Below, piece after piece: positions 1-64,000 of a stretch of DNA of 64,000 nt. Below the pieces are notes generated by a model, which saw nothing but the letters and a program-made list of their open reading frames with translations, had not been told where the DNA came from and searched no databases. This DNA is from an uncultured Eubacteriales bacterium (GTDB taxonomy: Bacteria > Acidobacteriota > Aminicenantia > Aminicenantales > Aminicenantaceae), in NCBI GenBank assembly GCA_964400735.1, contig CAYNVQ010000004.1, positions 315,042 through 379,041 on the forward strand. The letters run 5' to 3'. The translations under genes and the position numbers were made by a program. Positions within the stretch are counted from its first letter, which is position 1. Every line of letters starts with the position of its first letter.

Positions 1-1
1 T

Positions 2-1330
2 TCGCCCTATCACAGCTTTTCTGCTTTTGCCTTCAATACCCTCCTCATCAGTCCGGATTCCATGGTCGAGGAGGGATGGCTCGACCGAAAGGAAGCGGAG
101 CCGCTCGGCGGTTTTTCTCCGGGAAGGATCGATTTCGACCGGGTCGTGCTTTACAAGAGGGAAATCTTCGATTTGGCCTTCGGACGATTTGAAAAAGCGG
201 AGGAAACTTCAGATTATCGGAAGTTTTGTGAAGAAAACGCTTCTTGGCTGGAAGACTATGCGTTGTTTATGGCCTTGAAATCCCGCTTCGATGGAAAGGC
301 TTGGAATGAATGGCCAAATGAGGCAGGGGATAGACATGTGGATGCTCTGAACACCCTGAAATCCGAACTTCGGAAGGAAATACAGAGGGCCAAATTCCTC
401 CAGTTTTTGTTTTTCAAACAGTGGTTCAGGCTTAAAGATTACTGTCACCGGAAGGGGATTGCGATCTTTGGAGATATCCCCATCTACGTGGTCCATGACA
501 GCAGCGATGTCTGGACTCATCCGGAAATATTCAAACTCGATGCGAACAAAAGGCCCTTGGTCGTTGCTGGGGTTCCTCCGGACTATTTCAGCCGTACCGG
601 ACAGCTTTGGGGCAATCCGATTTACCGTTGGGATGTTTTAACGCAGACCAGATACGGATGGTGGATCAAAAGGATGGAACACAACCTGAAATTGTTCGAT
701 CTGGTGAGGATCGACCACTTCCGTGGATTCGTGGGTTACTGGGAAGTTCCGGCTGAGGAGGAGACGGCTATCAAAGGCAAATGGGTGGGCGTGCCGGCCA
801 TGGATTTTTTCGACGAACTTACCCGGAAATTCCCCTTCTTGCCCATTGTCGCTGAAGATTTGGGGACGATCACACCTGATGTAATGGAGGTCATGGATCA
901 TTTCGGATTTCCAGGGATGAAAGTTTTGCTGTTCGCTTTCGGGGAAGGTGATCCCGACCACCCTTATTTGCCCCATACTTACGAAAAAAATTGTCTGGTC
1001 TACACAGGAACTCACGATAACAATACCGTGAAGGGATGGTTTGTGAATGAGGCCAAACCCGAAGAGAAAAAAAGGTTGTTTGACTATCTGGGGCGGTGCG
1101 TTACAGAAGAAAAAGCCTCCTGGGAGTTTATCAGGATGGGAGCGATGTCGGCCGCCGATGTTTCCATAGTTCCCTTACAGGATGCTTTAAACCTGGGAGA
1201 GGAAGCGAGGATGAACCGTCCCGGTTCAGAAAAAGGCAATTGGCGATGGCGGTTCTTTTCCAGGCAACTGACCCCGGTATTGTCAGAGAAGCTGGCCGAA
1301 ATAACAGAGCATTCCGGCCGGGCTGGATAG
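2..1330 (+). CDS. malQ: 4-alpha-glucanotransferase (amylomaltase, GH77), 5' end truncated by the window edge
   Basis: The frame stays open from position 2 with no stop before the ATG at 62. The upstream codons read SPYHSFSAFAFNTLLIS. Other GH77 signatures are FGDIPIYV, PPDYFSRTGQLWGNPIYRWD, RIDHFRGF and VYTGTHDN. Confidence 0.9.
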   Translation, partial: SPYHSFSAFAFNTLLISPDSMVEEGWLDRKEAEPLGGFSPGRIDFDRVVLYKREIFDLAFGRFEKAEETSDYRKFCEENASWLEDYALFMALKSRFDGKAWNEWPNEAGDRHVDALNTLKSELRKEIQRAKFLQFLFFKQWFRLKDYCHRKGIAIFGDIPIYVVHDSSDVWTHPEIFKLDANKRPLVVAGVPPDYFSRTGQLWGNPIYRWDVLTQTRYGWWIKRMEHNLKLFDLVRIDHFRGFVGYWEVPAEEETAIKGKWVGVPAMDFFDELTRKFPFLPIVAEDLGTITPDVMEVMDHFGFPGMKVLLFAFGEGDPDHPYLPHTYEKNCLVYTGTHDNNTVKGWFVNEAKPEEKKRLFDYLGRCVTEEKASWEFIRMGAMSAADVSIVPLQDALNLGEEARMNRPGSEKGNWRWRFFSRQLTPVLSEKLAEITEHSGRAG

Positions 1331-1336
1331 CCTCGA

Positions 1337-2362
1337 TTATTCGGTTTCCCTGAGGAACTTAGCTGCCTCTTCCGGCACGCTCGGATTGATGTAAAACCCA
1401 CTTCCCCACTCAAACCCGGCGATCCTGACGACCCTGGGGATGATATCGATGTGCCAGTGATAGTCGTATTTGAGAGTCGTCCACTGCTCGGGCCGATTTG
1501 GTTTCGCTCCGGTATTGGGTGAGGTGTTCAAGACAAAATTGAATGGGGGGTCATTCAGGACTTTTTTGATTCTCGAGAGGATGTCTTTTAAAAAATGGGC
1601 AAACCTTTCCAGGTCGTCATCGCTGATATCTGCATAGCTATGATTGTGTTGAACCGGGGCGATGAAGACTTCAAACGGGAAACGGGAAGCATAAGGGGCG
1701 ATGGCCACAAATCCATCTGCCTGCTTGATGATTCTTGAAGCGGTGCTGATTTCCTGTTGTATCAGGTCACAAATCAAACATCTTTCTTTGTTTTCATAGT
1801 GTCTTTTGGCCGCATCGAGCTTGATGAAGACATTGCGGGGGACTATCGGAGTGGCGATCAACTGGGAATGGGCATGGGCCAGAGAAGCGCCGGCCCTCTG
1901 CCCATGATTCTTGAAGACCAGGGCATACCGGAACCGGGGATCCTTGTAAAGATCCTTCAGCCTTTCCCGGTAAGCGAGGCAAACCCATTTTACATGGACA
2001 GGAGGGAGGTCGGCCAGGCTTTTATCATGCTCCGGAGTTTCGATGATGACCTCATGAGCTCCGGCTCCTTCTATCATGTCGTAGTAGCCGACTCCGATAC
2101 GCTTTCCTTCCGACTCGATCTTCAGGGCCGGATATTTATTGGAAACGACCCTGACTTTCCATCCGGGGGAATTGGGGGTGGTTTCGGGGTCTCTGTAAGC
2201 CCAGATTTCAGGAGGGGTGGAAGCCTCGTGCCCTTCACAGAAGGGGCATACCTTTACATGATTGTATTTGGTTTTATCGGCCAGGTCCGATGGTCTGGCC
2301 GCCCGTTCCGTGGAGATTATCACCCATCGGTGTTCTAGAGGATCGTACCGCAGTTCTGGCAT
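1337..2362 (-). CDS. galT: GalT-like HIT-superfamily nucleotidyltransferase (galactose-1-phosphate uridylyltransferase or ADP-glucose phosphorylase type)
   Basis: The N-terminus reads LRYDPLxxRWVIISTERAxRP. A CPFCEGHE zinc motif and a KNHGxxAGASLAHAHSQL (HxHxQ) active-site motif are present. Confidence 0.8.
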   Translation of the reverse strand: MPELRYDPLEHRWVIISTERAARPSDLADKTKYNHVKVCPFCEGHEASTPPEIWAYRDPETTPNSPGWKVRVVSNKYPALKIESEGKRIGVGYYDMIEGAGAHEVIIETPEHDKSLADLPPVHVKWVCLAYRERLKDLYKDPRFRYALVFKNHGQRAGASLAHAHSQLIATPIVPRNVFIKLDAAKRHYENKERCLICDLIQQEISTASRIIKQADGFVAIAPYASRFPFEVFIAPVQHNHSYADISDDDLERFAHFLKDILSRIKKVLNDPPFNFVLNTSPNTGAKPNRPEQWTTLKYDYHWHIDIIPRVVRIAGFEWGSGFYINPSVPEEAAKFLRETE

Positions 2363-2380
2363 ACGTCTCTCCTTTCATAA

Positions 2381-3658
2381 TCAGATAATGGTCCCGTCTT
2401 GGATAACAGCGTTTTTGGGGACGACGATGATTCCGTCTCTGACTATGTAATTATCGTGTGTTTCCTCGTCGACTCCTTTTGCATTTATGAGTTTGACGTT
2501 ATTTCCTATGCGGGCATTTTTATCGATGATGGTATTGCGGATCTCACAATTATTGCCTATCCCTATCCGGGGAATATTTTTTTTTGTGTTGGTCTCGATC
2601 GCTTCCTTTGATTCAAAAAAATCGGCTCCCATTAGGACCGTGCGTTCGATGAGAGAATGATCGCCGATGCGGGAACGGATCCCGATAATGGAATGGATAA
2701 TTTGTGAGCGATCGATAATGCTGCCCTCACAGAGAATGGAATGGTGGATTCTGGAATCGAGGATCTTAGAACCTGGAAGGAAACGGGCATGACTGAAAAC
2801 AGGCCTTTCTTCATCATAGAAATTGAAATTGGGAAGAGGCTGGGTGAGATTCATGTGGACATCGAAGAAACTCCTGATGGTCCCTATGTCTTCCCAATAT
2901 CCGTCGAAGAAGTAGCCGTAAACCTTCTTGAGTTTTATGGAAGAAGGGATGACTTCTCTCCCAAAGTCTTCAAAATCTGAATTCTCTAGAAGTTCTTTGA
3001 GGACTTCCCAGTTGAATAGATATACGCCCATCGAAGCCAGGTGCGTCCTGCCGGCAGCATCCATATTAAATTGATGGAACACATCCTCCGGGACCTTCAT
3101 GTCGTTTATTTGACCGGGATCTTTTGGCTTTTCGAGAAAAGCGGCGATCCGGCTTTCCTCATCGACTTTCATCACCCCGAACTCAGATGCCTGGCTGGCG
3201 AGGACTGGATTGACGGCGATGCTGATATCGGCTTTCTTTTCGAGATGGAAATCGATGAATTTTTTATAATCCATTCGGTAGAGATGGTCACCCGAGAGGA
3301 CCAGAAGAAGGTCCCCCTCGGTCCGGAAAAAACGCATATTTTGGCGGACAGCATCGGCCGTGCCCTGGTACCAATCAGGGCTTTCCAGGGTTTGCTGGGC
3401 CGAAAGAATGGTGACGAAGTCCTTGGAGAAATTGTCGAAAAGATAGGTGAGGAAAATATGGCGATGGAGAGATTCGCTGCTGTATTGAGTGAGGATGAAT
3501 ATTTTCCTCAAACCGGAATGGATGCAGTTGCTGATGGGAATATCGATGAGCCGAAATCGTCCGGCGATGGGCACAGCGGGCTTGCTGCGCTTTTGGGTTA
3601 GGGGGTAGAGCCGCTTCCCCTGACCGCCGGCCAGGATGATGGTGACCACGTTAGCCAT
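2381..3658 (-). CDS. glgC: glucose-1-phosphate adenylyltransferase
   Basis: ILAGGQGKRLYPLTQKRSKPAVPIAGRFRLIDIPISNCIHSG is the classic GlgC N-terminus. A C-terminal left-handed beta-helix type repeat region follows. Confidence 0.9.
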   Translation of the reverse strand: MANVVTIILAGGQGKRLYPLTQKRSKPAVPIAGRFRLIDIPISNCIHSGLRKIFILTQYSSESLHRHIFLTYLFDNFSKDFVTILSAQQTLESPDWYQGTADAVRQNMRFFRTEGDLLLVLSGDHLYRMDYKKFIDFHLEKKADISIAVNPVLASQASEFGVMKVDEESRIAAFLEKPKDPGQINDMKVPEDVFHQFNMDAAGRTHLASMGVYLFNWEVLKELLENSDFEDFGREVIPSSIKLKKVYGYFFDGYWEDIGTIRSFFDVHMNLTQPLPNFNFYDEERPVFSHARFLPGSKILDSRIHHSILCEGSIIDRSQIIHSIIGIRSRIGDHSLIERTVLMGADFFESKEAIETNTKKNIPRIGIGNNCEIRNTIIDKNARIGNNVKLINAKGVDEETHDNYIVRDGIIVVPKNAVIQDGTII

Positions 3659-3830
3659 GTCGTTAACTAAACCTTATTTTAGCAGAGAATTATACTCCAA
3701 AATGATGGAAAAATCAGTAAAAAGATTAAAGGAAAAGATTGAGACTGAGATGATAGCCTTAGGATTTGATTTAAGTATAGAAATGCCTTAATAATGGAAG
3801 GGAGATAACGGAATGTAAAAGGAGTTCGAA

Positions 3831-4850
3831 ATGCCTCTCCGTCTGATCGAGATTGTGCTTCCTAAGGAATACATGGATGAGACAGAGGCTCTCATCAGAG
3901 ATCAGAATCCCGAGGACTTCTGGCAGGAGGAGATCACTGTAGACCAGCAGGTGATGAAGGTCCTCGTCCCGACAGAAAATTCTGAGCAGATGATGGATGC
4001 ACTGGAGAAGAAGTTTAGCCATGTCAAGGGATTTCGAATGGTTCTTTTAGCCGTCCAAGCTTCAGTACCTAGACCGGAGAAAAAAGAAAAAGCTCCAAAA
4101 AAACCAGCTGAAGCAGCCGTCGAAGAAGGTCCGGATAAGAAAAGAAAAAGAATCTCCAGGGAAGAACTGTATTCCGATGTTATAAAAATGACCGAACTTT
4201 CTTGGATTTATGTCGTTCTCATAATCCTAGCCTCGGTGGTGGCCGCTGTCGGAATATTGCGCAATAACGTGGTTTTTATTATCGGCGCCATGGTCATTGC
4301 CCCGGTGTTGGGGCCCAATGTGGCCCTTTCCCTGGCGGCCACTCTGGGTGATGTCCAGCTGTCTCGGCGGGCGCTGTGGGCCATCGCCACCGGTATCTTT
4401 GTCGCCCTCATGTTTTCTGCGCTTGTGGGAGTTGTGTTTGATGTCAATACCCAGATTCCTGAGTTGTTATCAAGAACAGAAGTTAATTTCGGCGATGTCG
4501 CCCTTGCCCTAGCTGCTGGAGGCGCCGCCGTCATTTCTCTCTCGTCTGGGTTGGTTTCTGCCCTCATCGGCGTGATGGTGGCTGTTGCGCTTCTCCCCCC
4601 CCTCGTCACTTTAGGCATGTTGGCGGGTTCAGGGCACTGGGATCTGGCCCTGGGCTCTTTGCTCCTTTTCCTCGTGAATTTCATCTGTGTCAACTTGGCG
4701 GGCGTCGTGACTTTTTTGTTTCAAGGTATCCGTCCCTTGACTTGGTGGGAGGCGCATCGCGCTAAAGTGGCTACTCGCAACGCTATCGTGATATGGACTG
4801 TTCTTCTCTTCCTGTTGGTCCTCCTCATTTATCTATCCCAGCGGGGTTAA
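3831..4850 (+). CDS. DUF389/TIGR00341-like membrane protein (soluble N-terminal domain, Lys/Glu-rich linker, multi-TM C-terminus)
   Basis: A good RBS (AAAGGAG) precedes the start. The hydrophobic C-terminal half has GAMVIAPVLGP and ALLPPLV motifs typical of the DUF389 hydrophobic domain. Confidence 0.6.
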   Translation: MPLRLIEIVLPKEYMDETEALIRDQNPEDFWQEEITVDQQVMKVLVPTENSEQMMDALEKKFSHVKGFRMVLLAVQASVPRPEKKEKAPKKPAEAAVEEGPDKKRKRISREELYSDVIKMTELSWIYVVLIILASVVAAVGILRNNVVFIIGAMVIAPVLGPNVALSLAATLGDVQLSRRALWAIATGIFVALMFSALVGVVFDVNTQIPELLSRTEVNFGDVALALAAGGAAVISLSSGLVSALIGVMVAVALLPPLVTLGMLAGSGHWDLALGSLLLFLVNFICVNLAGVVTFLFQGIRPLTWWEAHRAKVATRNAIVIWTVLLFLLVLLIYLSQRG

Positions 4851-5169
4851 GGCCCGCCCTTCCTAGCGGCGTAAAGAAAAAAATATTATTTCGTTTTATG
4901 TAGGCATTGGTTCCAATATATTAATAAGTGCCGTGTATGTATTCTGATGTCCTCGAATTTGCAACCGCCATCCCTGAACTCAATCAGAACCGAATCAGAC
5001 CGTTGACCTATCCATTTTTACTGTGATACTCTTGTTTCAACGTTTTTTGATGTTTGATACCACAGATATGACGAAGGATTTGGGGTAAACCCAGGAGACA
5101 AAATCCTTTGTTATTTAATATTGGAATTTAGAAGAAATCACTATCTAAATAATAAAGGAGGTATTCTCG

Positions 5170-6057
5170 ATGGATTTATCGACTTTACTTGCAGCCACTA
5201 GAGATTGGGCTCTCTCCACAGGCATCAAGATTTTCTTGATTGCGGCCTTTACTTTAATATTGATCAAAGTGATAAAAGTGGTCTCCAAACGATTGTCATC
5301 CGTGTTTGTAAAGAAAATAGAGGATGAAGAAGCAGAGAAAAGAGTGATGACGCTAACCTCCGTTATCCAGAATTTTTTAATCATCCTGGTTATTGTTGTG
5401 GCCGTGATGACTATCATAGGGCAATTGGGAATCGAAATAGCCCCCTTGCTTGCCACAGCGGGTATCGCGGGTGTCGCTATCGGCTTCGCCGCCCAGAACC
5501 TGATTAAAGATGTCATTAATGGATTTTTTCTTTTGTTGTGGGATCAGATCAGGGTTGGTGATGTTGTCCAGATTTCGGGCAAAGGGGGTCTGGTCGAGAT
5601 GATAAACCTTAAGATGACCGTTCTTCGTGACCTGGCTGGTAATGTGCATTACATCCCGAATGGGAATATCGATGTTGTCACCAATATGACCAAAGATTAT
5701 TCTCGTTATGTCTTCGATATAGGTGTGGCTTATCGTGAAGATGTGGACGAAGTGACAGACATCATAAGGGAGATTGATAATGAGTTGAGACAGGATCCTG
5801 ATTTCAAAGAGGACATCCTGGAACCTATAGAAATCTTTGGATTGGACCAGTTCGCTGACTCGGCCATCATCATAAAAGCCCGCACGACCACAAGACCGAT
5901 CAAACAATGGCGGATAGCCAGAGAATTCAACAGGAGACTGAAAAAGAAGTTCGACGAAAGAGATATCGAAATACCCTTCCCCCACGCAACAATTTACATG
6001 GGGCAAGATAAAGAGGGCAAATCGGTTCCCTTGAGGGTGTTTATGGAGGGAAGTTGA
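5170..6057 (+). CDS. small-conductance mechanosensitive channel (MscS family)
   Basis: The RBS is AAAGGAGG. TM helices are followed by IRVGDVVQISGKGGLVEMINLKMTVLRDLAGNVHYIPNG, the MscS beta-domain signature. Confidence 0.85.
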   Translation: MDLSTLLAATRDWALSTGIKIFLIAAFTLILIKVIKVVSKRLSSVFVKKIEDEEAEKRVMTLTSVIQNFLIILVIVVAVMTIIGQLGIEIAPLLATAGIAGVAIGFAAQNLIKDVINGFFLLLWDQIRVGDVVQISGKGGLVEMINLKMTVLRDLAGNVHYIPNGNIDVVTNMTKDYSRYVFDIGVAYREDVDEVTDIIREIDNELRQDPDFKEDILEPIEIFGLDQFADSAIIIKARTTTRPIKQWRIAREFNRRLKKKFDERDIEIPFPHATIYMGQDKEGKSVPLRVFMEGS

Positions 6058-6090
6058 TTCAAGATTTTAAAAGTAAAGGAATTGGAGATT

Positions 6091-6099
6091 TGATATAAT
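6091..6099 (+). promoter_or_regulatory. extended -10 promoter element TGATATAAT upstream of corA
   Basis: It matches TGnTATAAT perfectly, about 60 nt upstream of the corA ATG. A 6-bp hairpin (AGCACAaatTGTGCT, 6129-6143) lies in the putative leader. Confidence 0.4.
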
Positions 6100-6159
6100 G
6101 CCGATTGTTATTTTATGGGTTTTAAATAAGCACAAATTGTGCTGATTCAGGAGGCGCCG

Positions 6160-7227
6160 ATGATTCGAAAAATAATAAGGAGATCATCAAATAAAAGGGG
6201 ACTTCCTCCAGGAACTCCTGTTTTTATAGGAGACAAAAAGGTCGAAAAAGCTAGAATTTCTTTCATCGATTATAATGAAGCCAGGTTCGAAGAAGAAGAA
6301 GTCGAGGAGATAGAGAAATGTTTTCCCTTCAAGGATACGTCCTCCGTTACGTGGATAAACATAGATGGTCTCCATCAAGTGGACATCATCGAAAAATTGG
6401 GGAAGCATTTTGACCTGCACCCTCTCGTATTGGAGGATATCGTGAATACCCATCAGCGCCCGAAAGTAGAGGAGTTCGAGAACTATCTGTTTATCGTTTT
6501 GAAAATGCTCTATTATGATGACGAGTCGAATGAAACTCAGATCGAGCAGGTGAGCTTGATTCTCGGGAAAAGTTTTGTCATATCGTTTCAGGAGAGGCAA
6601 GGAGATATTTTCAATCCCGTCAGAGAAAGGATCCGAAACGGAAAAGGCCGGCTTAGAAAGCTGGGCCCCGATTATCTGGCTTATGCTCTGATGGACGCAG
6701 TGGTCGATAATTATTTCATCATCCTGGAAAAAAATGGGGAGAAAATAGAGGAGTTGGAAGACAAGGTTGTATTGGATCCAAAGCCAGAAGTGCTGCAGGT
6801 GATCCACAAACTGAAGAGGGAGATGATTTTCCTTCGGCGTTCGGTATGGCCGCTGAGAGAGCTGGTGAATACAGTGGAACGGGGAGAATCTCAGCTGGTG
6901 AATAAATCGACCCGCATCTATCTCAGAGATGTGTATGACCACACGATTCAGGTGATCGATACGGTCGAAACCTATAGGGATATGCTTTCCGGAATGCATG
7001 ATACCTATCTCTCCAGTGTAAGCAACCGGATGAACGAGGTGATGAAGGTCTTGACCATAATCGCCACCATTTTCATCCCTTTGACTTTTATCGCCGGCAT
7101 CTATGGAATGAATTTCGAGTTCATGCCCGAGCTCAAATGGCATTGGGCCTACTTTGGTGTCTGGGCTGTGATGGCTTTAGTCGCTATCTCGATGGTGATA
7201 TATTTTAGGAAAAAAAAGTGGTTTTAA
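6160..7227 (+). CDS. corA: magnesium/cobalt transporter CorA
   Basis: A YGMNFEFMPEL (GMN) motif lies between two C-terminal TM helices. An AGGAGG RBS sits 5 nt before the ATG at 6160. The ORF-track start at 6139 is a GTG upstream of that RBS. Confidence 0.9.
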   Translation: MIRKIIRRSSNKRGLPPGTPVFIGDKKVEKARISFIDYNEARFEEEEVEEIEKCFPFKDTSSVTWINIDGLHQVDIIEKLGKHFDLHPLVLEDIVNTHQRPKVEEFENYLFIVLKMLYYDDESNETQIEQVSLILGKSFVISFQERQGDIFNPVRERIRNGKGRLRKLGPDYLAYALMDAVVDNYFIILEKNGEKIEELEDKVVLDPKPEVLQVIHKLKREMIFLRRSVWPLRELVNTVERGESQLVNKSTRIYLRDVYDHTIQVIDTVETYRDMLSGMHDTYLSSVSNRMNEVMKVLTIIATIFIPLTFIAGIYGMNFEFMPELKWHWAYFGVWAVMALVAISMVIYFRKKKWF

Positions 7228-7309
7228 CAGAGCCAATCATGAACAGAGGGCTAGAATAAAGTGCCTCTTCTCCATCTTGGAAATAAAAATAGAATAACGG
7301 AGCGAGAAA

Positions 7310-7504
7310 ATGAAAACAAAGACAATTGTGATTTTGGTTTTAATCATCTTGGCCGTGGTGCTCGTCATCCAAAATTCGGCCATGGTCGAACTCCAGATTT
7401 ATTTCTGGAAGATAATCATGTCGAGGATTATCTTCATGGTTGGGCTTTTAGCCTTGGGATTCGCTTTGGGTTTTTTGGTGGCCAAAATGAGGACAAGATC
7501 ATAA
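7310..7504 (+). CDS. small two-TM membrane protein, LapA-domain (DUF1049)-like
   Basis: This 64-aa ORF has two hydrophobic helices and a basic tail (KMRTRS). Its layout resembles the LapA/YciS N-terminal domain, and it sits just upstream of the mla-like operon. Confidence 0.5.
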   Translation: MKTKTIVILVLIILAVVLVIQNSAMVELQIYFWKIIMSRIIFMVGLLALGFALGFLVAKMRTRS

Positions 7505-7551
7505 TGTTTACCATTTAGGAGAGAAGTTAATAGAGATTTAGATGAAGAAAG

Positions 7552-8343
7552 ATGGAAGAAGGAAGAAGATTGGAGAGTATTGCCGATAGGTTTTTAGCTC
7601 TCATTGAGAATTTGAAAAAGTTTATTCTTCTGATAGCCGATGAAATTTTTTATACCTTCCAGTACCTGAGAAAACGGCAGGGAACTTATCCCGGAGAAGT
7701 CGGGAAACAGTTCTATTTCATGGCTTACAAGTCTTTCCCTATCGTTTGTTTGATTACTTTTCTCGTGGGCGTAACTATATCCCTTACATCAGCCGCTCAA
7801 CTCAAACTTTTCGGAGCTGATATCTATCTCTCATGGTTCGTCGGAATAGCCATGATAAGAGAACTTGTCCCCCTTATGACAGGAGTGATGCTTGCTGGAA
7901 AGATCGGTGCTTCTGTCACCGCGGAGATATCCACCATGATGGTTCTTGAGGAAATCGACGCGTTGAAAACCATGGGTGTGGTACCCGAAAAATACCTGAT
8001 GGTTCCACGGCTTATAGCTATCACCTTGGCCATCCCTCTGCTCGTGGCTATCGCTGATTTTGTCGGAATTTTCGGAGGCGTCCTGGTGGCGAGAGTGTTT
8101 TTGGGAATTCCGCCGGCCAGTTTTCTCAGAGAGATGTCGAACATCGTCCATTTCCAAGATTTCCTGATCGGGCTGGGAAAAACCATGGTTTTTGCCTGGG
8201 CCATCCTGATCAGCAGCGGTTATAAAGGTTTCTCTGTGGAGAGAAGCGCAGAGGAGGTCGGGAAGGCCACCACGGAATCAGTCGTGCTGTCCATTTCTAT
8301 GATCATACTTCTCGACTGTCTCTTTGCCTTTCTTCTTTATTGA
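7552..8343 (+). CDS. mlaE: MlaE-type ABC transporter permease
   Basis: It is a 263-aa multi-TM protein. MIRELVPLMTGVMLAGKIGASVTAEISTMMVLEEIDALKTMG is the conserved MlaE/Ttg2B core. Confidence 0.85.
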   Translation: MEEGRRLESIADRFLALIENLKKFILLIADEIFYTFQYLRKRQGTYPGEVGKQFYFMAYKSFPIVCLITFLVGVTISLTSAAQLKLFGADIYLSWFVGIAMIRELVPLMTGVMLAGKIGASVTAEISTMMVLEEIDALKTMGVVPEKYLMVPRLIAITLAIPLLVAIADFVGIFGGVLVARVFLGIPPASFLREMSNIVHFQDFLIGLGKTMVFAWAILISSGYKGFSVERSAEEVGKATTESVVLSISMIILLDCLFAFLLY

Positions 8344-9095
8344 ATGATATGGAAATCATAAAAGCGATCAATCTTGATGTCGGTTACGAAAACTCTCTCG
8401 TTCTGGAAAAATTGAATTTTTCCATCCCCAAAGAACAGATCACGGTCATGCTCGGTAAGAGCGGCTGCGGGAAGACCTCTCTCCTCAAGAGCTTGATCGG
8501 GCTGATCCCCCCCATAGAAGGAGAGATATATTTCAGAGGAGAAAGAATCGACTTTACCTCTGAGGAAAGCCTTCACTCCCTTTACAGACGGATTGGTGTG
8601 CTGTATCAGAATGGCGCCCTGCTTAATGGCCTTACGCTGTATGAGAATGTGGCCCTTCCCATCCGGATGAGGCATCAAGAAGTTCAGAGAGAGGATGAAG
8701 AAAAGATGGTTTACAAAAGGCTTTCGCAAGTAGGACTTCAAGAGAGTGCAGGAAAATATCCCTCAGAGCTCTCGGGAGGGATGAGAAAGAGAGGAGCGCT
8801 GGCCCGTGCGATGGTCCTGGATCCCGAGGTTATCTTCTGCGATGAGCCTTCATCCGGGCTTGATCCGATCACGGCCTCAGGATTAGATGACCTTTTAATG
8901 AACCTGAAAAGGACGCTGGGGATGACCGTGGTGGTGGTAACCCATGAGCTTCGGTCCATTCAGAAAATCGCTGACAGAGTGATTGTGCTCCATGAAGGGA
9001 AAATGCATTTTTCAGGAGAATATGCAGAGCTCATCGCCTCAAAGGACCCTTTTATCGAGGCTTTTTTTCTCAGAAAAGGGAGGGAAAATGACTAA
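8340..9095 (+). CDS. mlaF: MlaF-type ABC transporter ATP-binding protein
   Basis: Walker A is GKSGCGKTS, the signature is LSGGMRKRGALARA, and Walker B is IFCDEPSSGLD. Its start overlaps the mlaE stop. Confidence 0.9.
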   Translation: MNDMEIIKAINLDVGYENSLVLEKLNFSIPKEQITVMLGKSGCGKTSLLKSLIGLIPPIEGEIYFRGERIDFTSEESLHSLYRRIGVLYQNGALLNGLTLYENVALPIRMRHQEVQREDEEKMVYKRLSQVGLQESAGKYPSELSGGMRKRGALARAMVLDPEVIFCDEPSSGLDPITASGLDDLLMNLKRTLGMTVVVVTHELRSIQKIADRVIVLHEGKMHFSGEYAELIASKDPFIEAFFLRKGREND

Positions 9096-10032
9096 GCAAC
9101 AGAAAACAAGGCTGGGAATTTTTTTGATTGCGTCCTTTGCTGTTTTTATAGTGATCCTCGGTTTTTTTCTAATTCCCAAACTGCGAGAAAAAGGCAATGA
9201 CTTCTTCATCAATTTCAGAGGGACTACGGTGAATGGATTGTTTGTCGGCTCACCGGTGAAATATCAGGGAGTTGAAGTGGGTCGAGTTGAACGAATTATG
9301 GTCAATCCTAACAATATCAATTCGGTTCTTGTCACCATAAAAGTCGAGAAGAGGTTTTCTATGAAAAAAGATATGACGGCAGCATTGATGTATATGGGAA
9401 TCACCGGCCAAAGGTTTGTGGAGCTTTCGGGAGGAAGCAACGAATCTCAAAACCTGGAACCGCGTGGAGAAATCTCGACCCGCCGGGGCCTGGGGGAGAA
9501 GGCAGAAGATATTGTTTCGAACATCGATCGGGCGGTTCTGGGAATCAGCAACCTTCTCGATGTGGAAAACCAGGAAAGGATTTCTCTTTTTCTGGATAAT
9601 GTCGAAAAGAGCTCAGCGGTTTTATCCGATGTCCTCGAAAAGAGGAAGGAGAGCCTTGAGGAATCCATCGCCAATATCCAGAAAGCCTCGGAGGCCTTTT
9701 CAGCCGTCACCGAGAATCTCCGCAAAGTGACCGACAATTTAGGCACGATTACAGCAAATTTGGAAGCCAATTCAGGAGAGGCTTTTGATAATTTGAACAA
9801 GAGGTTCTCGGATGAAGAGATGGGAAAAGTCTTGAGGAATCTCGAAGTTTTTATCGAGACAGCCTCGACAAGTTTGGACAAGATCGAAACCATGTTCATC
9901 TACCAGCAGGAAGAATTGAGAAACACATTCGAAAGCTTAAGCCAGGCCATGGATAATCTCTCTAAGTTTTCAAGGGAGTTGACCGAGGATCCCACGCTTC
10001 TTATCCGGACGCGAAAGGAAAAAAAGAAATGA
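9088..10032 (+). CDS. mlaD: MlaD/MCE-domain substrate-binding protein with a long helical C-terminal region
   Basis: I place the start at ATG 9088 (MTKQQKTRLGIFLIASFAV TM anchor), preceded by GGGAGGG. The MCE domain reads GLFVGSPVKYQGVEVGRVERI, followed by a long repetitive helical tail. Confidence 0.8.
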   Translation: MTKQQKTRLGIFLIASFAVFIVILGFFLIPKLREKGNDFFINFRGTTVNGLFVGSPVKYQGVEVGRVERIMVNPNNINSVLVTIKVEKRFSMKKDMTAALMYMGITGQRFVELSGGSNESQNLEPRGEISTRRGLGEKAEDIVSNIDRAVLGISNLLDVENQERISLFLDNVEKSSAVLSDVLEKRKESLEESIANIQKASEAFSAVTENLRKVTDNLGTITANLEANSGEAFDNLNKRFSDEEMGKVLRNLEVFIETASTSLDKIETMFIYQQEELRNTFESLSQAMDNLSKFSRELTEDPTLLIRTRKEKKK

Positions 10033-10613
10033 AAAAAACCTGTGTTATGGTCTTGCTTATCCTATTCTTAGGGGGATGTATGTCATCACCCGCTCGAAAA
10101 TATTATCAGCTCCATTTGGCAGGGGAAGAGGTGACGATCTCAAAGACAATAGACAAGGCCGTTTTGGTTGAGCCCATCGATATAGATGACCTTTATGATG
10201 ATTATAGGATTGTTTACAGGCTTTCTCCCTTCGAACTCAATTACTATTCCTATGAGTTTTGGGCGGATAAGCCAGCAAAGCTCATACGAGATTCCATCAC
10301 TCACTATCTTATGAAAAAGAACGTCTTCCAAAAAGTGACTCAGGAAATCTCAAGGGGAGATCCGGATATCCTGTGGAAATCGAAGGTCCATTCCATCGAA
10401 GAAATAGATAACCCGGATTTTTGGTATGCCCGTCTGGCCATGGAGGCGGAGCTCGTGGATTTTAAATCGAAGGAGAGACTTTATTTCTATCAGTTTGACA
10501 GACAAGAAAAATTGCCAGCAAAAAGTATTGCGATGGTTCCGGTCATCCTTTCCAAAATCCTGGAAGAGGAATTGGAAGTGATCATCGGAGATATTTCAAA
10601 GAGAATGAAATAA
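10029..10613 (+). CDS. ABC-type transport auxiliary lipoprotein (PqiC/YmbA-like)
   Basis: Its start overlaps the mlaD stop by ATGA. A lipobox is present (LFLGGC). The size and position match the auxiliary lipoprotein component of MCE transporters. Confidence 0.7.
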   Translation: MKKTCVMVLLILFLGGCMSSPARKYYQLHLAGEEVTISKTIDKAVLVEPIDIDDLYDDYRIVYRLSPFELNYYSYEFWADKPAKLIRDSITHYLMKKNVFQKVTQEISRGDPDILWKSKVHSIEEIDNPDFWYARLAMEAELVDFKSKERLYFYQFDRQEKLPAKSIAMVPVILSKILEEELEVIIGDISKRMK

Positions 10614-10628
10614 TTCAGGTCAGAAGAT

Positions 10629-11204
10629 TTATTGTTTTTTGATCCATTCCCCTTCATCTTTTTGGATCCACCAGCCTGGGCGGCTGTTTTCAATCCAGCT
10701 CTTTGCGAATATTTTCTGTATCCTAGGGATCTGGCTTGCTTCGATGTTAAGGGCTTTGGCAACCTCTGCATACAGGCTTTCCCTGTCGCTGTTCACTTCT
10801 TTTGTCAAGCGTCTCAAGTCTGCTTTATCCTTAAGAGAAAGGTTATCCTCGCTGCGGATCTGGATAAATCCATCGTTGGCTTCTCCGATATTTCCTTGGT
10901 CGAAAAAAGGATGGAGGAGAGGCTCTTTGTCTTTAAGGGCTTGCTTCAGCGCGCGTATCTTCGGAGTGGAGACTGTTTCCTCCTGTTGAGCATAAATGGC
11001 AGGAATAAATGAGAAGGAAGATTGAACCAAGTCCTTTTCTTGCTTTTTTTTCCCTTCCTCCTCGGATTTCCTCACTTCATCCACGATTTCTTCCGCTGTT
11101 TTTTGTACCGTCGCCTCGGGAAAATAGATGTTTATTGTTACACAGGCAATGGTCCAGACAAACAGGGAAATAACGATTGCGAAAACAGGCGGAATTTTTT
11201 GCAT
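10629..11204 (-). CDS. YdbL (DUF1318) homologue with an N-terminal lipoprotein segment resembling YnbE
   Basis: I place the start at ATG 11204, after a GGGAGAG RBS. A signal peptide and lipobox are present (VWTIAC). The C-terminal half matches YdbL: GNIGEANDGF, SDRESLYAEVAK, and RPGWWIQKDEGEWIKK versus E. coli PGEYVQGINGKWVRK. Confidence 0.6.
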   Translation of the reverse strand: MQKIPPVFAIVISLFVWTIACVTINIYFPEATVQKTAEEIVDEVRKSEEEGKKKQEKDLVQSSFSFIPAIYAQQEETVSTPKIRALKQALKDKEPLLHPFFDQGNIGEANDGFIQIRSEDNLSLKDKADLRRLTKEVNSDRESLYAEVAKALNIEASQIPRIQKIFAKSWIENSRPGWWIQKDEGEWIKKQ

Positions 11205-11268
11205 GGCTCTCTCCCTTTCGATGCTTGTTTTACTCATTCCCATAGTATAGCAAAATCATCGATTCCGG

Positions 11269-14200
11269 TCATGGGGATTGTTTAGATTGGCCTATTCTTT
11301 TGAGTCGATTCAACATATCTTTGAACTGGATTTGATTCCGGGCCTGCTTGTTCACTACGTTGATGGCGAACAAACCCGATCCCTTGACAAGATATTCGAC
11401 TCCTTTTTTCCTTATAGTTCCCTGGAGAGAGAAGATGTCATTTTTCAGCGAGCATGCGATCCCAATTTTGTTGTACCGGAAGTCTTTGACGAATCGAGTC
11501 CACCCGCTTTGGGGCGAAAAAGGCGTTTTTTCGCCTGTGCCGAGAATGGCAAGATCGTTGGTGGCCTTCAGACTGAATCTTTGGGGAATACCTTTTCTTC
11601 TTTCTGATTCGATATGGATGTTGAAGCGTTCGGGCTGTCCATAGGATAGGGAGAGACCTTGGATTTCCCCGTTTATGATGCCAGTCACTCGGCCGAAAGG
11701 TATGGCATCCGTGATTTTTTCCAAGTCTAATCCTGATAGTTTTACATCACAGGAAATTGTTCTATTTTTGGAGAGTGGTTGTTCCACTTGGATATTTTTA
11801 ATGGTAATATTTCCCCCATAGGCATTGGCTTGGGCTTGGCCTTCTGTGTAGACATGGTCGAGCGAGATTGTGACCCGGGGAAGCTCCAATGCTAACGTTC
11901 CTTTTAAGCGGAAATCCTGTGATGAAAACGGAAGGCGAGAAAGATCTCCATCCTTCCAGGAAAATGAGGTTTGAGCTTTAATCTTCAGGGGATTGAATCC
12001 GTACTCGATTGAAATCCCTCCTACCTCGGCATTCTGGCCGAATATCTCCAGCTCAAAAGGTTCGATCGAGTAACCGTTCCTTTGGCTTTTGATATCCAGC
12101 ATCAGGGAAGAAAGGTCCAGAGATGCGGTGTGAATTCTTTGAAAATTCAGGAATCCTTTTCCCTGAGAAGAGGAGTCATCTTCGGTGTGTTTGGAATTTT
12201 GCTCAAAATTCACCGGAAGATGTGCCTCTATTCCTTGAAGCGAAAGGTTCTTTTCATCGCTGGCCAATGATGCATCCTTTATGCTAAAGAAACCAATAGC
12301 GGAAAAAGCGTTTTTGTCGGTTTTCACCTCGATTTGACCCTCCGCCCTCCCTTTTATCTCCATCTGGGTCTGACTAGCTGCTCCTCTCTGATTGAAAAAT
12401 GAAAACACGGGGGCCAGTTGAATGGCCGAGGCAATGACATTTAGATCAGCGGTAGGAGGATCGTGCAGATCGAGCTCTCCTTCGGCAGTTATTCTGCCGT
12501 ATTCTGGTATGATCCCTTCCAGGGAGATATCTGCCAGCTTTTTACGAGGCAGCTGGTAGTGGCCGCTGAGGGTGACACGAAGTGGCATTTGGCTCCAATC
12601 CATATAGAAGTCCTTCCAGAGCGATTCCCCCTGGAAAAGTTCTATCTTCGCTGCAAACGGGATATCGTTGAAAGTACGGTCAAAAGTTCCCTCCAGAGTC
12701 AGGTTAGGTTGGAGAGATTCTCCGGCCACCGTATAGGAGGGGGCGTGGAAGCTTACATCGGATGCTTCCAATTCCGCCGACACCTCCCATATCTTTTGTT
12801 TGTTTCGGAAAGAATCATGGGCCTCAATTTGAATATTCAACCGTCCATCCGGTTCCCAATCATTGATCGTTGGAGGGATGGCGAAAGAGAAAAAGTCTTT
12901 CAGGGACTGGAAGCTAATCCCTGAACCTCGCACCGAAAATGAACTGGAATCTTGAGGGGAGAGGCCAGCTTGAGCTTCCACCTCGAACGGTGGAAAAGGA
13001 TGCAGTTCAATATTCGCTCGAGAGATCTGGATCCTTCTTTTTTTGAGGTCGATGAATCCCTCCCCCATAAGTTGAGGAGAGTCTGTTTTCAATTTTGCGT
13101 TTGGAATATCAAGGTTTAGATGGGCCGCACCGGCTTTTAAGCTCGTGATCTTGATTTTGGAATTTTTATGGTCATAAACAAAAGGGATATCCATACCTAT
13201 TCCAACCGCCTCCAGAATTTTTCCCGTCAATGAGCTTTTGGTCATCCTGGCGTGTCCAGAAATGTTTGGATTGTCCGGGAACTTGTCGATTTTGAAATTT
13301 CCTGAGACATGACTATCGAGCTGCCATTCTGGAGTGCGGTATTTGACAAGTGAAGGGTTCAAAGTCACTAAGCCATGAATACTGGCTTTCGATTCTGGAT
13401 GAGCTGGCGATATTCTCGCTTCTCCCTCAAAAAGAGCGCTGCCCTTTAGGACCAGCCCCTCGAACTGTTTGGAAAGATGCTTTTTGGCCAGGAGAAAAAA
13501 TCGGCTCAGGTCATCAATTCTGATATTGGGACGAAAGAGAAGGGTTATGTCCTCTTGGCCTAGGATGCTAAGGGAAGCTGTGAGGTCGACAAAGGAGGGG
13601 ATTTCGATTTCTAGAGAGGGGAAGACGAATTCATTTTTATCCGCACTGAATTCCCCATCAAAATTTAAATTGATTTCCTCGAATAATTCTTCCTTTTCAG
13701 CATAAACCAGACGATTTGAGGTGAAAACAAATCTTCCCTCTATGGTGGGCTTTTCCTTGAGGCATAAGGTTCCGAATCCTCGAATCATGTTTTGGAATCT
13801 ATTTGTCGGAGGCTGGCCAATTCCCTCTGCATTCTGGCAAAGAAGGGTATAAGAGAAGCATTCTTGAGATTCAGAAGGAGAAAGAGAGAGGTTAAGTCCT
13901 TGAAGAATCAGTTTTTGATTGGAAAAGACGAACTCTAAAGAAGAGTTTTTGAGGCCGATTTTTCTGATATAGCTCATTCCTGAAGAAAAACGACGGAGGA
14001 TGTCTTCGATCATGATTTTCTTTTTGGCTTTCTTGATGTGGGAAATAATCCGGACGCCTTCAGCCTCGATTGTCTCGAAATAAGGTTTCACTTTTTTCCG
14101 AATGCGGTGGATATCGCCTTTGAAGACAAGTCTCTGGATGAAAACCTCCGCTTCTGTATCGTCCAGCATTGTTGAAAACTTGATAGTGCCTGCTTCGATC

Positions 14201-14397
14201 CTCAGCGGAAACAGTTCATAATCCAGGCTTCCTATGGTGATATGAATTCCAGTCCTCTTTTCGATTTGTTTCTCTAGGATTCCTTTGACGAACGGCTTGT
14301 TGTAGAAAAACAGCAGAGAAGCGATGGCAACGACCAAAAGGAAAAGCAACAAGATACTTCCCAAAATGAGGAGGACCTTTTTCAGTTTCTTTTTCAT
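11269..14397 (-). CDS. YdbH-like AsmA-family intermembrane lipid-transport protein (about 1040 aa)
   Basis: I place the start at ATG 14397 (MKKKLKKVLLILGSILLLFLLVV, a single N-terminal TM anchor). The body is long and beta-rich. The C-terminal GRVTGIINGEIQGLSL ... YNKIGIACSLKNDIFSLQG block resembles the YdbH C-terminal domain. A ydbL homologue lies immediately downstream. Confidence 0.65.
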   Translation of the reverse strand: MKKKLKKVLLILGSILLLFLLVVAIASLLFFYNKPFVKGILEKQIEKRTGIHITIGSLDYELFPLRIEAGTIKFSTMLDDTEAEVFIQRLVFKGDIHRIRKKVKPYFETIEAEGVRIISHIKKAKKKIMIEDILRRFSSGMSYIRKIGLKNSSLEFVFSNQKLILQGLNLSLSPSESQECFSYTLLCQNAEGIGQPPTNRFQNMIRGFGTLCLKEKPTIEGRFVFTSNRLVYAEKEELFEEINLNFDGEFSADKNEFVFPSLEIEIPSFVDLTASLSILGQEDITLLFRPNIRIDDLSRFFLLAKKHLSKQFEGLVLKGSALFEGEARISPAHPESKASIHGLVTLNPSLVKYRTPEWQLDSHVSGNFKIDKFPDNPNISGHARMTKSSLTGKILEAVGIGMDIPFVYDHKNSKIKITSLKAGAAHLNLDIPNAKLKTDSPQLMGEGFIDLKKRRIQISRANIELHPFPPFEVEAQAGLSPQDSSSFSVRGSGISFQSLKDFFSFAIPPTINDWEPDGRLNIQIEAHDSFRNKQKIWEVSAELEASDVSFHAPSYTVAGESLQPNLTLEGTFDRTFNDIPFAAKIELFQGESLWKDFYMDWSQMPLRVTLSGHYQLPRKKLADISLEGIIPEYGRITAEGELDLHDPPTADLNVIASAIQLAPVFSFFNQRGAASQTQMEIKGRAEGQIEVKTDKNAFSAIGFFSIKDASLASDEKNLSLQGIEAHLPVNFEQNSKHTEDDSSSQGKGFLNFQRIHTASLDLSSLMLDIKSQRNGYSIEPFELEIFGQNAEVGGISIEYGFNPLKIKAQTSFSWKDGDLSRLPFSSQDFRLKGTLALELPRVTISLDHVYTEGQAQANAYGGNITIKNIQVEQPLSKNRTISCDVKLSGLDLEKITDAIPFGRVTGIINGEIQGLSLSYGQPERFNIHIESERRKGIPQRFSLKATNDLAILGTGEKTPFSPQSGWTRFVKDFRYNKIGIACSLKNDIFSLQGTIRKKGVEYLVKGSGLFAINVVNKQARNQIQFKDMLNRLKRIGQSKQSP

Positions 14398-14444
14398 ATG
14401 AAATGATTTGACGGCCATTTTTTTTGTATGAGCGCCTAATTCGC

Positions 14445-14765
14445 TTATACCAGAACAGAAACGGACTTTCCAATAGCCAATTTTTTTTCGATGAAAAGAC
14501 CTGCATGGGTTCCCGTTGCGAATCCGGCTTGGCAGGCCAGATAACAAACGACGTTATTGAGATTTCGCATCACCACTCTGATGGCCAGCAGCCAGATGAT
14601 GACCTCGAAGAAACCCGCCAGTGGGGCCAGATATTTAAGCCCCCTGGAAACGAAAACGATCCTCATCGTTCCCAAAGATACAACCAGGATCCTGGCTAAA
14701 AAAATCAAAAGCGGATGGATAACCCAAATGAATATACTGTGGCCGATTAGAGACTCCATATTCAT
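14445..14765 (-). CDS. UPF0316-family membrane domain (DUF5698-like) lacking the usual C-terminal DUF2179 domain
   Basis: LARILVVSLGTMRIVFVSRG and GLFIEKKLAIG match the UPF0316 (YebE-like) membrane part. The ORF stops right after the point where the soluble domain normally begins. Confidence 0.5.
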   Translation of the reverse strand: MNMESLIGHSIFIWVIHPLLIFLARILVVSLGTMRIVFVSRGLKYLAPLAGFFEVIIWLLAIRVVMRNLNNVVCYLACQAGFATGTHAGLFIEKKLAIGKSVSVLV

Positions 14766-14953
14766 GTTACCCGATTCCTGCTTGTCGGCTATTTACCGAT
14801 GCTTCGAGGACCACTTCATCGCTCTTCCTTTTATGCTCGGTTGAGAGAGTTAATCTTGGCCATTGAATTGCCCAGGCCAGTTGATACCATGATTTTATGC
14901 GACAGAATAAAGAAATTCAACGGCTATAGGACTAGATATTCTTCAAGGCTATC

Positions 14954-15430
14954 TCAAAGAAAAATCAAAGCCAAAACATCAGCCACCAGCGCAGGTTTCG
15001 TCTCACCCTCAATCTCTATTGCGTTCTCCAATGTGACAAGAATTTTTCCCTTCCCCTTATCGGATGCCTCTTTGAGAATGACTCGATTCCGTATTCGGGA
15101 GCCTCTTTTAACAGGGGTCAGAAACCTGACCCTGTCCAGGCCGACGTTGGTAACCATCTTAATTCCCTTTTGGAAGAGCTCGATTTGAGAAGCAAGATGG
15201 ACCAAAAGGGATAGTATTAAAAAGCCGTGAGCGATGGTGGTGCCGTAAGGTCCATGCTTGGCTTTTTCAGGGTCGATGTGGATCCATTGCCTGTCTTCCG
15301 TGCATTCGGCGAATGCATCGATTCTTTCCTGGCTGATTTCCATCCAGTCCGACAATCCTATCTCTTTTCCCCAGTATTCTTTGAGTTTCTCGAAGGTCAA
15401 TTTCTCTGTCATGTTATTCCTCACTGCCAT
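14954..15430 (-). CDS. MaoC-like (R)-specific enoyl-CoA hydratase / hot-dog fold dehydratase
   Basis: FAECTEDRQWIHIDPEKAKHGPYGTTIAHGFLILSL is the MaoC dehydratase motif. Confidence 0.85.
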   Translation of the reverse strand: MAVRNNMTEKLTFEKLKEYWGKEIGLSDWMEISQERIDAFAECTEDRQWIHIDPEKAKHGPYGTTIAHGFLILSLLVHLASQIELFQKGIKMVTNVGLDRVRFLTPVKRGSRIRNRVILKEASDKGKGKILVTLENAIEIEGETKPALVADVLALIFL

Positions 15431-15543
15431 ACTGTTTCCTTATTTTCTGTCAAAAAGGATATAATTTAATCCCCAAATTCGTCAAGTGAATCGAGAAAAG
15501 CCAGGATGTCTTGACTTTCAATTTTAGCTGCAATATTTTTGAT

Positions 15544-15801
15544 ATGGAAAGAAAAAATGGTTTGTCTAAACACTATGTAAACAAAGTAAATTTTTGCGGT
15601 TCAGATGAATATGATTCTAGGATTCGATATCGGAGCCATACATCCCGGTGGATCCATCTCGATAATCTCTCTGCTCCTGATGAGGAAGCGGAAATCCTCG
15701 ATTTCTATCTGAATGAGGAAGGCACCAAATTGGAGGCCTTTGTCTATCAAGTGAACAAATTTGCTAAGAAGAAAAAAATACAAAATCTTGCGGAGGTTTG
15801 A
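15544..15801 (+). CDS. hypothetical small protein (weak call)
   Basis: The ORF stop (TGA, 15799-15801) directly abuts the ATG of the next gene at 15802. I recognise no homology and see no clear RBS. Confidence 0.25.
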   Translation: MERKNGLSKHYVNKVNFCGSDEYDSRIRYRSHTSRWIHLDNLSAPDEEAEILDFYLNEEGTKLEAFVYQVNKFAKKKKIQNLAEV

Positions 15802-18744
15802 ATGGAAAATCGAAGGGCCAAAACCCGATCGGGCCTTGGGCTGAAAATATCCCTCCTTTGTGTTTTGCTGTGGATTGGATTGAATGCTCAGGCTGGGAAA
15901 GATCATACGTTCAGAGATTTCGAGTGGCGAAACATCGGCCCGGCCAACATGAGTGGAAGGGTGACCGACATCCAGGCTTTGGACGATGACTTCCGGTATG
16001 TACTAGTGGCTTCTGCCTCGGGCGGTGTTTGGAAATCCACCAACGCCGGAACCACCTGGGAGTCCATTTTCGATGAATACGGTTCGGCTTCGATCGGGGC
16101 TCTTGCCATCTATCAAAAAAATCCAGATATCATTTGGGTCGGTACCGGGGAGGCCAACGTCCGGAACAGTGTGGGCTGGGGGGATGGTGTGTACAAATCC
16201 ATAGATGGCGGAAAAACCTTCACCAGAATGGGGCTGGAACACTCTCATCATATCGCCCGAATCGCCCTCCATCCCGAGGACCCGGAGATTGTTTACGTGG
16301 CGGCTCAAGGACATCTTTGGGGTTATTCCGGACAAAGAGGTCTGTACAAGAGCACGGATGGGGGGGCGACCTGGGTGAAATTGTCCAATGGACTGCCGGA
16401 TGACGGAAAGACAGGATGCACAGAAATCAAAATGGACCCGATCGATCCAGAGGTTCTATACGCCGCATTTTGGCAAAGATTGAGAAGACCTTACAGGTTC
16501 GACAGCGGCGGACCCAACAGCAGGTTGTTTAAATCCACTGACGGAGGGAAGTCCTGGCGAAAATTGACCAAAGGCCTTCCTGAGGGGGACATCGGCCGCA
16601 TCGGAGTGGACATCTACAGGAAAAATCCCGAGATCATCATGGCCATCGTGGAGCATGGATTTCAGCCCAGACCCAGAAGCAAGGATTACGAAGATATGAA
16701 CAAGCTTGGTTCAGGGGTCTATCGTTCGGAGGATGGAGGCGAGACCTGGATGTATGTGAACAGGTACAACAGCCGCCCTTTTTACTACAGCCAAATTTAT
16801 ATCAATCCCCAGGATGACCAACGGGTATATGCCATGGGGACACAGGCCCAGGTCTCCGAAGATGGAGGCAGGACGTTCCAGTCCGGGATGCCCGGGATCG
16901 CCGGAGATTTTCATGTAATGTGGCTGGACCCCCGCAACAAGGACCGCTACTATGTGGGAAATGACAAGGGTGTTTCTATCACTCATGATCACGGAGGATA
17001 TTTCAATTTCTTCGACAATTACGCCATCAGCCAGGTCTATGCCGTGTCCGCTGACAGGAGGGACCCGTACAATGTTTATGTCGGCCTTCAGGACAACGGC
17101 ATATGGGGAGGCCCCAGCAACAGCCGGGATTACAATGGCATTCTCAACGACCATTGGTTCAAATTCCACAGCGGTGATGGATTCTACACGGCGGTGGATC
17201 CTATGGACTGGACCACGGTGTATTCGGAAAGTCAGGGAGGAAGGATCAGGAGAAACCATGCTCTTTTTCGGCAGAAATCCGTCTCTATAACGCCTTCGCG
17301 GACCAATACCGTCAACTGGGAGGACGTGGTGCCCAAACAGACCGATCCCAAACGTCCCGTGGTTCGAATGAACTGGAACACGCCGTTCATCCTCTCCCAT
17401 CATAATCCCTATACCCTTTATTACGGTGCCAATTTTCTTTTCAAGAGCGCCGACCGGGGGGATCATTGGAAAATTATCAGCCCGGATCTTACCACCAACG
17501 ACCCCGACAAAACCTTGAGGGAGAGCGGAGGATTGACTCCGGATGTTACCGGTGCCGAGACCCATTGCACCATCGTCACCATCTCCGAATCTCCCATAAT
17601 ACCGGGGTTGATCTGGATCGGTACCGATGATGGAAACATCCATCTCACGATGGACGATGGCGTCTCCTGGATTACTGTCAGAGAGAATATCTCCGGCGTT
17701 CCGGAAGCTACCTGGGTGAGCCGGGTGGAAGCTTCTCATTTCGACAAGGGGATTTGCTATGTGACCTTCGATGGACACCGCAATGATGATTTCCGGCCTT
17801 ATGTGTACAAAACCAAGGACTTCGGGAAAACATGGGAAAACATCACCAATAGCCTTCCGGATGGACAGAGCTTCTATGTCATTCGAGAGGACTTGAAGAA
17901 TAAAAATTTATTGTTTGTGGGTAGCGAGTTCGGCCTTTTTGTTTCGATAGACGGAGGAAAGTCATGGACGAGACTGATGAACGGGCTGCCAACGGTAGCT
18001 GTACATGACCTTCTGATTCATCCTCTGAGCAGTGATTTGATCGCTGGGACGCATGGACGGGGAGTTTGGATTCTGGATGACATATCGCCATTGCAGCAAT
18101 TGACCGATGAAGTGAAAGCCCAAGACGCATACCTTTTTGAAAATCCCGTCGCTACGAAGTGGGAGGGGGTAAGCCGGGGAGCGACACGGGGGCACCAGCT
18201 CTTCAGGGGTCGAAATCCTCTCTCCATGTCCCAAGTCGATCCATCGAATTCTCCAACCCCGATTCAAAACTCAGCGAACATCAACTATTATATCAAGGAA
18301 GAGAGCCAGGAGGAATTCCAGCTTGAAATATCTTCTCTAGAGCTTCCTTTGCAAAGAGTCGTCCGCCTTGACGGTTCTCCTGGTATCAAAAGGTACAGAT
18401 GGGACATGTACTTCGAGCCTTCCTCAAAACAGGTGGAGGCCTTTGTGCAACGATTGGAAAAACTATTTATAGAGCTGAAAAAGATTGTTGAAGCCGATCA
18501 GAAAAAGCTTCTGGACCAGCTTTATAAGGAATTCGAAAAGGCACAGACCATAGATGAATACAACGAGATCAGACAAAAGATCATGGATGAATTCAGAATT
18601 TTCGCTCGGGGAAGAGGCTTTTTCCTCCCGCCTCTTCGAGGACCGGAGGCGAGGGCCGGTATATATATGCTGGAATTGAGTCATGGAGGAGAAGTCATTT
18701 CCGGTCTGCTGACCATAAGGGATGATCCGATGCTGAAAAAATAA
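15802..18744 (+). CDS. exported BNR/Asp-box repeat protein (sortilin/VPS10-like double beta-propeller)
   Basis: A signal peptide is present. Asp-box motifs recur: SGGVWKSTNAGTTW, YKSIDGGKTF, YKSTDGGATW, FKSTDGGKSW, YRSEDGGETW, SEDGGRTF, SIDGGKSW. Confidence 0.85.
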   Translation: MENRRAKTRSGLGLKISLLCVLLWIGLNAQAGKDHTFRDFEWRNIGPANMSGRVTDIQALDDDFRYVLVASASGGVWKSTNAGTTWESIFDEYGSASIGALAIYQKNPDIIWVGTGEANVRNSVGWGDGVYKSIDGGKTFTRMGLEHSHHIARIALHPEDPEIVYVAAQGHLWGYSGQRGLYKSTDGGATWVKLSNGLPDDGKTGCTEIKMDPIDPEVLYAAFWQRLRRPYRFDSGGPNSRLFKSTDGGKSWRKLTKGLPEGDIGRIGVDIYRKNPEIIMAIVEHGFQPRPRSKDYEDMNKLGSGVYRSEDGGETWMYVNRYNSRPFYYSQIYINPQDDQRVYAMGTQAQVSEDGGRTFQSGMPGIAGDFHVMWLDPRNKDRYYVGNDKGVSITHDHGGYFNFFDNYAISQVYAVSADRRDPYNVYVGLQDNGIWGGPSNSRDYNGILNDHWFKFHSGDGFYTAVDPMDWTTVYSESQGGRIRRNHALFRQKSVSITPSRTNTVNWEDVVPKQTDPKRPVVRMNWNTPFILSHHNPYTLYYGANFLFKSADRGDHWKIISPDLTTNDPDKTLRESGGLTPDVTGAETHCTIVTISESPIIPGLIWIGTDDGNIHLTMDDGVSWITVRENISGVPEATWVSRVEASHFDKGICYVTFDGHRNDDFRPYVYKTKDFGKTWENITNSLPDGQSFYVIREDLKNKNLLFVGSEFGLFVSIDGGKSWTRLMNGLPTVAVHDLLIHPLSSDLIAGTHGRGVWILDDISPLQQLTDEVKAQDAYLFENPVATKWEGVSRGATRGHQLFRGRNPLSMSQVDPSNSPTPIQNSANINYYIKEESQEEFQLEISSLELPLQRVVRLDGSPGIKRYRWDMYFEPSSKQVEAFVQRLEKLFIELKKIVEADQKKLLDQLYKEFEKAQTIDEYNEIRQKIMDEFRIFARGRGFFLPPLRGPEARAGIYMLELSHGGEVISGLLTIRDDPMLKK

Positions 18745-18815
18745 GGCGCGTCTCCAATTCAACGGGCTTTGACATCGTGCAGGTTGTGTGCTATTGATTT
18801 AATGGGAAGGATAAA

Positions 18816-20045
18816 TTGAAGAGGTTCCTTATCATTTTTTGTTTCTCGCTTTTCAGCCTCAGCGTTTTTCCTCAGCAAATAACCGAACAGACGATGGTGA
18901 TCAATATCGAGATTCCGGTCAGGGTATTTGAAGGTGGAAATTTCGTCGATAACCTTACCCTCGAGGATTTTGAAATTTTTGAAGACGGAATCCCTCAGAA
19001 GATCGAAGCCGTCTATCTAGTGAAAAAGAGAACAGTCGAAAGAAGCGAGGAGAAAAAAAGATTTGCTCCCGCTACGAACAGGAATTTTTATCTCCTTTTC
19101 GAAATATCGGAATACACATCAGAAATAGGAGAGGCTATCGATTACTTTCACGAAAAAGTATTGGTCCCTGGCGACAGCCTTATCATCGTCACGCCTATGA
19201 AAACCTATCGGTTGAAGGACCGCGTCCTGGAGTATCAGACGAGACAGCAGATGTCCAACCAGTTGAAGGAGATCTTGAGAAAAGAGGCTCTGGTAGGAAA
19301 TGCGGAATACAGAGCCGCTGTTGATGAACTTATAGGGATAGCCAAATCTTTATCAGCCAGTGCCGGAGGAGAAGGAGACCAACAGTCCCCGCAGTTGGAT
19401 GAGTACACCGTGGCTGGATTCGGACGGATGCCGTTGGAAAAACAGCTCATGAAGTATCAAAACACGCTGGAAAGGGTTAGAAAGCTCCGCCGCATCGATC
19501 AACAAAAGCTGCTCGATTTCGCCAGAATATTGAAAAATGAGCCCGGCCAAAAGTCCATTTTTTTGATCTACCAGAGAGAATATATACCCCAGGTTGAGCC
19601 GAGCATTATGGATAAATTCATCGCCCAATACCAAGATAAACCTCACATCATCCGAGGTCTTTACGATATAGCGGAGACGTCTCGCAGGGATATCACGTTC
19701 GATGTGGACCTCGTCAAGCAGGCCTATGCGGATTCCTCGATTTCCATTCATTTTCTCTTTTTGACTCCTGCTATAAAAAATGTGCACGGTGTTTATTTCC
19801 AGGAGCGCTCCGAAGATATCTATGGGGCTTTCAGAGAGATAGCAACGGCCACAGGGGGATTCTTCGAGAGTTCAGCCAATCCGACCTCCTGCTTGAAGCG
19901 CGCCATCGATGCTTCCGAGAATTATTACTTACTGTATTATTCGCCTAGAAAATATCAGAATGACGGCCGCTTTAGAAAAGTAGAGGTCAGGGTGAAAGAA
20001 AAAGATTACAAGATTATCCATAGAATGGGGTATATCGCCAACTAG
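18816..20045 (+). CDS. exported VWA-like protein of the acidobacterial-type VWFA-related family (TIGR03436-like)
   Basis: It has a TTG start after GGGAAGG and a signal peptide. The C-terminus reads ENYYLLYYSPRKYQNDGRFRKVEVRVKEKDYKIIHRMGYIAN. It is paralogous to 30062-31309. Confidence 0.7.
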   Translation: MKRFLIIFCFSLFSLSVFPQQITEQTMVINIEIPVRVFEGGNFVDNLTLEDFEIFEDGIPQKIEAVYLVKKRTVERSEEKKRFAPATNRNFYLLFEISEYTSEIGEAIDYFHEKVLVPGDSLIIVTPMKTYRLKDRVLEYQTRQQMSNQLKEILRKEALVGNAEYRAAVDELIGIAKSLSASAGGEGDQQSPQLDEYTVAGFGRMPLEKQLMKYQNTLERVRKLRRIDQQKLLDFARILKNEPGQKSIFLIYQREYIPQVEPSIMDKFIAQYQDKPHIIRGLYDIAETSRRDITFDVDLVKQAYADSSISIHFLFLTPAIKNVHGVYFQERSEDIYGAFREIATATGGFFESSANPTSCLKRAIDASENYYLLYYSPRKYQNDGRFRKVEVRVKEKDYKIIHRMGYIAN

Positions 20046-20819
20046 ATGGTATCTGAATTTATCTTTTATTCAGCCGCCGCTGCTTTTCTGTTTATGACCT
20101 GTGTTTTTGTTTTGGCTCTGTTTAAAAAAGACAACTCCGTCGTGGATGTTGCATGGGGCATAGGGTTTATTCTTGTGGCGCTTTTGACTTTTTTTATAGA
20201 TCCTATCTTTACCTTGAGGTCCGTTCTCATAACGGGCCTGGTCATTGTTTGGGGCACAAGACTGGCCGTCCACATCTATTTGAGGAACAGAGGCAAAGGA
20301 GAAGATTTCCGCTATGCTAAATGGCGCAAGGATTGGGGCAAAACTTTCATATGGAGAAGCTATTTTCAGATATTCATGCTTCAAGGATTATTGCTGCTGA
20401 TCATATCCTATCCCATCATTCTGGTCAATCAGTCCGAGGCAGACGGCATAAAGGCTTTGGACGTGGCAGGAATGGCTGTCTGGATGATCGGGTTACTTTT
20501 CGAAGCCATCGGTGACTATCAGCTTCGCGCTTTCAAAAAGAATCCGGAGAATAGAGGAAAAATCATGTCCAGCGGATTATGGAGGTACACCCGACATCCG
20601 AACTATTTTGGAGAGGTATCCTGTTGGTGGGGTATTTTTCTTATCGCTCTTTCCGTTGAAAGGGGATGGACGGGCGTGATCAGCCCTCTGGCTATCACTT
20701 TTCTCCTCCTCAGAGTTTCGGGAATCACCATGCTGGAGAAGAAATACGAAGGGAATCAAGAGTACGAAGCGTATGCGCGGAAAACCAGTCCGTTTTTCCC
20801 CTGGTTCCCCAAAAAATAG
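20046..20819 (+). CDS. DUF1295 / steroid 5-alpha-reductase-like membrane protein
   Basis: Its ATG immediately follows the stop of the previous gene. It is multi-TM and carries the RYTRHPNYFGE motif. Confidence 0.8.
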   Translation: MVSEFIFYSAAAAFLFMTCVFVLALFKKDNSVVDVAWGIGFILVALLTFFIDPIFTLRSVLITGLVIVWGTRLAVHIYLRNRGKGEDFRYAKWRKDWGKTFIWRSYFQIFMLQGLLLLIISYPIILVNQSEADGIKALDVAGMAVWMIGLLFEAIGDYQLRAFKKNPENRGKIMSSGLWRYTRHPNYFGEVSCWWGIFLIALSVERGWTGVISPLAITFLLLRVSGITMLEKKYEGNQEYEAYARKTSPFFPWFPKK

Positions 20820-20975
20820 TTTTCCCCCTGATGAACGACGCTAATTGTTTCTCTTCGATTTTGTGTGGGCACCAGTCCGCCCGACAATGAAGGCTAAACT
20901 CCTCAGATTTCGCTTCTGACCTGCGTGGTGTCTTTATGCTTTGAGCCTTATCAACACGATAGGGGAGAGAATCCG

Positions 20976-23753
20976 TTAATTTAACTCGACAGGTAAAGCG
21001 GGGCCCAGGTAGATTCCGTTAAACAGGAATTTGAATGTTCCGTGAGGCTGGCCGCGGAAAGTCACTTCCGGACCATACAGAAAAAGCTTCCCCTTACCTA
21101 TAGGCGCTTCGATTATGGCGATCCCATCCTCCAAATAATGCTGTCCCCACGCCCATCCGCTTCTCAACGGCGTTTTGCTCTCAAACCAGGCAACGGGATG
21201 GATTCCTTTCAGTATGGCTTCGGGCTGGAGCTGGAAAACAGGGCTGTTGCTAAATACCACATCCGCTGTTTCAGACATTCCATAGCCGAGGGGATGGTTG
21301 TTATCCACCTGCACGCTGAGAAGGGAACCGGGGATCAAAATTTGTTCTCTGGAGAGCGGTCTTTCCGTCCCATCCGGAAGCATTTCGACCAGAGCATTTT
21401 TAATGGGGAGTCCGGCGTGTTCGGCCAGACTGGTCGAGCTCCCGAGGGCCAGGATCGTTCCTCCGTCCTGAAGGAAGCGGAGCAATCGGGGTATGGTTTT
21501 ATCTATGGTTATGCTGCCCAACCGATCGCGATACTCGGCAGGAACATCCTCAGGCTCGGGTGGAGAGAACATCCTGTATCGAGCCCTTTCTTGAGTGCTT
21601 CGTCGGGGGATGGCGCCATCGACGAAGACCAGAACATCGAATTGATGGGAAAGCTCATCGGAATCCAATGCAGAAGGGTAGACCACCTGGAAGGGAAACT
21701 CGAACTGCTCCAAAAGCCATCTCACCCATCCCGAATCCATGGAACCGCCGTAGCGGTCCCATAAGCCGATGCGCACAGGCCTGAGTTTGAAGGCCTCTCC
21801 CCTCGGCTTCTGGGCCGTCCTCTCGAAATTCAAGCCGATCTCTCGGGACAGTGCCTCCAGCTTTTGAGCTGTGGAGGGGTTATTTGGAATGTAGATAGTT
21901 CCTTGGGGAAAAGTTTTTCCGTCGACCTCGAAAGGTTCCTTCAACCAATAGACTTCTTCTTCATTCCCTATTAACCTGTTGGTGGCGATAAAGCTGTCAT
22001 TGATTCGGTGATCCAGCAAAAATCCGGCGTATTCGCCTGCCCCCCTTATTTGACCAGCTGGGGCTTGCGCGAATCCCTGGATTTTCTCGAAGGGACCATC
22101 GAATCCATCGAGCATCCGGTCGAAACGGACTCCCATCTGATAGGCGAGGGTCCAACCGGCCATATCATATGTGGGGACCGGAGGGCCTCCTGGACAGGGG
22201 ACGTCATCGGGATAATCTTGAGGTTCGAACATGGATAGGATGTGGGGACGGAAGGCCTGAGCGCATTGAATGACATAGGAGCCGGACGGATAAGATTTGC
22301 CTTCGACTTCGAACTCACGGGTTGCCCGGTTCACGATAATGCCTGTTTTGATCAGAGTATTTACGAATTTGGTGGCGGTTAGAAAGTCGGGCTGGTCTGA
22401 TGGAATGACGTATCCGCGTGGATCTCTTTTCTGGGGATCGCGGAGCATGTCGAAGTATTTGAGGGGATAGCCCCGCGAACGTCCATCACCTTCCATCCTG
22501 GCCTTGTCCTCGGCAATTTTTTCTTCAATCGCTTGGATAAGTTTGGGATGAATGGTCCAGCTATCTTGACTGCCGCGTGCGATGGAATTTTTTCCCATAA
22601 GGTAGATGTTATATAAAAAATCCCGGCGATGTTTGGATGCCAGGTCGAGAATGGCTTTATCCGCGGTGATGGAATACTCGACGGACTGACGAAAATGCCA
22701 TTCTTGGGGTGTAACGGGAAAAGGTAGATCCATCTTGGGAAGGATTCTTTGGGGAAGGAACGGAATCTCCATCGGAGTGGGATTGCCTATGGTTTCGGTG
22801 AGTATGCCGATCATGTTGTGAAAGTAAACCGTCGTTCTTAATCCTCCGTTCCACCAGATCTGATAGCCTGCTCCAGAGCGCATGGTAGCCCCTGGTTTTC
22901 CTTCAGCCACAAAACGGGTGTGCATCGCGGCGCCTACGAGTTCGATTTCAACGGGTATGAGAGAGTCACAGTGATAGTTGAAGGGATCTCGAAATGGCGG
23001 GGCAAACAAAACGCAACCCGAGGGGCCAGATTGGTGATGATTGTAGACGATCTGGGGAAACCATTCTCTGTAGAGCACTTTGTTGACCGCTTCTGTTTCA
23101 GGCTGGGTGGACATGTAAAAATCCCTGTTGTTATCGTGACCGATGTATTTGTGGTACAAGCGGGGTAGGCCTCTCAGTGTACGTTGGGCAGGATCTGGAT
23201 TGCTCATGTACCAATTGCCCACAAGCTCCATCCCATCCGGGTTGGAGATAACCGCCAGGAGAATGACATCGTCGAGAATTCTCAGAGTTTCAGGATCGTT
23301 TCGGCTGACCATTTGGTAGACGAGTTCGATGAGCTGTTGGGCTCCCAATACTTCTGTCCCGTGCAATCCGCCATCTATCCAGACGACAGATCGGCCTTCT
23401 TCAGCCAGCATCTCTGCTTCGGAATCGCTCAGCCCTTTGGCCAGAGCCAGGCGGGCTGCAATCTGTTTGTAGTGGTCGAGTTGAAGATGGTTTTCAGGCG
23501 ATGTGACAATGGCCATGACCATCTCTCTTCCTTCTGCCGTTTCCCCGATCTGAACCAAAGACATGCGGTCGCTTTCCTGGGCCAGAGTTTTCCAGTATTC
23601 CTGCAATTGTGTGTAGGAGGCCAGGTAATAATCATCTCCCACATTGAAACCCAATGCTTCGATGGGAGTCGTGATTTTGACCTGGCCGAAAACTGGCTGG
23701 AGTGTAAAAAAAATGGCGAAAAAGAAGAAAAAAAGCGATTTTTTATTGACCAT
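20976..23753 (-). CDS. exported M14-family zinc carboxypeptidase with a large C-terminal extension
   Basis: A signal peptide is present. M14 motifs are VWIDGGLHGTEVLGAQ, ISNPDGMEL and YIGHDNNRDF. Confidence 0.85.
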   Translation of the reverse strand: MVNKKSLFFFFFAIFFTLQPVFGQVKITTPIEALGFNVGDDYYLASYTQLQEYWKTLAQESDRMSLVQIGETAEGREMVMAIVTSPENHLQLDHYKQIAARLALAKGLSDSEAEMLAEEGRSVVWIDGGLHGTEVLGAQQLIELVYQMVSRNDPETLRILDDVILLAVISNPDGMELVGNWYMSNPDPAQRTLRGLPRLYHKYIGHDNNRDFYMSTQPETEAVNKVLYREWFPQIVYNHHQSGPSGCVLFAPPFRDPFNYHCDSLIPVEIELVGAAMHTRFVAEGKPGATMRSGAGYQIWWNGGLRTTVYFHNMIGILTETIGNPTPMEIPFLPQRILPKMDLPFPVTPQEWHFRQSVEYSITADKAILDLASKHRRDFLYNIYLMGKNSIARGSQDSWTIHPKLIQAIEEKIAEDKARMEGDGRSRGYPLKYFDMLRDPQKRDPRGYVIPSDQPDFLTATKFVNTLIKTGIIVNRATREFEVEGKSYPSGSYVIQCAQAFRPHILSMFEPQDYPDDVPCPGGPPVPTYDMAGWTLAYQMGVRFDRMLDGFDGPFEKIQGFAQAPAGQIRGAGEYAGFLLDHRINDSFIATNRLIGNEEEVYWLKEPFEVDGKTFPQGTIYIPNNPSTAQKLEALSREIGLNFERTAQKPRGEAFKLRPVRIGLWDRYGGSMDSGWVRWLLEQFEFPFQVVYPSALDSDELSHQFDVLVFVDGAIPRRSTQERARYRMFSPPEPEDVPAEYRDRLGSITIDKTIPRLLRFLQDGGTILALGSSTSLAEHAGLPIKNALVEMLPDGTERPLSREQILIPGSLLSVQVDNNHPLGYGMSETADVVFSNSPVFQLQPEAILKGIHPVAWFESKTPLRSGWAWGQHYLEDGIAIIEAPIGKGKLFLYGPEVTFRGQPHGTFKFLFNGIYLGPALPVELN

Positions 23754-23934
23754 GCGTCCTCCTCTCAGATAAGAGCTGATTGAAAATTTATAACAAACTG
23801 TGGTCCGAAGTCAAAAGAAATGGGGGTTGGGTGAGCATTTCCAAAACCATGATAAAGCAACAGTCGGGGAATCTGAAACGTCAGTCCGATGGTTTTCCCC
23901 ATCGACTCCTTGGAGGGGGAACAATCTATATATG

Positions 23935-23970
23935 CCTGCCAGCAAAGCTTGCTTTCACGTTCGCTTCGCT
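23935..23970 (+). repeat. intergenic repeat family A, partial copy A1
   Basis: CCTGCCAGCAAAGCTTGCTTTCACGTTCGCTTCGCT shares the CCTnCCAnnAAAGCTTGCTTTC...CGCnnCGC core with A2 and A3. Confidence 0.6.
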
Positions 23971-24068
23971 CTCTGCCTCCCCTTCTCGGGCTTCGCCCTG
24001 CGACCAAGGGGTCGCACCCCCTTGGATCCCCCCATTGATTTGTAATCCAAATCAATCAAAATCAGCTT

Positions 24069-24128
24069 ATTCCTCGGCTCGCTCTCTTCAACCTACCAAT
24101 AAAGCTTGCTTTCCATGCCCGCTCGCCT
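24069..24128 (+). repeat. intergenic repeat family A, copy A2
   Basis: ATTCCTCGGCTCGCTCTCTTCAACCTACCAATAAAGCTTGCTTTCCATGCCCGCTCGCC matches the reverse complement of 29978-30036, with about 6 mismatches in 60. Confidence 0.8.
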
Positions 24129-24333
24129 CCGGATGACTTCCTCTTCAGCTTCCCCACTGATTTAAAATAGTCACGGTTTTGGAAATGCTTCTGAGGGGGG
24201 AGGGGATGAGTATGTGCAGCGGCTCATGGTTGTGTGCCTGGAAAAAATTGTATATAATGACCGTCCCGGAGAGGTCGGTTTCAATGGGTGCCGGGTGGAA
24301 TTGATTTTGGAGAAGGGATAAAGGAAGACGTTT

Positions 24334-24852
24334 ATGCCTCAAAGCACAGAAAATCTTATCTATCAGAAAGCTGCAAAATGCTGGGATTGTGTGGATAAAG
24401 CCCTTTTTTTATTCATCGATCTAATGAAAGAGGGAGGCAGCTTCAGCCTTGCGGATTATTGCGAAGCGAGAAACCTTCTTAGGGATGCCGAAGGATTATA
24501 TGATGAGACTGTGAATAATGCCAAGAAATTGCTCGGACCGCCCCCCTCCAATTCATCCGCAGACTACCTCAAGTGGAGGGATCAACTGCTCGAGGAATTT
24601 CAGATTTTGGCCATGAGCAAGGAATATGAGAGCCTCCGTTCCGAACTGGTGGAAGATGAGTTTTTGCGGGCCAGGATGAATGAGGAGCTTATCGAAGCGC
24701 TTCTCAAAAAGCATTTTCAGACGCAACAGTCAGGGAAACGGAGATTATCGAATATAAAGGTCAGGATGATCTTGTACAGGCTGAAGGAATTGCTGGGAGA
24801 GGCGAAAGAATTGAATAAAAAGGCCGGGCTCAAGCAGCAGTCAAAATCTTAA
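24334..24852 (+). CDS. hypothetical helical protein
   Basis: This 172-aa ORF has an AAAGGAAG RBS. Its composition predicts an all-alpha protein. A gap of only 21 nt to the next gene suggests co-transcription. Confidence 0.5.
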   Translation: MPQSTENLIYQKAAKCWDCVDKALFLFIDLMKEGGSFSLADYCEARNLLRDAEGLYDETVNNAKKLLGPPPSNSSADYLKWRDQLLEEFQILAMSKEYESLRSELVEDEFLRARMNEELIEALLKKHFQTQQSGKRRLSNIKVRMILYRLKELLGEAKELNKKAGLKQQSKS

Positions 24853-24873
24853 TGAGATGGAGAAAAATGACGG

Positions 24874-26124
24874 ATGGAAGTGATCATAGATAATCCCGAG
24901 CGGGTCAAGCAGGCCGAACTCATCGTGGGGATTCCTTCCTTCAACGAGGCGGATTCCATCGCATTCCCTACCAAGATGGCCAGTCGGGGATTGAAAAAAT
25001 ATTTTCCGGATAAAGATTCAGTCATCATCAACGTGGACAATAATTCTCCTGACGGGACAAAGGAGGCTTTTTTAGGTACTCCTACCGAAGTTCCCAAAAT
25101 CTATATATCGACACCAGGAGATATAAAGGGAAAGGGAAACAATCTAAGAAATTTATTCGAAGCCATGGTCGAGCTGATGGCCAGGGCGGCTGTGGTCGTG
25201 GATGCGGACCTTCAGAGCATCACCCCTCAATGGATTCAATACCTGGGTGAGCCTTTGTTTGCCAATTTCAATTTTGTGACACCTATCTATGTCCGTCATA
25301 AGTACGACGGCTCGATAACCAACCACATCGCCTATCCACTCCTTCGAACTCTTTACGGACTCAGGGTGAGACAACCGATAGGAGGGGATTTCGGTATTTC
25401 GAGGCGCCTGGCCCAGGCATTTTTATCCGAAAAAACCTGGACAGAGGATGTGGCGCATTTCGGAATAGATATCTGGATGACGACTGTGGCCATCGCACGC
25501 AGGTTCAAGGTCTGCCAGACATTTTTGGGATCGCCGAAATCTCATCGAGCCAAGGATCCGGCAAAAGACTTAGGCCCCATGTTTTCCCAGGTCATGATGA
25601 CATTTTTAGACTTGATGGTGGATTTCGAGTATTTTTGGAAGGATACTGCAGAAAGCTGGCCCAGCAACATCTTCGGGTTTGGCCTCGGCGTCACGGAATC
25701 TCCGCCTCCTGTCTCCGTGAACACGAATGCCCTGTACTCCAGCTTCATCTCCGGGTTCAAGAGGTATTGCGAGGTTTGGGAAAAAATCCTGCCCAAGGAT
25801 GAGTTTACCGAAATCAAGAAAATAAAAAGAATGAATAAAGAACAGTTCTACTATCATAGCGATCTTTGGGCGCGCATTTTATTCAATTTTGCCATTGCCT
25901 ACCGAAACATGGAGATTCCCAAAGAGATGATCGTCGAATCCATGATCCCGTTTTACCATTCCCGCATTTTATCCTTTGTGAATAAGACCATTCACATGGA
26001 CACAAAAGAAAGTGAAGAATATTTAGAGAGCATAGTCAGGATTTTCGAGGATGAGAAGCCCTATTTGATCAAGCGCTGGAACGAGGAGAAACGGAATCTG
26101 GGCAATAATTTATTCCGGTTTTGA
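24874..26124 (+). CDS. GT-A fold glycosyltransferase resembling mannosylglycerate synthase / glucosyl-3-phosphoglycerate synthase type enzymes
   Basis: Motif order matches my recollection of Rhodothermus MGS (GKGDG, DADI, QPLGGE, WGID, KAHR). Here the motifs are GIPSFNE, NNSPDGT, GKGNN, VVVDADL, RQPIGGDFG, FGIDIW and KSHR. Confidence 0.6.
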   Translation: MEVIIDNPERVKQAELIVGIPSFNEADSIAFPTKMASRGLKKYFPDKDSVIINVDNNSPDGTKEAFLGTPTEVPKIYISTPGDIKGKGNNLRNLFEAMVELMARAAVVVDADLQSITPQWIQYLGEPLFANFNFVTPIYVRHKYDGSITNHIAYPLLRTLYGLRVRQPIGGDFGISRRLAQAFLSEKTWTEDVAHFGIDIWMTTVAIARRFKVCQTFLGSPKSHRAKDPAKDLGPMFSQVMMTFLDLMVDFEYFWKDTAESWPSNIFGFGLGVTESPPPVSVNTNALYSSFISGFKRYCEVWEKILPKDEFTEIKKIKRMNKEQFYYHSDLWARILFNFAIAYRNMEIPKEMIVESMIPFYHSRILSFVNKTIHMDTKESEEYLESIVRIFEDEKPYLIKRWNEEKRNLGNNLFRF

Positions 26125-26166
26125 TCGGACCGTTATCCTCCGGCTATCTCTGATTCTTCCCGTCTT

Positions 26167-27006
26167 TCATTCATCATCCGATGGTTTGTATCCGCATATC
26201 TTTATACTCAAGACGGACCGAGCCATTTTCATAATTTGATCTGCCGGTATTCCCGATTCATCCACGATGGCCTTCACCATTTGATCTTCGGGATGCAGGC
26301 CTAGAAGGAAAGGTTTTTCGCCCAAAACTTCAACCCTCTGGAATCCTGAAGTCTTTATACTTTGGAGGTAATCGTCTCTCTTCATTGCCCCTGCAATGCA
26401 GCCTGTGTAGGCCAGGACTGAATTCTTGATGGATTCCGGCAGATCGCTCAGCAGGACGATGTCAGATATCATCATCCTTCCCCCGGGCTTGAGAATCCGG
26501 AATGCTTCTTTGAAGACCTTATCCTTTTCCGGAGACAAGTTTATCACGCAATTTGAGATGATCACGTCGACCGATTCGGCTTCAAGGGGGAGGTTTTCTA
26601 TTTCCCCGAGTTTGAATTCCACGTTTTTGTAGCCGCTTTTTTCGGCATTTTTTCTTGCTTTTTCTATCATTTCGGGGGTCATGTCGATCCCGATAACTTT
26701 GCCTTTTTTTCCGACTTTGTTAGCCGCGAGGAAGCAGTCAAAACCTGCTCCAGACCCAAGGTCAAGAACAGTCTCTCCTTGTCGGAGAGAAGCGAGAGCG
26801 ACAGGATTCCCGCATCCGAGCCCGAGATTGGCTCCATCGGGGATGGCTTTCAGTTCTTCATCTCTGTAGCCGATAGACTTACCGTAATGATCAGCAGCAT
26901 TTTGTGGCGAGCAGCATGCGCTGGATTGAGCGCAACAAGGGCTGCTATCCTTGGCGATTTGCCCGTAACGATTTTTAACCATTTTTTTTATATCCTGGTC
27001 TTTCAT
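26167..27006 (-). CDS. arsM: arsenite S-adenosylmethionine methyltransferase
   Basis: The SAM motif is VLDLGSGAGFD. The conserved ArsM cysteine positions are present: LGCGNP, SNCVINL and YTGCIAGA. N-terminal CC pairs are also present (SPCCAQSSACCSP). Confidence 0.8.
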   Translation of the reverse strand: MKDQDIKKMVKNRYGQIAKDSSPCCAQSSACCSPQNAADHYGKSIGYRDEELKAIPDGANLGLGCGNPVALASLRQGETVLDLGSGAGFDCFLAANKVGKKGKVIGIDMTPEMIEKARKNAEKSGYKNVEFKLGEIENLPLEAESVDVIISNCVINLSPEKDKVFKEAFRILKPGGRMMISDIVLLSDLPESIKNSVLAYTGCIAGAMKRDDYLQSIKTSGFQRVEVLGEKPFLLGLHPEDQMVKAIVDESGIPADQIMKMARSVLSIKICGYKPSDDE

Positions 27007-27030
27007 TTTCTTTTCCTTTCTTTCGTTTCT

Positions 27031-27309
27031 CTATTTCATGAGATCTTTCAATACAGGGGAGATCAGGTTTTTTACCATTTCTTCAAAATTTTCGGCCTTG
27101 ATCAATGACAAACAACAAAACTTTCCCTCTTTTTCCATGGCAACGAGGACCAATTTATCGCCTGGGCGAATCCCTGCCTTTTCTCTCAATTCTTTGGGCA
27201 AGACCATTTGGCCTCTCTCGTCGAGGCTCACGATGGATTCCACCGAACAGCATCCCAAACTCATCTTAGATTCGGAACAAAAGGAATCTTTTTTTTCTTT
27301 TTGAGTCAT
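27031..27309 (-). CDS. AbrB/MazE/SpoVT-type (looped-hinge helix) DNA-binding protein, cysteine-rich
   Basis: I place the start at ATG 27309 after a GGAG RBS. The SpoVT-AbrB signature is LDERGQMVLPKELREKAGIRPGDKLVL. Cysteines lie at 11, 20, 21, 65 and 66. It ends 24 nt upstream of arsM. Confidence 0.7.
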   Translation of the reverse strand: MTQKEKKDSFCSESKMSLGCCSVESIVSLDERGQMVLPKELREKAGIRPGDKLVLVAMEKEGKFCCLSLIKAENFEEMVKNLISPVLKDLMK

Positions 27310-27331
27310 CAAAATATCTCCTATCCAAATA

Positions 27332-27347
27332 ATCAGATATATCTGAT
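27332..27347. promoter_or_regulatory. perfect 16-bp palindrome ATCAGATATATCTGAT, candidate operator of the abrB-like/arsM operon
   Basis: It lies 23-38 nt upstream of the AbrB-like start codon (27309), directly adjacent to the RBS, in an AT-rich promoter region. A related CAGATAT half-site recurs at about 27393. Confidence 0.45.
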
Positions 27348-27468
27348 AATTCAGAATAATATAAATAATCTTATTTGTCAATATATTATTTTTTAACGGC
27401 ACAGATATGAATATGAATAATAGTCTGCAGAAACTGAGAAATTGAGTTTTGAGCGGCGAAAGCTGAAA

Positions 27469-29802
27469 TCAGTGATTTATATCAACTTCATCCTGCCAGT
27501 AGCGGAGCTTTCCGAGGCCTCCTTTATCCGGACTCCCGTCGAAGGCTAGCCCGTAATAAGAGGATTTTGCTTCGATCAACAATTTGTCTTTATAGAAAGC
27601 TTTGGTCAAGTTCACGATGGTGTAAGAGATTTTGGAATCCCTTAGGGAAGCATAGAGGAGATCTCCGTTGGTTTCAAAATCTCCGTAAGCGATTTTACCG
27701 GCCTCGTAAGTGTAGCGTGGCCGCCGCCAGTCGCGGGAAATATCCATCCGCAGATCGTTTTTCACTCCGACAGTAATGACGCGCCCGCCCAGATCTATCT
27801 CGACTCCCAGACCTGCTCTTTCGGGCCCGGTTACAATCGGATGGATCTTATCCAGCCATTTTTCTGGAGACTCCTGCTTGGAATGAGGAATGAGCAGGGT
27901 AATGAAACCTGCAGTTTCGCCCAGTTCGAAATGTTGAGACGCAGTCTGGTGGATGAGGATTTCGTCTTGATAATGCCGTTTTTCCGGCTCTGTTCCTTCC
28001 AGCCTGAAATGGGTCATGGGAAAGAGTATGAGCAGATTTTTATCTGTAGAAAGTTCCTGATTGCGAATTTTTTCATAGACCGTATCGAACCAGTGTTCTC
28101 CCTGGGATAGGATTTTCTGTGTATGCCATAGATTGGCCAGAGTGAAATATTCTTCTCTGTGGGCTTTGAATATATCGAAAACGATAAAAAGCTCAGGGTT
28201 CTTGATATAAACGACCGCACGGTCCCATTCATAGCCAGTGCCTTCATCTAGGAGCCGGGTGCGGCTGTAATCGAAATCTTCCAGGGTCAGGAAGTCAGCT
28301 TTCTGGGTACGGACCCTCCTGTATGAGCCTGCATTATGGAGGAAATCGAGGATTTTTTGACCCGGAATAGAATCCCGGATGCTGTAGCGGTATTCTCCTT
28401 CCTTCTGCCCCATCCAGATTTTCTCGGGTCTCACGCACAGGCGGTTATGAAAGTAATCCTGACGATAGGCACCATACGGACCGGAGGGCATGTAATCCCG
28501 GTATCCACCGTCGTGAAGAAGGACGGAACCTCCGGACATCAGAAGGACAAGACTGTTTTCGTCTGAGTGGCCATGCGTCATTTTTTCTTCCTCCACCGGA
28601 ATGGTATCCCTCAGGTAATCCCGGAAGTTCAGGCCCCCGTCACCCTCATCCCTATAATTCAGGAGAAAATAGGTCGAATCGGATTCCCATCCGTTCCGAA
28701 ACACGATCTTTTTTCCCTGCACATCCTCCATCACCTCTCCTGAGAGGGCCTCTGGAGCGTGGACTTCAATATCATCGCTTCCCCAGAGATAACAATCCAA
28801 TAGATTATAGGCAAGACCGGTGTTTGTGGCGTTGTCGAAATCGATGAATTTTCGGGCGATGGTGGCGGCCGCCCATTTCATTCTGGGGTCCTTATAGTGC
28901 TTAGCCGCTGCTTCGAAAAAGACCAGAAACCGCTGCCAGTTGGACATCCAATCGGCGTCCCCGAAATCGGGGATCATTCCTGCTGGACACATCAGGTGAA
29001 GAAAATAATGAGCATAGTAATACATCTCGGGGGTCGAGAACAGCTCACTCAATTTTCCCATAGCGTCTGCATATCCCAACAGTGCATACAGCCAGACACC
29101 ATGGTATATGGTGGCATCCTCGATCTCCCAGTTTCCCCAGTTGTCATCTCCCAGTGCTTTTCTCTGCATATCCCACTTTTGGGCATTTGGGTGTTGAGGC
29201 AGGGCACGCACAGCCCAGGCCAAAGATTCGGCTCGAAGTGCAGCCCGGTTCATCGGCCCCCATTCCTGGGTTTGGAGAAGGTAATTCAGGCTGTGGGCAA
29301 TATCCCGTTGAATTTTTAGATCTTCATCCGGGTTGAAGGCTCCGCATTTTTTAAGTGTGTCATAAGCCCTGATGAATCTCATCACGGTGAAAAAATCAGG
29401 CAATACAGGAACACCATTCCCGTAGTCTGGACGTCTTTCTCTGGCCCAGTCCGGGTAAGCCGAGCGATAGTCGGCATAGGTAAGGAGTATCTTTTTCGCA
29501 CGCGAGGAAAATTCATGATTGGGAGCCTGTTTGTTGAGGGAGGCATAGATGACAGCCATTTCCAGAAGACCTCCTGGAGGTCGGTAGCCAAAAACGCTTT
29601 CTGGGTCGAATCCTTTCTTCCAACGTTGGATCAAGCTATCGAGGTGAGTCCAAGCGTAATCTGCAGCTTGGCGGGCGTACTCCAGATATTGGGCACGAGG
29701 GATGGCTTCCACAGCGAATCCCCGGGATTGGATAGAGCTCAAAAAGAATCCAAAAATCAAGAAACAAAAGAATAGCCTTTTCCTAGACCTTATGGTTGAC
29801 AT
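27469..29802 (-). CDS. exported heparinase II/III-like polysaccharide lyase family protein
   Basis: A signal peptide is present. The HGHSDENSLVLLMSGGSVLLHDGGY motif is typical of the heparinase II/III C-terminal domain. The N-terminal region is an alpha/alpha toroid-like helical region. Confidence 0.6.
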   Translation of the reverse strand: MSTIRSRKRLFFCFLIFGFFLSSIQSRGFAVEAIPRAQYLEYARQAADYAWTHLDSLIQRWKKGFDPESVFGYRPPGGLLEMAVIYASLNKQAPNHEFSSRAKKILLTYADYRSAYPDWARERRPDYGNGVPVLPDFFTVMRFIRAYDTLKKCGAFNPDEDLKIQRDIAHSLNYLLQTQEWGPMNRAALRAESLAWAVRALPQHPNAQKWDMQRKALGDDNWGNWEIEDATIYHGVWLYALLGYADAMGKLSELFSTPEMYYYAHYFLHLMCPAGMIPDFGDADWMSNWQRFLVFFEAAAKHYKDPRMKWAAATIARKFIDFDNATNTGLAYNLLDCYLWGSDDIEVHAPEALSGEVMEDVQGKKIVFRNGWESDSTYFLLNYRDEGDGGLNFRDYLRDTIPVEEEKMTHGHSDENSLVLLMSGGSVLLHDGGYRDYMPSGPYGAYRQDYFHNRLCVRPEKIWMGQKEGEYRYSIRDSIPGQKILDFLHNAGSYRRVRTQKADFLTLEDFDYSRTRLLDEGTGYEWDRAVVYIKNPELFIVFDIFKAHREEYFTLANLWHTQKILSQGEHWFDTVYEKIRNQELSTDKNLLILFPMTHFRLEGTEPEKRHYQDEILIHQTASQHFELGETAGFITLLIPHSKQESPEKWLDKIHPIVTGPERAGLGVEIDLGGRVITVGVKNDLRMDISRDWRRPRYTYEAGKIAYGDFETNGDLLYASLRDSKISYTIVNLTKAFYKDKLLIEAKSSYYGLAFDGSPDKGGLGKLRYWQDEVDINH

Positions 29803-29977
29803 AATCTCACTCCCTTACCAGATAGAAAATCATTTTTAAAGGCATAACTGGTTTTTTGTAAATGATTCAGGTCACTATTCTAGTACAAGATCGAATGGAT
29901 AATCCACCCCCATTCAGTATTCTGGTTTCTGTGGCGGATCTTTTGGAAGTCAGGCAGGCTGGTTAGGAAGCACTCAA

Positions 29978-30036
29978 GGCGGGCGGGTATGGAAAGCAAG
30001 CTTTAGTGGCAGGTTGAAGAGAGTGAACCGAGGAAT
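29978..30036 (-). repeat. intergenic repeat family A, copy A3 (inverted relative to A2)
   Basis: The reverse complement is ATTCCTCGGTTCACTCTCTTCAACCTGCCACTAAAGCTTGCTTTCCATACCCGCCCGCC. Confidence 0.8.
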
Positions 30037-30061
30037 GCAGGATGCTTCTCCCCAAATCAGT

Positions 30062-31309
30062 TCAATCGGCGATATAGCCCGCCCGGTATGTGACCTTATA
30101 ACTTTTCCCCTTTATTCTGACTTTGATATTCCTGAATTTCCCGTCAGCTATGTAATTTTTAGGTGAGTAATACAGAAGATAATAATTTTCTGAAGCATAG
30201 GCGGCCTTTTTGAACGCGGCAGATGCATTTGCAGAACTGTCGATAATCCCTCCCGTGTCTTCGGCTATTCTGAGAAATGCGTTGAACACATCCTCGGTTA
30301 TTTCCCGGTGTTTCAATCCTTGTTGAGAGCCCATTCTGGTCATATCGATCGAATCCATAACGGGCTTTGTGATGTAGAGAAAATGGGCCGATATGGAGGA
30401 ATCGGCGAAAAGGTTTTTTATGGTTTCCGTGTTAAAGGTAATGCTCTGAAGGATATCTGTTATATAGCTTTGAGAGGCTAAGGACATGCCTTCAGGCACT
30501 GTAGGATCGTAAATTTCAACCATTGGCGAAGTTCTATCGCTGTATTCGCCATAGAGCGGAATATTCTCCTGTTGATAAAAGAGAAAGACATGTTTCTGCC
30601 CTTCTTTGGCCTTTAGATAACTGGCAAATTCCTCCATTTTTTTTAAATCGACAAACCGGTACTGTTGAAGTTCCCTCAACGTTCTCATATAGCCGATGAA
30701 GCTGTCTTCTTCTGACTCAAGGGCATAATATTCGAGTTCCTGCATGAGAGCCTTGTATCTTCCGGAGGCCACTTCGATGTCTCTTCTCAACAGAAGCTGC
30801 ATTTTTTCCTTGATCACCTGGCTGGGAAGCTTATCCGATAGGGCTTTGGAGCTTAAGTTATAGGTTTTCAGCGGAGTAGCCACACTGAGGGTGTCTCCGG
30901 GGAGAAAAGTTTTCTTGAAAAAATATTCTAGAATTTCGTTGATCTTTGGGAGATATTCATGCATTGAGAAAATGAAAACGAAGTTTCGGGAAACTTTTGG
31001 GGCGAATTTTTTTTCCGTTTCCTCTTCGATTTCTTCTTTTTCGATCTGTGTCTTTTTGATCAAGTAAACGGCTTCAATTTTTTGAAGTTTCCCTTCTTCA
31101 TATAGCTCAAAGTCCTCCAAAGTCAGGTTATCGATAAAAGTGTCACCTTTGAAGACCCGTACCGGAACTTCGACATTGATGGCCAGAGCCTTTTCTTGGA
31201 TGGTTTCGTCGATTTCCTGGCCTTTAGCCATAAAAAAACTTGGGATAATCATAAGGATAAGGAAAATCGCAGGGAGAAGAAAAGTGATCTTCTTAATAAT
31301 TTGTCTCAT
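30062..31309 (-). CDS. exported VWA-like protein (TIGR03436-like), paralogue of 18816-20045
   Basis: INVEVPVRVFKGDTFIDNLTLEDFELYEEGKLQKIEAVYLIKK and ENYYLLYYSPKNYIADGKFRNIKVRIKGKSYKVTYRAGYIAD align closely with the 18.8 kb paralogue. Confidence 0.7.
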   Translation of the reverse strand: MRQIIKKITFLLPAIFLILMIIPSFFMAKGQEIDETIQEKALAINVEVPVRVFKGDTFIDNLTLEDFELYEEGKLQKIEAVYLIKKTQIEKEEIEEETEKKFAPKVSRNFVFIFSMHEYLPKINEILEYFFKKTFLPGDTLSVATPLKTYNLSSKALSDKLPSQVIKEKMQLLLRRDIEVASGRYKALMQELEYYALESEEDSFIGYMRTLRELQQYRFVDLKKMEEFASYLKAKEGQKHVFLFYQQENIPLYGEYSDRTSPMVEIYDPTVPEGMSLASQSYITDILQSITFNTETIKNLFADSSISAHFLYITKPVMDSIDMTRMGSQQGLKHREITEDVFNAFLRIAEDTGGIIDSSANASAAFKKAAYASENYYLLYYSPKNYIADGKFRNIKVRIKGKSYKVTYRAGYIAD

Positions 31310-31606
31310 ACTTTATCCATTCAATAAACAACAATCGATTCATCATTTCTTATGATACTCGATGTGGACGCTATCTCCAAGTGATAATGATCTAGGAAAC
31401 TGAGTCGGCCATGTCATTTTCTTTTTTTTCTTTTTCGCTTGATTATGGTTTATTATAGGAATTCACCTCTGTGTGATGCGTGTAGTCTCACAGAGAGAAA
31501 GATTCAGAGGCAACCCTTAGCTGAAATAAAAGGATTAACCTGAATCGATCATTATGATTGTCTGGTCAGGTCGAAAATTTAGGCTAAACAAAAGGAAAGG
31601 TCAGAC

Positions 31607-33022
31607 ATGGATATCACAAATTTAGAATTATCACCTCAAGTCATGCAGCGGATGGGGGAGACGGCTTTGCACGCCGTTATCGAGCATATCCGCAATTTGC
31701 CTGGATCATCGTGCAACGAACTGGATAAATTTCCTCAAATTTCCGGTTCCTTATTGGAAGGGCCTCCAGAGAAGGGAATGGATTTTGAGGACATTCTCGA
31801 TTTCTTGATGAAAAAAGCGATCCCTGCTTCCATCACCCACCCTCATCCATCCTTTATGGGCTACATTCCTGGAGGAGGGTTGTTCCCTTCGGCGATTGCC
31901 GATTTCATTGCGGCCGCCACAAATCGATATGTCGGTGTCAGTTTCGCTGCTCCGGCGTTAGCAAGCATAGAGAGGATTGTCTTGGATTGGTTCGCCCGAT
32001 GGATGGGCTATCCCGATTCCACCCGCGGCATTTTGACCTCCGGGGGCTCTTTGGCTAATTTTAGCGCTGTTGTCACGGCCCGCAAACATCTGCTGGGAGA
32101 TAAACTCGAGAAGGGAACGATCTATATGTCCGACCAGACACACCATTGTGTAGCCAAAGTGGCGAAACTTGCCGGAATTCCGGAGAAAAACATCAGAAAA
32201 TTAGAAACAGATGAAAATTTCCATGCGGTTCCGGAATATTTTGAGATGGCCATCAAGAAGGATCTCGACGAAGGAATGAAACCCTTTCTGCTGGTGGGCA
32301 ATGCCGGAACCACGAATACGGGTGCCGTCGATCCTTTGATGGATTTGGGGGAGGTGGCCAGGGAATTTGGATTATGGTACCACCTTGATGCGGCCTACGG
32401 AGGGTTTTTCAATATCTGTCCTGAAGGGCAAAAAGTGCTCAGGGGAATCGAGGATTCCGATTCCGTCGTGCTCGATCCCCACAAAGGCCTTTTTGTGCCC
32501 TACGGGACAGGAAGCCTGTTGGTCAAGAGGGGGGAACTCCTCCGGAAGGCCCATGCGATGGCGGCTGATTACATACAGGATCATCCTCTATCGGAGGACG
32601 ACTGGGATACTGCGGACTACTCTCCCGAGCTGTCCCGTTCTTTTCGGGGACTGCGCGTCTGGCTTCCCCTGAAGTATTATGGTGTCCAAGCCTTCCGGGA
32701 AAATCTTATCGAAAAACTACACCTGACGCAGTGGATGTATCGGCGCTTCGAGGAAGAGCCTAAATTTGAGTGTTTGAGCCCCCCGGATCTTTCGGCCATC
32801 GCTTTTCGATATCATCCCCAAAAAGGAGATAGGGAAGCCTTCAACCGTCTGTTGTTGAAAGCATTGGTGGCGAGCAAAAAGCTCTACCTCTCCTCTACCT
32901 TATTGAACGGCGAGTTCGTTATCCGTGTTTGCATTCTTACTTTCCGTACCCATAAATCCGAGGTGGAAAATGCTTTCGAGCTTATCCGGAGTACAGCCAG
33001 GCGATTAGAGGCGGATGCTTAG
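31607..33022 (+). CDS. group II pyridoxal-phosphate-dependent amino-acid decarboxylase
   Basis: TSGGSLANFSAVVTAR and HLDAAYGG are present, and the PLP-lysine motif is VLDPHKGLFVPYG. Confidence 0.85.
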   Translation: MDITNLELSPQVMQRMGETALHAVIEHIRNLPGSSCNELDKFPQISGSLLEGPPEKGMDFEDILDFLMKKAIPASITHPHPSFMGYIPGGGLFPSAIADFIAAATNRYVGVSFAAPALASIERIVLDWFARWMGYPDSTRGILTSGGSLANFSAVVTARKHLLGDKLEKGTIYMSDQTHHCVAKVAKLAGIPEKNIRKLETDENFHAVPEYFEMAIKKDLDEGMKPFLLVGNAGTTNTGAVDPLMDLGEVAREFGLWYHLDAAYGGFFNICPEGQKVLRGIEDSDSVVLDPHKGLFVPYGTGSLLVKRGELLRKAHAMAADYIQDHPLSEDDWDTADYSPELSRSFRGLRVWLPLKYYGVQAFRENLIEKLHLTQWMYRRFEEEPKFECLSPPDLSAIAFRYHPQKGDREAFNRLLLKALVASKKLYLSSTLLNGEFVIRVCILTFRTHKSEVENAFELIRSTARRLEADA

Positions 33023-33097
33023 GATAGACTTGTCCCTCAAAATGAATGGGATTCGCTCGGATATCGAATTTTAGGGATGGAGAGATTCGGCCCCGTC

Positions 33098-33763
33098 TTA
33101 TTCGAAAACCTTTTTAAGGATATCCACGATCTCGAGGGCGTACTCCACTTCGGTCAGAGGGATTCCTTTTTCCTTGGCAATGTTGGTAAATCGTCCGTCT
33201 TTATTGCTGTCGGCGACCACGATGATGTAGTCGGCAAAGGGGGCCACCGCATCGATCATCCGCTCGTTGTCGCTTCCCGGGGCACCTCTTCCGGATGTCC
33301 CGGCTGCATGGAGGGCGATGACAAAAATATTGTTCTGTTGGCAGTATTCGATGATCTTTTCCAATCGGTTGACTTCTGCTTCGACGGTTAAACCGGAAGC
33401 TCCCATTCCTTTCAAGCTGGCACCGATAGCAAAAATGATGGTTTTATAGGGAGTGCCCTTGGGATAGGCGTCTAAGTCCGTGTTCACCTCGACATGAAAG
33501 CCCGGACCTGATTCCTTGTCGGCAAGACCGACCCCTGATTTGACAAGTTCTACAGAAGGGGCGTCACAGTAATCATATGGTATACCCGCTTCTTCACAAA
33601 TGACATTCAAGGTATCGACATCCGTACTCTGTCCCGCAGAGGTCGTGAGCACCGGGAGATTGGCCTTAGGAACATCCGATTGAGCCGCCGCCAAGGAAGA
33701 TAAAAAGAAGATGAGGCCCAAAAGCAACGAAAAGGACAGGATTGATTTTTTCAGTATTTTCAT
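33098..33763 (-). CDS. exported hypothetical alpha/beta protein
   Basis: A signal peptide is present (LSSLAAAQS). No family is recognised with confidence. It lies downstream of the C69 peptidase on the same strand. Confidence 0.5.
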   Translation of the reverse strand: MKILKKSILSFSLLLGLIFFLSSLAAAQSDVPKANLPVLTTSAGQSTDVDTLNVICEEAGIPYDYCDAPSVELVKSGVGLADKESGPGFHVEVNTDLDAYPKGTPYKTIIFAIGASLKGMGASGLTVEAEVNRLEKIIEYCQQNNIFVIALHAAGTSGRGAPGSDNERMIDAVAPFADYIIVVADSNKDGRFTNIAKEKGIPLTEVEYALEIVDILKKVFE

Positions 33764-33847
33764 CTTTTTATTTCTCCTTTTATGATTTTGACTGGTTTTT
33801 CCAGAATTTATTCAGGTTATCTTCTCGAATGATTCGAAACCCTTTTG

Positions 33848-35608
33848 TTACTCTTCCTGGGGCTTTAATTTATCATACTCGATGATTTTTTTTAGCCACC
33901 AATCCGGATACTGGATACGGTTGAATTCCCGGGTCTTCACATCGTAGATGAACATCTTGTTGTACTTGACGAACAGATCATCACCCAGTTTCCACCAGGC
34001 ATCCACCACGCTGTTGGCGTTGTTCAGGCAGTAATCGGTCAAAAACTCCTTGGCTTGGGCAGGATTCTTTTTGAACAGCTCACCGGCGATTTGGTCGATG
34101 ACCGGCAGCTTGTCCATCGCAGCGCCCTCCCACTTTTCCTGGACTTTTCGTACATCCTCTATAGCCAGAGAATATGCCACGTTGGTGTGGAAATCCACGT
34201 AGTCGAACGCCCATCTGGCCGATTCCCGGTTGAATTCCCAGTGGTCTCCTATCTCGAAGGAATGGGGGATTCCGTTGATCCCGGCATAAAGGGGCATGAA
34301 GCAGGAGGTGTCCTGGGCTCCGAAAGCCAGCCATACGATTCCTCCGATGGGGTGGGGAAGCCACCCTCTAGACTGGGTGACGGTCACATACTCGGCCCGG
34401 TTGTCGCTGATGAATCGCTTGGTGTTGAAGTGTTCTCCTTCGAAGTCATAGGGTCTGGTCAGGTAGTTGGGGTTGGAGAAAGGACCTGCTTGGATGGTGT
34501 ATCTCAGATCGAACATGGTATCATGGTATTTATCCCGGGTGAGCGCGATGACATCCTCGGCCGACAATTTTTTATCCGGTTTCACAGAAAAGGGAAGATC
34601 AAAGTTGAGTGTATCTGCACTGAATTTTTGGGAAGGCGCGACAAGGTCGAAGAACCGCCACAGACGGGCGTGCCACCCTCTGGTGTTGACGGCGCTGCCT
34701 TCACTATCTTCTTTGGTGGCATATGCTTTTTTCCAGTTAAAGGGCTCGCCACTATCAGGGTTATAGTACCCTTTTTCGACAGCGTAGGAGACGGCGTTGG
34801 GGGAGGCCAGGAAATAGTCGGGATTGTCCAGGTCGATCTCTCCAATACGCGACTCATTCGGACACACGCTGACATGATCGTCGGGAACCCTTTGGGCACA
34901 CCATACAGCGCCAGGCTTGCCGCTCTTCGGCGTCCAAAGCGGACCTACGGGCATGATTTCGAAGATCCACACTTCTTTAGTATCGGCCACAGCCAGCATC
35001 TCTCCGGTATCGGTGAATCCGTAACCATACTGTTCACCCAGCGATCCCATGAGCTTGACGGCTTCCCGTGCTGTTTTGCACCGCTCCATGGCTAGCAGGG
35101 TCAGCATGGTGATGTCGAATTTTGCGGAAGGGGTGGGGTTGTTCATCTCATTTCGGCATCCGATGGTCGATTCTCCCATGGCCAGTTGTTGATCGTTCAT
35201 GTACCCGAACGCTCCATGGAGATAAGCGTAGGTATGCTCTACCTGGGGGATTTCGACGCCGGTGAAGTTGTTTTTGTAAATTTCCCATTTCAGACCCTGT
35301 TCCGGAGGAAAGGTTTTGAACTGGTCGATATGATAGATCTTCTGGGTGGATTTTGGTTCGTGATCTGCAGCGGGCACATACCGCCAGGTCCAGTCACACA
35401 ATCCGCAGTCGCAGGTATGGGTTGTCATCACCGAGCCATCGACCGAAGCGTCCTTTCCGACGATGATGACCGTGCAGGCATCCAGGGGTTTTTCGAGAAT
35501 GGCCCTATCAATACCATTTCCCTCTGAGGGTGAAAAGGCTAGGATGATCGCCACGGCCGCGGTGGCAAACAAGATACAGCTAAAAACCAGGATCTTTTTT
35601 TTCGTCAC
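33848..35608 (-). CDS. exported C69-family (Ntn-hydrolase) dipeptidase
   Basis: I place the start at GTG 35608 after a GGGAGG RBS, giving a signal anchor. The motif CTVIIVGKDASVDGSVMTTHTCD resembles the C69 N-terminal nucleophile region. The longer ORF-track start at 35653 lies inside a repeat element. Confidence 0.8.
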   Translation of the reverse strand: MTKKKILVFSCILFATAAVAIILAFSPSEGNGIDRAILEKPLDACTVIIVGKDASVDGSVMTTHTCDCGLCDWTWRYVPAADHEPKSTQKIYHIDQFKTFPPEQGLKWEIYKNNFTGVEIPQVEHTYAYLHGAFGYMNDQQLAMGESTIGCRNEMNNPTPSAKFDITMLTLLAMERCKTAREAVKLMGSLGEQYGYGFTDTGEMLAVADTKEVWIFEIMPVGPLWTPKSGKPGAVWCAQRVPDDHVSVCPNESRIGEIDLDNPDYFLASPNAVSYAVEKGYYNPDSGEPFNWKKAYATKEDSEGSAVNTRGWHARLWRFFDLVAPSQKFSADTLNFDLPFSVKPDKKLSAEDVIALTRDKYHDTMFDLRYTIQAGPFSNPNYLTRPYDFEGEHFNTKRFISDNRAEYVTVTQSRGWLPHPIGGIVWLAFGAQDTSCFMPLYAGINGIPHSFEIGDHWEFNRESARWAFDYVDFHTNVAYSLAIEDVRKVQEKWEGAAMDKLPVIDQIAGELFKKNPAQAKEFLTDYCLNNANSVVDAWWKLGDDLFVKYNKMFIYDVKTREFNRIQYPDWWLKKIIEYDKLKPQEE

Positions 35609-35635
35609 TTTGTCCTCCCTTTGGTAAAAGATTGA

Positions 35636-35705
35636 GCTTTGACCCAAAGTCATGGGAAATTAAATGCAGATCTTGGTGCAAGGCAATGCCGGAGCGGAAT
35701 TGAAT
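35636..35705 (-). repeat. intergenic repeat family B, copy B4 (inverted partner of B3)
   Basis: The reverse complement reads ATTCAATTCCGCTCCGGCATTGCCTTGCACCAAGATCTGCATTTAATTTCCCATGACTTTGGGTCAAAGC, closely matching B2. Confidence 0.8.
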
Positions 35706-35732
35706 GGCGTAAGAAAACTGAACTGGAGCGAA

Positions 35733-35786
35733 GACATTTCCCTGCACCTTAGAGTTATTCCTCATTCCCGTCCCTTTGGGAAAGCC
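35733..35786 (+). repeat. intergenic repeat family B, copy B3
   Basis: GACATTTCCCTGCACCTTAGAGTTATTCCTCATTCCCGTCCCTTTGGGAAAGCC matches the 3' part of B1 and B2. Together with B4 it forms an inverted pair about 150 bp long. Confidence 0.7.
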
Positions 35787-35817
35787 TCTAAGATTTTATT
35801 GATGAATATATGGGCAT

Positions 35818-36999
35818 TCAATTCAAATAGATTCTTTTCGGGTCCGCCTCGTCGGGATCGTGGTAGTAATACCCCACGCCGTTTTTGACCACCTCGGCGT
35901 ATTTCGGCACATTTTCGACAGATATGGGCTTATCCGGAAATTTTTTGCTGTATTGACGCATCAGCTCCAATACCACCGAACAGTGCTGTCCCACCCTTTT
36001 GGCCATGGGCCATCCTGTCTCATCATACGGCACGAACAGTTTCCCTTCCTTTGCCAGGCTCAACAGGAAGGGGTCCTTGCCATCTAGAAGAAGTTCCACG
36101 GTTTTCGGTCCTGTTGGCTGGTCGAGAAAGGGGATGGGTGCTTCCAGAAGAAAGGGCATGGCATCCGAATAATCGCCGATCTCCCGGTGGGAAAGCCCCC
36201 TGAACCCGGTAGGGGAGGGTTCGACATGGTTGTCGAATTTTTCCATGGCCTTGACCGTTAAAGAGGTCAGGGTAGCGATCCGTGTGGATTTGTCGGGCGC
36301 TACGATACAGTTGGTGACCGGGAACATGGTCTCCGCTCCATGGAGATCGATGGCCACATCCACATTTTCCTCCCGGATGACCTGCATGGCCGCATAGGTC
36401 ACCTTTTCCATGAGCGGCCCGTTCGGCCTTCCCGGCCAGGTGCGGTTGGTGTTGCGGGCGTCGATGAAGGAGAGGAGCTGCCTGTCGGGGTAGTGGATAT
36501 AAACATCCGGATCAGGCCATTGGTCCAGCCAGGAAGCATCCCTGTTCCCCATCCGGAACTTTTTGCTTCCCCACTCCGTTGCGATCTCGAAATAGAGTGG
36601 ATAGCCATCTCCAGGCCGGGTGTTCAGGCTGGCGCTGTGGTTGAATTCAGGAATGATGATCAGGGTCCCTTTTTCCACCACGGCATTTTCGAGAAAGATT
36701 AAACTGGAGAGGATGGCGGCCGGCTCGTTGGCATGGGTGTTGGCCATTATCAATACTTTTCCGCCCTCTTCTCTGCCTTTAAGGAAGAACACATAGGTGT
36801 CGGCCATGGTTCCCTTGAGGCCTGGGCAATAATCGCTCAATTTTTTGACCTGCGAAATGCCGGGTCCGGCCACAAGAGGCAGTTGGAAATGCCGGTGCCT
36901 GTAAAGATCCACTCCCCCCACTATCATCAAGGCTCCTATGAGAGCCAGAAACACGATCTTTGTTAGCCAAATGCGCTTCATCGTTTTTTCCGTTTTCAT
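35818..36999 (-). CDS. succinylglutamate desuccinylase/aspartoacylase (AstE/AspA, M14-like) family zinc hydrolase with an N-terminal membrane anchor
   Basis: MANTHANEPAA (zinc His/Glu region) and IDLHGAE are present. The N-terminal TM segment is IVFLALIGALMIVGG. Confidence 0.7.
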   Translation of the reverse strand: MKTEKTMKRIWLTKIVFLALIGALMIVGGVDLYRHRHFQLPLVAGPGISQVKKLSDYCPGLKGTMADTYVFFLKGREEGGKVLIMANTHANEPAAILSSLIFLENAVVEKGTLIIIPEFNHSASLNTRPGDGYPLYFEIATEWGSKKFRMGNRDASWLDQWPDPDVYIHYPDRQLLSFIDARNTNRTWPGRPNGPLMEKVTYAAMQVIREENVDVAIDLHGAETMFPVTNCIVAPDKSTRIATLTSLTVKAMEKFDNHVEPSPTGFRGLSHREIGDYSDAMPFLLEAPIPFLDQPTGPKTVELLLDGKDPFLLSLAKEGKLFVPYDETGWPMAKRVGQHCSVVLELMRQYSKKFPDKPISVENVPKYAEVVKNGVGYYYHDPDEADPKRIYLN

Positions 37000-37151
37000 T
37001 TAACCCGCAGCACCCTAAGAATGAGAGGGATCAGAACCAGCAGATAAAGGATCATATCATTGGCGCTTTTTTTCTCTTTGATAAAATTCCAAAGCAAGAT
37101 ACCTATCAGATAAACGCATATCACGTAATAGAAAATCATGATCAGAGGCAT
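36996..37151 (-). CDS. 51-aa two-TM membrane protein, below the ORF-track length cutoff
   Basis: My manual translation is MPLIMIFYYVICVYLIGILLWNFIKEKKSANDMILYLLVLIPLILRVLRVK. Its stop overlaps the next ATG (ATGA), and it starts 16 nt after the permease stop. Confidence 0.4.
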   Translation of the reverse strand: MPLIMIFYYVICVYLIGILLWNFIKEKKSANDMILYLLVLIPLILRVLRVK

Positions 37152-37166
37152 GGTTTCATCTCCCTG

Positions 37167-38492
37167 TCACATACTCCATCTTACCAGAAAATCCAGTTTG
37201 GCGCTGAATACGACCATCAGGATGCCCACGATGGTTATCACGATCCAGGGAAGCCAGGTGCTTTTCAAGAAAGACCAGTAGCTGCCCTTGTATTCGGAGA
37301 CCATAACAGAGAGCCGTCCGATCAAGGCAGTGGGCGGCAATCCGTCGCCCAGCGGCCAGAGAAGGCTCAAGCCGGCCAGAGCGACCGTGGCATGGAGGCC
37401 TATGGAATCCAAAAACCAGATGAGCGGTATACCCAAAATGGCGGCTGCCCCATAGGTCAACACTCCCTCTGAAACCGGGATCACCACGGCCAGGGAGATG
37501 AACAGCAATACAAGCGGCGTGCTGATGACAGCAAAAGAGAGCAATCCCCGTACACCTGTAGCGGTCATAATCTGCTGGAGCATACCCACAACGATCATTG
37601 TGGCCAGCAAAGGAAGGAGCTTTTTCATGGTATCGGCCGAAAGTTTGAGGATGTTGATCCTTTTCGGGCTGAGAAGCCAGGCCGCCAAGGCGGCTACCGT
37701 AAATTCCAGGGGCAATCCCAATATGGGGATATCGAAAGGCCATATACGATAGGCCATGACGAGACCGAAAAAGATAAGAAAGGGAACGAGCACCCGCCAC
37801 CAGCTCATTTTTGCCGGGACCTCGGGCATTTCTTGCAGCACGGTTTCCCGGTCCATCCTGCTTTCTCTCTTCCATCCCAGAGTGAGGACCGTGAATATGC
37901 CCAAGATGAGAACTGGAATACCCAAGGGGAGTTCGAAACCCACATAAGGGATGGCTGTCCCAGCGCAGGTGATCATGGCCCAGATATTCACGGGCGGGGC
38001 TGCCGCACTCAAACCGGCGACGATAAAAATAATGGCTGCCACCTTGCGTTTGGGAATCCCGAGATACCCGAGGGCTAGCGCTGTCGGGGCTCCTACCACC
38101 AGTAGGGACACACTTCCCGCACCAGTGAGAGCGCCCGGAATGAGGATGATGATCATCAGGAGAAGCAGAGCTACCATGCGGACATTATAGAAATACTTGA
38201 TCGTGGCCCGTACCACATAGTTTACTCCGCCGGACTCATTGACGATGGCCATGAAAATGGTCGCCGTGGAAAAGACGAGGATAACATCCAGGTATGTAAA
38301 AGAGCCTTCGACAAGATGACGGGGCAATTGGAGCAAAGGGGGAGTGTCCAGAAAAGCGCCGGCGATGCCTCCGGCTACGGCCGAGGCAAGCATGCTGATT
38401 TCGACGGAAAGCCTGTTCGCCTTGGCCACGGCGTAGGCGGCGACCATAATGATGAGAATGATACCGATCTGAAGCTGCATGGTTAGGGGCAA
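37167..38492 (-). CDS. DctM-like (TRAP large-subunit / ion-transporter superfamily) permease
   Basis: It is a 441-aa polytopic protein. IPGALTGAGSVSLLVVGAPTALALGYLGIPKRKVAAII...AAPPVN parallels the DctM SGSs-At...G...P core. The family assignment is approximate. Confidence 0.55.
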   Translation of the reverse strand: MPLTMQLQIGIILIIMVAAYAVAKANRLSVEISMLASAVAGGIAGAFLDTPPLLQLPRHLVEGSFTYLDVILVFSTATIFMAIVNESGGVNYVVRATIKYFYNVRMVALLLLMIIILIPGALTGAGSVSLLVVGAPTALALGYLGIPKRKVAAIIFIVAGLSAAAPPVNIWAMITCAGTAIPYVGFELPLGIPVLILGIFTVLTLGWKRESRMDRETVLQEMPEVPAKMSWWRVLVPFLIFFGLVMAYRIWPFDIPILGLPLEFTVAALAAWLLSPKRINILKLSADTMKKLLPLLATMIVVGMLQQIMTATGVRGLLSFAVISTPLVLLFISLAVVIPVSEGVLTYGAAAILGIPLIWFLDSIGLHATVALAGLSLLWPLGDGLPPTALIGRLSVMVSEYKGSYWSFLKSTWLPWIVITIVGILMVVFSAKLDFLVRWSM

Positions 38493-38669
38493 TTGTATAG
38501 TTGCTGTGACGGGTTAGTCAAGAAAAAACCAAAATTACCTTCTATCCCTCCTTATCTTGCGGGTGTGTTCGGGATAGACTGGAGAATGTGAATAAAAGAA
38601 GGAATTTATATGCAAATGCCTGGAAATTTATCCATATCTTATGATAAATAGAAAAGGAGAGGGATTTTT

Positions 38670-38867
38670 ATGGCGAAATTTTTTCTTTGGCTGATTTTGC
38701 TGGTGCTTTGCTGGCCCCTTGCCCTACTGGCCTTGCTCCTTTATCCGATCGTGTGGCTGATTCTCATTCCCTTCCGGCTCATCGGCATAACCGTGGATGC
38801 CGTCTTCAGGTTGCTGAAGGCGATCATCACCTTTCCGGTTCGAGTTCTTAGGGGGCCGAGAAAATAG
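38670..38867 (+). CDS. small hydrophobic membrane protein
   Basis: It has a strong RBS (AAAAGGAGAGGG). It is 65 aa with two TM helices and a basic tail. Confidence 0.5.
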   Translation: MAKFFLWLILLVLCWPLALLALLLYPIVWLILIPFRLIGITVDAVFRLLKAIITFPVRVLRGPRK

Positions 38868-38904
38868 TCTCCCTTCGTGCAGTCATCCATCGAGGAGGAA
38901 TTTT

Positions 38905-40296
38905 ATGAAAAACATATCTCGACGGGATTTCATCAAAGTATCTTCAGCGGGCCTGTTGGGGACAGCAGTAACCCTGGGCATGCAGTCTTGCCTGGGCACC
39001 GCAGCCAAGCCGAATTTCGTGTTTTTTATGACCGACGATCAGAGGTGGGATGCGATGAGCTGTGCGGGAAACGAAATACTCAAGACTCCCAATATGGACA
39101 GGATTGCCCAGGAAGGCGTTCGTTTCGAGAACATGTTCGTCACCACATCCCTTTGCGGTCCGAGCCGGGCCTCTTTTTTGACTGGAAAATATGTCCACAA
39201 TCATGGTGTCCGGCTGAACGGCGGAGAGCTTTCTCTTGATCAAAAAACATTTCCCGAATGGCTCAAAGAAGCCGGGTACGAGACGGCATTCATCGGCAAA
39301 TGGCACAACAAAGACCTGGGAAAAGGACGAGGATTCGATTACACCTTCGGTTTCGAAGGCCAGGGTCGGTATCACGATCCTATCATCTCTGAAAACTTCG
39401 GCCTTCCTGAAGAATACAAAGGCTATGTAACGGATATACTGACGGATCACGCCATCGAATTTCTGGAAAAGGAGCACGATAGACCGTTCTGCCTTATCCT
39501 TTGGTTCAAGGCCCCTCATCGAAGCTGGCTCCCGGCCAAGAGATTCGAAAACGTGTACGAGGATATCAAAATGCCCGAGCCTCCGACTTTTAACGATACA
39601 TACGAGGGTCGGCCGGATGCGGTGAAAAATGCGGACATGAAAATCGGCGATTTCGAGGATGTCCCCGATCTGGATACTTTTCTAAAAAATTACTACCGTA
39701 CCCTTCTGGGAGTGGACGAAAATGTGGGACGGATTCTGGACACCCTGGATAAACTGGCATACACGAAAAACTCGGTGGTGATTTACAGCGGGGACAATGG
39801 ATTCTTTTTAGGGGAGCACCATTTTTTCGATAAAAGATTGATGTATGAGCCTTCCATCCGGGTTCCCCTTCTGGTCCGGTATCCCAGGATGGTCCGTCCG
39901 GGAACGACCAACCAGGAGATGGTCCTGAATGTGGATGTGGCCCCTACCATCCTTGACCTTTCCGGCATAGAACTCCCCCCAGAGATGGATGGAAAAAGCC
40001 TGAAGCCGCTTCTGGAGGGGAAGGGTGTTCCCTGGAGAAGCGATTTTCTGTATGAGTACTACGAATACCCTGCCGTTCATATGATTCGAAAGAACCGGGG
40101 GATCCGGACCAAACGCTGGAAATACATCCATTATTTCGAAGATCCAGAGGAGTTCGAACTCTATGATATTCAGAATGACCCCAATGAGGTGAATAACTTG
40201 TATTCCAACCCGGCCTACACGGATGTGGTCGCCCAATTGAAGGAAAAGATGATTGAACTCCGGAGAGAATTGAAGGACCCGGATCTGACAGACTGA
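38905..40296 (+). CDS. Cys-type sulfatase with a Tat signal
   Basis: RRDFIKVSSAGLLG is a twin-arginine signal. NFVFFMTDDQRWD and the CGPSRASFLTGKY (C-x-P-x-R) formylglycine motif are present. Confidence 0.9.
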   Translation: MKNISRRDFIKVSSAGLLGTAVTLGMQSCLGTAAKPNFVFFMTDDQRWDAMSCAGNEILKTPNMDRIAQEGVRFENMFVTTSLCGPSRASFLTGKYVHNHGVRLNGGELSLDQKTFPEWLKEAGYETAFIGKWHNKDLGKGRGFDYTFGFEGQGRYHDPIISENFGLPEEYKGYVTDILTDHAIEFLEKEHDRPFCLILWFKAPHRSWLPAKRFENVYEDIKMPEPPTFNDTYEGRPDAVKNADMKIGDFEDVPDLDTFLKNYYRTLLGVDENVGRILDTLDKLAYTKNSVVIYSGDNGFFLGEHHFFDKRLMYEPSIRVPLLVRYPRMVRPGTTNQEMVLNVDVAPTILDLSGIELPPEMDGKSLKPLLEGKGVPWRSDFLYEYYEYPAVHMIRKNRGIRTKRWKYIHYFEDPEEFELYDIQNDPNEVNNLYSNPAYTDVVAQLKEKMIELRRELKDPDLTD

Positions 40297-40327
40297 ATAA
40301 AATAATCTAGTAAAGAGAGGAGGGCGG

Positions 40328-42211
40328 ATGTCCCTATTGAGAGACTATTTTTTCCCACATTGGAAAGTTTTCTTCTTGGTGTCCGGACTGCTTTTTGCCG
40401 TTTCCGGGATAAAAGCCCAGAGAACGGAAAAGCCCGTGCTTCACGGCAGTCATTGGGTGGCCATTACCGGAAAACCTTTGGCGGCCACGGCGGGAGCCAT
40501 GATCTTCCAGCAGGGCGGCAATGCCGTCGATGCTGCTTGTGCCATGCTAGGAGCCACCTGCACCATGTATGATGTATTGAGTTGGGGAGGGGAGACCCAA
40601 GCCCTGATCTACAATCCCCAAACCAATAAGGTTATCGGCGTCAATGCTCTGGGAGTCGCTCCAACCGGAGCTACGGCCGAATTTTTCAAGGAAAAAGGGA
40701 TGGAATTTCCCCCGAGTTATGGTCCGCTGGCGGCTGTTACGCCGGGAACGCCCGGTGGCCTAATGGTCATGCTGGCAGAATTCGGAACCATGAGCCTTGG
40801 AGAAGTCCTTTCCCCTTCCATCCAGATGGCTGATGGCTACCCGATCGAAGAACAGTGCGCTAACAGTATAGAAAGAGGCAGGAGGCAGATTAAACAATGG
40901 CCCTATTCCAGGCAGGTTTTGCTCCCCCATCTCGGCGAGGGCCGGGAGGCCCCCTATCCTGGAGAAATCTTCCGCCAGCCCGATCTTTTGGACACGCTGA
41001 AGAAATTGGTGGAAGCCGAACGCAAAGCTCTGGATGCGGGAAACAGCCGTAAGGAGGCCATCTATGCCGCCTATGACCGGTTCTACAAGGGGGACATTGC
41101 CCGGGAGTTCGTCAGGGGGTGCCAGGAACAGGGCGGCCAGATCACCATGCAGGACCTGGCTAATTGGCAGGTATATCTCGAAGAACCAGTGAAGTCCACC
41201 TACAAGGACATCGAGGTTTATAAACTAACGACCTGGGTGCAGGGGCCGGTCCTTCTCCAGATGCTGAACATGCTGGAAAATTTCGACCTCCAGTCCATGG
41301 GTTACAACAGTGCCCGTTATATCCATACGCTCTATCAGGTGATGAATCTGGCGTTTGCCGACCGTGATTTTTACTACGGCGACCCTTATTTTCCGCCCGA
41401 AGAGCCGATAAAAGGCCTGCTCTCCAAGGAATACGCCAAAGAAAGGATCAAATTAATCAACTGGGAGCAAAATGATTCATCGATAGGGCCCGGTGATCCT
41501 TACCTTTATGAAGGGAAGAAGAATCCCTATTTAAAATATGTGGAAGGATTTCATGAGGCATGGAAAGCCAGACAGGATTCCGAAAGAATGACCTCCGAGG
41601 AAGCGGAGGCTCTGGACGAACTCTTCCATTCCGGTACCACATCTATTCAGGCAGTTGACAAAAGCGGCTGGGTAGTGTCAGTGACGCCCAGCGGCGGCTG
41701 GATACCGGTCTGTATCGCGGGAAGAACGGGAATCGGAATGAGCCAGCGGGCGCAGAGTTTTGTGCTGGATGAGGCCAAAAACCCCTTCAATGTCATCGAG
41801 CCGGGTAAAAGACCCCGGGCTACCCTGACCCCGAGCATTGCCCTGAAGGACGGTAAACCCTTTATCTCCTTTTCCATCCAAGGGGGCGATACCCAGGACC
41901 AGAACTGCCTCCAGTTCTTCTTGAACATGGTCGAGTTCGGAATGAACGTCCAGCAGGCGTGCGAAGCCGCCAATATCGTCAGCTACCAAATGTACAGCTC
42001 TTTCGGCAATCATGCGGCGAGCCCTGGAAGACTGCAGTTGAACGAAAAGGTGCCTGAATGGGTCAGGGATAAGTTGAGAGAGATGGGGTACAGACTGGAT
42101 TTCAGCCGTTATACTTCAGGTCCGATGAATGCGGTCTTCTTTGACTGGAAACACGGCACATTCTGGGGAGGGTCCAGCAATCACGGCGAGGACTATGGTA
42201 TCGCTTGGTAA
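40328..42211 (+). CDS. ggt: gamma-glutamyltransferase family protein
   Basis: A signal peptide is present. GGNAVDAACAM is present. The autoprocessing/nucleophile region is HSGTTSIQAVDKSGWVVSVTPSGGW. Confidence 0.85.
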   Translation: MSLLRDYFFPHWKVFFLVSGLLFAVSGIKAQRTEKPVLHGSHWVAITGKPLAATAGAMIFQQGGNAVDAACAMLGATCTMYDVLSWGGETQALIYNPQTNKVIGVNALGVAPTGATAEFFKEKGMEFPPSYGPLAAVTPGTPGGLMVMLAEFGTMSLGEVLSPSIQMADGYPIEEQCANSIERGRRQIKQWPYSRQVLLPHLGEGREAPYPGEIFRQPDLLDTLKKLVEAERKALDAGNSRKEAIYAAYDRFYKGDIAREFVRGCQEQGGQITMQDLANWQVYLEEPVKSTYKDIEVYKLTTWVQGPVLLQMLNMLENFDLQSMGYNSARYIHTLYQVMNLAFADRDFYYGDPYFPPEEPIKGLLSKEYAKERIKLINWEQNDSSIGPGDPYLYEGKKNPYLKYVEGFHEAWKARQDSERMTSEEAEALDELFHSGTTSIQAVDKSGWVVSVTPSGGWIPVCIAGRTGIGMSQRAQSFVLDEAKNPFNVIEPGKRPRATLTPSIALKDGKPFISFSIQGGDTQDQNCLQFFLNMVEFGMNVQQACEAANIVSYQMYSSFGNHAASPGRLQLNEKVPEWVRDKLREMGYRLDFSRYTSGPMNAVFFDWKHGTFWGGSSNHGEDYGIAW

Positions 42212-42463
42212 GCAAGAACGAGGACTTCTTTTCCCTTTTTTCGATTCTCAAAAACTTATCTGGATCTGGTCATAAATTATTTTAAAAAAATTTTATCTAT
42301 TAAATCAGCATTTTTAATTCTACGGGCGAGCCTATATTGCAGGGTAGAATAGGTTGGCCTTGACTCGTGAATAATCTAGGTTAGTTATGCTGGCTTTCTG
42401 GCCTGTTCCGGCAGTGGACCAGTGTGAAATTCGATGTTCATTTTTGTTGATTGAAAAAGATTT

Positions 42464-43627
42464 TTGAAAAGATTACAATCTTCGAAAGCGATGAGCTGGC
42501 GCAGAACCATTTCCCCGGCCAATCATAAGGTTCTTCCGATCCTAGCATTATTTATTCTGTGTTCTTCAATTCTATGCTATTCAATTGATGGTAGGCAGGA
42601 TTCAGGGAAAGACCAGGATGGTGAGAACAAGAATGACCTGATTTTACTTCCGATCGCCTATTACACACCCTTAACCAAGATTGCTGGCGGCTTTGGCGGA
42701 ATTTATTACTTAAAGAGCCTGGAAGATCGATTGAAGGGATCTCCTTCCACTATTTTCATGGATCTCATCTACACCCAGAGGAAGCAGATCGTGTGTGAAG
42801 TCACACCCAGCCTTTATTTTAAAGGGGGAGATTTTCATCTGACGGGTTATCTGGGATTCAAGGATTTTGCGGACAAATTTTACGGAATCGGATCCAATAC
42901 CACCGAGGATATGGAAGAGGATTTCGGGTATCAAAGTCTTAAGATAAACGTGTCCATCCGAAGGAGATACGGATCTTACCTGTACCTGGGGCTTCAGTAT
43001 GATTTCGAATCTTTCAAACCCACCCAATTCAAGCAGGAAGGGATTCTGGATTCAGGTGAGGTCAATGGAAGCGAAGGAGGAAATGTTTCCGGGCTGGGCG
43101 GGATTTTCATTTGGGATAGCCGCGATGACGTATTTTTTCCCACAAGCGGAATGCTTCTGCAGGCGTCAGCCACCCTTTTTGCCCCCATTCTGGGCGGCGA
43201 TTATCGATTTCAACGGTTTTCCGTTGATTTTCGTCAATATTTCACCCTGTTTTCTAACCACGTTCTAGCCTGTCAAGAAAGCATCCAGTCCTCTTCAGGA
43301 GCAGTCCCTTTCCAATGGCTTCCCATCATGGGCGGCCCTTGGGTGATGCGGGGATATATCCTCGGGCGATTCAGGGATAAAAATTCAATCGTCATTCAGA
43401 TGGAGTACCGCCTTCCGCTAGTGTGGAAATTTGGCATGGCGGTTTTTCTTGGCTGTGGGAACGTGGCCCAAAGAATGAGCCAATTCAGATTGGATGAATT
43501 TAAGTTGGCCGGAGGTTTCGGGATTCGATATCGTCTCCTTAAAAAATTCTCCACCAATATACGGCTGGATTTCGGGTTTGCCAGAGGGTCTTTCGGCGTC
43601 TATGCCATGATCAACGAAGCATTTTAG
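42464..43627 (+). CDS. Omp85/BamA-family outer-membrane beta-barrel protein without POTRA domains
   Basis: DSRDDVFFPTSG and alternating beta-strand patterns are present. The C-terminus ends in NEAF (aromatic). An alternative start is ATG 42491. Confidence 0.7.
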   Translation: MKRLQSSKAMSWRRTISPANHKVLPILALFILCSSILCYSIDGRQDSGKDQDGENKNDLILLPIAYYTPLTKIAGGFGGIYYLKSLEDRLKGSPSTIFMDLIYTQRKQIVCEVTPSLYFKGGDFHLTGYLGFKDFADKFYGIGSNTTEDMEEDFGYQSLKINVSIRRRYGSYLYLGLQYDFESFKPTQFKQEGILDSGEVNGSEGGNVSGLGGIFIWDSRDDVFFPTSGMLLQASATLFAPILGGDYRFQRFSVDFRQYFTLFSNHVLACQESIQSSSGAVPFQWLPIMGGPWVMRGYILGRFRDKNSIVIQMEYRLPLVWKFGMAVFLGCGNVAQRMSQFRLDEFKLAGGFGIRYRLLKKFSTNIRLDFGFARGSFGVYAMINEAF

Positions 43628-43646
43628 ATACGGTGCTGTCAATATG

Positions 43647-43734
43647 GGGGCGTCCCATCTAGGGACACCCTATATTTCAATATTTGCTTTTTATTAACGG
43701 AATATTATAGAGTGTCCCTGAATGGAACGTCCCC
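43647..43734. repeat. long imperfect inverted repeat (28/29-nt arms, about 31-nt AT-rich spacer) between the Omp85-like and S9 peptidase genes
   Basis: The left arm is GGGGCGTCCCATCTAGGGACACCCTATA (43647-43674). The reverse complement of the right arm (43706-43734) is GGGGACGTTCCATTCAGGGACACTCTATA. Each arm contains its own GTCCC-N5-GGGAC-like palindrome. Confidence 0.75.
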
Positions 43735-43761
43735 TGTTGTTCTCTAAGGACGGTTTCGGAA

Positions 43762-43856
43762 GGCTGGGTTAGGTTGGGTCAGGGGCTTCAACGTCGTATC
43801 GACATTTCCCTGCTCCTTTGTTCCACTTTTTTCTGCCGTCACTGTGGGACAAAGCC
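43762..43856 (+). repeat. intergenic repeat family B, copy B1
   Basis: It aligns over about 95 nt with 57971-58069. The shared blocks are GCTGG..TTAGGTTGGGTC..CTTCAA..CGACATTTCCCTGC..GTCACTnTGGGAnAAAnCC. Confidence 0.8.
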
Positions 43857-43879
43857 ATTTTTTTAAAAGGAGGTTAAGA

Positions 43880-45907
43880 GTGAGAAAGAAGAATTTTCAG
43901 ATCATCGGTTTTATCCTAGCTTTCTTCCTGCTCGAGGTTTGGGGATTCGGCGGACAGAAAGATTACAAGCTGCTGGATAAAGAAACCTACATGGAGATGG
44001 AATCGGTGAGGAGCCCGAACATATCCCCAGACGGAAAGCTGATCATTTTTACCCGCAGTTGGGTGGATAAGATTCAGGATCGTCAGGCGAGCAATCTCTG
44101 GCTCGTGGATGTCGAAGGGGAGAGGATCCGCGAGCTCACCCATGGGAATTGGAGGGATTCTTCTCCTGTGTGGTCTCCGGATGGAAGAAAAATCGCTTTT
44201 CTTTCCGACCGGGATGGAACGAACCAAATCCATGTGATGTGGCTCGACACTCGAGAGGTGGCTCAGCTCACCCACATCCCGCTCAGCCCAGGAAATTTGA
44301 ACTGGTCTCCGGACGGAAAGTCGCTGGCCTTCACCATGTTTTTAGAGGACAGAGATCCTGTCCTATCCGTCAAGCTCCCCGAAAGGCCGAAAGGCGCGAA
44401 GTGGGCCGATCCGGCCATCATTATCGACAGGCTAAGCTGGAGAAGGGACGGCCGGGGACCCGTGCCTAAGGGGTATTCTCATATCTTCGTCATCGATGCA
44501 GAATTGGGCGGAACACCGAAGCAGGTGACCTCAGGGGACTATTCCCACAACGCCCCCCAGTGGTCGGCTGATGGCAAAAAGATCTATTTCAGTGCCATCC
44601 GTAAGCCAGATGCGGAGTATTTGCGCGGGGATTCGGAGATCTACTCGGTGGACTTGGAAACTCTAGAGATCAAGACGCTAACCGACCGGAAGGGGCCGGA
44701 TTTCGGACCTCAAATCTCTCCGGATGGGAACTGGATAGCCTATACGGGTTATGACGATAGAAATTACACCAGCCATCTTTCCAGCCTTTACCTTATGGAC
44801 TCCGAAGGCGGCAGAAAACGTCTTCTAGCCGGAGACCTTCCCAATTCCCCTTCCAGCATAACCTGGGCGCCAGATGGCTCCGGTGTCTATTATTTGATGA
44901 GGGAGAAGGGCGTTTCGAATTTATATTATGTTTCAACGGATGGAAAGATTAAAGAGATCACACAGGGCGTCCATTATCTCTCCGGAATAAGCCTGGCAAA
45001 AAACGGGCGGGTGGCGGCCACCAGGTCCACGTTTTATTCGCCCGATTATTTGGGCACCTTCACCCTGGATCAGCCGGACAGGTTTGTGAAGCTGGTGGAC
45101 GTCAACGAAGATATTTTGGCCAACGTTAAGCTCGGGGAGGTTGAGGAGCTCTGGTTCAAGTCTCAGGATGGCCTCGACCTGCAGGGATGGTTGATCAAGC
45201 CGGCGGAATTTGAATCCGGCAAGAAATACCCGATGGTTCTGTATATCCACGGCGGGCCCTGGGCCATGTATTCCGTGCGTTTCGATTGGGCCTGGCAGAA
45301 TTTCGCGGCCAACGGATATGCTGTGCTATACATGAATCCGCGGGGAAGCACGGGATACGGACAGGATTTCGTCAACGGCATCCAGTTTTCCTATCCCGGT
45401 GAGGATGGCGACGATCTTATCGCCGGTGTAGATGCGGCCATCGCCAAGGGCTTCATCGATGAGGATAATCTGTTTGTCTGCGGAGGAAGCGGCGGAGGGG
45501 TGCTGACAGCCTGGCTGGTGGGACATACGGCTCCCGATAAGTTCAGAGCAGCGGTTTCCATGCGGCCGGTGATCGACTGGCATTCCTTCGTGGGGACGAC
45601 CGACGGGTCGAGCTGGTACAGGCAGTTTAAAAAATATCCCTGGGAAGACCCGATGGAGTATGCGCTCCGTTCCCCGCTGCATTACGTGGGAAATGTGAAA
45701 ACCCCGACCATGGTAATGACTGGAGAAGCTGACCTGCGCACGCCGATGGGACAGAGCGAGGAGTACTACCGTGCCCTGAAGATGCTGAAGAAGGACACGC
45801 TTTTGGTGCGGATGCCGGGTGAGTTTCACGGTTGGAGACGGCCTTCACACCGTCTCCTTCAGCAGCTTTATCTTCTGGCCTGGTTCGAGAATTATCGAAC
45901 CAATTAG
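43880..45907 (+). CDS. exported S9-family serine peptidase (beta-propeller plus alpha/beta-hydrolase domain)
   Basis: I place the start at GTG 43880 after an AAGGAGG RBS. Repeated SPDG propeller motifs are present. The nucleophile region is FVCGGSGGGVL, and GEADLRTP and HGW motifs follow. Confidence 0.85.
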   Translation: MRKKNFQIIGFILAFFLLEVWGFGGQKDYKLLDKETYMEMESVRSPNISPDGKLIIFTRSWVDKIQDRQASNLWLVDVEGERIRELTHGNWRDSSPVWSPDGRKIAFLSDRDGTNQIHVMWLDTREVAQLTHIPLSPGNLNWSPDGKSLAFTMFLEDRDPVLSVKLPERPKGAKWADPAIIIDRLSWRRDGRGPVPKGYSHIFVIDAELGGTPKQVTSGDYSHNAPQWSADGKKIYFSAIRKPDAEYLRGDSEIYSVDLETLEIKTLTDRKGPDFGPQISPDGNWIAYTGYDDRNYTSHLSSLYLMDSEGGRKRLLAGDLPNSPSSITWAPDGSGVYYLMREKGVSNLYYVSTDGKIKEITQGVHYLSGISLAKNGRVAATRSTFYSPDYLGTFTLDQPDRFVKLVDVNEDILANVKLGEVEELWFKSQDGLDLQGWLIKPAEFESGKKYPMVLYIHGGPWAMYSVRFDWAWQNFAANGYAVLYMNPRGSTGYGQDFVNGIQFSYPGEDGDDLIAGVDAAIAKGFIDEDNLFVCGGSGGGVLTAWLVGHTAPDKFRAAVSMRPVIDWHSFVGTTDGSSWYRQFKKYPWEDPMEYALRSPLHYVGNVKTPTMVMTGEADLRTPMGQSEEYYRALKMLKKDTLLVRMPGEFHGWRRPSHRLLQQLYLLAWFENYRTN

Positions 45908-45967
45908 GAAGAGGATTTTTCTGCCGATGTCCTGTGATCGTTGTTGGGGAATCTTTCCGTATGATTT

Positions 45968-46669
45968 TCAGACGAGAAATCTGAGCTGGCCGTTTTTGAT
46001 GAGGCTGATTTCATGGCACATGAATTTAATGACATTCATGTCATGGGAGATGAAGACATAGGCGAGGCCCCTCTGCCTCTGCAAATCCTTGAGAAGATTC
46101 AGGATCTGAGCCTGGACCGAGATGTCCAGGGCAGATGTGGGCTCGTCGAGGACGATGATTTCCGGATCGAGAAACAGTATCCTGGCCAATGCCACACGCT
46201 GGTTTTGCCCACCCGATACTTCACTGGGATATCGGACTAGAATCTCTTCGTCCAGCCCTACGGTCTGGAAGCTCTTTTTAATCGTATCCGTCCATTTTTC
46301 CCTTGGAAGTTCAGCCAGGTTAAGGACTTCCTCCAGCGATTTCTGGATCGTCTTTTTTGGATTGAGCGATCCCTCGGGGTCCTGGAACATCATCTGGACT
46401 TTTTTTCTGAATATAGAGAACTCCCTCTTTGTGATTTTATTTAAGGATTGTCCCTGATAGAGGACCTGTCCTCCGGACGGTTTTTCGATGGCAGCGATTA
46501 TCTTTCCCAGCGTTGTTTTTCCTGTACCCGATTCGCCCACTATACCGAAGGTTTGACCTCCTTGGACTTTGAATGAGACGTTCTCCAAAATATTCTCAGG
46601 TTTATGGGCGAACAGACCTGTACGGAAGGTCTTTGAGATTTTTTGAACCTCTAGCTGTACAGCACACAT
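45968..46669 (-). CDS. oppF: Opp/Dpp-type ABC transporter ATP-binding protein (OppF-like)
   Basis: Walker A is GESGTGKTT, the signature is VSGGQNQRVALAR, and Walker B is IIVLDEPTSALD. I place the start at ATG 46669, overlapping the oppD stop. Confidence 0.85.
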   Translation of the reverse strand: MCAVQLEVQKISKTFRTGLFAHKPENILENVSFKVQGGQTFGIVGESGTGKTTLGKIIAAIEKPSGGQVLYQGQSLNKITKREFSIFRKKVQMMFQDPEGSLNPKKTIQKSLEEVLNLAELPREKWTDTIKKSFQTVGLDEEILVRYPSEVSGGQNQRVALARILFLDPEIIVLDEPTSALDISVQAQILNLLKDLQRQRGLAYVFISHDMNVIKFMCHEISLIKNGQLRFLV

Positions 46670-47589
46670 TTGACGTCTCTTTTTTTGTCCCTGACAAAAT
46701 CCGGTTTTTTTATGACACAAATTTCTTTCTTATAGGGACACCTCGGGTGAAACTTGCATCCTTCAGGAGGCCTGATCATAGAGGGAGAAGTTCCCGGTAT
46801 GGGTTTAAAACCCCGCCGGGGAAGGCTTTCCAGCAATCCTATCGAGTAGGGATGAAGGGGTTTTTTGAAAAATTCCTCTGTCGGCCCTTTTTCGACTATT
46901 TCTCCGGAATACATGACGGCTGTCCTGTCGGAGATTTCCATGACGGCATCGAGGTCATGAGAGATAAACAGCATGGATGAATGGCCCATTTCTTTGACGA
47001 GTTGGAGCTCCTGAAGGACCATCGTGCGCAGACGGGAATCCAGTCCCGTCGTGGGTTCATCTGCTATGATAATTTGAGGATTCAGGATAACGGCCATGCC
47101 TATCAGAATCCTCTGTTTCATCCCTCCCGACATTTCATGGGGATAGGCCCTTAGGGCATTATCCGGTCCCTTGAAACGAAGCCTTTTAAGCAACTCTTTT
47201 GCCGTTCTGATAGCATTCTTTTTTTTCATCCCCCTGTGTACGATAAGCGGCTCTGTCATCTGGTGCCCGATCGAGAAAACAGGATTCAAGGCCAGTGAAG
47301 GATTTTGCATGACCAGAGCGACCTCTCGTTCTCTGATCTGAGCGAGTTTTTTTTCTCTCAATCGAAGGAGGTCTTGGTCCTTGAAGAGAATTTGTCCCCG
47401 GATTTTAGCGTTGGCGGGGAGCAGGTTCAGTATAGAGTGGGCGATGACAGATTTTCCGCAGCCCGTCTCTCCCACAAGAGCCAGGGTTTCTTCCTCGGGG
47501 AGCACAAAAGAGACATTGTCGACGGCCTTGACCGGCCCCAGTGATGTGTCGAAAGTGATATCTAAGTTTTTTATGGCTAAGTGACTCAT
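46651..47589 (-). CDS. oppD: Opp/Dpp-type ABC transporter ATP-binding protein (OppD-like)
   Basis: GETGCGKSV, MSGGMKQRILIGMA and IIADEPTTGLD are present. The C-terminal oligopeptide-type extension reads PEGCKFHPRCP. Confidence 0.9.
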   Translation of the reverse strand: MSHLAIKNLDITFDTSLGPVKAVDNVSFVLPEEETLALVGETGCGKSVIAHSILNLLPANAKIRGQILFKDQDLLRLREKKLAQIREREVALVMQNPSLALNPVFSIGHQMTEPLIVHRGMKKKNAIRTAKELLKRLRFKGPDNALRAYPHEMSGGMKQRILIGMAVILNPQIIIADEPTTGLDSRLRTMVLQELQLVKEMGHSSMLFISHDLDAVMEISDRTAVMYSGEIVEKGPTEEFFKKPLHPYSIGLLESLPRRGFKPIPGTSPSMIRPPEGCKFHPRCPYKKEICVIKKPDFVRDKKRDVKCVLYS

Positions 47590-47595
47590 AGCAGC

Positions 47596-48405
47596 TTATT
47601 TCAATTCGATCCCTTTTTGCTCCTCGAAATAAAAACCCAGAAGCACGATAGAAAAAACGAACAGGACGATACAAATCCCTGGTGGCAAATACCACCACCA
47701 CATCTCATTGACGAATCCTCCCTTGATAAAGGCAAAATTAATCATTAGACCCCAGCTCTTCAGGGAAGGATCTCCCAATCCGAGAAAAGACAGTGACGCT
47801 TCCGAGATCATGGCTGTGGCCACGGTTAGCATAAATTTAGGTACCACCACGGGAAAGATGTTGGGAAGGATATCCGAGAAAATGATATGGCTGTTTTTGA
47901 ACCCGAGACATTTAGAGGAAGCCACAAAGTCCATTTCCCTGACCTGGAGAGTTTTGGACCGGACGACGCGGGCTGTCGAAGTCCACCACAGGAACCCAAG
48001 AGACAGCATGATGATCCAGAGGCTGGACCTTAAAAAGGCAGCCAGGATGATGATCAGGGGAATTCGCGGGATCATCAAGAAAATGTCGGTCAGCCCCATG
48101 AGCGCCTCGTCTACGGCACCCTTGAAATAGCCGGATACCAATCCGATAAAAAGACCCAAAATAGTGGCGATCGCTGCAGCGCCCAATCCGACGACCAGCG
48201 AAGCTCTGGATCCGTAAATCAGCTCGGAGAGGATGTCGTTTCCGATATCGTTCGTTCCCAGCCAATGGTTCGGACTGGGCTTTTCATAGGGTTCAAACCT
48301 TTCCCATGGATCGTGGGGTGCGATTATACCGGCGAAAAGAGAAACGAAGAGGAATAGAGCCACCATAACGAGTCCGAATCGATTCAAGGCGGTTCGTCTC
48401 TTCAA
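47596..48405 (-). CDS. oppC: Opp/Dpp-type ABC permease (OppC-like)
   Basis: HWLGTNDIGNDILSELIYGSR is the OppC N-terminal motif. A BPD permease core is present. Confidence 0.9.
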   Translation of the reverse strand: MKRRTALNRFGLVMVALFLFVSLFAGIIAPHDPWERFEPYEKPSPNHWLGTNDIGNDILSELIYGSRASLVVGLGAAAIATILGLFIGLVSGYFKGAVDEALMGLTDIFLMIPRIPLIIILAAFLRSSLWIIMLSLGFLWWTSTARVVRSKTLQVREMDFVASSKCLGFKNSHIIFSDILPNIFPVVVPKFMLTVATAMISEASLSFLGLGDPSLKSWGLMINFAFIKGGFVNEMWWWYLPPGICIVLFVFSIVLLGFYFEEQKGIELK

Positions 48406-49349
48406 GGCTTCTCCCTCACTCTTGGATCGATAACTCCATAGAGAATGTCGGTAATAAAATTGGCCCCGATGACCGTGATGGTGATGAATAAAAAGCAGCC
48501 TTGCAGGACCGGATAATCCCGGGAAAGCAAAGCTTCGTAGATCAAGGTCCCCATTCCGTTCATCGAAAAGATGATTTCCACGAATAGGGCGCCGCTCAGC
48601 AAGAAACCGAAATCCAGGGCGACGAGTGTGAGCACGGGCAAAATAGCATTCTTGAAGATGTGCCGGAAGAGGATGGCGTTTCCGAGAAGTCCCTTAGCCC
48701 TGGCAAAAAGCACGTACAATTTTTCTTTCTCGATGATCACGCTTCCTCTCATGATCATGTAGTTCCGGGATGCGGCAAAAGCGCTCATGATCAAAATTGG
48801 AAGGAAAAGGTGCCTCAAAATATCGCCCACCGTCCCTGTTGCATAGAATCCTTTAAAGGGAAATAGCCCCCACTTGAAAGAAAAGATGTAGAGGAAGATG
48901 ATTCCGAGAAAATACGGGGGGCTGCTGTAAACGGCCAGAAAAAACCAGGTCATGGTCTTGTTAGGAAGAGTGCTTCTTTTCCATCCAAAGAGCGCACCGA
49001 GCAAAGTTCCCAGAATGGCGCCCAGAATGATGGAAGGAACCAGAAGAGCCAGAGTCCACTTCATCCTGGACAGGATGAGAGGGATGACTTTTTGGTTGAA
49101 GTGATAGGAATAGGCGAGATCGAGGGTGAGGATATTTTTCCAGTACTGAAAAAATTGAACGGTTAGAGGCTTATCCAGTCCCAGTTCGCTCCTCAGTTCC
49201 TGTACAGCCGTTTCACTGAGGGTGAATTCTTCGCCAAGAAGGTTGGTGAGCGGATCGCCGGGCATGGCTCTGGGGATGATGAAATTGAAGGTAAAAATGA
49301 TAACAAGGGCTAGAAGGTAGCGGATACATTTCTTGGTGGAGATGAACAT
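48402..49349 (-). CDS. oppB: Opp/Dpp-type ABC permease (OppB-like)
   Basis: IPRAMPGDPL, the FARAKGL EAA-loop motif and a C-terminal DPRVR are present. Confidence 0.9.
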   Translation of the reverse strand: MFISTKKCIRYLLALVIIFTFNFIIPRAMPGDPLTNLLGEEFTLSETAVQELRSELGLDKPLTVQFFQYWKNILTLDLAYSYHFNQKVIPLILSRMKWTLALLVPSIILGAILGTLLGALFGWKRSTLPNKTMTWFFLAVYSSPPYFLGIIFLYIFSFKWGLFPFKGFYATGTVGDILRHLFLPILIMSAFAASRNYMIMRGSVIIEKEKLYVLFARAKGLLGNAILFRHIFKNAILPVLTLVALDFGFLLSGALFVEIIFSMNGMGTLIYEALLSRDYPVLQGCFLFITITVIGANFITDILYGVIDPRVREKP

Positions 49350-49508
49350 GCCCTAACACTATACTTCAAACACCCAGCTTTTTGCCAATACTCCTATGAC
49401 GAGGTCCACATTTGCGAATAGAGAATCGGTTAGGAGGGCTGGGAGACGGCCTATACTGACTCCAGCAAAATTTATTGTGGACTAAAGATAAATATAAATG
49501 TATCTTTT

Positions 49509-49976
49509 CTAGACTTGTTGCCAAGTTATAAATTCAGCCGAATTCTCTTTGATTCCAGCAATGATAATTTCTTTGTTTAGATTGTTAGCCCTAACAAAAT
49601 AATTATAGATTCCTTTTCCTAACTTCTTTTTGGGATTGATATCCTTCGAGAATGTTTTTACTAAACGAATAAAGCTTTCACTAATTTCTTTAGCTCGTTG
49701 CTTTGAAGTTTTATTTTTGACGATTAGAACAAGCTCTATTTTGCTGCCTTTTTGCGTTATAACTGCATCAATAACATTTTCTTCTTTTTTTATGATATTG
49801 ATTACTTTAAGTTTTTCTTCCTCCTTGATTTCTGGAAACATCAAACTCGTAATTTCTATTTGATGAGTGTACTCGGCTTTTAGGCAAGGTTCGCTATTTT
49901 CTACTTTTGCAAGTGAATCTATAGCAATTAATAAAAAGACAGGCATTAATAACAGAGCTGAAAATCTATTCCTCAT
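49509..49976 (-). CDS. hypothetical exported protein encoded in an AT-rich insert within the opp-like operon
   Basis: I place the start at ATG 49976, preceded by a strong RBS (AAGGGAGGGTG). A signal peptide is present (MRNRFSALLLMPVFLLIAIDSLA). I recognise no homology. The G+C content is clearly lower than that of the neighbouring genes. Confidence 0.5.
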   Translation of the reverse strand: MRNRFSALLLMPVFLLIAIDSLAKVENSEPCLKAEYTHQIEITSLMFPEIKEEEKLKVINIIKKEENVIDAVITQKGSKIELVLIVKNKTSKQRAKEISESFIRLVKTFSKDINPKKKLGKGIYNYFVRANNLNKEIIIAGIKENSAEFITWQQV

Positions 49977-50040
49977 TACACCCTCCCTTTCAAATAGTAG
50001 CATAATATCCTCTTCTAGATACTAATATAATTAAGTTGCC

Positions 50041-50118
50041 GTTTCAACCGCCATGAATCCAATGGCCTGCCTGACTTCCAGAAGCAGCGCAGAAATAAGG
50101 ATGCTTCCTATGACGAGG
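50041..50118 (+). repeat. composite of short repeat modules shared with other intergenic regions
   Basis: Three modules are shared:
- GCCTGCCTGACTTCCAGAAGCAGCGCAGAAA (50065-50095) matches the reverse complement of 29927-29959 (GCCTGCCTGACTTCCAAAAGATCCGCCACAGAAA).
- TTTCAACCGCCATGAATCCAAT resembles 4958-4985 (TTGCAACCGCCATCCCTGAACTCAAT).
- TCCTATGACGAGG (50106-50118) is repeated exactly at 49392-49404. Confidence 0.6.
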
Positions 50119-50143
50119 AAAGATTCCTTGGCTTCGTGGGTTT

Positions 50144-51754
50144 TTAATAGGGAGGAAGAGAATCTTTCCGGCGAATTCTGAGGTTAAGAAAATTATTGAT
50201 GTTATAAATGCCGTAGAGGGGGTTTGGAGACCAGCCGGTGAATTTTTTTTGATAGGGAGTCACGATACGGCTCCAATACAAGGCAATTGCTGGAAGATTC
50301 TCGGCATAATAATTTTGCACTTCAACCGCCAGTTCGTCGAGCCTGGCTTTATCGGTCGTCGAAAGGATCGCATCGCAAAGCCTTAAAAATTCGGGATTCT
50401 CGATATTGTGGAGAACGCCCTCTCCGGTTCTTCGGCTGTCGAAATATCCGGTGGCCCAGTTGGCATGCATGAACATCCCCCAGGGAGATGTCCGTGAGAT
50501 CACCAGGTCATACTCATATTTGTCTTTTAGGCTCGTCCAGGTGTTATCGTCCACATTTTTCAAAAACGCTTCGATTCCGACTCGCTGAAGATAATCTTTG
50601 ATCAGTTCGGCCAACCGCACATAGTCTTCGCTGATCAAGAGAGAAAGCTTGAGATCCATGCCTCGCCTATCTTCACGGATACCATTGCCGTCCCGGTCCA
50701 GATATCCCGTCTTTTCCAGGATCATATTTGCCTTTTGAGGGTCGAAGAGGCATTTTTCAGTCTCGGTGAATCCCGGCATAACCCTGGGCACAAACCCCTT
50801 GTTTGGAACCTCGCCGTAGTTCAATAGATCGAGCTTGATGATCTCTTTGTAATCAAGGGCGTAGGAGATGGCTTCTCTGAAGGATAAATCGGACATAGGT
50901 TCTTTTTTGATATTGAAGGCGAGAAATTTCAGCCCGAGGTGAGGTTCCTCCAAAAACTCGAAATTTCCTGTGGCTTTCAATCTGGCGAGATTGGGATATG
51001 GATAGGAAGAAGCATAACTGTAGAAGGTGTCCACCTCCTTCTTCTCCAGCGCCAGTGCTAACACATCTTTATTGTTGTACAGCTGGAGTACGATGCTGCT
51101 GATTTCTGGCCTTTGTCCTTTCCAATAATGGTTTTTCTGAAAGGATATAACTCCGGAATTCAAATCGATTCTTTCGATGACGAAAGGCCCACAGCCTATG
51201 ATTTCGCCTGTCTGAATGTATCTCAAAGGATCTTCGACGACTCCCCAGATGTGTTTGGGCAGAAGGTTGTAGGTCGTGAAGTCGAAGTCGAGCCTGGTGT
51301 AAGGGCGAGAGAGCTTGAGCACCAGAATGTCATCTCCAATGGTTTGAACCTCGCTCACGAGATCTCTCATCCACCTGGCATAAGGAACCTCCTGGGCGAG
51401 AAGCTCGATAGAGAATTTCGCGTCTTCTGCCGATACTTTGGTTCCGTCGCTCCAGTAAAGATCGGGATCGAAATGGAAGGTCCATTCAGTCAGGTCGTTT
51501 GAAATCTCCCATCTGCTCACGATAAGCCCCTCGACCTGACCTCCTCGAGTCATGGTCATCAATGGGGGATTGGAGATCTGGGCATAAGCAGCTAAGCTCG
51601 AATCTCCCAGGAGGCTGGCTGATTTCAGCCTTTCTTTTGTGGTTCCAATAGTAAGGCTATCCCCATTTTTTTGTCGTGAGTTCTGTTCCACACAAGAAAG
51701 ATTCAGAAGAATACCTATGAGGAAGAAGACAGAAAGATATGTCCGTCTATTCAT
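50144..51754 (-). CDS. ABC transporter substrate-binding protein, family 5 (OppA/DppA type)
   Basis: The 536-aa protein has a lipoprotein-like signal (LLNLSC). The family-5 SBP layout is supported by WSDGTKVSAEDAKFS and the KNHYWKG motif. Confidence 0.85.
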   Translation of the reverse strand: MNRRTYLSVFFLIGILLNLSCVEQNSRQKNGDSLTIGTTKERLKSASLLGDSSLAAYAQISNPPLMTMTRGGQVEGLIVSRWEISNDLTEWTFHFDPDLYWSDGTKVSAEDAKFSIELLAQEVPYARWMRDLVSEVQTIGDDILVLKLSRPYTRLDFDFTTYNLLPKHIWGVVEDPLRYIQTGEIIGCGPFVIERIDLNSGVISFQKNHYWKGQRPEISSIVLQLYNNKDVLALALEKKEVDTFYSYASSYPYPNLARLKATGNFEFLEEPHLGLKFLAFNIKKEPMSDLSFREAISYALDYKEIIKLDLLNYGEVPNKGFVPRVMPGFTETEKCLFDPQKANMILEKTGYLDRDGNGIREDRRGMDLKLSLLISEDYVRLAELIKDYLQRVGIEAFLKNVDDNTWTSLKDKYEYDLVISRTSPWGMFMHANWATGYFDSRRTGEGVLHNIENPEFLRLCDAILSTTDKARLDELAVEVQNYYAENLPAIALYWSRIVTPYQKKFTGWSPNPLYGIYNINNFLNLRIRRKDSLPPY

Positions 51755-51760
51755 GGGGGC

Positions 51761-52816
51761 TCAGAGATTCTCCTCCTTGTCTTCTTCTCTGATCGTCAGA
51801 CCTGAAGGAGCGAAGGAGATGGGGATAGAATGAATTCCCTGTCCCAAAGAGTCGATCTCCCGCAGCATTCGGGATCTCAAGGATTCATCTTTGCTGCCTA
51901 GGATGGTCAAAGATCCGCCCTTTCCCCCTGCGCCGTTTACTTTCCATCCTGAAGCTTTGAATTTATGGGCAAGAGCGATAACCGCATTGGCCTCCTCGGA
52001 GATAAGACCTTCGTGCAGGGACCTCTGACACTCGTTGTTCTGGATCATGGTATCTCCGTAGCCTTCGAGGTCGCCTTGGAGCAGATGGTCCTTTGCCCTG
52101 GTAGCCAGAGCTCTCAAATCCCGGATGATTTTAAACTGAGCTCCCTTCTTTTCAAGGAAAGAGATGACCTCCTCATGCATGGCGGATGAGCTGTGGGATT
52201 GTCCCAGGTAAATTAAAGAGAGTCTTTTCCCTAGCTCCGTCCGGAGTTCTTCATCGAGATTCAGTTTCATCACATTCGCTTCGGGATATCTGTACATGTG
52301 GATGTAGCAAATCCCCCCGTGGGCAGCGGCCAGTTGATCCTGGATGCCGCTCTGCAAGCCGAGCTTTTCCGTTTCCACATTATGGGCCATGTAGGCGATT
52401 TCGTGCACCGAATGTTTCCGGGGAGACAGATGATCCAAAGCCCCGAGAAGAGCAACGCAAACCGAGGCCGATGTGCCAGTCGAGCTGCCAGCCGGTACAT
52501 GGGAGAAAAGAGTTATATGGAGCATGACTTCCTTCTGTATGGGGACAGAACTGATGGTTCCTTGGATCAACGGATGCTGGTCAAAGGCAGGTTTTTCGGG
52601 ATTCATCCACAATGCTTCGCCATAATTTTCCAGTCGCACCAAAACTCTCTGATCCAGATTTTCTTTATTTTCCAGCACTTGAAGACGAACCTCAACCAAA
52701 GGAAAAACGGCCATATTGAGAACCATCCCTTCTTCGGAGAACCACGTATCTGTCCAGCCTCCGATGTCATTGATGCGAATAGGGGCGATAGCGTGGATGG
52801 TTCGGAGGGGATTCAT
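51761..52816 (-). CDS. GHMP-family sugar kinase (HddA/fucokinase-like)
   Basis: I place the start at ATG 52816. APIRINDIGGWTDTWF (GGWTD motif) and the GHMP motif PAGSSTGTSASVCVALLGAL are present. Confidence 0.8.
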   Translation of the reverse strand: MNPLRTIHAIAPIRINDIGGWTDTWFSEEGMVLNMAVFPLVEVRLQVLENKENLDQRVLVRLENYGEALWMNPEKPAFDQHPLIQGTISSVPIQKEVMLHITLFSHVPAGSSTGTSASVCVALLGALDHLSPRKHSVHEIAYMAHNVETEKLGLQSGIQDQLAAAHGGICYIHMYRYPEANVMKLNLDEELRTELGKRLSLIYLGQSHSSSAMHEEVISFLEKKGAQFKIIRDLRALATRAKDHLLQGDLEGYGDTMIQNNECQRSLHEGLISEEANAVIALAHKFKASGWKVNGAGGKGGSLTILGSKDESLRSRMLREIDSLGQGIHSIPISFAPSGLTIREEDKEENL

Positions 52817-53020
52817 GACGCTGAATAATATATGAAGAATCAGTCTCCAAATCAAGGGGGTCAAGGGGGGACGCTCCTTAAGGAACCACCCTATTCCGGT
52901 GGTTACTGCAAAACTTGAACCAGGAAGAAAGCATGCAGGATGCTTTCCATAACTCGATAAAATTTGACATCGAGATTGTTCCTCAATAATATGACTCTAT
53001 CTTTTTTTGGAGGGAGAAAG

Positions 53021-54781
53021 ATGAACGATAGAAAAATCCGTCAGATCTATTTCCTGGGGACTCTTGCTTTAGCTTTACTTTTTCTTGTGATCGCCTGTCA
53101 GAAGGGACAAGAGACGCAGGAAAGCGGTTTGCGCTTCGAGCTTTCATTTGCCGAAGCGAGAAGCGCAGAGCCTTCGGATGGAAGGATGCTGCTTTTGATT
53201 TCAAATAATGAGGGCCGGGAACCCCGGTTTCAGATCAGCGACGGCCCCGATACTCAGCTTATTTTCGGAGTCGATGTGGAAGGACTGAAACCCGGAGAGG
53301 TTGCCGTGTTCGATGCCAGCGTTTTTGGGTACCCCCTGAATAGCCTCTCAAAGATTCCAGCCGGAGAGTACTGGGTGCAGGGGTTACTCAACCGGTACCA
53401 GACGTTTCACAGGTCTGATGGACACACGGTCAAACTCCCTCCGGATAAAGGGGAGGGGCAGCAATGGAGCCGAAAACCGGGAAATTTCTACAGCCAGCCC
53501 AAAAAGGTGTCCCTAGATCCTCGGATAAGCCAGAAAATCGAAATTGTCCTGGACCAGGAAATTCCTCCGAAACCAGATCCTGTAGACACCAAATACATTA
53601 AGCATGTGAAAATCCAGAGCGATCTTCTCACCAAATTCTGGGGAACGCCCATGTATCTGGGCGCCTGTGTTCTTCTCCCTGAAGGATTCGACGAACATCC
53701 CGAAGCGCGCTACCCGCTTGCCATCAATCACGGCCATTTCCCCTACACCTTCGGGGGATTCCGGAAGGAACCGCCGGACCCTGGCCTCGAGCCTGATTAC
53801 AGCGCCCGGTTCGATTGGCCTGGATACAACAGAACCCAGCAGGAATACGCCTACAAGTTTTACCAATGGTGGATAGCGCCTGATACGCCAAGGGTTATCA
53901 TCATCGAGGTCCAGCACGCCAATCCCTATTATGACGATTCCTATGCGGTGAATTCTGCCAATCTGGGCCCTTACGGGGATGCGATCACCTACGAGCTGAT
54001 TCCTTACGTCGAAGAGAAATTCCGGGGAATCGGAGAGGGCTGGGCCCGCACCCTTTACGGAGGATCTACCGGCGGCTGGGAAGCGCTAGGTGTTCAGGTC
54101 TTCTATCCCGACGAATACAACGGTTGCTATGCAGCTTGTCCTGACCCGATCGATTTTCGTCAGTACTGCCTGGTCAACATCTATGAAGATAAAAATGCCT
54201 ACTTTCTGGACAGTTTTTTCAAGAAGACGCCGAGACCCGGCCGGAGGAACTGGCTAGGAGAGGTCAGCTGTACTTTGGAGGAGACGAACCACAAAGAGCT
54301 GGCCATCGCCACCAAAGGAAGATCGGGCGACCAGTGGGATATCTGGCAGGCGGTCTATTCTCCTGTCGGGGAGGATGGCTATCCCAAACCCATTTGGGAT
54401 AAAAGGACGGGGGAAATCGACCACGAAGTGGCTGAGTATTGGCGTGAGAATTACGACCTGGGATATATCCTGAAAAGAGACTGGGCGACCTTGGGCCCTA
54501 AACTCATGGGTAAGATTCATATTTACTGTGGGGACATGGATAATTACTACCTGAACAATGCGGTTTATCTGGTCGAAGATTTCCTGGAAAGCACGACAGA
54601 CCCTTTTTATAACGGAGATGTGGATTACGGGGACCGAGCCGAACACTGCTGGAATGGAGACCATACACTGCCCAACGCCATTTCACGGCTGAGATACCAC
54701 CAGATGTTTATCCCTCGATTTGTGGAAAGGATGCTCAAAACAGCGCCTCCTGGAGCAGATCTGGCGAGCTGGAGGTATTGA
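53021..54781 (+). CDS. lipoprotein with an esterase-like (putative esterase / alpha-beta hydrolase) C-terminal region
   Basis: I place the start at ATG 53021, giving a lipobox (LVIAC). LYGGSTGGWEALGVQVFYPDEY resembles the G-x-S-x-G region of the putative-esterase family. This assignment is tentative. Confidence 0.5.
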   Translation: MNDRKIRQIYFLGTLALALLFLVIACQKGQETQESGLRFELSFAEARSAEPSDGRMLLLISNNEGREPRFQISDGPDTQLIFGVDVEGLKPGEVAVFDASVFGYPLNSLSKIPAGEYWVQGLLNRYQTFHRSDGHTVKLPPDKGEGQQWSRKPGNFYSQPKKVSLDPRISQKIEIVLDQEIPPKPDPVDTKYIKHVKIQSDLLTKFWGTPMYLGACVLLPEGFDEHPEARYPLAINHGHFPYTFGGFRKEPPDPGLEPDYSARFDWPGYNRTQQEYAYKFYQWWIAPDTPRVIIIEVQHANPYYDDSYAVNSANLGPYGDAITYELIPYVEEKFRGIGEGWARTLYGGSTGGWEALGVQVFYPDEYNGCYAACPDPIDFRQYCLVNIYEDKNAYFLDSFFKKTPRPGRRNWLGEVSCTLEETNHKELAIATKGRSGDQWDIWQAVYSPVGEDGYPKPIWDKRTGEIDHEVAEYWRENYDLGYILKRDWATLGPKLMGKIHIYCGDMDNYYLNNAVYLVEDFLESTTDPFYNGDVDYGDRAEHCWNGDHTLPNAISRLRYHQMFIPRFVERMLKTAPPGADLASWRY

Positions 54782-54937
54782 TTTTTTAAGTTCTTGTCTG
54801 TTTCATGCGGTGAAGTCATTGACTGGGAGATCATCAGGCATGTTTTCCGCTCTAGTTCGGATCTTTAACGCCATCCCCCTATTGTTGTATAGAGATCAAT
54901 TCTTTTTTTATCCTCCAGAGTCTGGATCGGAGACCTT

Positions 54938-56326
54938 ATGCTCCACCAGGAGCATCAAAGAGAGTGGATGCTTATGAGAGAAGAAAAAGACGGAGAGAAA
55001 ATCTCCATCATCAAACAGATCGTAACAAAATTGAAAGATGAGAATCTAGCCCCCTGGAAAGTGGAAGAAGAGCTGGGGAATGTTTACGGTATCGAGCCTG
55101 GGCAGATGTACACTATGGCGGCTCTTTGCCGCCAGCGATTTGTGGAGGATTTAACAGGAGAGAAATTCCGATATATCATCGTTCCGGACCGGGCCTACAA
55201 ACAGGGTTTTCTTTGTGAAAAGGAAGGTCTGAGGTGGGAGCTGGATGCCAGAGACGAAAGCCGCACATGTTCGCTCTGTGGCTCTGATTTGAAGCCTTTG
55301 GCTCAATATGCTCCCCTGGTGGCGAATTATATCGGAGGAACAGAAGCCTATTTTTCCTATGCCGGACAAATCGACGTCAAAGGCGACGTTCAGAAAAAAT
55401 TCACCAATCTTCTCGTTTACGGAACAGGGCTGGGCCCCATCGGAGTGACCAGAGGGTGCTATTTGTTGAATAAACTGGGCGGAGCCGAAGTAAGGGTGAC
55501 CGAGTTGGCGCGGGCCGCCCGTTGCCTGGGATTCATTCTGGGGTCGGAAAATGCGCGAAGAAAGGCCATTGAGTGTATCCAGGCATTTTTACCCCAGGCC
55601 AGGAAAAAGATGCAGGAAGAGATGTCCGAGTTCGACGGCCAGATCAGTACGGTTGATTTTGATCAGGCCGAAACAGAAAGAGGATTTATTCTTTATGTGG
55701 AGTTTGTGGCCGATTTTCTCAATTTTCGCGGACATGGAGATATCAGCCGTGCTGTAGGTTCGATAAAGAAAGAGATAGAGCAGCGACTTCGGACCCAGGG
55801 CATCGAGTACAGCCTCAGTGTGATCGCTCAGGGACATGACGGGGACCTCAAACCCAGCCCCCAGAACAAAAGGGGGCGGTTCGTGTCGGCTCAACTTCGG
55901 ATTCCGGCTTCTGAGTTTAAAGGACTGCTGAAGGTCGAGCCGGAAAAATTTCTCTCTTCCGTGGAGGTCGATGGCGTGGGGGCTCGAAGACTAGGCTGCC
56001 AATTTTATTCAGGAATGGGAGGTGAAATCATTCCTGCGGTTTACAAGGCCACCAAGGTCAATCCTCATAGCCCTTTGGTTTCTTGTTTTCAGAATATTCA
56101 TTGTGGAATAGAGGGAGGAGATGTCCTCTATAGGGTAGAGCTGCCCAATGTAGAGGTGGGAGTCGTATCCTGCCGCGAAGGTCTGGTGTCACCCGTTGGC
56201 AGGGAGGCGATGCGGATTATGGGCATCCATACGGCCATAGAATTCACGGTTTCGGTGGCGGCCCAAGTACTGGCTGGAGAATTCAATCTAGCCCTGGAAA
56301 TATCGAGAGAGAAATTGTACAACTGA
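54938..56326 (+). CDS. divergent HMG-CoA-reductase-fold protein with non-canonical active-site motifs
   Basis: Segments align by eye with HMGR motifs:
- ANYIGG...AG...TRGCYLLNKLGG versus ENVIG...AGP...NRGCRAIGLGG.
- LYVEF...RGHGDISRA versus LYIRF...AMGMNMISKG.
- GDLKPSPQNKRGRFVSAQLRIPA versus [26 protein letters not shown].
- LPNVEVGVVSCRE versus MPSIEIGTVGGGT.
- VLAGEFNLAL versus VMAGELSLMA. Confidence 0.5.
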   Translation: MLHQEHQREWMLMREEKDGEKISIIKQIVTKLKDENLAPWKVEEELGNVYGIEPGQMYTMAALCRQRFVEDLTGEKFRYIIVPDRAYKQGFLCEKEGLRWELDARDESRTCSLCGSDLKPLAQYAPLVANYIGGTEAYFSYAGQIDVKGDVQKKFTNLLVYGTGLGPIGVTRGCYLLNKLGGAEVRVTELARAARCLGFILGSENARRKAIECIQAFLPQARKKMQEEMSEFDGQISTVDFDQAETERGFILYVEFVADFLNFRGHGDISRAVGSIKKEIEQRLRTQGIEYSLSVIAQGHDGDLKPSPQNKRGRFVSAQLRIPASEFKGLLKVEPEKFLSSVEVDGVGARRLGCQFYSGMGGEIIPAVYKATKVNPHSPLVSCFQNIHCGIEGGDVLYRVELPNVEVGVVSCREGLVSPVGREAMRIMGIHTAIEFTVSVAAQVLAGEFNLALEISREKLYN

Positions 56327-56375
56327 TTAGCCTGATTAATCTGGTGTAATTGAATATAGGATGGTTGAGTAGAAA

Positions 56376-57023
56376 ATGACGAAGGACAGGCCCGACCATC
56401 GCTCGATGGACATCCCTGCCCTATTGAAAAACCTGGGTTATCTCAAGAAGCTAAAAAAGGGAGAGATCCTTTTCACCCCGAATCAGGCTGCCGCTGGATT
56501 CTACTATGTTCTATCCGGAGAGATACGCGTGTACAAGATGGATGAACAGGGCAGGGAAGTGGAAGTGGTCCGAGTGGGACCCGGCGGATTTCTCGGAGAA
56601 GCCATCGTTTTTGCCTTACCGATGTTTACGGCTTTTGCCCAGGCCGTGAAAGATTCTCAGGGGCTGTTTTTTGATAAAAAAGAAATCGACAAAGAAATCG
56701 AGGCCAATCCTGGCCTCGCCAAATTTTTTATAACTCTGATGGCCCACAAGTGTGTGGTTTTAAGCAACAGGATCGAATCGCTGGAGCTCAGGACGGTTCG
56801 TCAGAGACTGATTCAATACCTTCTCACCCGTTGTTCAGGAGATAATAGATGTCTGGTGGAGTTAAAGATCAAAAAGACGGAGTTGGCCAAGATTTTAGGC
56901 ACAATCAGCGAGACCTTATCGCGCAACCTGAAACAGATGCAGGATGAAGGATTGATCGAGGTCAGAGGAAATAAAATCCTCGTCAAAAATTGCCCCTCCC
57001 TAAGAAACGAACTCACTCGTTAA
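56376..57023 (+). CDS. Crp/Fnr-family transcriptional regulator (HcpR-like context)
   Basis: The cNMP-binding-type beta-barrel is FYYVLSGEIRVYKMDEQGREVEVVRVGPGGFLGEA. The C-terminal HTH is KTELAKILGTISETLSRNLKQMQDEGLI. No N-terminal Fnr-type cysteine cluster is present. Confidence 0.85.
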   Translation: MTKDRPDHRSMDIPALLKNLGYLKKLKKGEILFTPNQAAAGFYYVLSGEIRVYKMDEQGREVEVVRVGPGGFLGEAIVFALPMFTAFAQAVKDSQGLFFDKKEIDKEIEANPGLAKFFITLMAHKCVVLSNRIESLELRTVRQRLIQYLLTRCSGDNRCLVELKIKKTELAKILGTISETLSRNLKQMQDEGLIEVRGNKILVKNCPSLRNELTR

Positions 57024-57038
57024 TCCCAAAAAATCTTT

Positions 57039-57052
57039 TTGACTTAAGTCAA
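57039..57052. promoter_or_regulatory. perfect FNR/CRP-type palindrome TTGACTTAAGTCAA upstream of the ferredoxin gene
   Basis: The sequence is TTGAC-N4-GTCAA, centred between 57045 and 57046. A TATTAT hexamer lies at 57075-57080. That places the box at about -41.5, which is class II activation geometry. A Crp/Fnr gene lies immediately upstream. Confidence 0.6.
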
Positions 57053-57116
57053 GGTAAATGTTTCCCTGCCTGATTATTATTATCATGGAGCTTGAAATCT
57101 TAGAGAGGAGAAAAAG

Positions 57117-57956
57117 ATGGCTAATAGACAAATTATCGAGATCGACAGGGAGAAATGCGACGGATGCGGGTTGTGCACAGAAGCCTGTGCCGAGGGCGCT
57201 CTGATGCTGGATGAGGAAGGCAAGGTTGTTTTGGCGAAGGAAATTTATTGTGACGGCATGGGAGCCTGTTTGGATGTCTGCCCGACTGGAGCCTTGAAGA
57301 TTATAGAGAGAGAAGGGGAAGCGTACGATGCCCAAAAAACCTATCGCCATGTATTAAAGACCCGGGGCAGAGAGGCAGCAGAAAACGTGCACGGGATCCA
57401 TTCGAGGGTGGATTCCCGGCATCTTCGGGAAGAAGGCCAGCAGAGTTCGATTCCACCCTTGGCCTGTGGTTGTCCGGGAAGCATGGCCCAGGAAATCAAA
57501 AAGCCGGCTTCTCCTCAGGATGGAATAACCATATCCGGTTCTTCCGAGTTGAGCCAGTGGCCGATCCAGATGCATCTGGTCTCTCCCTACGCCCCTTATT
57601 TCGATCACAGCGATCTTCTGATTGCCGCCGACTGCACAGCTTTTGCACTGGGGAGTTTTCATCAGGATCTCTTGAAGGGGAAAAAATTGGTCATTGCCTG
57701 TCCCAAACTGGATGATACCGCAGGGTATGTTGAAAAGATGGCTGAGATTCTTAAAAATAACACAGTCTATTCGCTCACGGTGGCGACGATGGTGGTTCCC
57801 TGTTGTTCCGGGCTGGCCCGGATGGCGGAAAAAGCCGTGGAGATGTCCGGGATTGGTGTCCCCATAAAGAAGATCGTCATCGGCATCGATGGAGAAGTCA
57901 TGGCCGAGAAAAGACAGCCGGAACGAAAGGTTCCGTCAGGGCCGGTCCTCTCCTGA
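57117..57956 (+). CDS. 2x[4Fe-4S] ferredoxin-domain protein with a cysteine-containing C-terminal domain (FrdX-like)
   Basis: CDGCGLCTEACAEG and CDGMGACLDVCPTG are cluster motifs. Further Cys motifs are LACGCPGS, AADCTAF, IACPKLDD and VVPCCSGL. Confidence 0.8.
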   Translation: MANRQIIEIDREKCDGCGLCTEACAEGALMLDEEGKVVLAKEIYCDGMGACLDVCPTGALKIIEREGEAYDAQKTYRHVLKTRGREAAENVHGIHSRVDSRHLREEGQQSSIPPLACGCPGSMAQEIKKPASPQDGITISGSSELSQWPIQMHLVSPYAPYFDHSDLLIAADCTAFALGSFHQDLLKGKKLVIACPKLDDTAGYVEKMAEILKNNTVYSLTVATMVVPCCSGLARMAEKAVEMSGIGVPIKKIVIGIDGEVMAEKRQPERKVPSGPVLS

Positions 57957-57970
57957 TCCAGGGCAGTAAA

Positions 57971-58069
57971 GCTGGTCTGGATTAGGTTGGGTCGGAGTCT
58001 TCAATGCCGCTCCGACATTTCCCTGCATCTTGATTTGCATTTAATTTCCTGTCACTTTGGGATAAAACC
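57971..58069 (+). repeat. intergenic repeat family B, copy B2
   Basis: See B1. The 3' two-thirds also match 35636-35705 on the reverse strand: TTCAATnCCGCTCCGnCATTnCC.TGCA...GCATTTAATTTCC..GACTTTGGG. Confidence 0.8.
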
Positions 58070-58181
58070 AAAAAAGAAGAGAACCAGTTTGAAATCGTCC
58101 GGCTGACGAAACTTTTGTTGGCAATGATACGTATACTTACATGACAATAGGATTATCGAATTCTATAGAAAGGAGATATCT

Positions 58182-58574
58182 ATGAAAAAGGCATTATCAT
58201 CTCTTACCTTACTCGCTTTTTTGATAGGCTTAGGCGCTGCACTCTCCTATGGCCAAGATGTTGATCTGACCGGTACCTGGAGGGGATCCACCGAGGTCCC
58301 TGATCAAGGGACGGATGAGATGACCCTGGTGATTAAAAAGGAAAATGGTGAATTAAGCGGAACGGTTACTGACAGCTTCGGCATGATGATGGATACAGAA
58401 TGTGAGGAAATGGAATACAAAGATGGAACGCTTACCTTCAACTTTACTATCTTTATGGGATCAGAATCGATGACTGTCTGGATCAATCTCACGGTAGAGG
58501 GCGATGAGATGAACGGATACTGGGAAGTGGCTGACGGGAGTCAGGGGGATATCCATTTCGAAAAAGAGAAATAG
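58182..58574 (+). CDS. small exported protein
   Basis: It has a strong RBS (AAAGGAGA) and a signal peptide (LIGLGAALSYG). It is 130 aa and beta-rich. Confidence 0.55.
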   Translation: MKKALSSLTLLAFLIGLGAALSYGQDVDLTGTWRGSTEVPDQGTDEMTLVIKKENGELSGTVTDSFGMMMDTECEEMEYKDGTLTFNFTIFMGSESMTVWINLTVEGDEMNGYWEVADGSQGDIHFEKEK

Positions 58575-58941
58575 CCCCAGTTGAAAGTTATATAGATATA
58601 GGCCGGGCTCCCCGTTAAATCATTGAAATTTCTATAATATTTTATTCCTTGTATTAGAGTTATCCGTTGGAATTTTTGTCCTAATGTCAATGCATTGATT
58701 AATGTTACATAGTCATGGCAAGTGACCAAAGGGAATATGGCTGTCTTTGAGATTGCTTCGCTCTGCTCGAACGATGGATCGCCAAGTCGTTTCACTCCTC
58801 GTGATGAGACAGGAATTAGACAGAAATAAATACATTGGTAATAGCTGATTGTACCGGCATTTTTCATGGTTAATTCATTCTAAACAGTTGAGAATTGAGA
58901 TTTCTCAAAGATAAAAAAAAATGGGGGAGTGTAATCGAGTT

Positions 58942-60024
58942 ATGAGAAAAAAGAGCAGGATACTCCGTTTTCTTCTCTTCTTTTGCTTAAGCATGGGTCT
59001 AGTTTGGCCTCAGAACAAGATCGAGCTGAGCATACAAAAAGTTCTGGAGATTGGCCGGGATAGTCTTATGTTCGGTTCAATTGCCTCTGTCGTCGAAGAT
59101 GAAGAGTCCAATTTTTATATCCTGGACAGGATGGAACACAAAGTTTACAAATTCTCGCCCGATGGGAAACTTCTCCTTTCTTTCGGGCGAAAAGGACAGG
59201 GACCGGGGGATTTTCAAAATCCTCACCTGCTCGCTTATTCTTCCAAAAGACAGCTCGTTGTCGCCGATGATCTTTACAATCTGTCATTCTTGAACCCGGA
59301 TGGATCATTTATCGAGCGGATCCATCTGGACGGCCGTCTTGGTATCGGTTACATCGGGGAGGACCGGTTTTATGGCTGGGATTGGGAGGAGCAGGGCCGA
59401 AGCCAGGTCATGGTCGACAGCCGGAACGACATCATCGAGACTTTTTTCCATGTTTCGAGAGAGGCATTTTCCGCATCTGCTCCCGATAGCAGCGGCCGGT
59501 TGGTCATGTTCAATTATTCCCGGGAAGAATTTTCCCCTTCGCTCATTTTTGCCCATTCTGGCTCATATTCTGCCGTGGGAATTGGAGATACCTATGACAT
59601 TTCTATCCTGGATGGACAGGGAAAGACCGTTGTCCGAATAAAGAGGGATATCGAAGCTGAAGATTTCAGCAAGAATGAAAAGCAATTTTTTGAAGAGGAT
59701 ATAGAAGAATACGGAAAGGAGCGCGGCTGGCCCAAAAGTGTCATCCGGGCCCTTCTAAAAAAAATTCCGGATAAAAAAATTTATTTTGACCAGGTTTTAT
59801 TGACAGAGAAGTATGTGTTCGTCTTCAGAATCAAAAAGAATATAGCGGACGATGAAGGCCATATTCCGGCGGATCTTTTCACGATAGACGGAAAATTCCT
59901 GGGTGACGTCACAGTTGAGGAAAAGCCTGTTCATATATCGGACAAACACATGTATTTTGTCCGGTCGGATGAGGAAGGGAATGTGTTCTTGGAAAAGGCG
60001 ACCTATCAGATCGGCCTGAAATGA
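58942..60024 (+). CDS. exported 6-bladed beta-propeller (NHL/TolB-like) protein
   Basis: A signal peptide follows ATG 58942 (MRKKSRILRFLLFFCLSMG). GRKGQGPGDFQNPHLL is an NHL-like motif. An alternative start is ATG 58921. Confidence 0.6.
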   Translation: MRKKSRILRFLLFFCLSMGLVWPQNKIELSIQKVLEIGRDSLMFGSIASVVEDEESNFYILDRMEHKVYKFSPDGKLLLSFGRKGQGPGDFQNPHLLAYSSKRQLVVADDLYNLSFLNPDGSFIERIHLDGRLGIGYIGEDRFYGWDWEEQGRSQVMVDSRNDIIETFFHVSREAFSASAPDSSGRLVMFNYSREEFSPSLIFAHSGSYSAVGIGDTYDISILDGQGKTVVRIKRDIEAEDFSKNEKQFFEEDIEEYGKERGWPKSVIRALLKKIPDKKIYFDQVLLTEKYVFVFRIKKNIADDEGHIPADLFTIDGKFLGDVTVEEKPVHISDKHMYFVRSDEEGNVFLEKATYQIGLK

Positions 60025-60154
60025 TGGGTGAGCTTCGTCGGTATGGAGGCGCCGCCTAAATGACGTGGTATCACCATATTTACCCAATATTCTTGTGTGA
60101 CAAAGAGTTCGGGAATATTTGACAATAAATTTTTCAATATGCTATAAGCGCATT

Positions 60155-61675
60155 GTGAAACGTCGGTCTTGTTTTTTTATCCTGTTCGCTCTTTTTTTCT
60201 TCAATTCTCTTCTTTTTTCAGAAACAATTGTTATTCTCCATTCCAATGATACGCATGGGATCTATAAACCCTACAGAATCAAAACGGATGAGGGGGAAAG
60301 ATGGGTGGGAGGGATGGAGGCGTGCTGTCATTATTTAAGCGCTATCAGAGAGAAAGAAGATCACGTCCTCTTCATAGACACCGGCGATATAATGACCGGT
60401 ACTTTGGCCACGGAACTGGAATACAAAGGTGTGACCGGCGGGTTTATGATCGAGTTCCTCAACAGACTGCACTGTGATATCTGGTGTTTCGGAAATCACG
60501 AATTCGATTTGGGGCTGGAGAACGCACTGGGGCTTTCCCGGTTGGCCGAGTTCCCCACGGTCATGGCCAATATCGTGTATAAAAAAACGGGAAAGCCGAT
60601 TCCTGTAAAGTCCTCCCATATCTTTAACGCTGGAAAAATAAGAGTGGGAGTAACAGCTGTTATGCAAGAGGCTTTTTTGGTAGAAGTTATGAGAGAACGC
60701 ATTGAGGATCTGGACGTCCTCCCTGTGGTAGCCACACTGCGGTCCAAAATTCAGGAAATGGATAGAACAACTGATCTGATTGTCGTGATCTACCACGGGA
60801 GATTTCATGATGCGGTCAAAATTGCGGCGAATGTCCAGGGGATCGATATCTTGCTCGTCGCCTCGGAGGAGGGACGATTTGAGATTATCGATGGAACTCT
60901 GGTCCAGTCGACCTTCGGTCATCAGAAAAGTCTGGGGTATCTAAAGGTCGAGGTGGGAAACGATCGAGTCCGGGATCACGAGAATAGACAAATCTGGCTG
61001 TGGGACGATGGCCATTTGAATCCTTCCCCGTCCATAAAAGCCTTGGTCGAAAAAGTGGATGAGGCCATAGGATTGGAGTATGCCAAAGTTATTGGGAAAT
61101 CCACCAGAGACCATCTGAAGGGAAAGAATTCCGGTGAAAGTGCCCTGGGAGATTGGATCACGGACGTCATGCGCTGGAAGACAGGAGCTGAAATCGCTTT
61201 TCAAAACACGGGGGGGATCAGGGACGATATCTTAGCCGGTCCGATCACCAAAGGAGATGTTTTCGAAGTGTCTCCTTTCCGGAACACTTTGGTCATGTTC
61301 GAGCTGACAGGACAAGAAATAAAAGATTTGCTCGAACACGATGTCGAGAAAGCCTGGGATCAACTTCAAGTATCCGGTTTGAAATATTGCTTTTATGCGA
61401 GGAATAAGAAACCGGTGGGCGAAAGGATTGTCGATGTGGAAATAGACGGGGAAATTCTGGTTAAAAACGGCGAAGTCATCCATCCAAACAAGCTATACAG
61501 CATAGTGAGCAACAATTATTTAGTTGGCCAGGCCAAAGAAAAATACTTCGGATTTCCTGTACAAGGATATAAAGATACGGGGATACTGATCAACCAGGTG
61601 CTTATCGGTTGGCTGGAAAAGCACGGCATTCTCGATTACCAAATCGAGGGAAGAATCCGTCAAGTCAAGAAATAA
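60155..61675 (+). CDS. bifunctional metallophosphatase / 5'-nucleotidase (UshA family)
   Basis: ILHSNDTHG, DTGD and FGNHEFD metallophosphatase motifs are present. The C-terminal 5'-nucleotidase domain reads FQNTGGIRDD and FRNTLV. The likely start is GTG 60155. The ORF-track TTG at 60119 coincides with a TTGACA promoter-like hexamer. Confidence 0.85.
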   Translation: MKRRSCFFILFALFFFNSLLFSETIVILHSNDTHGIYKPYRIKTDEGERWVGGMEACCHYLSAIREKEDHVLFIDTGDIMTGTLATELEYKGVTGGFMIEFLNRLHCDIWCFGNHEFDLGLENALGLSRLAEFPTVMANIVYKKTGKPIPVKSSHIFNAGKIRVGVTAVMQEAFLVEVMRERIEDLDVLPVVATLRSKIQEMDRTTDLIVVIYHGRFHDAVKIAANVQGIDILLVASEEGRFEIIDGTLVQSTFGHQKSLGYLKVEVGNDRVRDHENRQIWLWDDGHLNPSPSIKALVEKVDEAIGLEYAKVIGKSTRDHLKGKNSGESALGDWITDVMRWKTGAEIAFQNTGGIRDDILAGPITKGDVFEVSPFRNTLVMFELTGQEIKDLLEHDVEKAWDQLQVSGLKYCFYARNKKPVGERIVDVEIDGEILVKNGEVIHPNKLYSIVSNNYLVGQAKEKYFGFPVQGYKDTGILINQVLIGWLEKHGILDYQIEGRIRQVKK

Positions 61676-61784
61676 TCGAGCCCTCGTCCAGCATTGGCTA
61701 AGTTGAATTCTTCCTGTGGCGAAAAGGGAATAAGCCCATCGATTACTAGGCATGGACTGAAAATTTTAAAATAAGGAGAAAATC

Positions 61785-63131
61785 ATGAGCTTCAATAAGG
61801 TGCGGAATTTCTTTCTGGTGATAATTCTATCGATCCTGTCCTTACAGAATGCTCTATTTTCTCAAAGAGTAGGATTTTCCAAGGACGAATTGGCCAGGAG
61901 AAGAACGGCGCTGATGGACCGGTTAGAGCAGGGGATGGTCATCTTATTCGGAGAATGTCTGCCTCAGGCGGGTGCCCATTTTCGTCAGGACAACGACTTT
62001 TATTATTTTTCGGGAATCGAGGATGTGGGGGCCATTTTGGTCATGGTCCCCAGGACCAAGGAGTCTTTTTTGTTTCTGCCCAGGCAAACGCCCAGGGAGA
62101 TTATGATCGAAGGGGCAAATCTTTTAAAAAATGAGGAGGGCGCTCAACAGGCTGGATTCACCGCCATTCATCCGGTGAGTTATTTCGATGAATTCATCGC
62201 CAGGAATGCCCGAACTTATGGATTGACCTTTCATCTGCGGCTTTCTCCTCGCGATACCATCGACAACGCCCGGTGGGAAACCTTGATCTTCGAAGGGCGG
62301 AAAAACAGGAGCCACTACAATGACCAGGTCTCGATCGACAACTACCGGATCCGGAAGCTCAAAGAACGCTACCCGATGATCGCTTTCAATGATATTACCT
62401 CCTTGATCGATGAGATGCGGCTGATCAAATCGGCCGAGGAAATCGAAATCTTGCGGCGAAATGGGAAGATATCGGCAGAGGCCGTGAAGCAGGCCATCCT
62501 GGCGACCAGGCCCAGCGTTTTCGAATATCAGATCGAAGCAGCGGCCATGCATGTTATTCTGCACAACGGAGCCAAAGGGGCAGCCTATCCTCCCATTGTG
62601 GGATCAGGCCCCAATTCTTGCACCTGGCATTACAGCGAAAATTCGAGAAAGGTTAAGGAGGGCGATCTGGTGCTCATGGATTTCGGGGCCGACCTCGATT
62701 ATCTCTGCATGGATATCACCCGGACCTGGCCCGTATCGGGCAAATTCACGACCGAACAGAGGGAAGTCTACGCCATCGTGCTGGCGGTCCAGAAAGCCTG
62801 TATCGAGGCCTATCGGCCCGGAGTGACCGCAGAGGAGGTGCAAGATCATGTGGCTCGGGTCATGCAGGAGAAAGGGATGGACCCCAGGGGGCTGAAAGGG
62901 GGAATAGGCCACTATGTGGGGATGTGTGTCCATGATGTGGGGCCCCGCGGTGTCCCTTTAAAGGAAGGCATGGTCTTTGCCATCGAGCCGGCCCTTTACT
63001 ACCCTGATAAAAATATCGGCATCCGCATCGAGGATACGGTCCTCATCACCAGGGATGGATGCGAAGTTCTGTCCAAGGACGTACCCAAAGAAATCGAAGA
63101 GATCGAGAGATTGATGGCGGGAAAAAGGTAG
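61785..63131 (+). CDS. exported M24-family Xaa-Pro aminopeptidase
   Basis: The RBS is AAGGAGA and a signal peptide is present. The N-terminal AMP_N-like domain reads FRQDNDFYYFSG. Metal-ligand motifs are LMDFGADLDYLCMDITR, HYVGMCVHD, FAIEP and IRIEDT. Confidence 0.85.
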   Translation: MSFNKVRNFFLVIILSILSLQNALFSQRVGFSKDELARRRTALMDRLEQGMVILFGECLPQAGAHFRQDNDFYYFSGIEDVGAILVMVPRTKESFLFLPRQTPREIMIEGANLLKNEEGAQQAGFTAIHPVSYFDEFIARNARTYGLTFHLRLSPRDTIDNARWETLIFEGRKNRSHYNDQVSIDNYRIRKLKERYPMIAFNDITSLIDEMRLIKSAEEIEILRRNGKISAEAVKQAILATRPSVFEYQIEAAAMHVILHNGAKGAAYPPIVGSGPNSCTWHYSENSRKVKEGDLVLMDFGADLDYLCMDITRTWPVSGKFTTEQREVYAIVLAVQKACIEAYRPGVTAEEVQDHVARVMQEKGMDPRGLKGGIGHYVGMCVHDVGPRGVPLKEGMVFAIEPALYYPDKNIGIRIEDTVLITRDGCEVLSKDVPKEIEEIERLMAGKR

Positions 63132-63182
63132 CTTTTTCCTGCGTTAGAGCTCAAGACGGTTAGGTATCCAGGTGGCCGCAGA

Positions 63183-64000
63183 TTAAAATTTGAATACCTG
63201 AAGCATGGCTGCGCCTATGATGGCGGCAGCGATGAGATAATAGATCATCGGGATAAGCGTCTTGCGGATGAGAGCCCCTTCTCTTCCCAGTAACCCCACC
63301 ACGGCCGAGGCGGCAACCACATTATGCACGCAGATCATATTTCCAGCGGCTCCTCCGACGGCTTGAAGGGCGACGATAACGCCCGGGATGGCAGAAGTCT
63401 TCAACGCTGTGGCGAATTGGAAAAGGGAAAACATCATGTTGGAAAATGTGTTGCTTCCAGCGATGAAAGCTCCCATGGCGCCGATCACAGCGGCAAAACC
63501 GGGCCAGAACTTTCCAGCCAAAGCGGCTGCTCCTGAAGCCAGAACGCCGGGCATCTTATCCAAGCCCCCGGAAACGCCGCTGTTGATGAAGACCTTGACC
63601 ATGGATACCGCAAAAGCCAGGGCTATTGTCGGGCCGATCATCATCCGTGCGGTCCGCCGGAGCGCCCGTTTAGCCTGGTTCCTGGAGATCTTGTGGAGAG
63701 GGAGAATCAGTGCTGCCGCGATGAGGAAAAGGAATCCGGGCAGGTAGAAAGGCTGGAAACTGGTGCTGATCGGGGTTCTGAAGATCTGGTTCCACTCCAG
63801 AGCGATGGATGAAAGAGCCTCCTTCAAAGGAGGCCAGAGCCGTGTGGTCAACAGAAGAAGGGCCACCAGGACATAGGGAAGCCAGGCTCTGGGGATACTG
63901 AGAGGAGATCGAACGGGATGTTTTTGATCGAGCTTCTGCCCTTCCCATTCCGAAGGCCATGTTTTTCGGTCCGGGAAATCCCAGGTGTCTTGGGGAAGAA
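63183..64000 (-). CDS. lctP: L-lactate permease (LctP family), N-terminal part lies beyond the window end
   Basis: The C-terminal motif is GGAAGNMICVHNVVAASAVVGLLGREG. The reading frame stays open upstream of the GTG at 63866 all the way to position 64000. Confidence 0.85.
   Translation of the reverse strand, partial: LPQDTWDFPDRKTWPSEWEGQKLDQKHPVRSPLSIPRAWLPYVLVALLLLTTRLWPPLKEALSSIALEWNQIFRTPISTSFQPFYLPGFLFLIAAALILPLHKISRNQAKRALRRTARMMIGPTIALAFAVSMVKVFINSGVSGGLDKMPGVLASGAAALAGKFWPGFAAVIGAMGAFIAGSNTFSNMMFSLFQFATALKTSAIPGVIVALQAVGGAAGNMICVHNVVAASAVVGLLGREGALIRKTLIPMIYYLIAAAIIGAAMLQVFKF

Follow-up and report, generated by a model that had tools for sequence, protein, structure and literature searches.

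The gene at positions 54938..56326 (+) of the window, that is, the whole stretch of 64,000 nucleotides analysed here, raises the question of whether a protein carrying recognizable motifs of HMG-CoA reductase (HMGR) can still be an HMGR and, if not, what it may have become. The reading frame is present as called in the first-pass annotation and in the list of open reading frames, encoding 462 aa. Since the homologues are ~450 aa long and begin at the position of M13, the actual start is probably ATG 54974 (M13), giving a protein of 450 aa, but the choice between the two is not firm because a GGAG lies 5 nt 5' of 54938. PADLOC returned nothing meaningful and no relative was found in IMG/VR, so a component of anti-phage defence and a viral or auxiliary metabolic gene were both set aside as identities. 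A homologue search returned 352 sequences, and conservation was counted on 105 non-redundant full-length members falling into four subfamilies. Equivalent positions are given in human HMGR numbering, assigned in part by motif counting.

Class I origin of the HMGR fold

The resemblance to HMGR noticed at first reading was confirmed in profile and structure searches. Pfam PF00368 (HMG-CoA_red) matched residues 170-457 with 37.0 bits and an E value of 2.7e-9 (gathering cutoff, 27 bits), and the family profile matched PDB 6hr7, an archaeal class I HMGR, with an E value of 1.7e-13. An AF2 model of the protein (pLDDT 89.2, pTM 0.88) gave Foldseek E values of 2.7e-24 with 6hr7/6hr8 and ~1e-19 with human 1dqa, all of the best 50 matches (50/50) being HMGRs; the alignment to class I HMGR covered ~449 columns with TM values of 0.62-0.73. 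The motif-by-motif correspondence proposed at the outset was also reproduced, every motif being found in the order given when coordinates were rechecked. The sole NCBIfam HMGR model reported in the profile search at E<=1 was the equivalog model TIGR00533 (class I, NADPH), with no class II model, and its score of 44.7 bits against a cutoff of 441.8 is about one tenth of that set for a functional enzyme.

No class II structure appeared among the sequence-search matches of the protein or of the family profile, and the ~50-residue flap domain typical of class II is absent. The protein instead contains the two features of class I: it has an N-domain, and between its S- and L-domains lies a cis-loop, in which AQGHDGDLKPS aligns to (S/A)GN...DKKP of class I. 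The helical N-domain equivalent, known from the AF2 model and alignments, spans residues 14-88 (54977..55201, +), with modelled helices at residues 2-33, 39-50 and 54-73, and aligns with the N-termini of 6hr7 and of a genuine class I HMGR (P0182), the 6hr7 stretch alone being not significant (-1.8 bits). Because the cis-loop and the N-domain are present and TIGR00533 alone was matched, the protein is, as judged from sequence and model, derived from class I HMGR. Within the N-domain, W40 (55055-55057, +) occupies the place of Tyr479, which in HMGR stacks on the CoA adenine (PMC7503714); it is found in 104 of the 105 members, the remaining one being gapped, and by motif matching would be the equivalent of that Tyr.

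A zinc-ribbon-like insert

The N-domain is followed by a zinc-ribbon-like insert at residues 89-120 (55202..55297, +) with the pattern C93-x2-[D/E/H/C]96-x14-C111-x2-C114, a region that is a gap in HMGRs and in an archaeal sister clade, both in the alignment and by hhalign. The first-pass annotation had described an N-terminal extension of 120 aa that HMGR lacks; the Cys-containing insert of ~30 aa is indeed new, but residues ~20-88 belong to the class I N-domain. C93, C111 and C114 are invariant (105/105), and position 96, which is E in the window protein, varies as D85/H8/E7/C4/N1, with one homologue (P0123) showing a complete CxxC...CxxC. The insert may bind metal, and position 96 (D/E/H/C) is a better candidate for the fourth ligand than C28, which is not conserved outside Aminicenantes. 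An identification of the insert, and of the N-terminus of a planctomycete dehydrogenase, as DUF35 was rejected, with no significant Pfam match and a weak generic zinc-ribbon signal (E ~0.02).

Replacement of the catalytic and cofactor sites

The roles of the catalytic and NADPH-binding residues of HMGR and of its ENVIG strand have been described (PMC7503714). None of the four catalytic residues is kept in the window protein. Glu559 (TTEG) is replaced by T163 in YGTGLGPIGVTRG (55418..55456, +), the counterpart of (A)TTEG...NRG in the alignments, and the position is P50/T47/S5/A3 in the 105 members. Lys691, the first K of DKKP, is replaced by L304 (L91/Y8/F3/V3) in the cis-loop equivalent AQGHDGDLKPSPQNKRGR (55826..55879, +), where D303 aligns with Asp690, the neighbouring Lys692 is retained as K305, and D301, N310, R312 and R314 are invariant. 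Asp767 (GQD) has become N375, also invariant. At the position of His866 there is no residue, because the stop codon falls two residues earlier in the alignment to Arabidopsis HMG1 (8ecg); in the same alignment the terminal segment AGEFNLALEISREKLYN-stop (56273..56326, +) keeps the AGE(L/F)xL helix. The C-terminal tails are 0-5 aa long in nearly all members, and none of the 105 has a His at this position.

The two NADPH-binding loops are likewise rewritten. The NADPH residues of HMGR are Asp653-Asn658 (PMC7503714), and NFRGHG (55721-55738, +), with invariant R264 and H266, stands in place of DAMGMN. The second loop, PSIE(I/V)GTVGGGT, is replaced by ELPNVEVGVVSCREG (56138..56182, +), with E406, E414 and G415 invariant and with GVVSCREG (GVVS(C/S)REG in the family) for GTVGGGT; the residue-by-residue register here is ambiguous because of an indel of 2-4 aa. 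The surrounding S-domain equivalent (55508..55825, +) retains a beta-alpha-beta-beta-alpha-beta order in the secondary structure of the AF2 model, with strands at 191-201, 235-246, 249-260 and 291-296 and helices at 204-228 and 266-286, and the dimer-interface strand ENVIG has its aligned counterpart in ANYIGG (55322..55339, +), of which Y131 and G134 are invariant.

On the substrate side, W40, R195 (55520-55522, +; invariant, at the Arg of MTR(A/G)P), D303, K305 and L/F451 are retained. The segment (F/Y)NAHxANI...GQD is replaced in the alignments by YSGMGGEIIPA...NP (56006..56065, +), in which His752 has become M360 and Asn755 has become E363, both, like N375, invariant. In phmmer and hmmsearch alignments to 6hr7, D345 (55970..55972, +; D101/E4 among members) lies at the position of an HMG-binding Lys, presumably Lys735 by motif counting along the human sequence, giving a charge reversal. 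R172, equivalent to the CoA-phosphate-binding Arg568, is variable (R48/V41/K8/A8).

The first-pass annotation was thus right that the functional positions of HMGR are altered, at Glu559 and in the NADPH motifs, and the changes at Lys691 and Asp767 come in addition. DAMGMN and GTVGGGT are rewritten as it said, but are NADPH-binding and not catalytic motifs. It had also reported the flap with the catalytic His as absent: the His is missing, but the class II flap of P. mevalonii is the wrong reference, because the protein is of class I, and what it lacks is the last part of the C-terminal helix of that class. A conserved tetrad and flap, which it had named as the opposite outcome, was looked for and not found, Glu559, Lys691, Asp767 and His866 all being changed or missing. 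Its central proposal of a repurposed HMGR scaffold rather than a housekeeping enzyme is upheld by significant fold similarity and homology together with the replacement of the four catalytic residues and both NADPH motifs. These replacements show that the protein, as predicted from its residues, cannot act as an HMG-CoA reductase.

A conserved family in bacteria and archaea

The reading frame is intact, members of the family are 39-87% identical, and identity between the four subfamilies is 39-48%. The 105 homologues span at least eight phyla-level groups, hosts including Aminicenantes, Scalindua/Pirellulaceae, Thermoplasmatota archaea, Zixibacteria/Thermodesulfobacteriota and one metagenomic lineage. 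Forty-three positions are invariant among the 105, including R264, H266, D301, D303, K305, E363, N375 and residues of the Cys-rich insert. A new polar and Gly-rich constellation emerges, comprising R264, H266, D301, N310, R312, R314, D345 (here D or E), G359-M-G-G-E363, N375-P376, E406, E414 and R422-E423. We propose to define these proteins as a new family, ‘Zn-ribbon HMGR-like’, by the insert C-x2-[DEHC]-x14-C-x2-C, R-G-H-G, (H/Y/F)DGD(L/Y/F)KPS..N(K/R)RGR, (S/T)GMG(G/A)E, N-P and a chain end at (L/M)Y plus 0-5 aa, all of which are found in the window protein and in 105/105 members. No account of the family turned up in the literature that could be searched on HMGR-like proteins, HMGR homologues and lost catalytic residues.

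This pattern shows a family under strong purifying selection, and one that by its distribution has spread between bacteria and archaea, the copies of Scalindua and Thermoplasmatota being 70-76% identical. As the replacements are invariant in the 105 homologues, they indicate neofunctionalization or a conserved binding role rather than decay. An ordinary class I or class II HMGR of the mevalonate pathway, or a decaying pseudogene, might be suspected from the PF00368 match, from the label ‘hydroxymethylglutaryl-CoA reductase’ given to some homologues in some sources, and from a GHMP kinase gene two genes upstream (51761-52864). The kinase reaches 72 bits with TIGR00549 (cutoff, 163), lies below every equivalog cutoff, has a slightly better sub-threshold match to heptose-7-phosphate kinase and is conserved in the closest relatives only, so it was rejected as a mevalonate kinase. 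With all four catalytic residues and both NADPH motifs absent from each of the 105 members, an equivalog score far below its cutoff, and an intact frame with 43 invariant sites at 39-87% identity excluding decay, we give practically no credence to an ordinary HMGR of either class or to a pseudogene, and these identities were discarded.

Gene context in the window

The gene had been noted to lie directly upstream of a Crp/Fnr regulator and an iron-sulfur protein, and the arrangement is as described. A gap of 50 bp, with no predicted terminator, separates it from a gene on the same strand for a Crp/Fnr-family, HcpR-like regulator (56376..57023, +; Pfam cNMP_binding and HTH_Crp_2), followed by a gene for a 279-aa 2x[4Fe-4S] ferredoxin-like protein with a C-terminal domain (FrdX-like; 57117..57956, +; Fer4 Pfams at residues 6-76), whose orthologue in locus L001 carries PF27217. 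The perfect palindrome TTGACTTAAGTCAA at 57039..57052, 65 nt upstream of the ferredoxin-like gene, matches the HcpR consensus wyTTGACnnnnGTCAArw (PMC1274295). The two downstream genes resemble in this respect the HcpR/FrdX module of delta-proteobacteria and clostridia, in which a Crp/Fnr gene and a ferredoxin-like gene go with an upstream TTGAC-N4-GTCAA; they differ in that no hcp gene was seen among the annotated ORFs of the window, and the likeness of the 279-aa protein to FrdX rests on its Fer4 domains.

The gene could accordingly be imagined as part of an HcpR (Crp/Fnr) nitrosative-stress regulon together with the regulator and the FrdX-like ferredoxin, given the shared strand, the short unterminated gap and the order HMGR-like to Crp, which five 75%-identity groups of Aminicenantes share. 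A survey of 140 loci makes this highly improbable. The Crp/Fnr gene adjoins in 12/140 loci, in some Aminicenantes only, and is not nearby in the other 128. A perfect or near-perfect TTGAC-N4-GTCAA box lies within ~70 nt upstream of the ferredoxin gene in all nine loci that reach that gene (9/9), the remaining three of the 12 showing a lone box near the end of the sequence covered, and it lies upstream of the HMGR-like gene in 0/12. In loci L012-L014 the ferredoxin gene is kilobases away with its box retained. Because the box stands before the ferredoxin gene and never before the HMGR-like gene, and the arrangement is rare, the Crp/Fnr and ferredoxin genes look like an HcpR/FrdX-type unit independent of the HMGR-like gene, and the functional link implied by the first reading was abandoned.

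Gene context in other lineages

In Scalinduaceae and Pirellulaceae (22-23 loci) the HMGR-like gene is immediately preceded on the same strand by genes for a thiolase and a Zn-ribbon-3-hydroxyacyl-CoA dehydrogenase fusion. The core order in the metagenomic subfamily (D) is MaoC-like hydratase, HMGR-like protein and DLH/BAAT-like hydrolase, the start of the hydrolase abutting the stop of the HMGR-like gene, followed by a family I CoA-transferase, an SDR and DctP, with a divergent 2-hydroxyacyl-CoA dehydratase pair. Acyl-CoA neighbours were found in none of the loci of Aminicenantes (the window subfamily), Zixibacteria and Thermoplasmatota, so that the context evidence comes from 2 of ~5 lineages plus the sister clade. 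Overall, the context in lineages other than that of the window points to acyl-CoA rather than redox chemistry.

PhaE and PhaC adjoin the gene in one locus (L147), a hint only, and a general PHA association was rejected as they are adjacent in that locus alone. In four 75%-identity groups a gene for a receiver-domain protein lies close by, but its architecture, offset and strand differ from case to case, and this association is probably due to chance.

A redox role was also considered, in which the protein would be an oxidoreductase or acyl-CoA reductase using another cofactor or donor at the rewritten S-domain (R-G-H-G loop). The cofactor could be F420, a flavin or NADH bound in a new way, or the Cys cluster could hold a metal centre, and ferredoxin might take part. 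The S-domain fold is kept with an invariant R264-G-H266-G loop at the dinucleotide site, the three Cys of the insert are invariant, the window has a ferredoxin-like gene close by, and the HMGR homologue FcrA, a fatty acyl-CoA reductase (PMC11948995), is a precedent for substrate change. FcrA, however, keeps the four catalytic residues, whereas here none remains and the site-closing C-terminal His helix is gone. The ferredoxin neighbour is lineage-specific and part of the HcpR-type unit, the Cys residues, set on a beta-hairpin insert, follow the pattern of a structural zinc ribbon and not of a redox cluster, and SDR or 3HCDH dehydrogenases are encoded separately in the operons; we regard a redox role as improbable.

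Proposed function

With moderate confidence, we take the window protein to represent an undescribed, conserved branch of the class I HMGR superfamily that would act as an NAD(P)H-independent, acyl-CoA-binding enzyme. It would still be dimeric and bind a CoA thioester, and its substrate would most likely be a short acyl-CoA of the 3-hydroxy, enoyl or dicarboxy type. The reaction might be cleavage of the thioester, decarboxylation of a CoA ester of the glutaconyl type, or (de)hydration or epimerization at C3. E363, at the Asn755 position beside the thioester carbonyl, could with E406 and E414 supply the acid/base groups, and the Gly-rich loops an oxyanion hole. Since R172 is not conserved and the Lys735 position is reversed to Asp, the ligand may be other than a CoA ester.

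An unlikely, though not negligible, alternative is that the protein is a pseudoenzyme in the strict sense and serves, with no catalysis, as a ligand sensor, regulator or scaffold. The HMG-CoA/CoA pocket inherited from HMGR, or the dimer interface together with the Zn-ribbon, would then bind a metabolite or partners such as thiolase/dehydrogenase complexes. DUF35 proteins, which scaffold archaeal thiolase/HMGCS, offer an analogy. The whole catalytic tetrad is gone, in most lineages the gene is on its own among neighbours that vary, and the sister clade adjoins a canonical HMGR, suggesting a partner subunit with no catalysis of its own. The Zn-ribbon insert could dock partners, the planctomycete dehydrogenase neighbour also having an N-terminal Zn-ribbon, and regulatory genes are found alongside, with receiver domains in four 75%-identity groups and Crp/Fnr in five. 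Response-regulator genes, however, are very frequent in general, and their position and strand vary here, while no Crp box precedes the HMGR-like gene. The gene of subfamily D lies within an enzyme operon, and the 43 invariant residues, which cluster in the loops of the former active site and include Glu, Asp, His and Arg, are more typical of catalysis than of mere binding.

The reading as an NAD(P)H-independent enzyme can be carried further, more tentatively, to a second and cofactor-independent enzyme family of the HMGR fold, possibly with a Glu/Asp/His-rich, Gly-loop site acting on short 3-hydroxy-/enoyl-/dicarboxy-acyl-CoA, and exchanged between bacterial and archaeal hosts in anoxic sediments. 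Such a family might comprise crotonase-like (de)hydratases/epimerases or glutaconyl-type decarboxylases feeding thiolase/3-hydroxyacyl-CoA dehydrogenase, 2-hydroxyacid fermentation or PHA pathways.

HMG-CoA reductase is the target of statins and among the most studied enzymes. To our knowledge, its superfamily is regarded as functionally uniform and the fold treated as essentially a one-reaction scaffold; the only documented departure found in the searchable literature is FcrA, in which the catalytic machinery is retained. The present family, widespread and strongly conserved, would, if the proposed function is true, plainly exemplify how an old scaffold can exchange its active site, the whole hydride-transfer apparatus being discarded and a different invariant site installed, and would add a further step to the acyl-CoA metabolism of abundant uncultured sediment lineages, namely Aminicenantes, marine anammox Scalindua, Zixibacteria and Thermoplasmatota. 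The pipeline label ‘hydroxymethylglutaryl-CoA reductase’ on some homologues would wrongly imply a mevalonate pathway in metabolic reconstructions from these MAGs.

Comparison with known systems

Class I HMGRs (6hr7/6hr8 from Methanothermococcus thermolithotrophicus, human 1dqa, Arabidopsis 8ecg) share with the window protein the three-domain fold, the N-domain, the ENVIG-like strand, the S-domain topology, the cis-loop, the AGE(L/F)xL helix and equivalents of Tyr479, the MTRxP Arg, Asp690 and Lys692. The window protein differs in lacking Glu559, Lys691, Asp767 and His866, in the changes Asn755 to Glu, His752 to Met and Lys735 to Asp, in its rewritten DAMGMN and GTVGGGT, its 30-aa zinc-ribbon-like insert and a chain end before His866, and its gene has no mevalonate-pathway neighbours. 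Class II HMGRs have no cis-loop or N-domain and carry a 50-residue flap (PMC7503714); with that of Pseudomonas mevalonii (1qax) the window protein, having both cis-loop and N-domain, shares only a distant common fold.

Closer is the archaeal sister clade of HMGR-like proteins (P0154, P0176, P0271-P0273 and others; hhalign probability 100%, E 2e-41, 26% identity), which likewise lacks the catalytic tetrad and has in common with the window family the motifs (A/G)G.DGD(L/M)(K/R)PS..N.RGR, G-H in the former DAMG loop, GM..E(I/V), P..P.VSS and N.E.G...EG. Unlike the window family it has no zinc-ribbon insert, carries Arg at the Glu559 position and ends in LAKTK or LGSE.YR. Its operon encodes, in this order, a GHMP kinase, succinyl-CoA-synthetase (SCS)-like beta and alpha subunits, the HMGR-like protein and a canonical HMGR, which suggests a role as partner subunit that the window family does not have.

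FcrA, the haloarchaeal fatty acyl-CoA reductase, is an HMGR homologue that keeps Glu, Lys, Asp, His, the C-terminal helix and NADPH-dependent reduction (PMC11948995, 2025). The likeness lies in the recruitment of an HMGR homologue outside the mevalonate pathway for another acyl-CoA. In FcrA the tetrad is kept and the acyl pocket altered, whereas in the window family the tetrad, the C-terminal helix and the NADPH chemistry have been lost.

Homology and active site of the HMGR-like protein

The ORF at 54938–56326 (+) was found intact and encodes 462 aa, as given in the first-pass annotation. Nearly all of the ~350 homologues retrieved are ~450 aa long, with starts coinciding with M13 of the window protein; the true start may be the ATG at 54974, while the GGAG located 5 nt before 54938 counts toward the upstream start. 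The similarity to HMG-CoA reductase (HMGR), first noticed by reading the sequence, is statistically solid. The match to Pfam PF00368 (37.0 bits) clears the gathering score of 27, and PDB searches retrieved 6hr7, an archaeal class I enzyme, both with the single sequence (E 1.4e-7) and with the family profile (E 1.7e-13), the latter also giving Arabidopsis HMG1 (~3e-5). An AlphaFold2 model based on an input alignment of 35 sequences was confident (mean pLDDT 89.2, pTM 0.88), and its top 50 Foldseek matches were all HMGR structures, led by 6hr7/6hr8 (E 2.7e-24), with human 1dqa and others at ~1e-19. In NCBIfam, the protein scored 44.7 bits against a cutoff of 441.8 for the equivalog of NADPH-dependent HMGR and showed no match to the class II HMGR model.

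In human HMGR, catalysis involves Glu559, Lys691, Asp767 and His866, the HMG site is formed by Ser684, Asp690, Lys691, Lys692, Asp767, Glu559, Lys735, Asn755, Leu853 and His866, the CoA site by Ser565, Asn567, Arg568, Lys722 and Tyr479, and the NADPH site by Asp653 to Asn658 and Val805 among others (PMC7503714). Using HMMER and MAFFT alignments, Glu559 (TTEG) was mapped to T163, Asp690-Lys691-Lys692 (DKKP) to D303-L304-K305, Lys735 to D345, His752 and Asn755 (NAHxAN) to M360 and E363, and Asp767 (GQD) to N375; DAMGMN reads N-F-R264-G-H266-G, GTVGGGT reads GVVSCREG (register ambiguous) and AGELSL reads AGEFNL. The C-terminus (...EKLYN-stop) is such that the Ser865-His866 position would lie two residues beyond it. 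The motif equivalences were taken directly from the alignments; the human numbers of some positions (Lys735, Tyr479 and the MTRxP Arg590) were assigned by counting along the human sequence and are tentative. The mapping bears out the central proposal of the first-pass annotation, an HMGR fold with its functional motifs replaced. DAMG and GTVGGGT are indeed replaced, but both are cofactor motifs, and the replacements of the catalytic Lys and Asp were missing from the positions it listed. From these replacements, the window protein is predicted to be incapable of HMGR chemistry.

The N-terminal 120 aa, previously regarded as an extension that HMGR lacks, proved to be mostly a normal class I N-domain. 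Helices 2–33, 39–50 and 54–73 of the AlphaFold2 model match the N-terminal part of both 6hr7 and P0182, a canonical archaeal HMGR; taken alone, the 6hr7 stretch is not significant (−1.8 bits). Within this region, W40 aligns on the Tyr of "eikpYqlddl", the probable counterpart of human Tyr479. Tyr479 of the human enzyme stacks on the CoA adenine (PMC7503714). Only residues ~89–120 are new, forming a beta-hairpin insert with the pattern C93-x2-E96-x14-C111-x2-C114. All family members carry Cys at 93, 111 and 114. Position 96 is occupied by D, H, E or C (by N in one case only), and one distant member has a full CxxC...CxxC. This cysteine pattern is the signature of a zinc ribbon and marks a putative metal site. 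C28 seemed to be kept among Aminicenantes but is not conserved elsewhere.

A conserved family and its archaeal sister clade

An exhaustive HMMER scan covering 1.84 billion cluster representatives delineated a compact family, followed after a gap from ~490 to ~105 bits by a sister clade and then by genuine HMGRs at ≤60 bits. When contigs representing one genome per species and metagenome contigs were scanned, 140 loci were recovered, whose proteins fall into four subfamilies with a mutual identity of 39–48%: A, from Aminicenantes (including the window protein) with KSB1 and TA06; B, from Scalinduaceae and Pirellulaceae plus Thermoplasmatota archaea; C, from Zixibacteria and Thermodesulfobacteriota; and D, from a marine-sediment metagenomic lineage. 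Within subfamily B, the Thermoplasmatota copies (L047, L051, L053) share 66–76% identity with those of Scalinduaceae and Pirellulaceae (L040–L063), a value far above that between subfamilies, which indicates a recent inter-domain horizontal transfer. No relative was found in IMG/VR and no meaningful match in PADLOC.

A set of 105 non-redundant full-length members shows no variation at 43 positions, including R195, R264, H266, D301, D303, K305, N310, R312, R314, G359, M360, G361, E363, N375, P376, E406, E414, R422, E423, E448, N450, Y461 and the three cysteines. In the same 105 members, an acidic residue never occupies the Glu559 position (P/T/S/A), a hydrophobic one (L/Y/F/V) is always found at the Lys691 position, and none has a His at the His866 position. 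Given this invariance, the replacement residues are as constrained as a usual catalytic site, and the HMGR-like proteins represent a conserved family rather than decay.

The sister clade (P0154, P0176, P0271–P0273 and others) is archaeal, as MCM and archaeal RNA polymerase subunits are encoded on the same contigs. It shares with the family the derived motifs DGD(L/M)(K/R)PS..N.RGR, GM..E, P..P.VSS and N.E.G..EG as well as the G-H in the old DAMG loop, and the two aligned in hhalign with a probability of 100% (E 2e-41). Like the family, the sister clade has no catalytic tetrad but, unlike it, has no zinc-ribbon insert. Since the tetrad is absent from both, HMGR chemistry appears to have been lost before they split. 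In two of three distinct contexts, genes for succinyl-CoA synthetase (SCS)-like beta and alpha subunits are followed by the sister-clade gene and then directly by a canonical HMGR that keeps TTEG, DKKP, GQD and the C-terminal His (L006–L008, 8001–10706; L009, 7061–9699), with a GHMP kinase preceding the SCS-like genes in one of the two (L006–L008); the third contig carries the SCS-like genes and the HMGR-like gene only (L010, 1850–3286). This position between the SCS-like genes and canonical HMGR suggests a heteromeric or pathway partnership, which appears undescribed, and the sister-clade protein may be a partner of true HMGR. In contrast, the window family has no canonical HMGR nearby. Separately, the canonical HMGR of L006 (9456–10706) has GAAMGMN instead of GDAMGMN, a replacement of Asp653 of the NADPH motif that could influence its choice of cofactor.

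Genomic context

In the window, the gene order is a GHMP-family kinase (51761–52864, −), a 605-aa esterase-like protein (+), the HMGR-like gene (+), a Crp/Fnr regulator (+), a 279-aa 2x[4Fe-4S] protein (+; 56376–57956 for both) and a 130-aa secreted protein (+). The closest relatives share this arrangement and are the only ones in which the kinase is syntenic. The kinase is closest to heptose-phosphate kinase (heptose-7-phosphate kinase 79 bits; mevalonate kinase 72 bits against a cutoff of 163) and falls below every equivalog cutoff. No universal neighbour was present across the 140 loci (25 groups at 75% identity). The link of the HMGR-like gene to the Crp/Fnr and ferredoxin genes that the first-pass annotation implied was not upheld by the survey. 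In 11 loci the Crp/Fnr gene follows the HMGR-like gene directly, and in a twelfth it lies one gene further downstream; all 12 are from Aminicenantes. The ferredoxin gene is preceded, at a distance of 65 nt, by a perfect palindrome, TTGACTTAAGTCAA (57039–57052). An identical or near-identical box occurs within ~70 nt upstream of the ferredoxin orthologue in all nine of the 12 loci reaching that gene (e.g. L012–L014, L035, L088, L091, L118, L140), even where it has moved kilobases from the regulator; in the other three, a lone box is situated close to where the fetched sequence ends. None of the 12 has the palindrome upstream of the HMGR-like gene. The window box fits wyTTGACnnnnGTCAArw, an FNR-like HcpR motif known from upstream of hcp and frdX (PMC1274295). 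The regulator and ferredoxin are therefore best read as a putative HcpR/FrdX-type unit that adjoins the HMGR-like gene without being its functional context, in keeping with the FrdX-type assignment of the ferredoxin in the first-pass annotation.

A second FNR-like palindrome, TTGAGATTTCTCAA (58895–58908), is located 13 nt upstream of a 367-aa ORF (58921–60024), whose orthologue in L001 showed a weak DUF5128 match and which may be another target of the same regulator. Among the neighbours in Aminicenantes, the most persistent is the 130-aa protein (58182–58574; 17 loci among L011–L071, plus the window), whose N-terminus resembles a signal peptide and which matches no Pfam family; its gene is usually immediately upstream of the HMGR-like gene, and 1.9 kb downstream in the window. 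The region 31607–63131 contains many peptide/amino-acid catabolism genes (oligopeptide ABC transporter, Dpp5-like dipeptidyl-peptidase, C69 dipeptidase, Xaa-Pro aminopeptidase, gamma-glutamyltransferase and PLP decarboxylase), consistent with a proteolytic, fermentative Aminicenantes lifestyle.

Short-chain CoA-thioester metabolism around 3-hydroxy-/enoyl-acyl-CoA is the recurring theme of the neighbourhoods, as seen in four contexts and in the SCS-like genes of the sister clade. In Scalinduaceae and Pirellulaceae (22–23 loci among L040–L063, e.g. L055 7540–9801 and L058 8674–9798), an SCP-x-type thiolase and then a 3-hydroxyacyl-CoA dehydrogenase fused to an N-terminal zinc-ribbon region lie immediately upstream of the HMGR-like gene on the same strand. 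This CxxC...CxxC region of ~95 aa gave no significant Pfam match and recalls the DUF35 scaffolds of thiolase complexes. The subfamily D core comprises a MaoC-like (R)-hydratase (12 loci), the HMGR-like gene and a dienelactone-hydrolase/BAAT-like hydrolase (11 loci) whose start abuts the HMGR-like stop, often followed on the same strand by a family I CoA-transferase, an SDR and a DctP solute-binding protein, with two 2-hydroxyacyl-CoA dehydratase D-component genes divergent (L133 4837–16982; L121, L123, L127, L128, L144, L151). At one locus (L147 5940–9062), the hydrolase gene is followed by phaE and phaC, which encode a class III PHA synthase. In one Aminicenantes-like locus (L021), a cluster of acyl-CoA dehydrogenase, 3HCDH and thiolase genes lies a few kb from the HMGR-like gene. 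Loci of Aminicenantes, Zixibacteria and Thermoplasmatota showed no acyl-CoA neighbours of this kind. An acyl-CoA role would thus extend to the window protein by homology only, at 39–48% identity and with all 43 invariant residues in common.

Proposed function and comparison with known HMGR homologues

The ENVIG-like strand and helix bundle are kept, so that an HMGR-type dimer would still form, and the old cleft may still take up a CoA ester or similar anion, as suggested by W40 at the adenine-stacking position, by R195 and D303/K305, and by the AGE(F/L)xL helix. Two observations speak against CoA as part of the ligand: the residue equivalent to Arg568 varies (R/V/K/A), and the Lys735 position is reversed to Asp. 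In the favoured reading the protein is an enzyme; the main rival is a non-catalytic role as sensor or scaffold. For an enzyme, the new invariant acidic residues and three Gly-rich loops (GTGLGP, RGHG, GMGGE) could provide acid/base catalysis with a backbone oxyanion hole, by analogy with crotonase-type hydratases or cofactor-free decarboxylases of glutaconyl-type CoA esters; E363, at the Asn755 position, would lie beside the thioester carbonyl site, with D345, E406 and E414 as further acidic residues. The operons already encode CoA-transferase, hydrolase, (R)-hydratase and dehydrogenase activities, so that none of these is as likely for the HMGR-like protein as a separate step, for instance (S)-specific (de)hydration, epimerisation, decarboxylation or lyase cleavage. 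Such an acyl-CoA step is proposed as a hypothesis only.

Source annotations describe the homologues as "hypothetical protein" or, misleadingly, "hydroxymethylglutaryl-CoA reductase". With no dedicated NCBIfam model and no description of a zinc-ribbon HMGR-like family found in searches of the literature on HMGRs, the fold is known but the family and its active site are undescribed. Redox chemistry with another cofactor is a less probable role for the protein, since FcrA, the one known HMGR homologue re-purposed for a new role, keeps the catalytic tetrad (PMC11948995).
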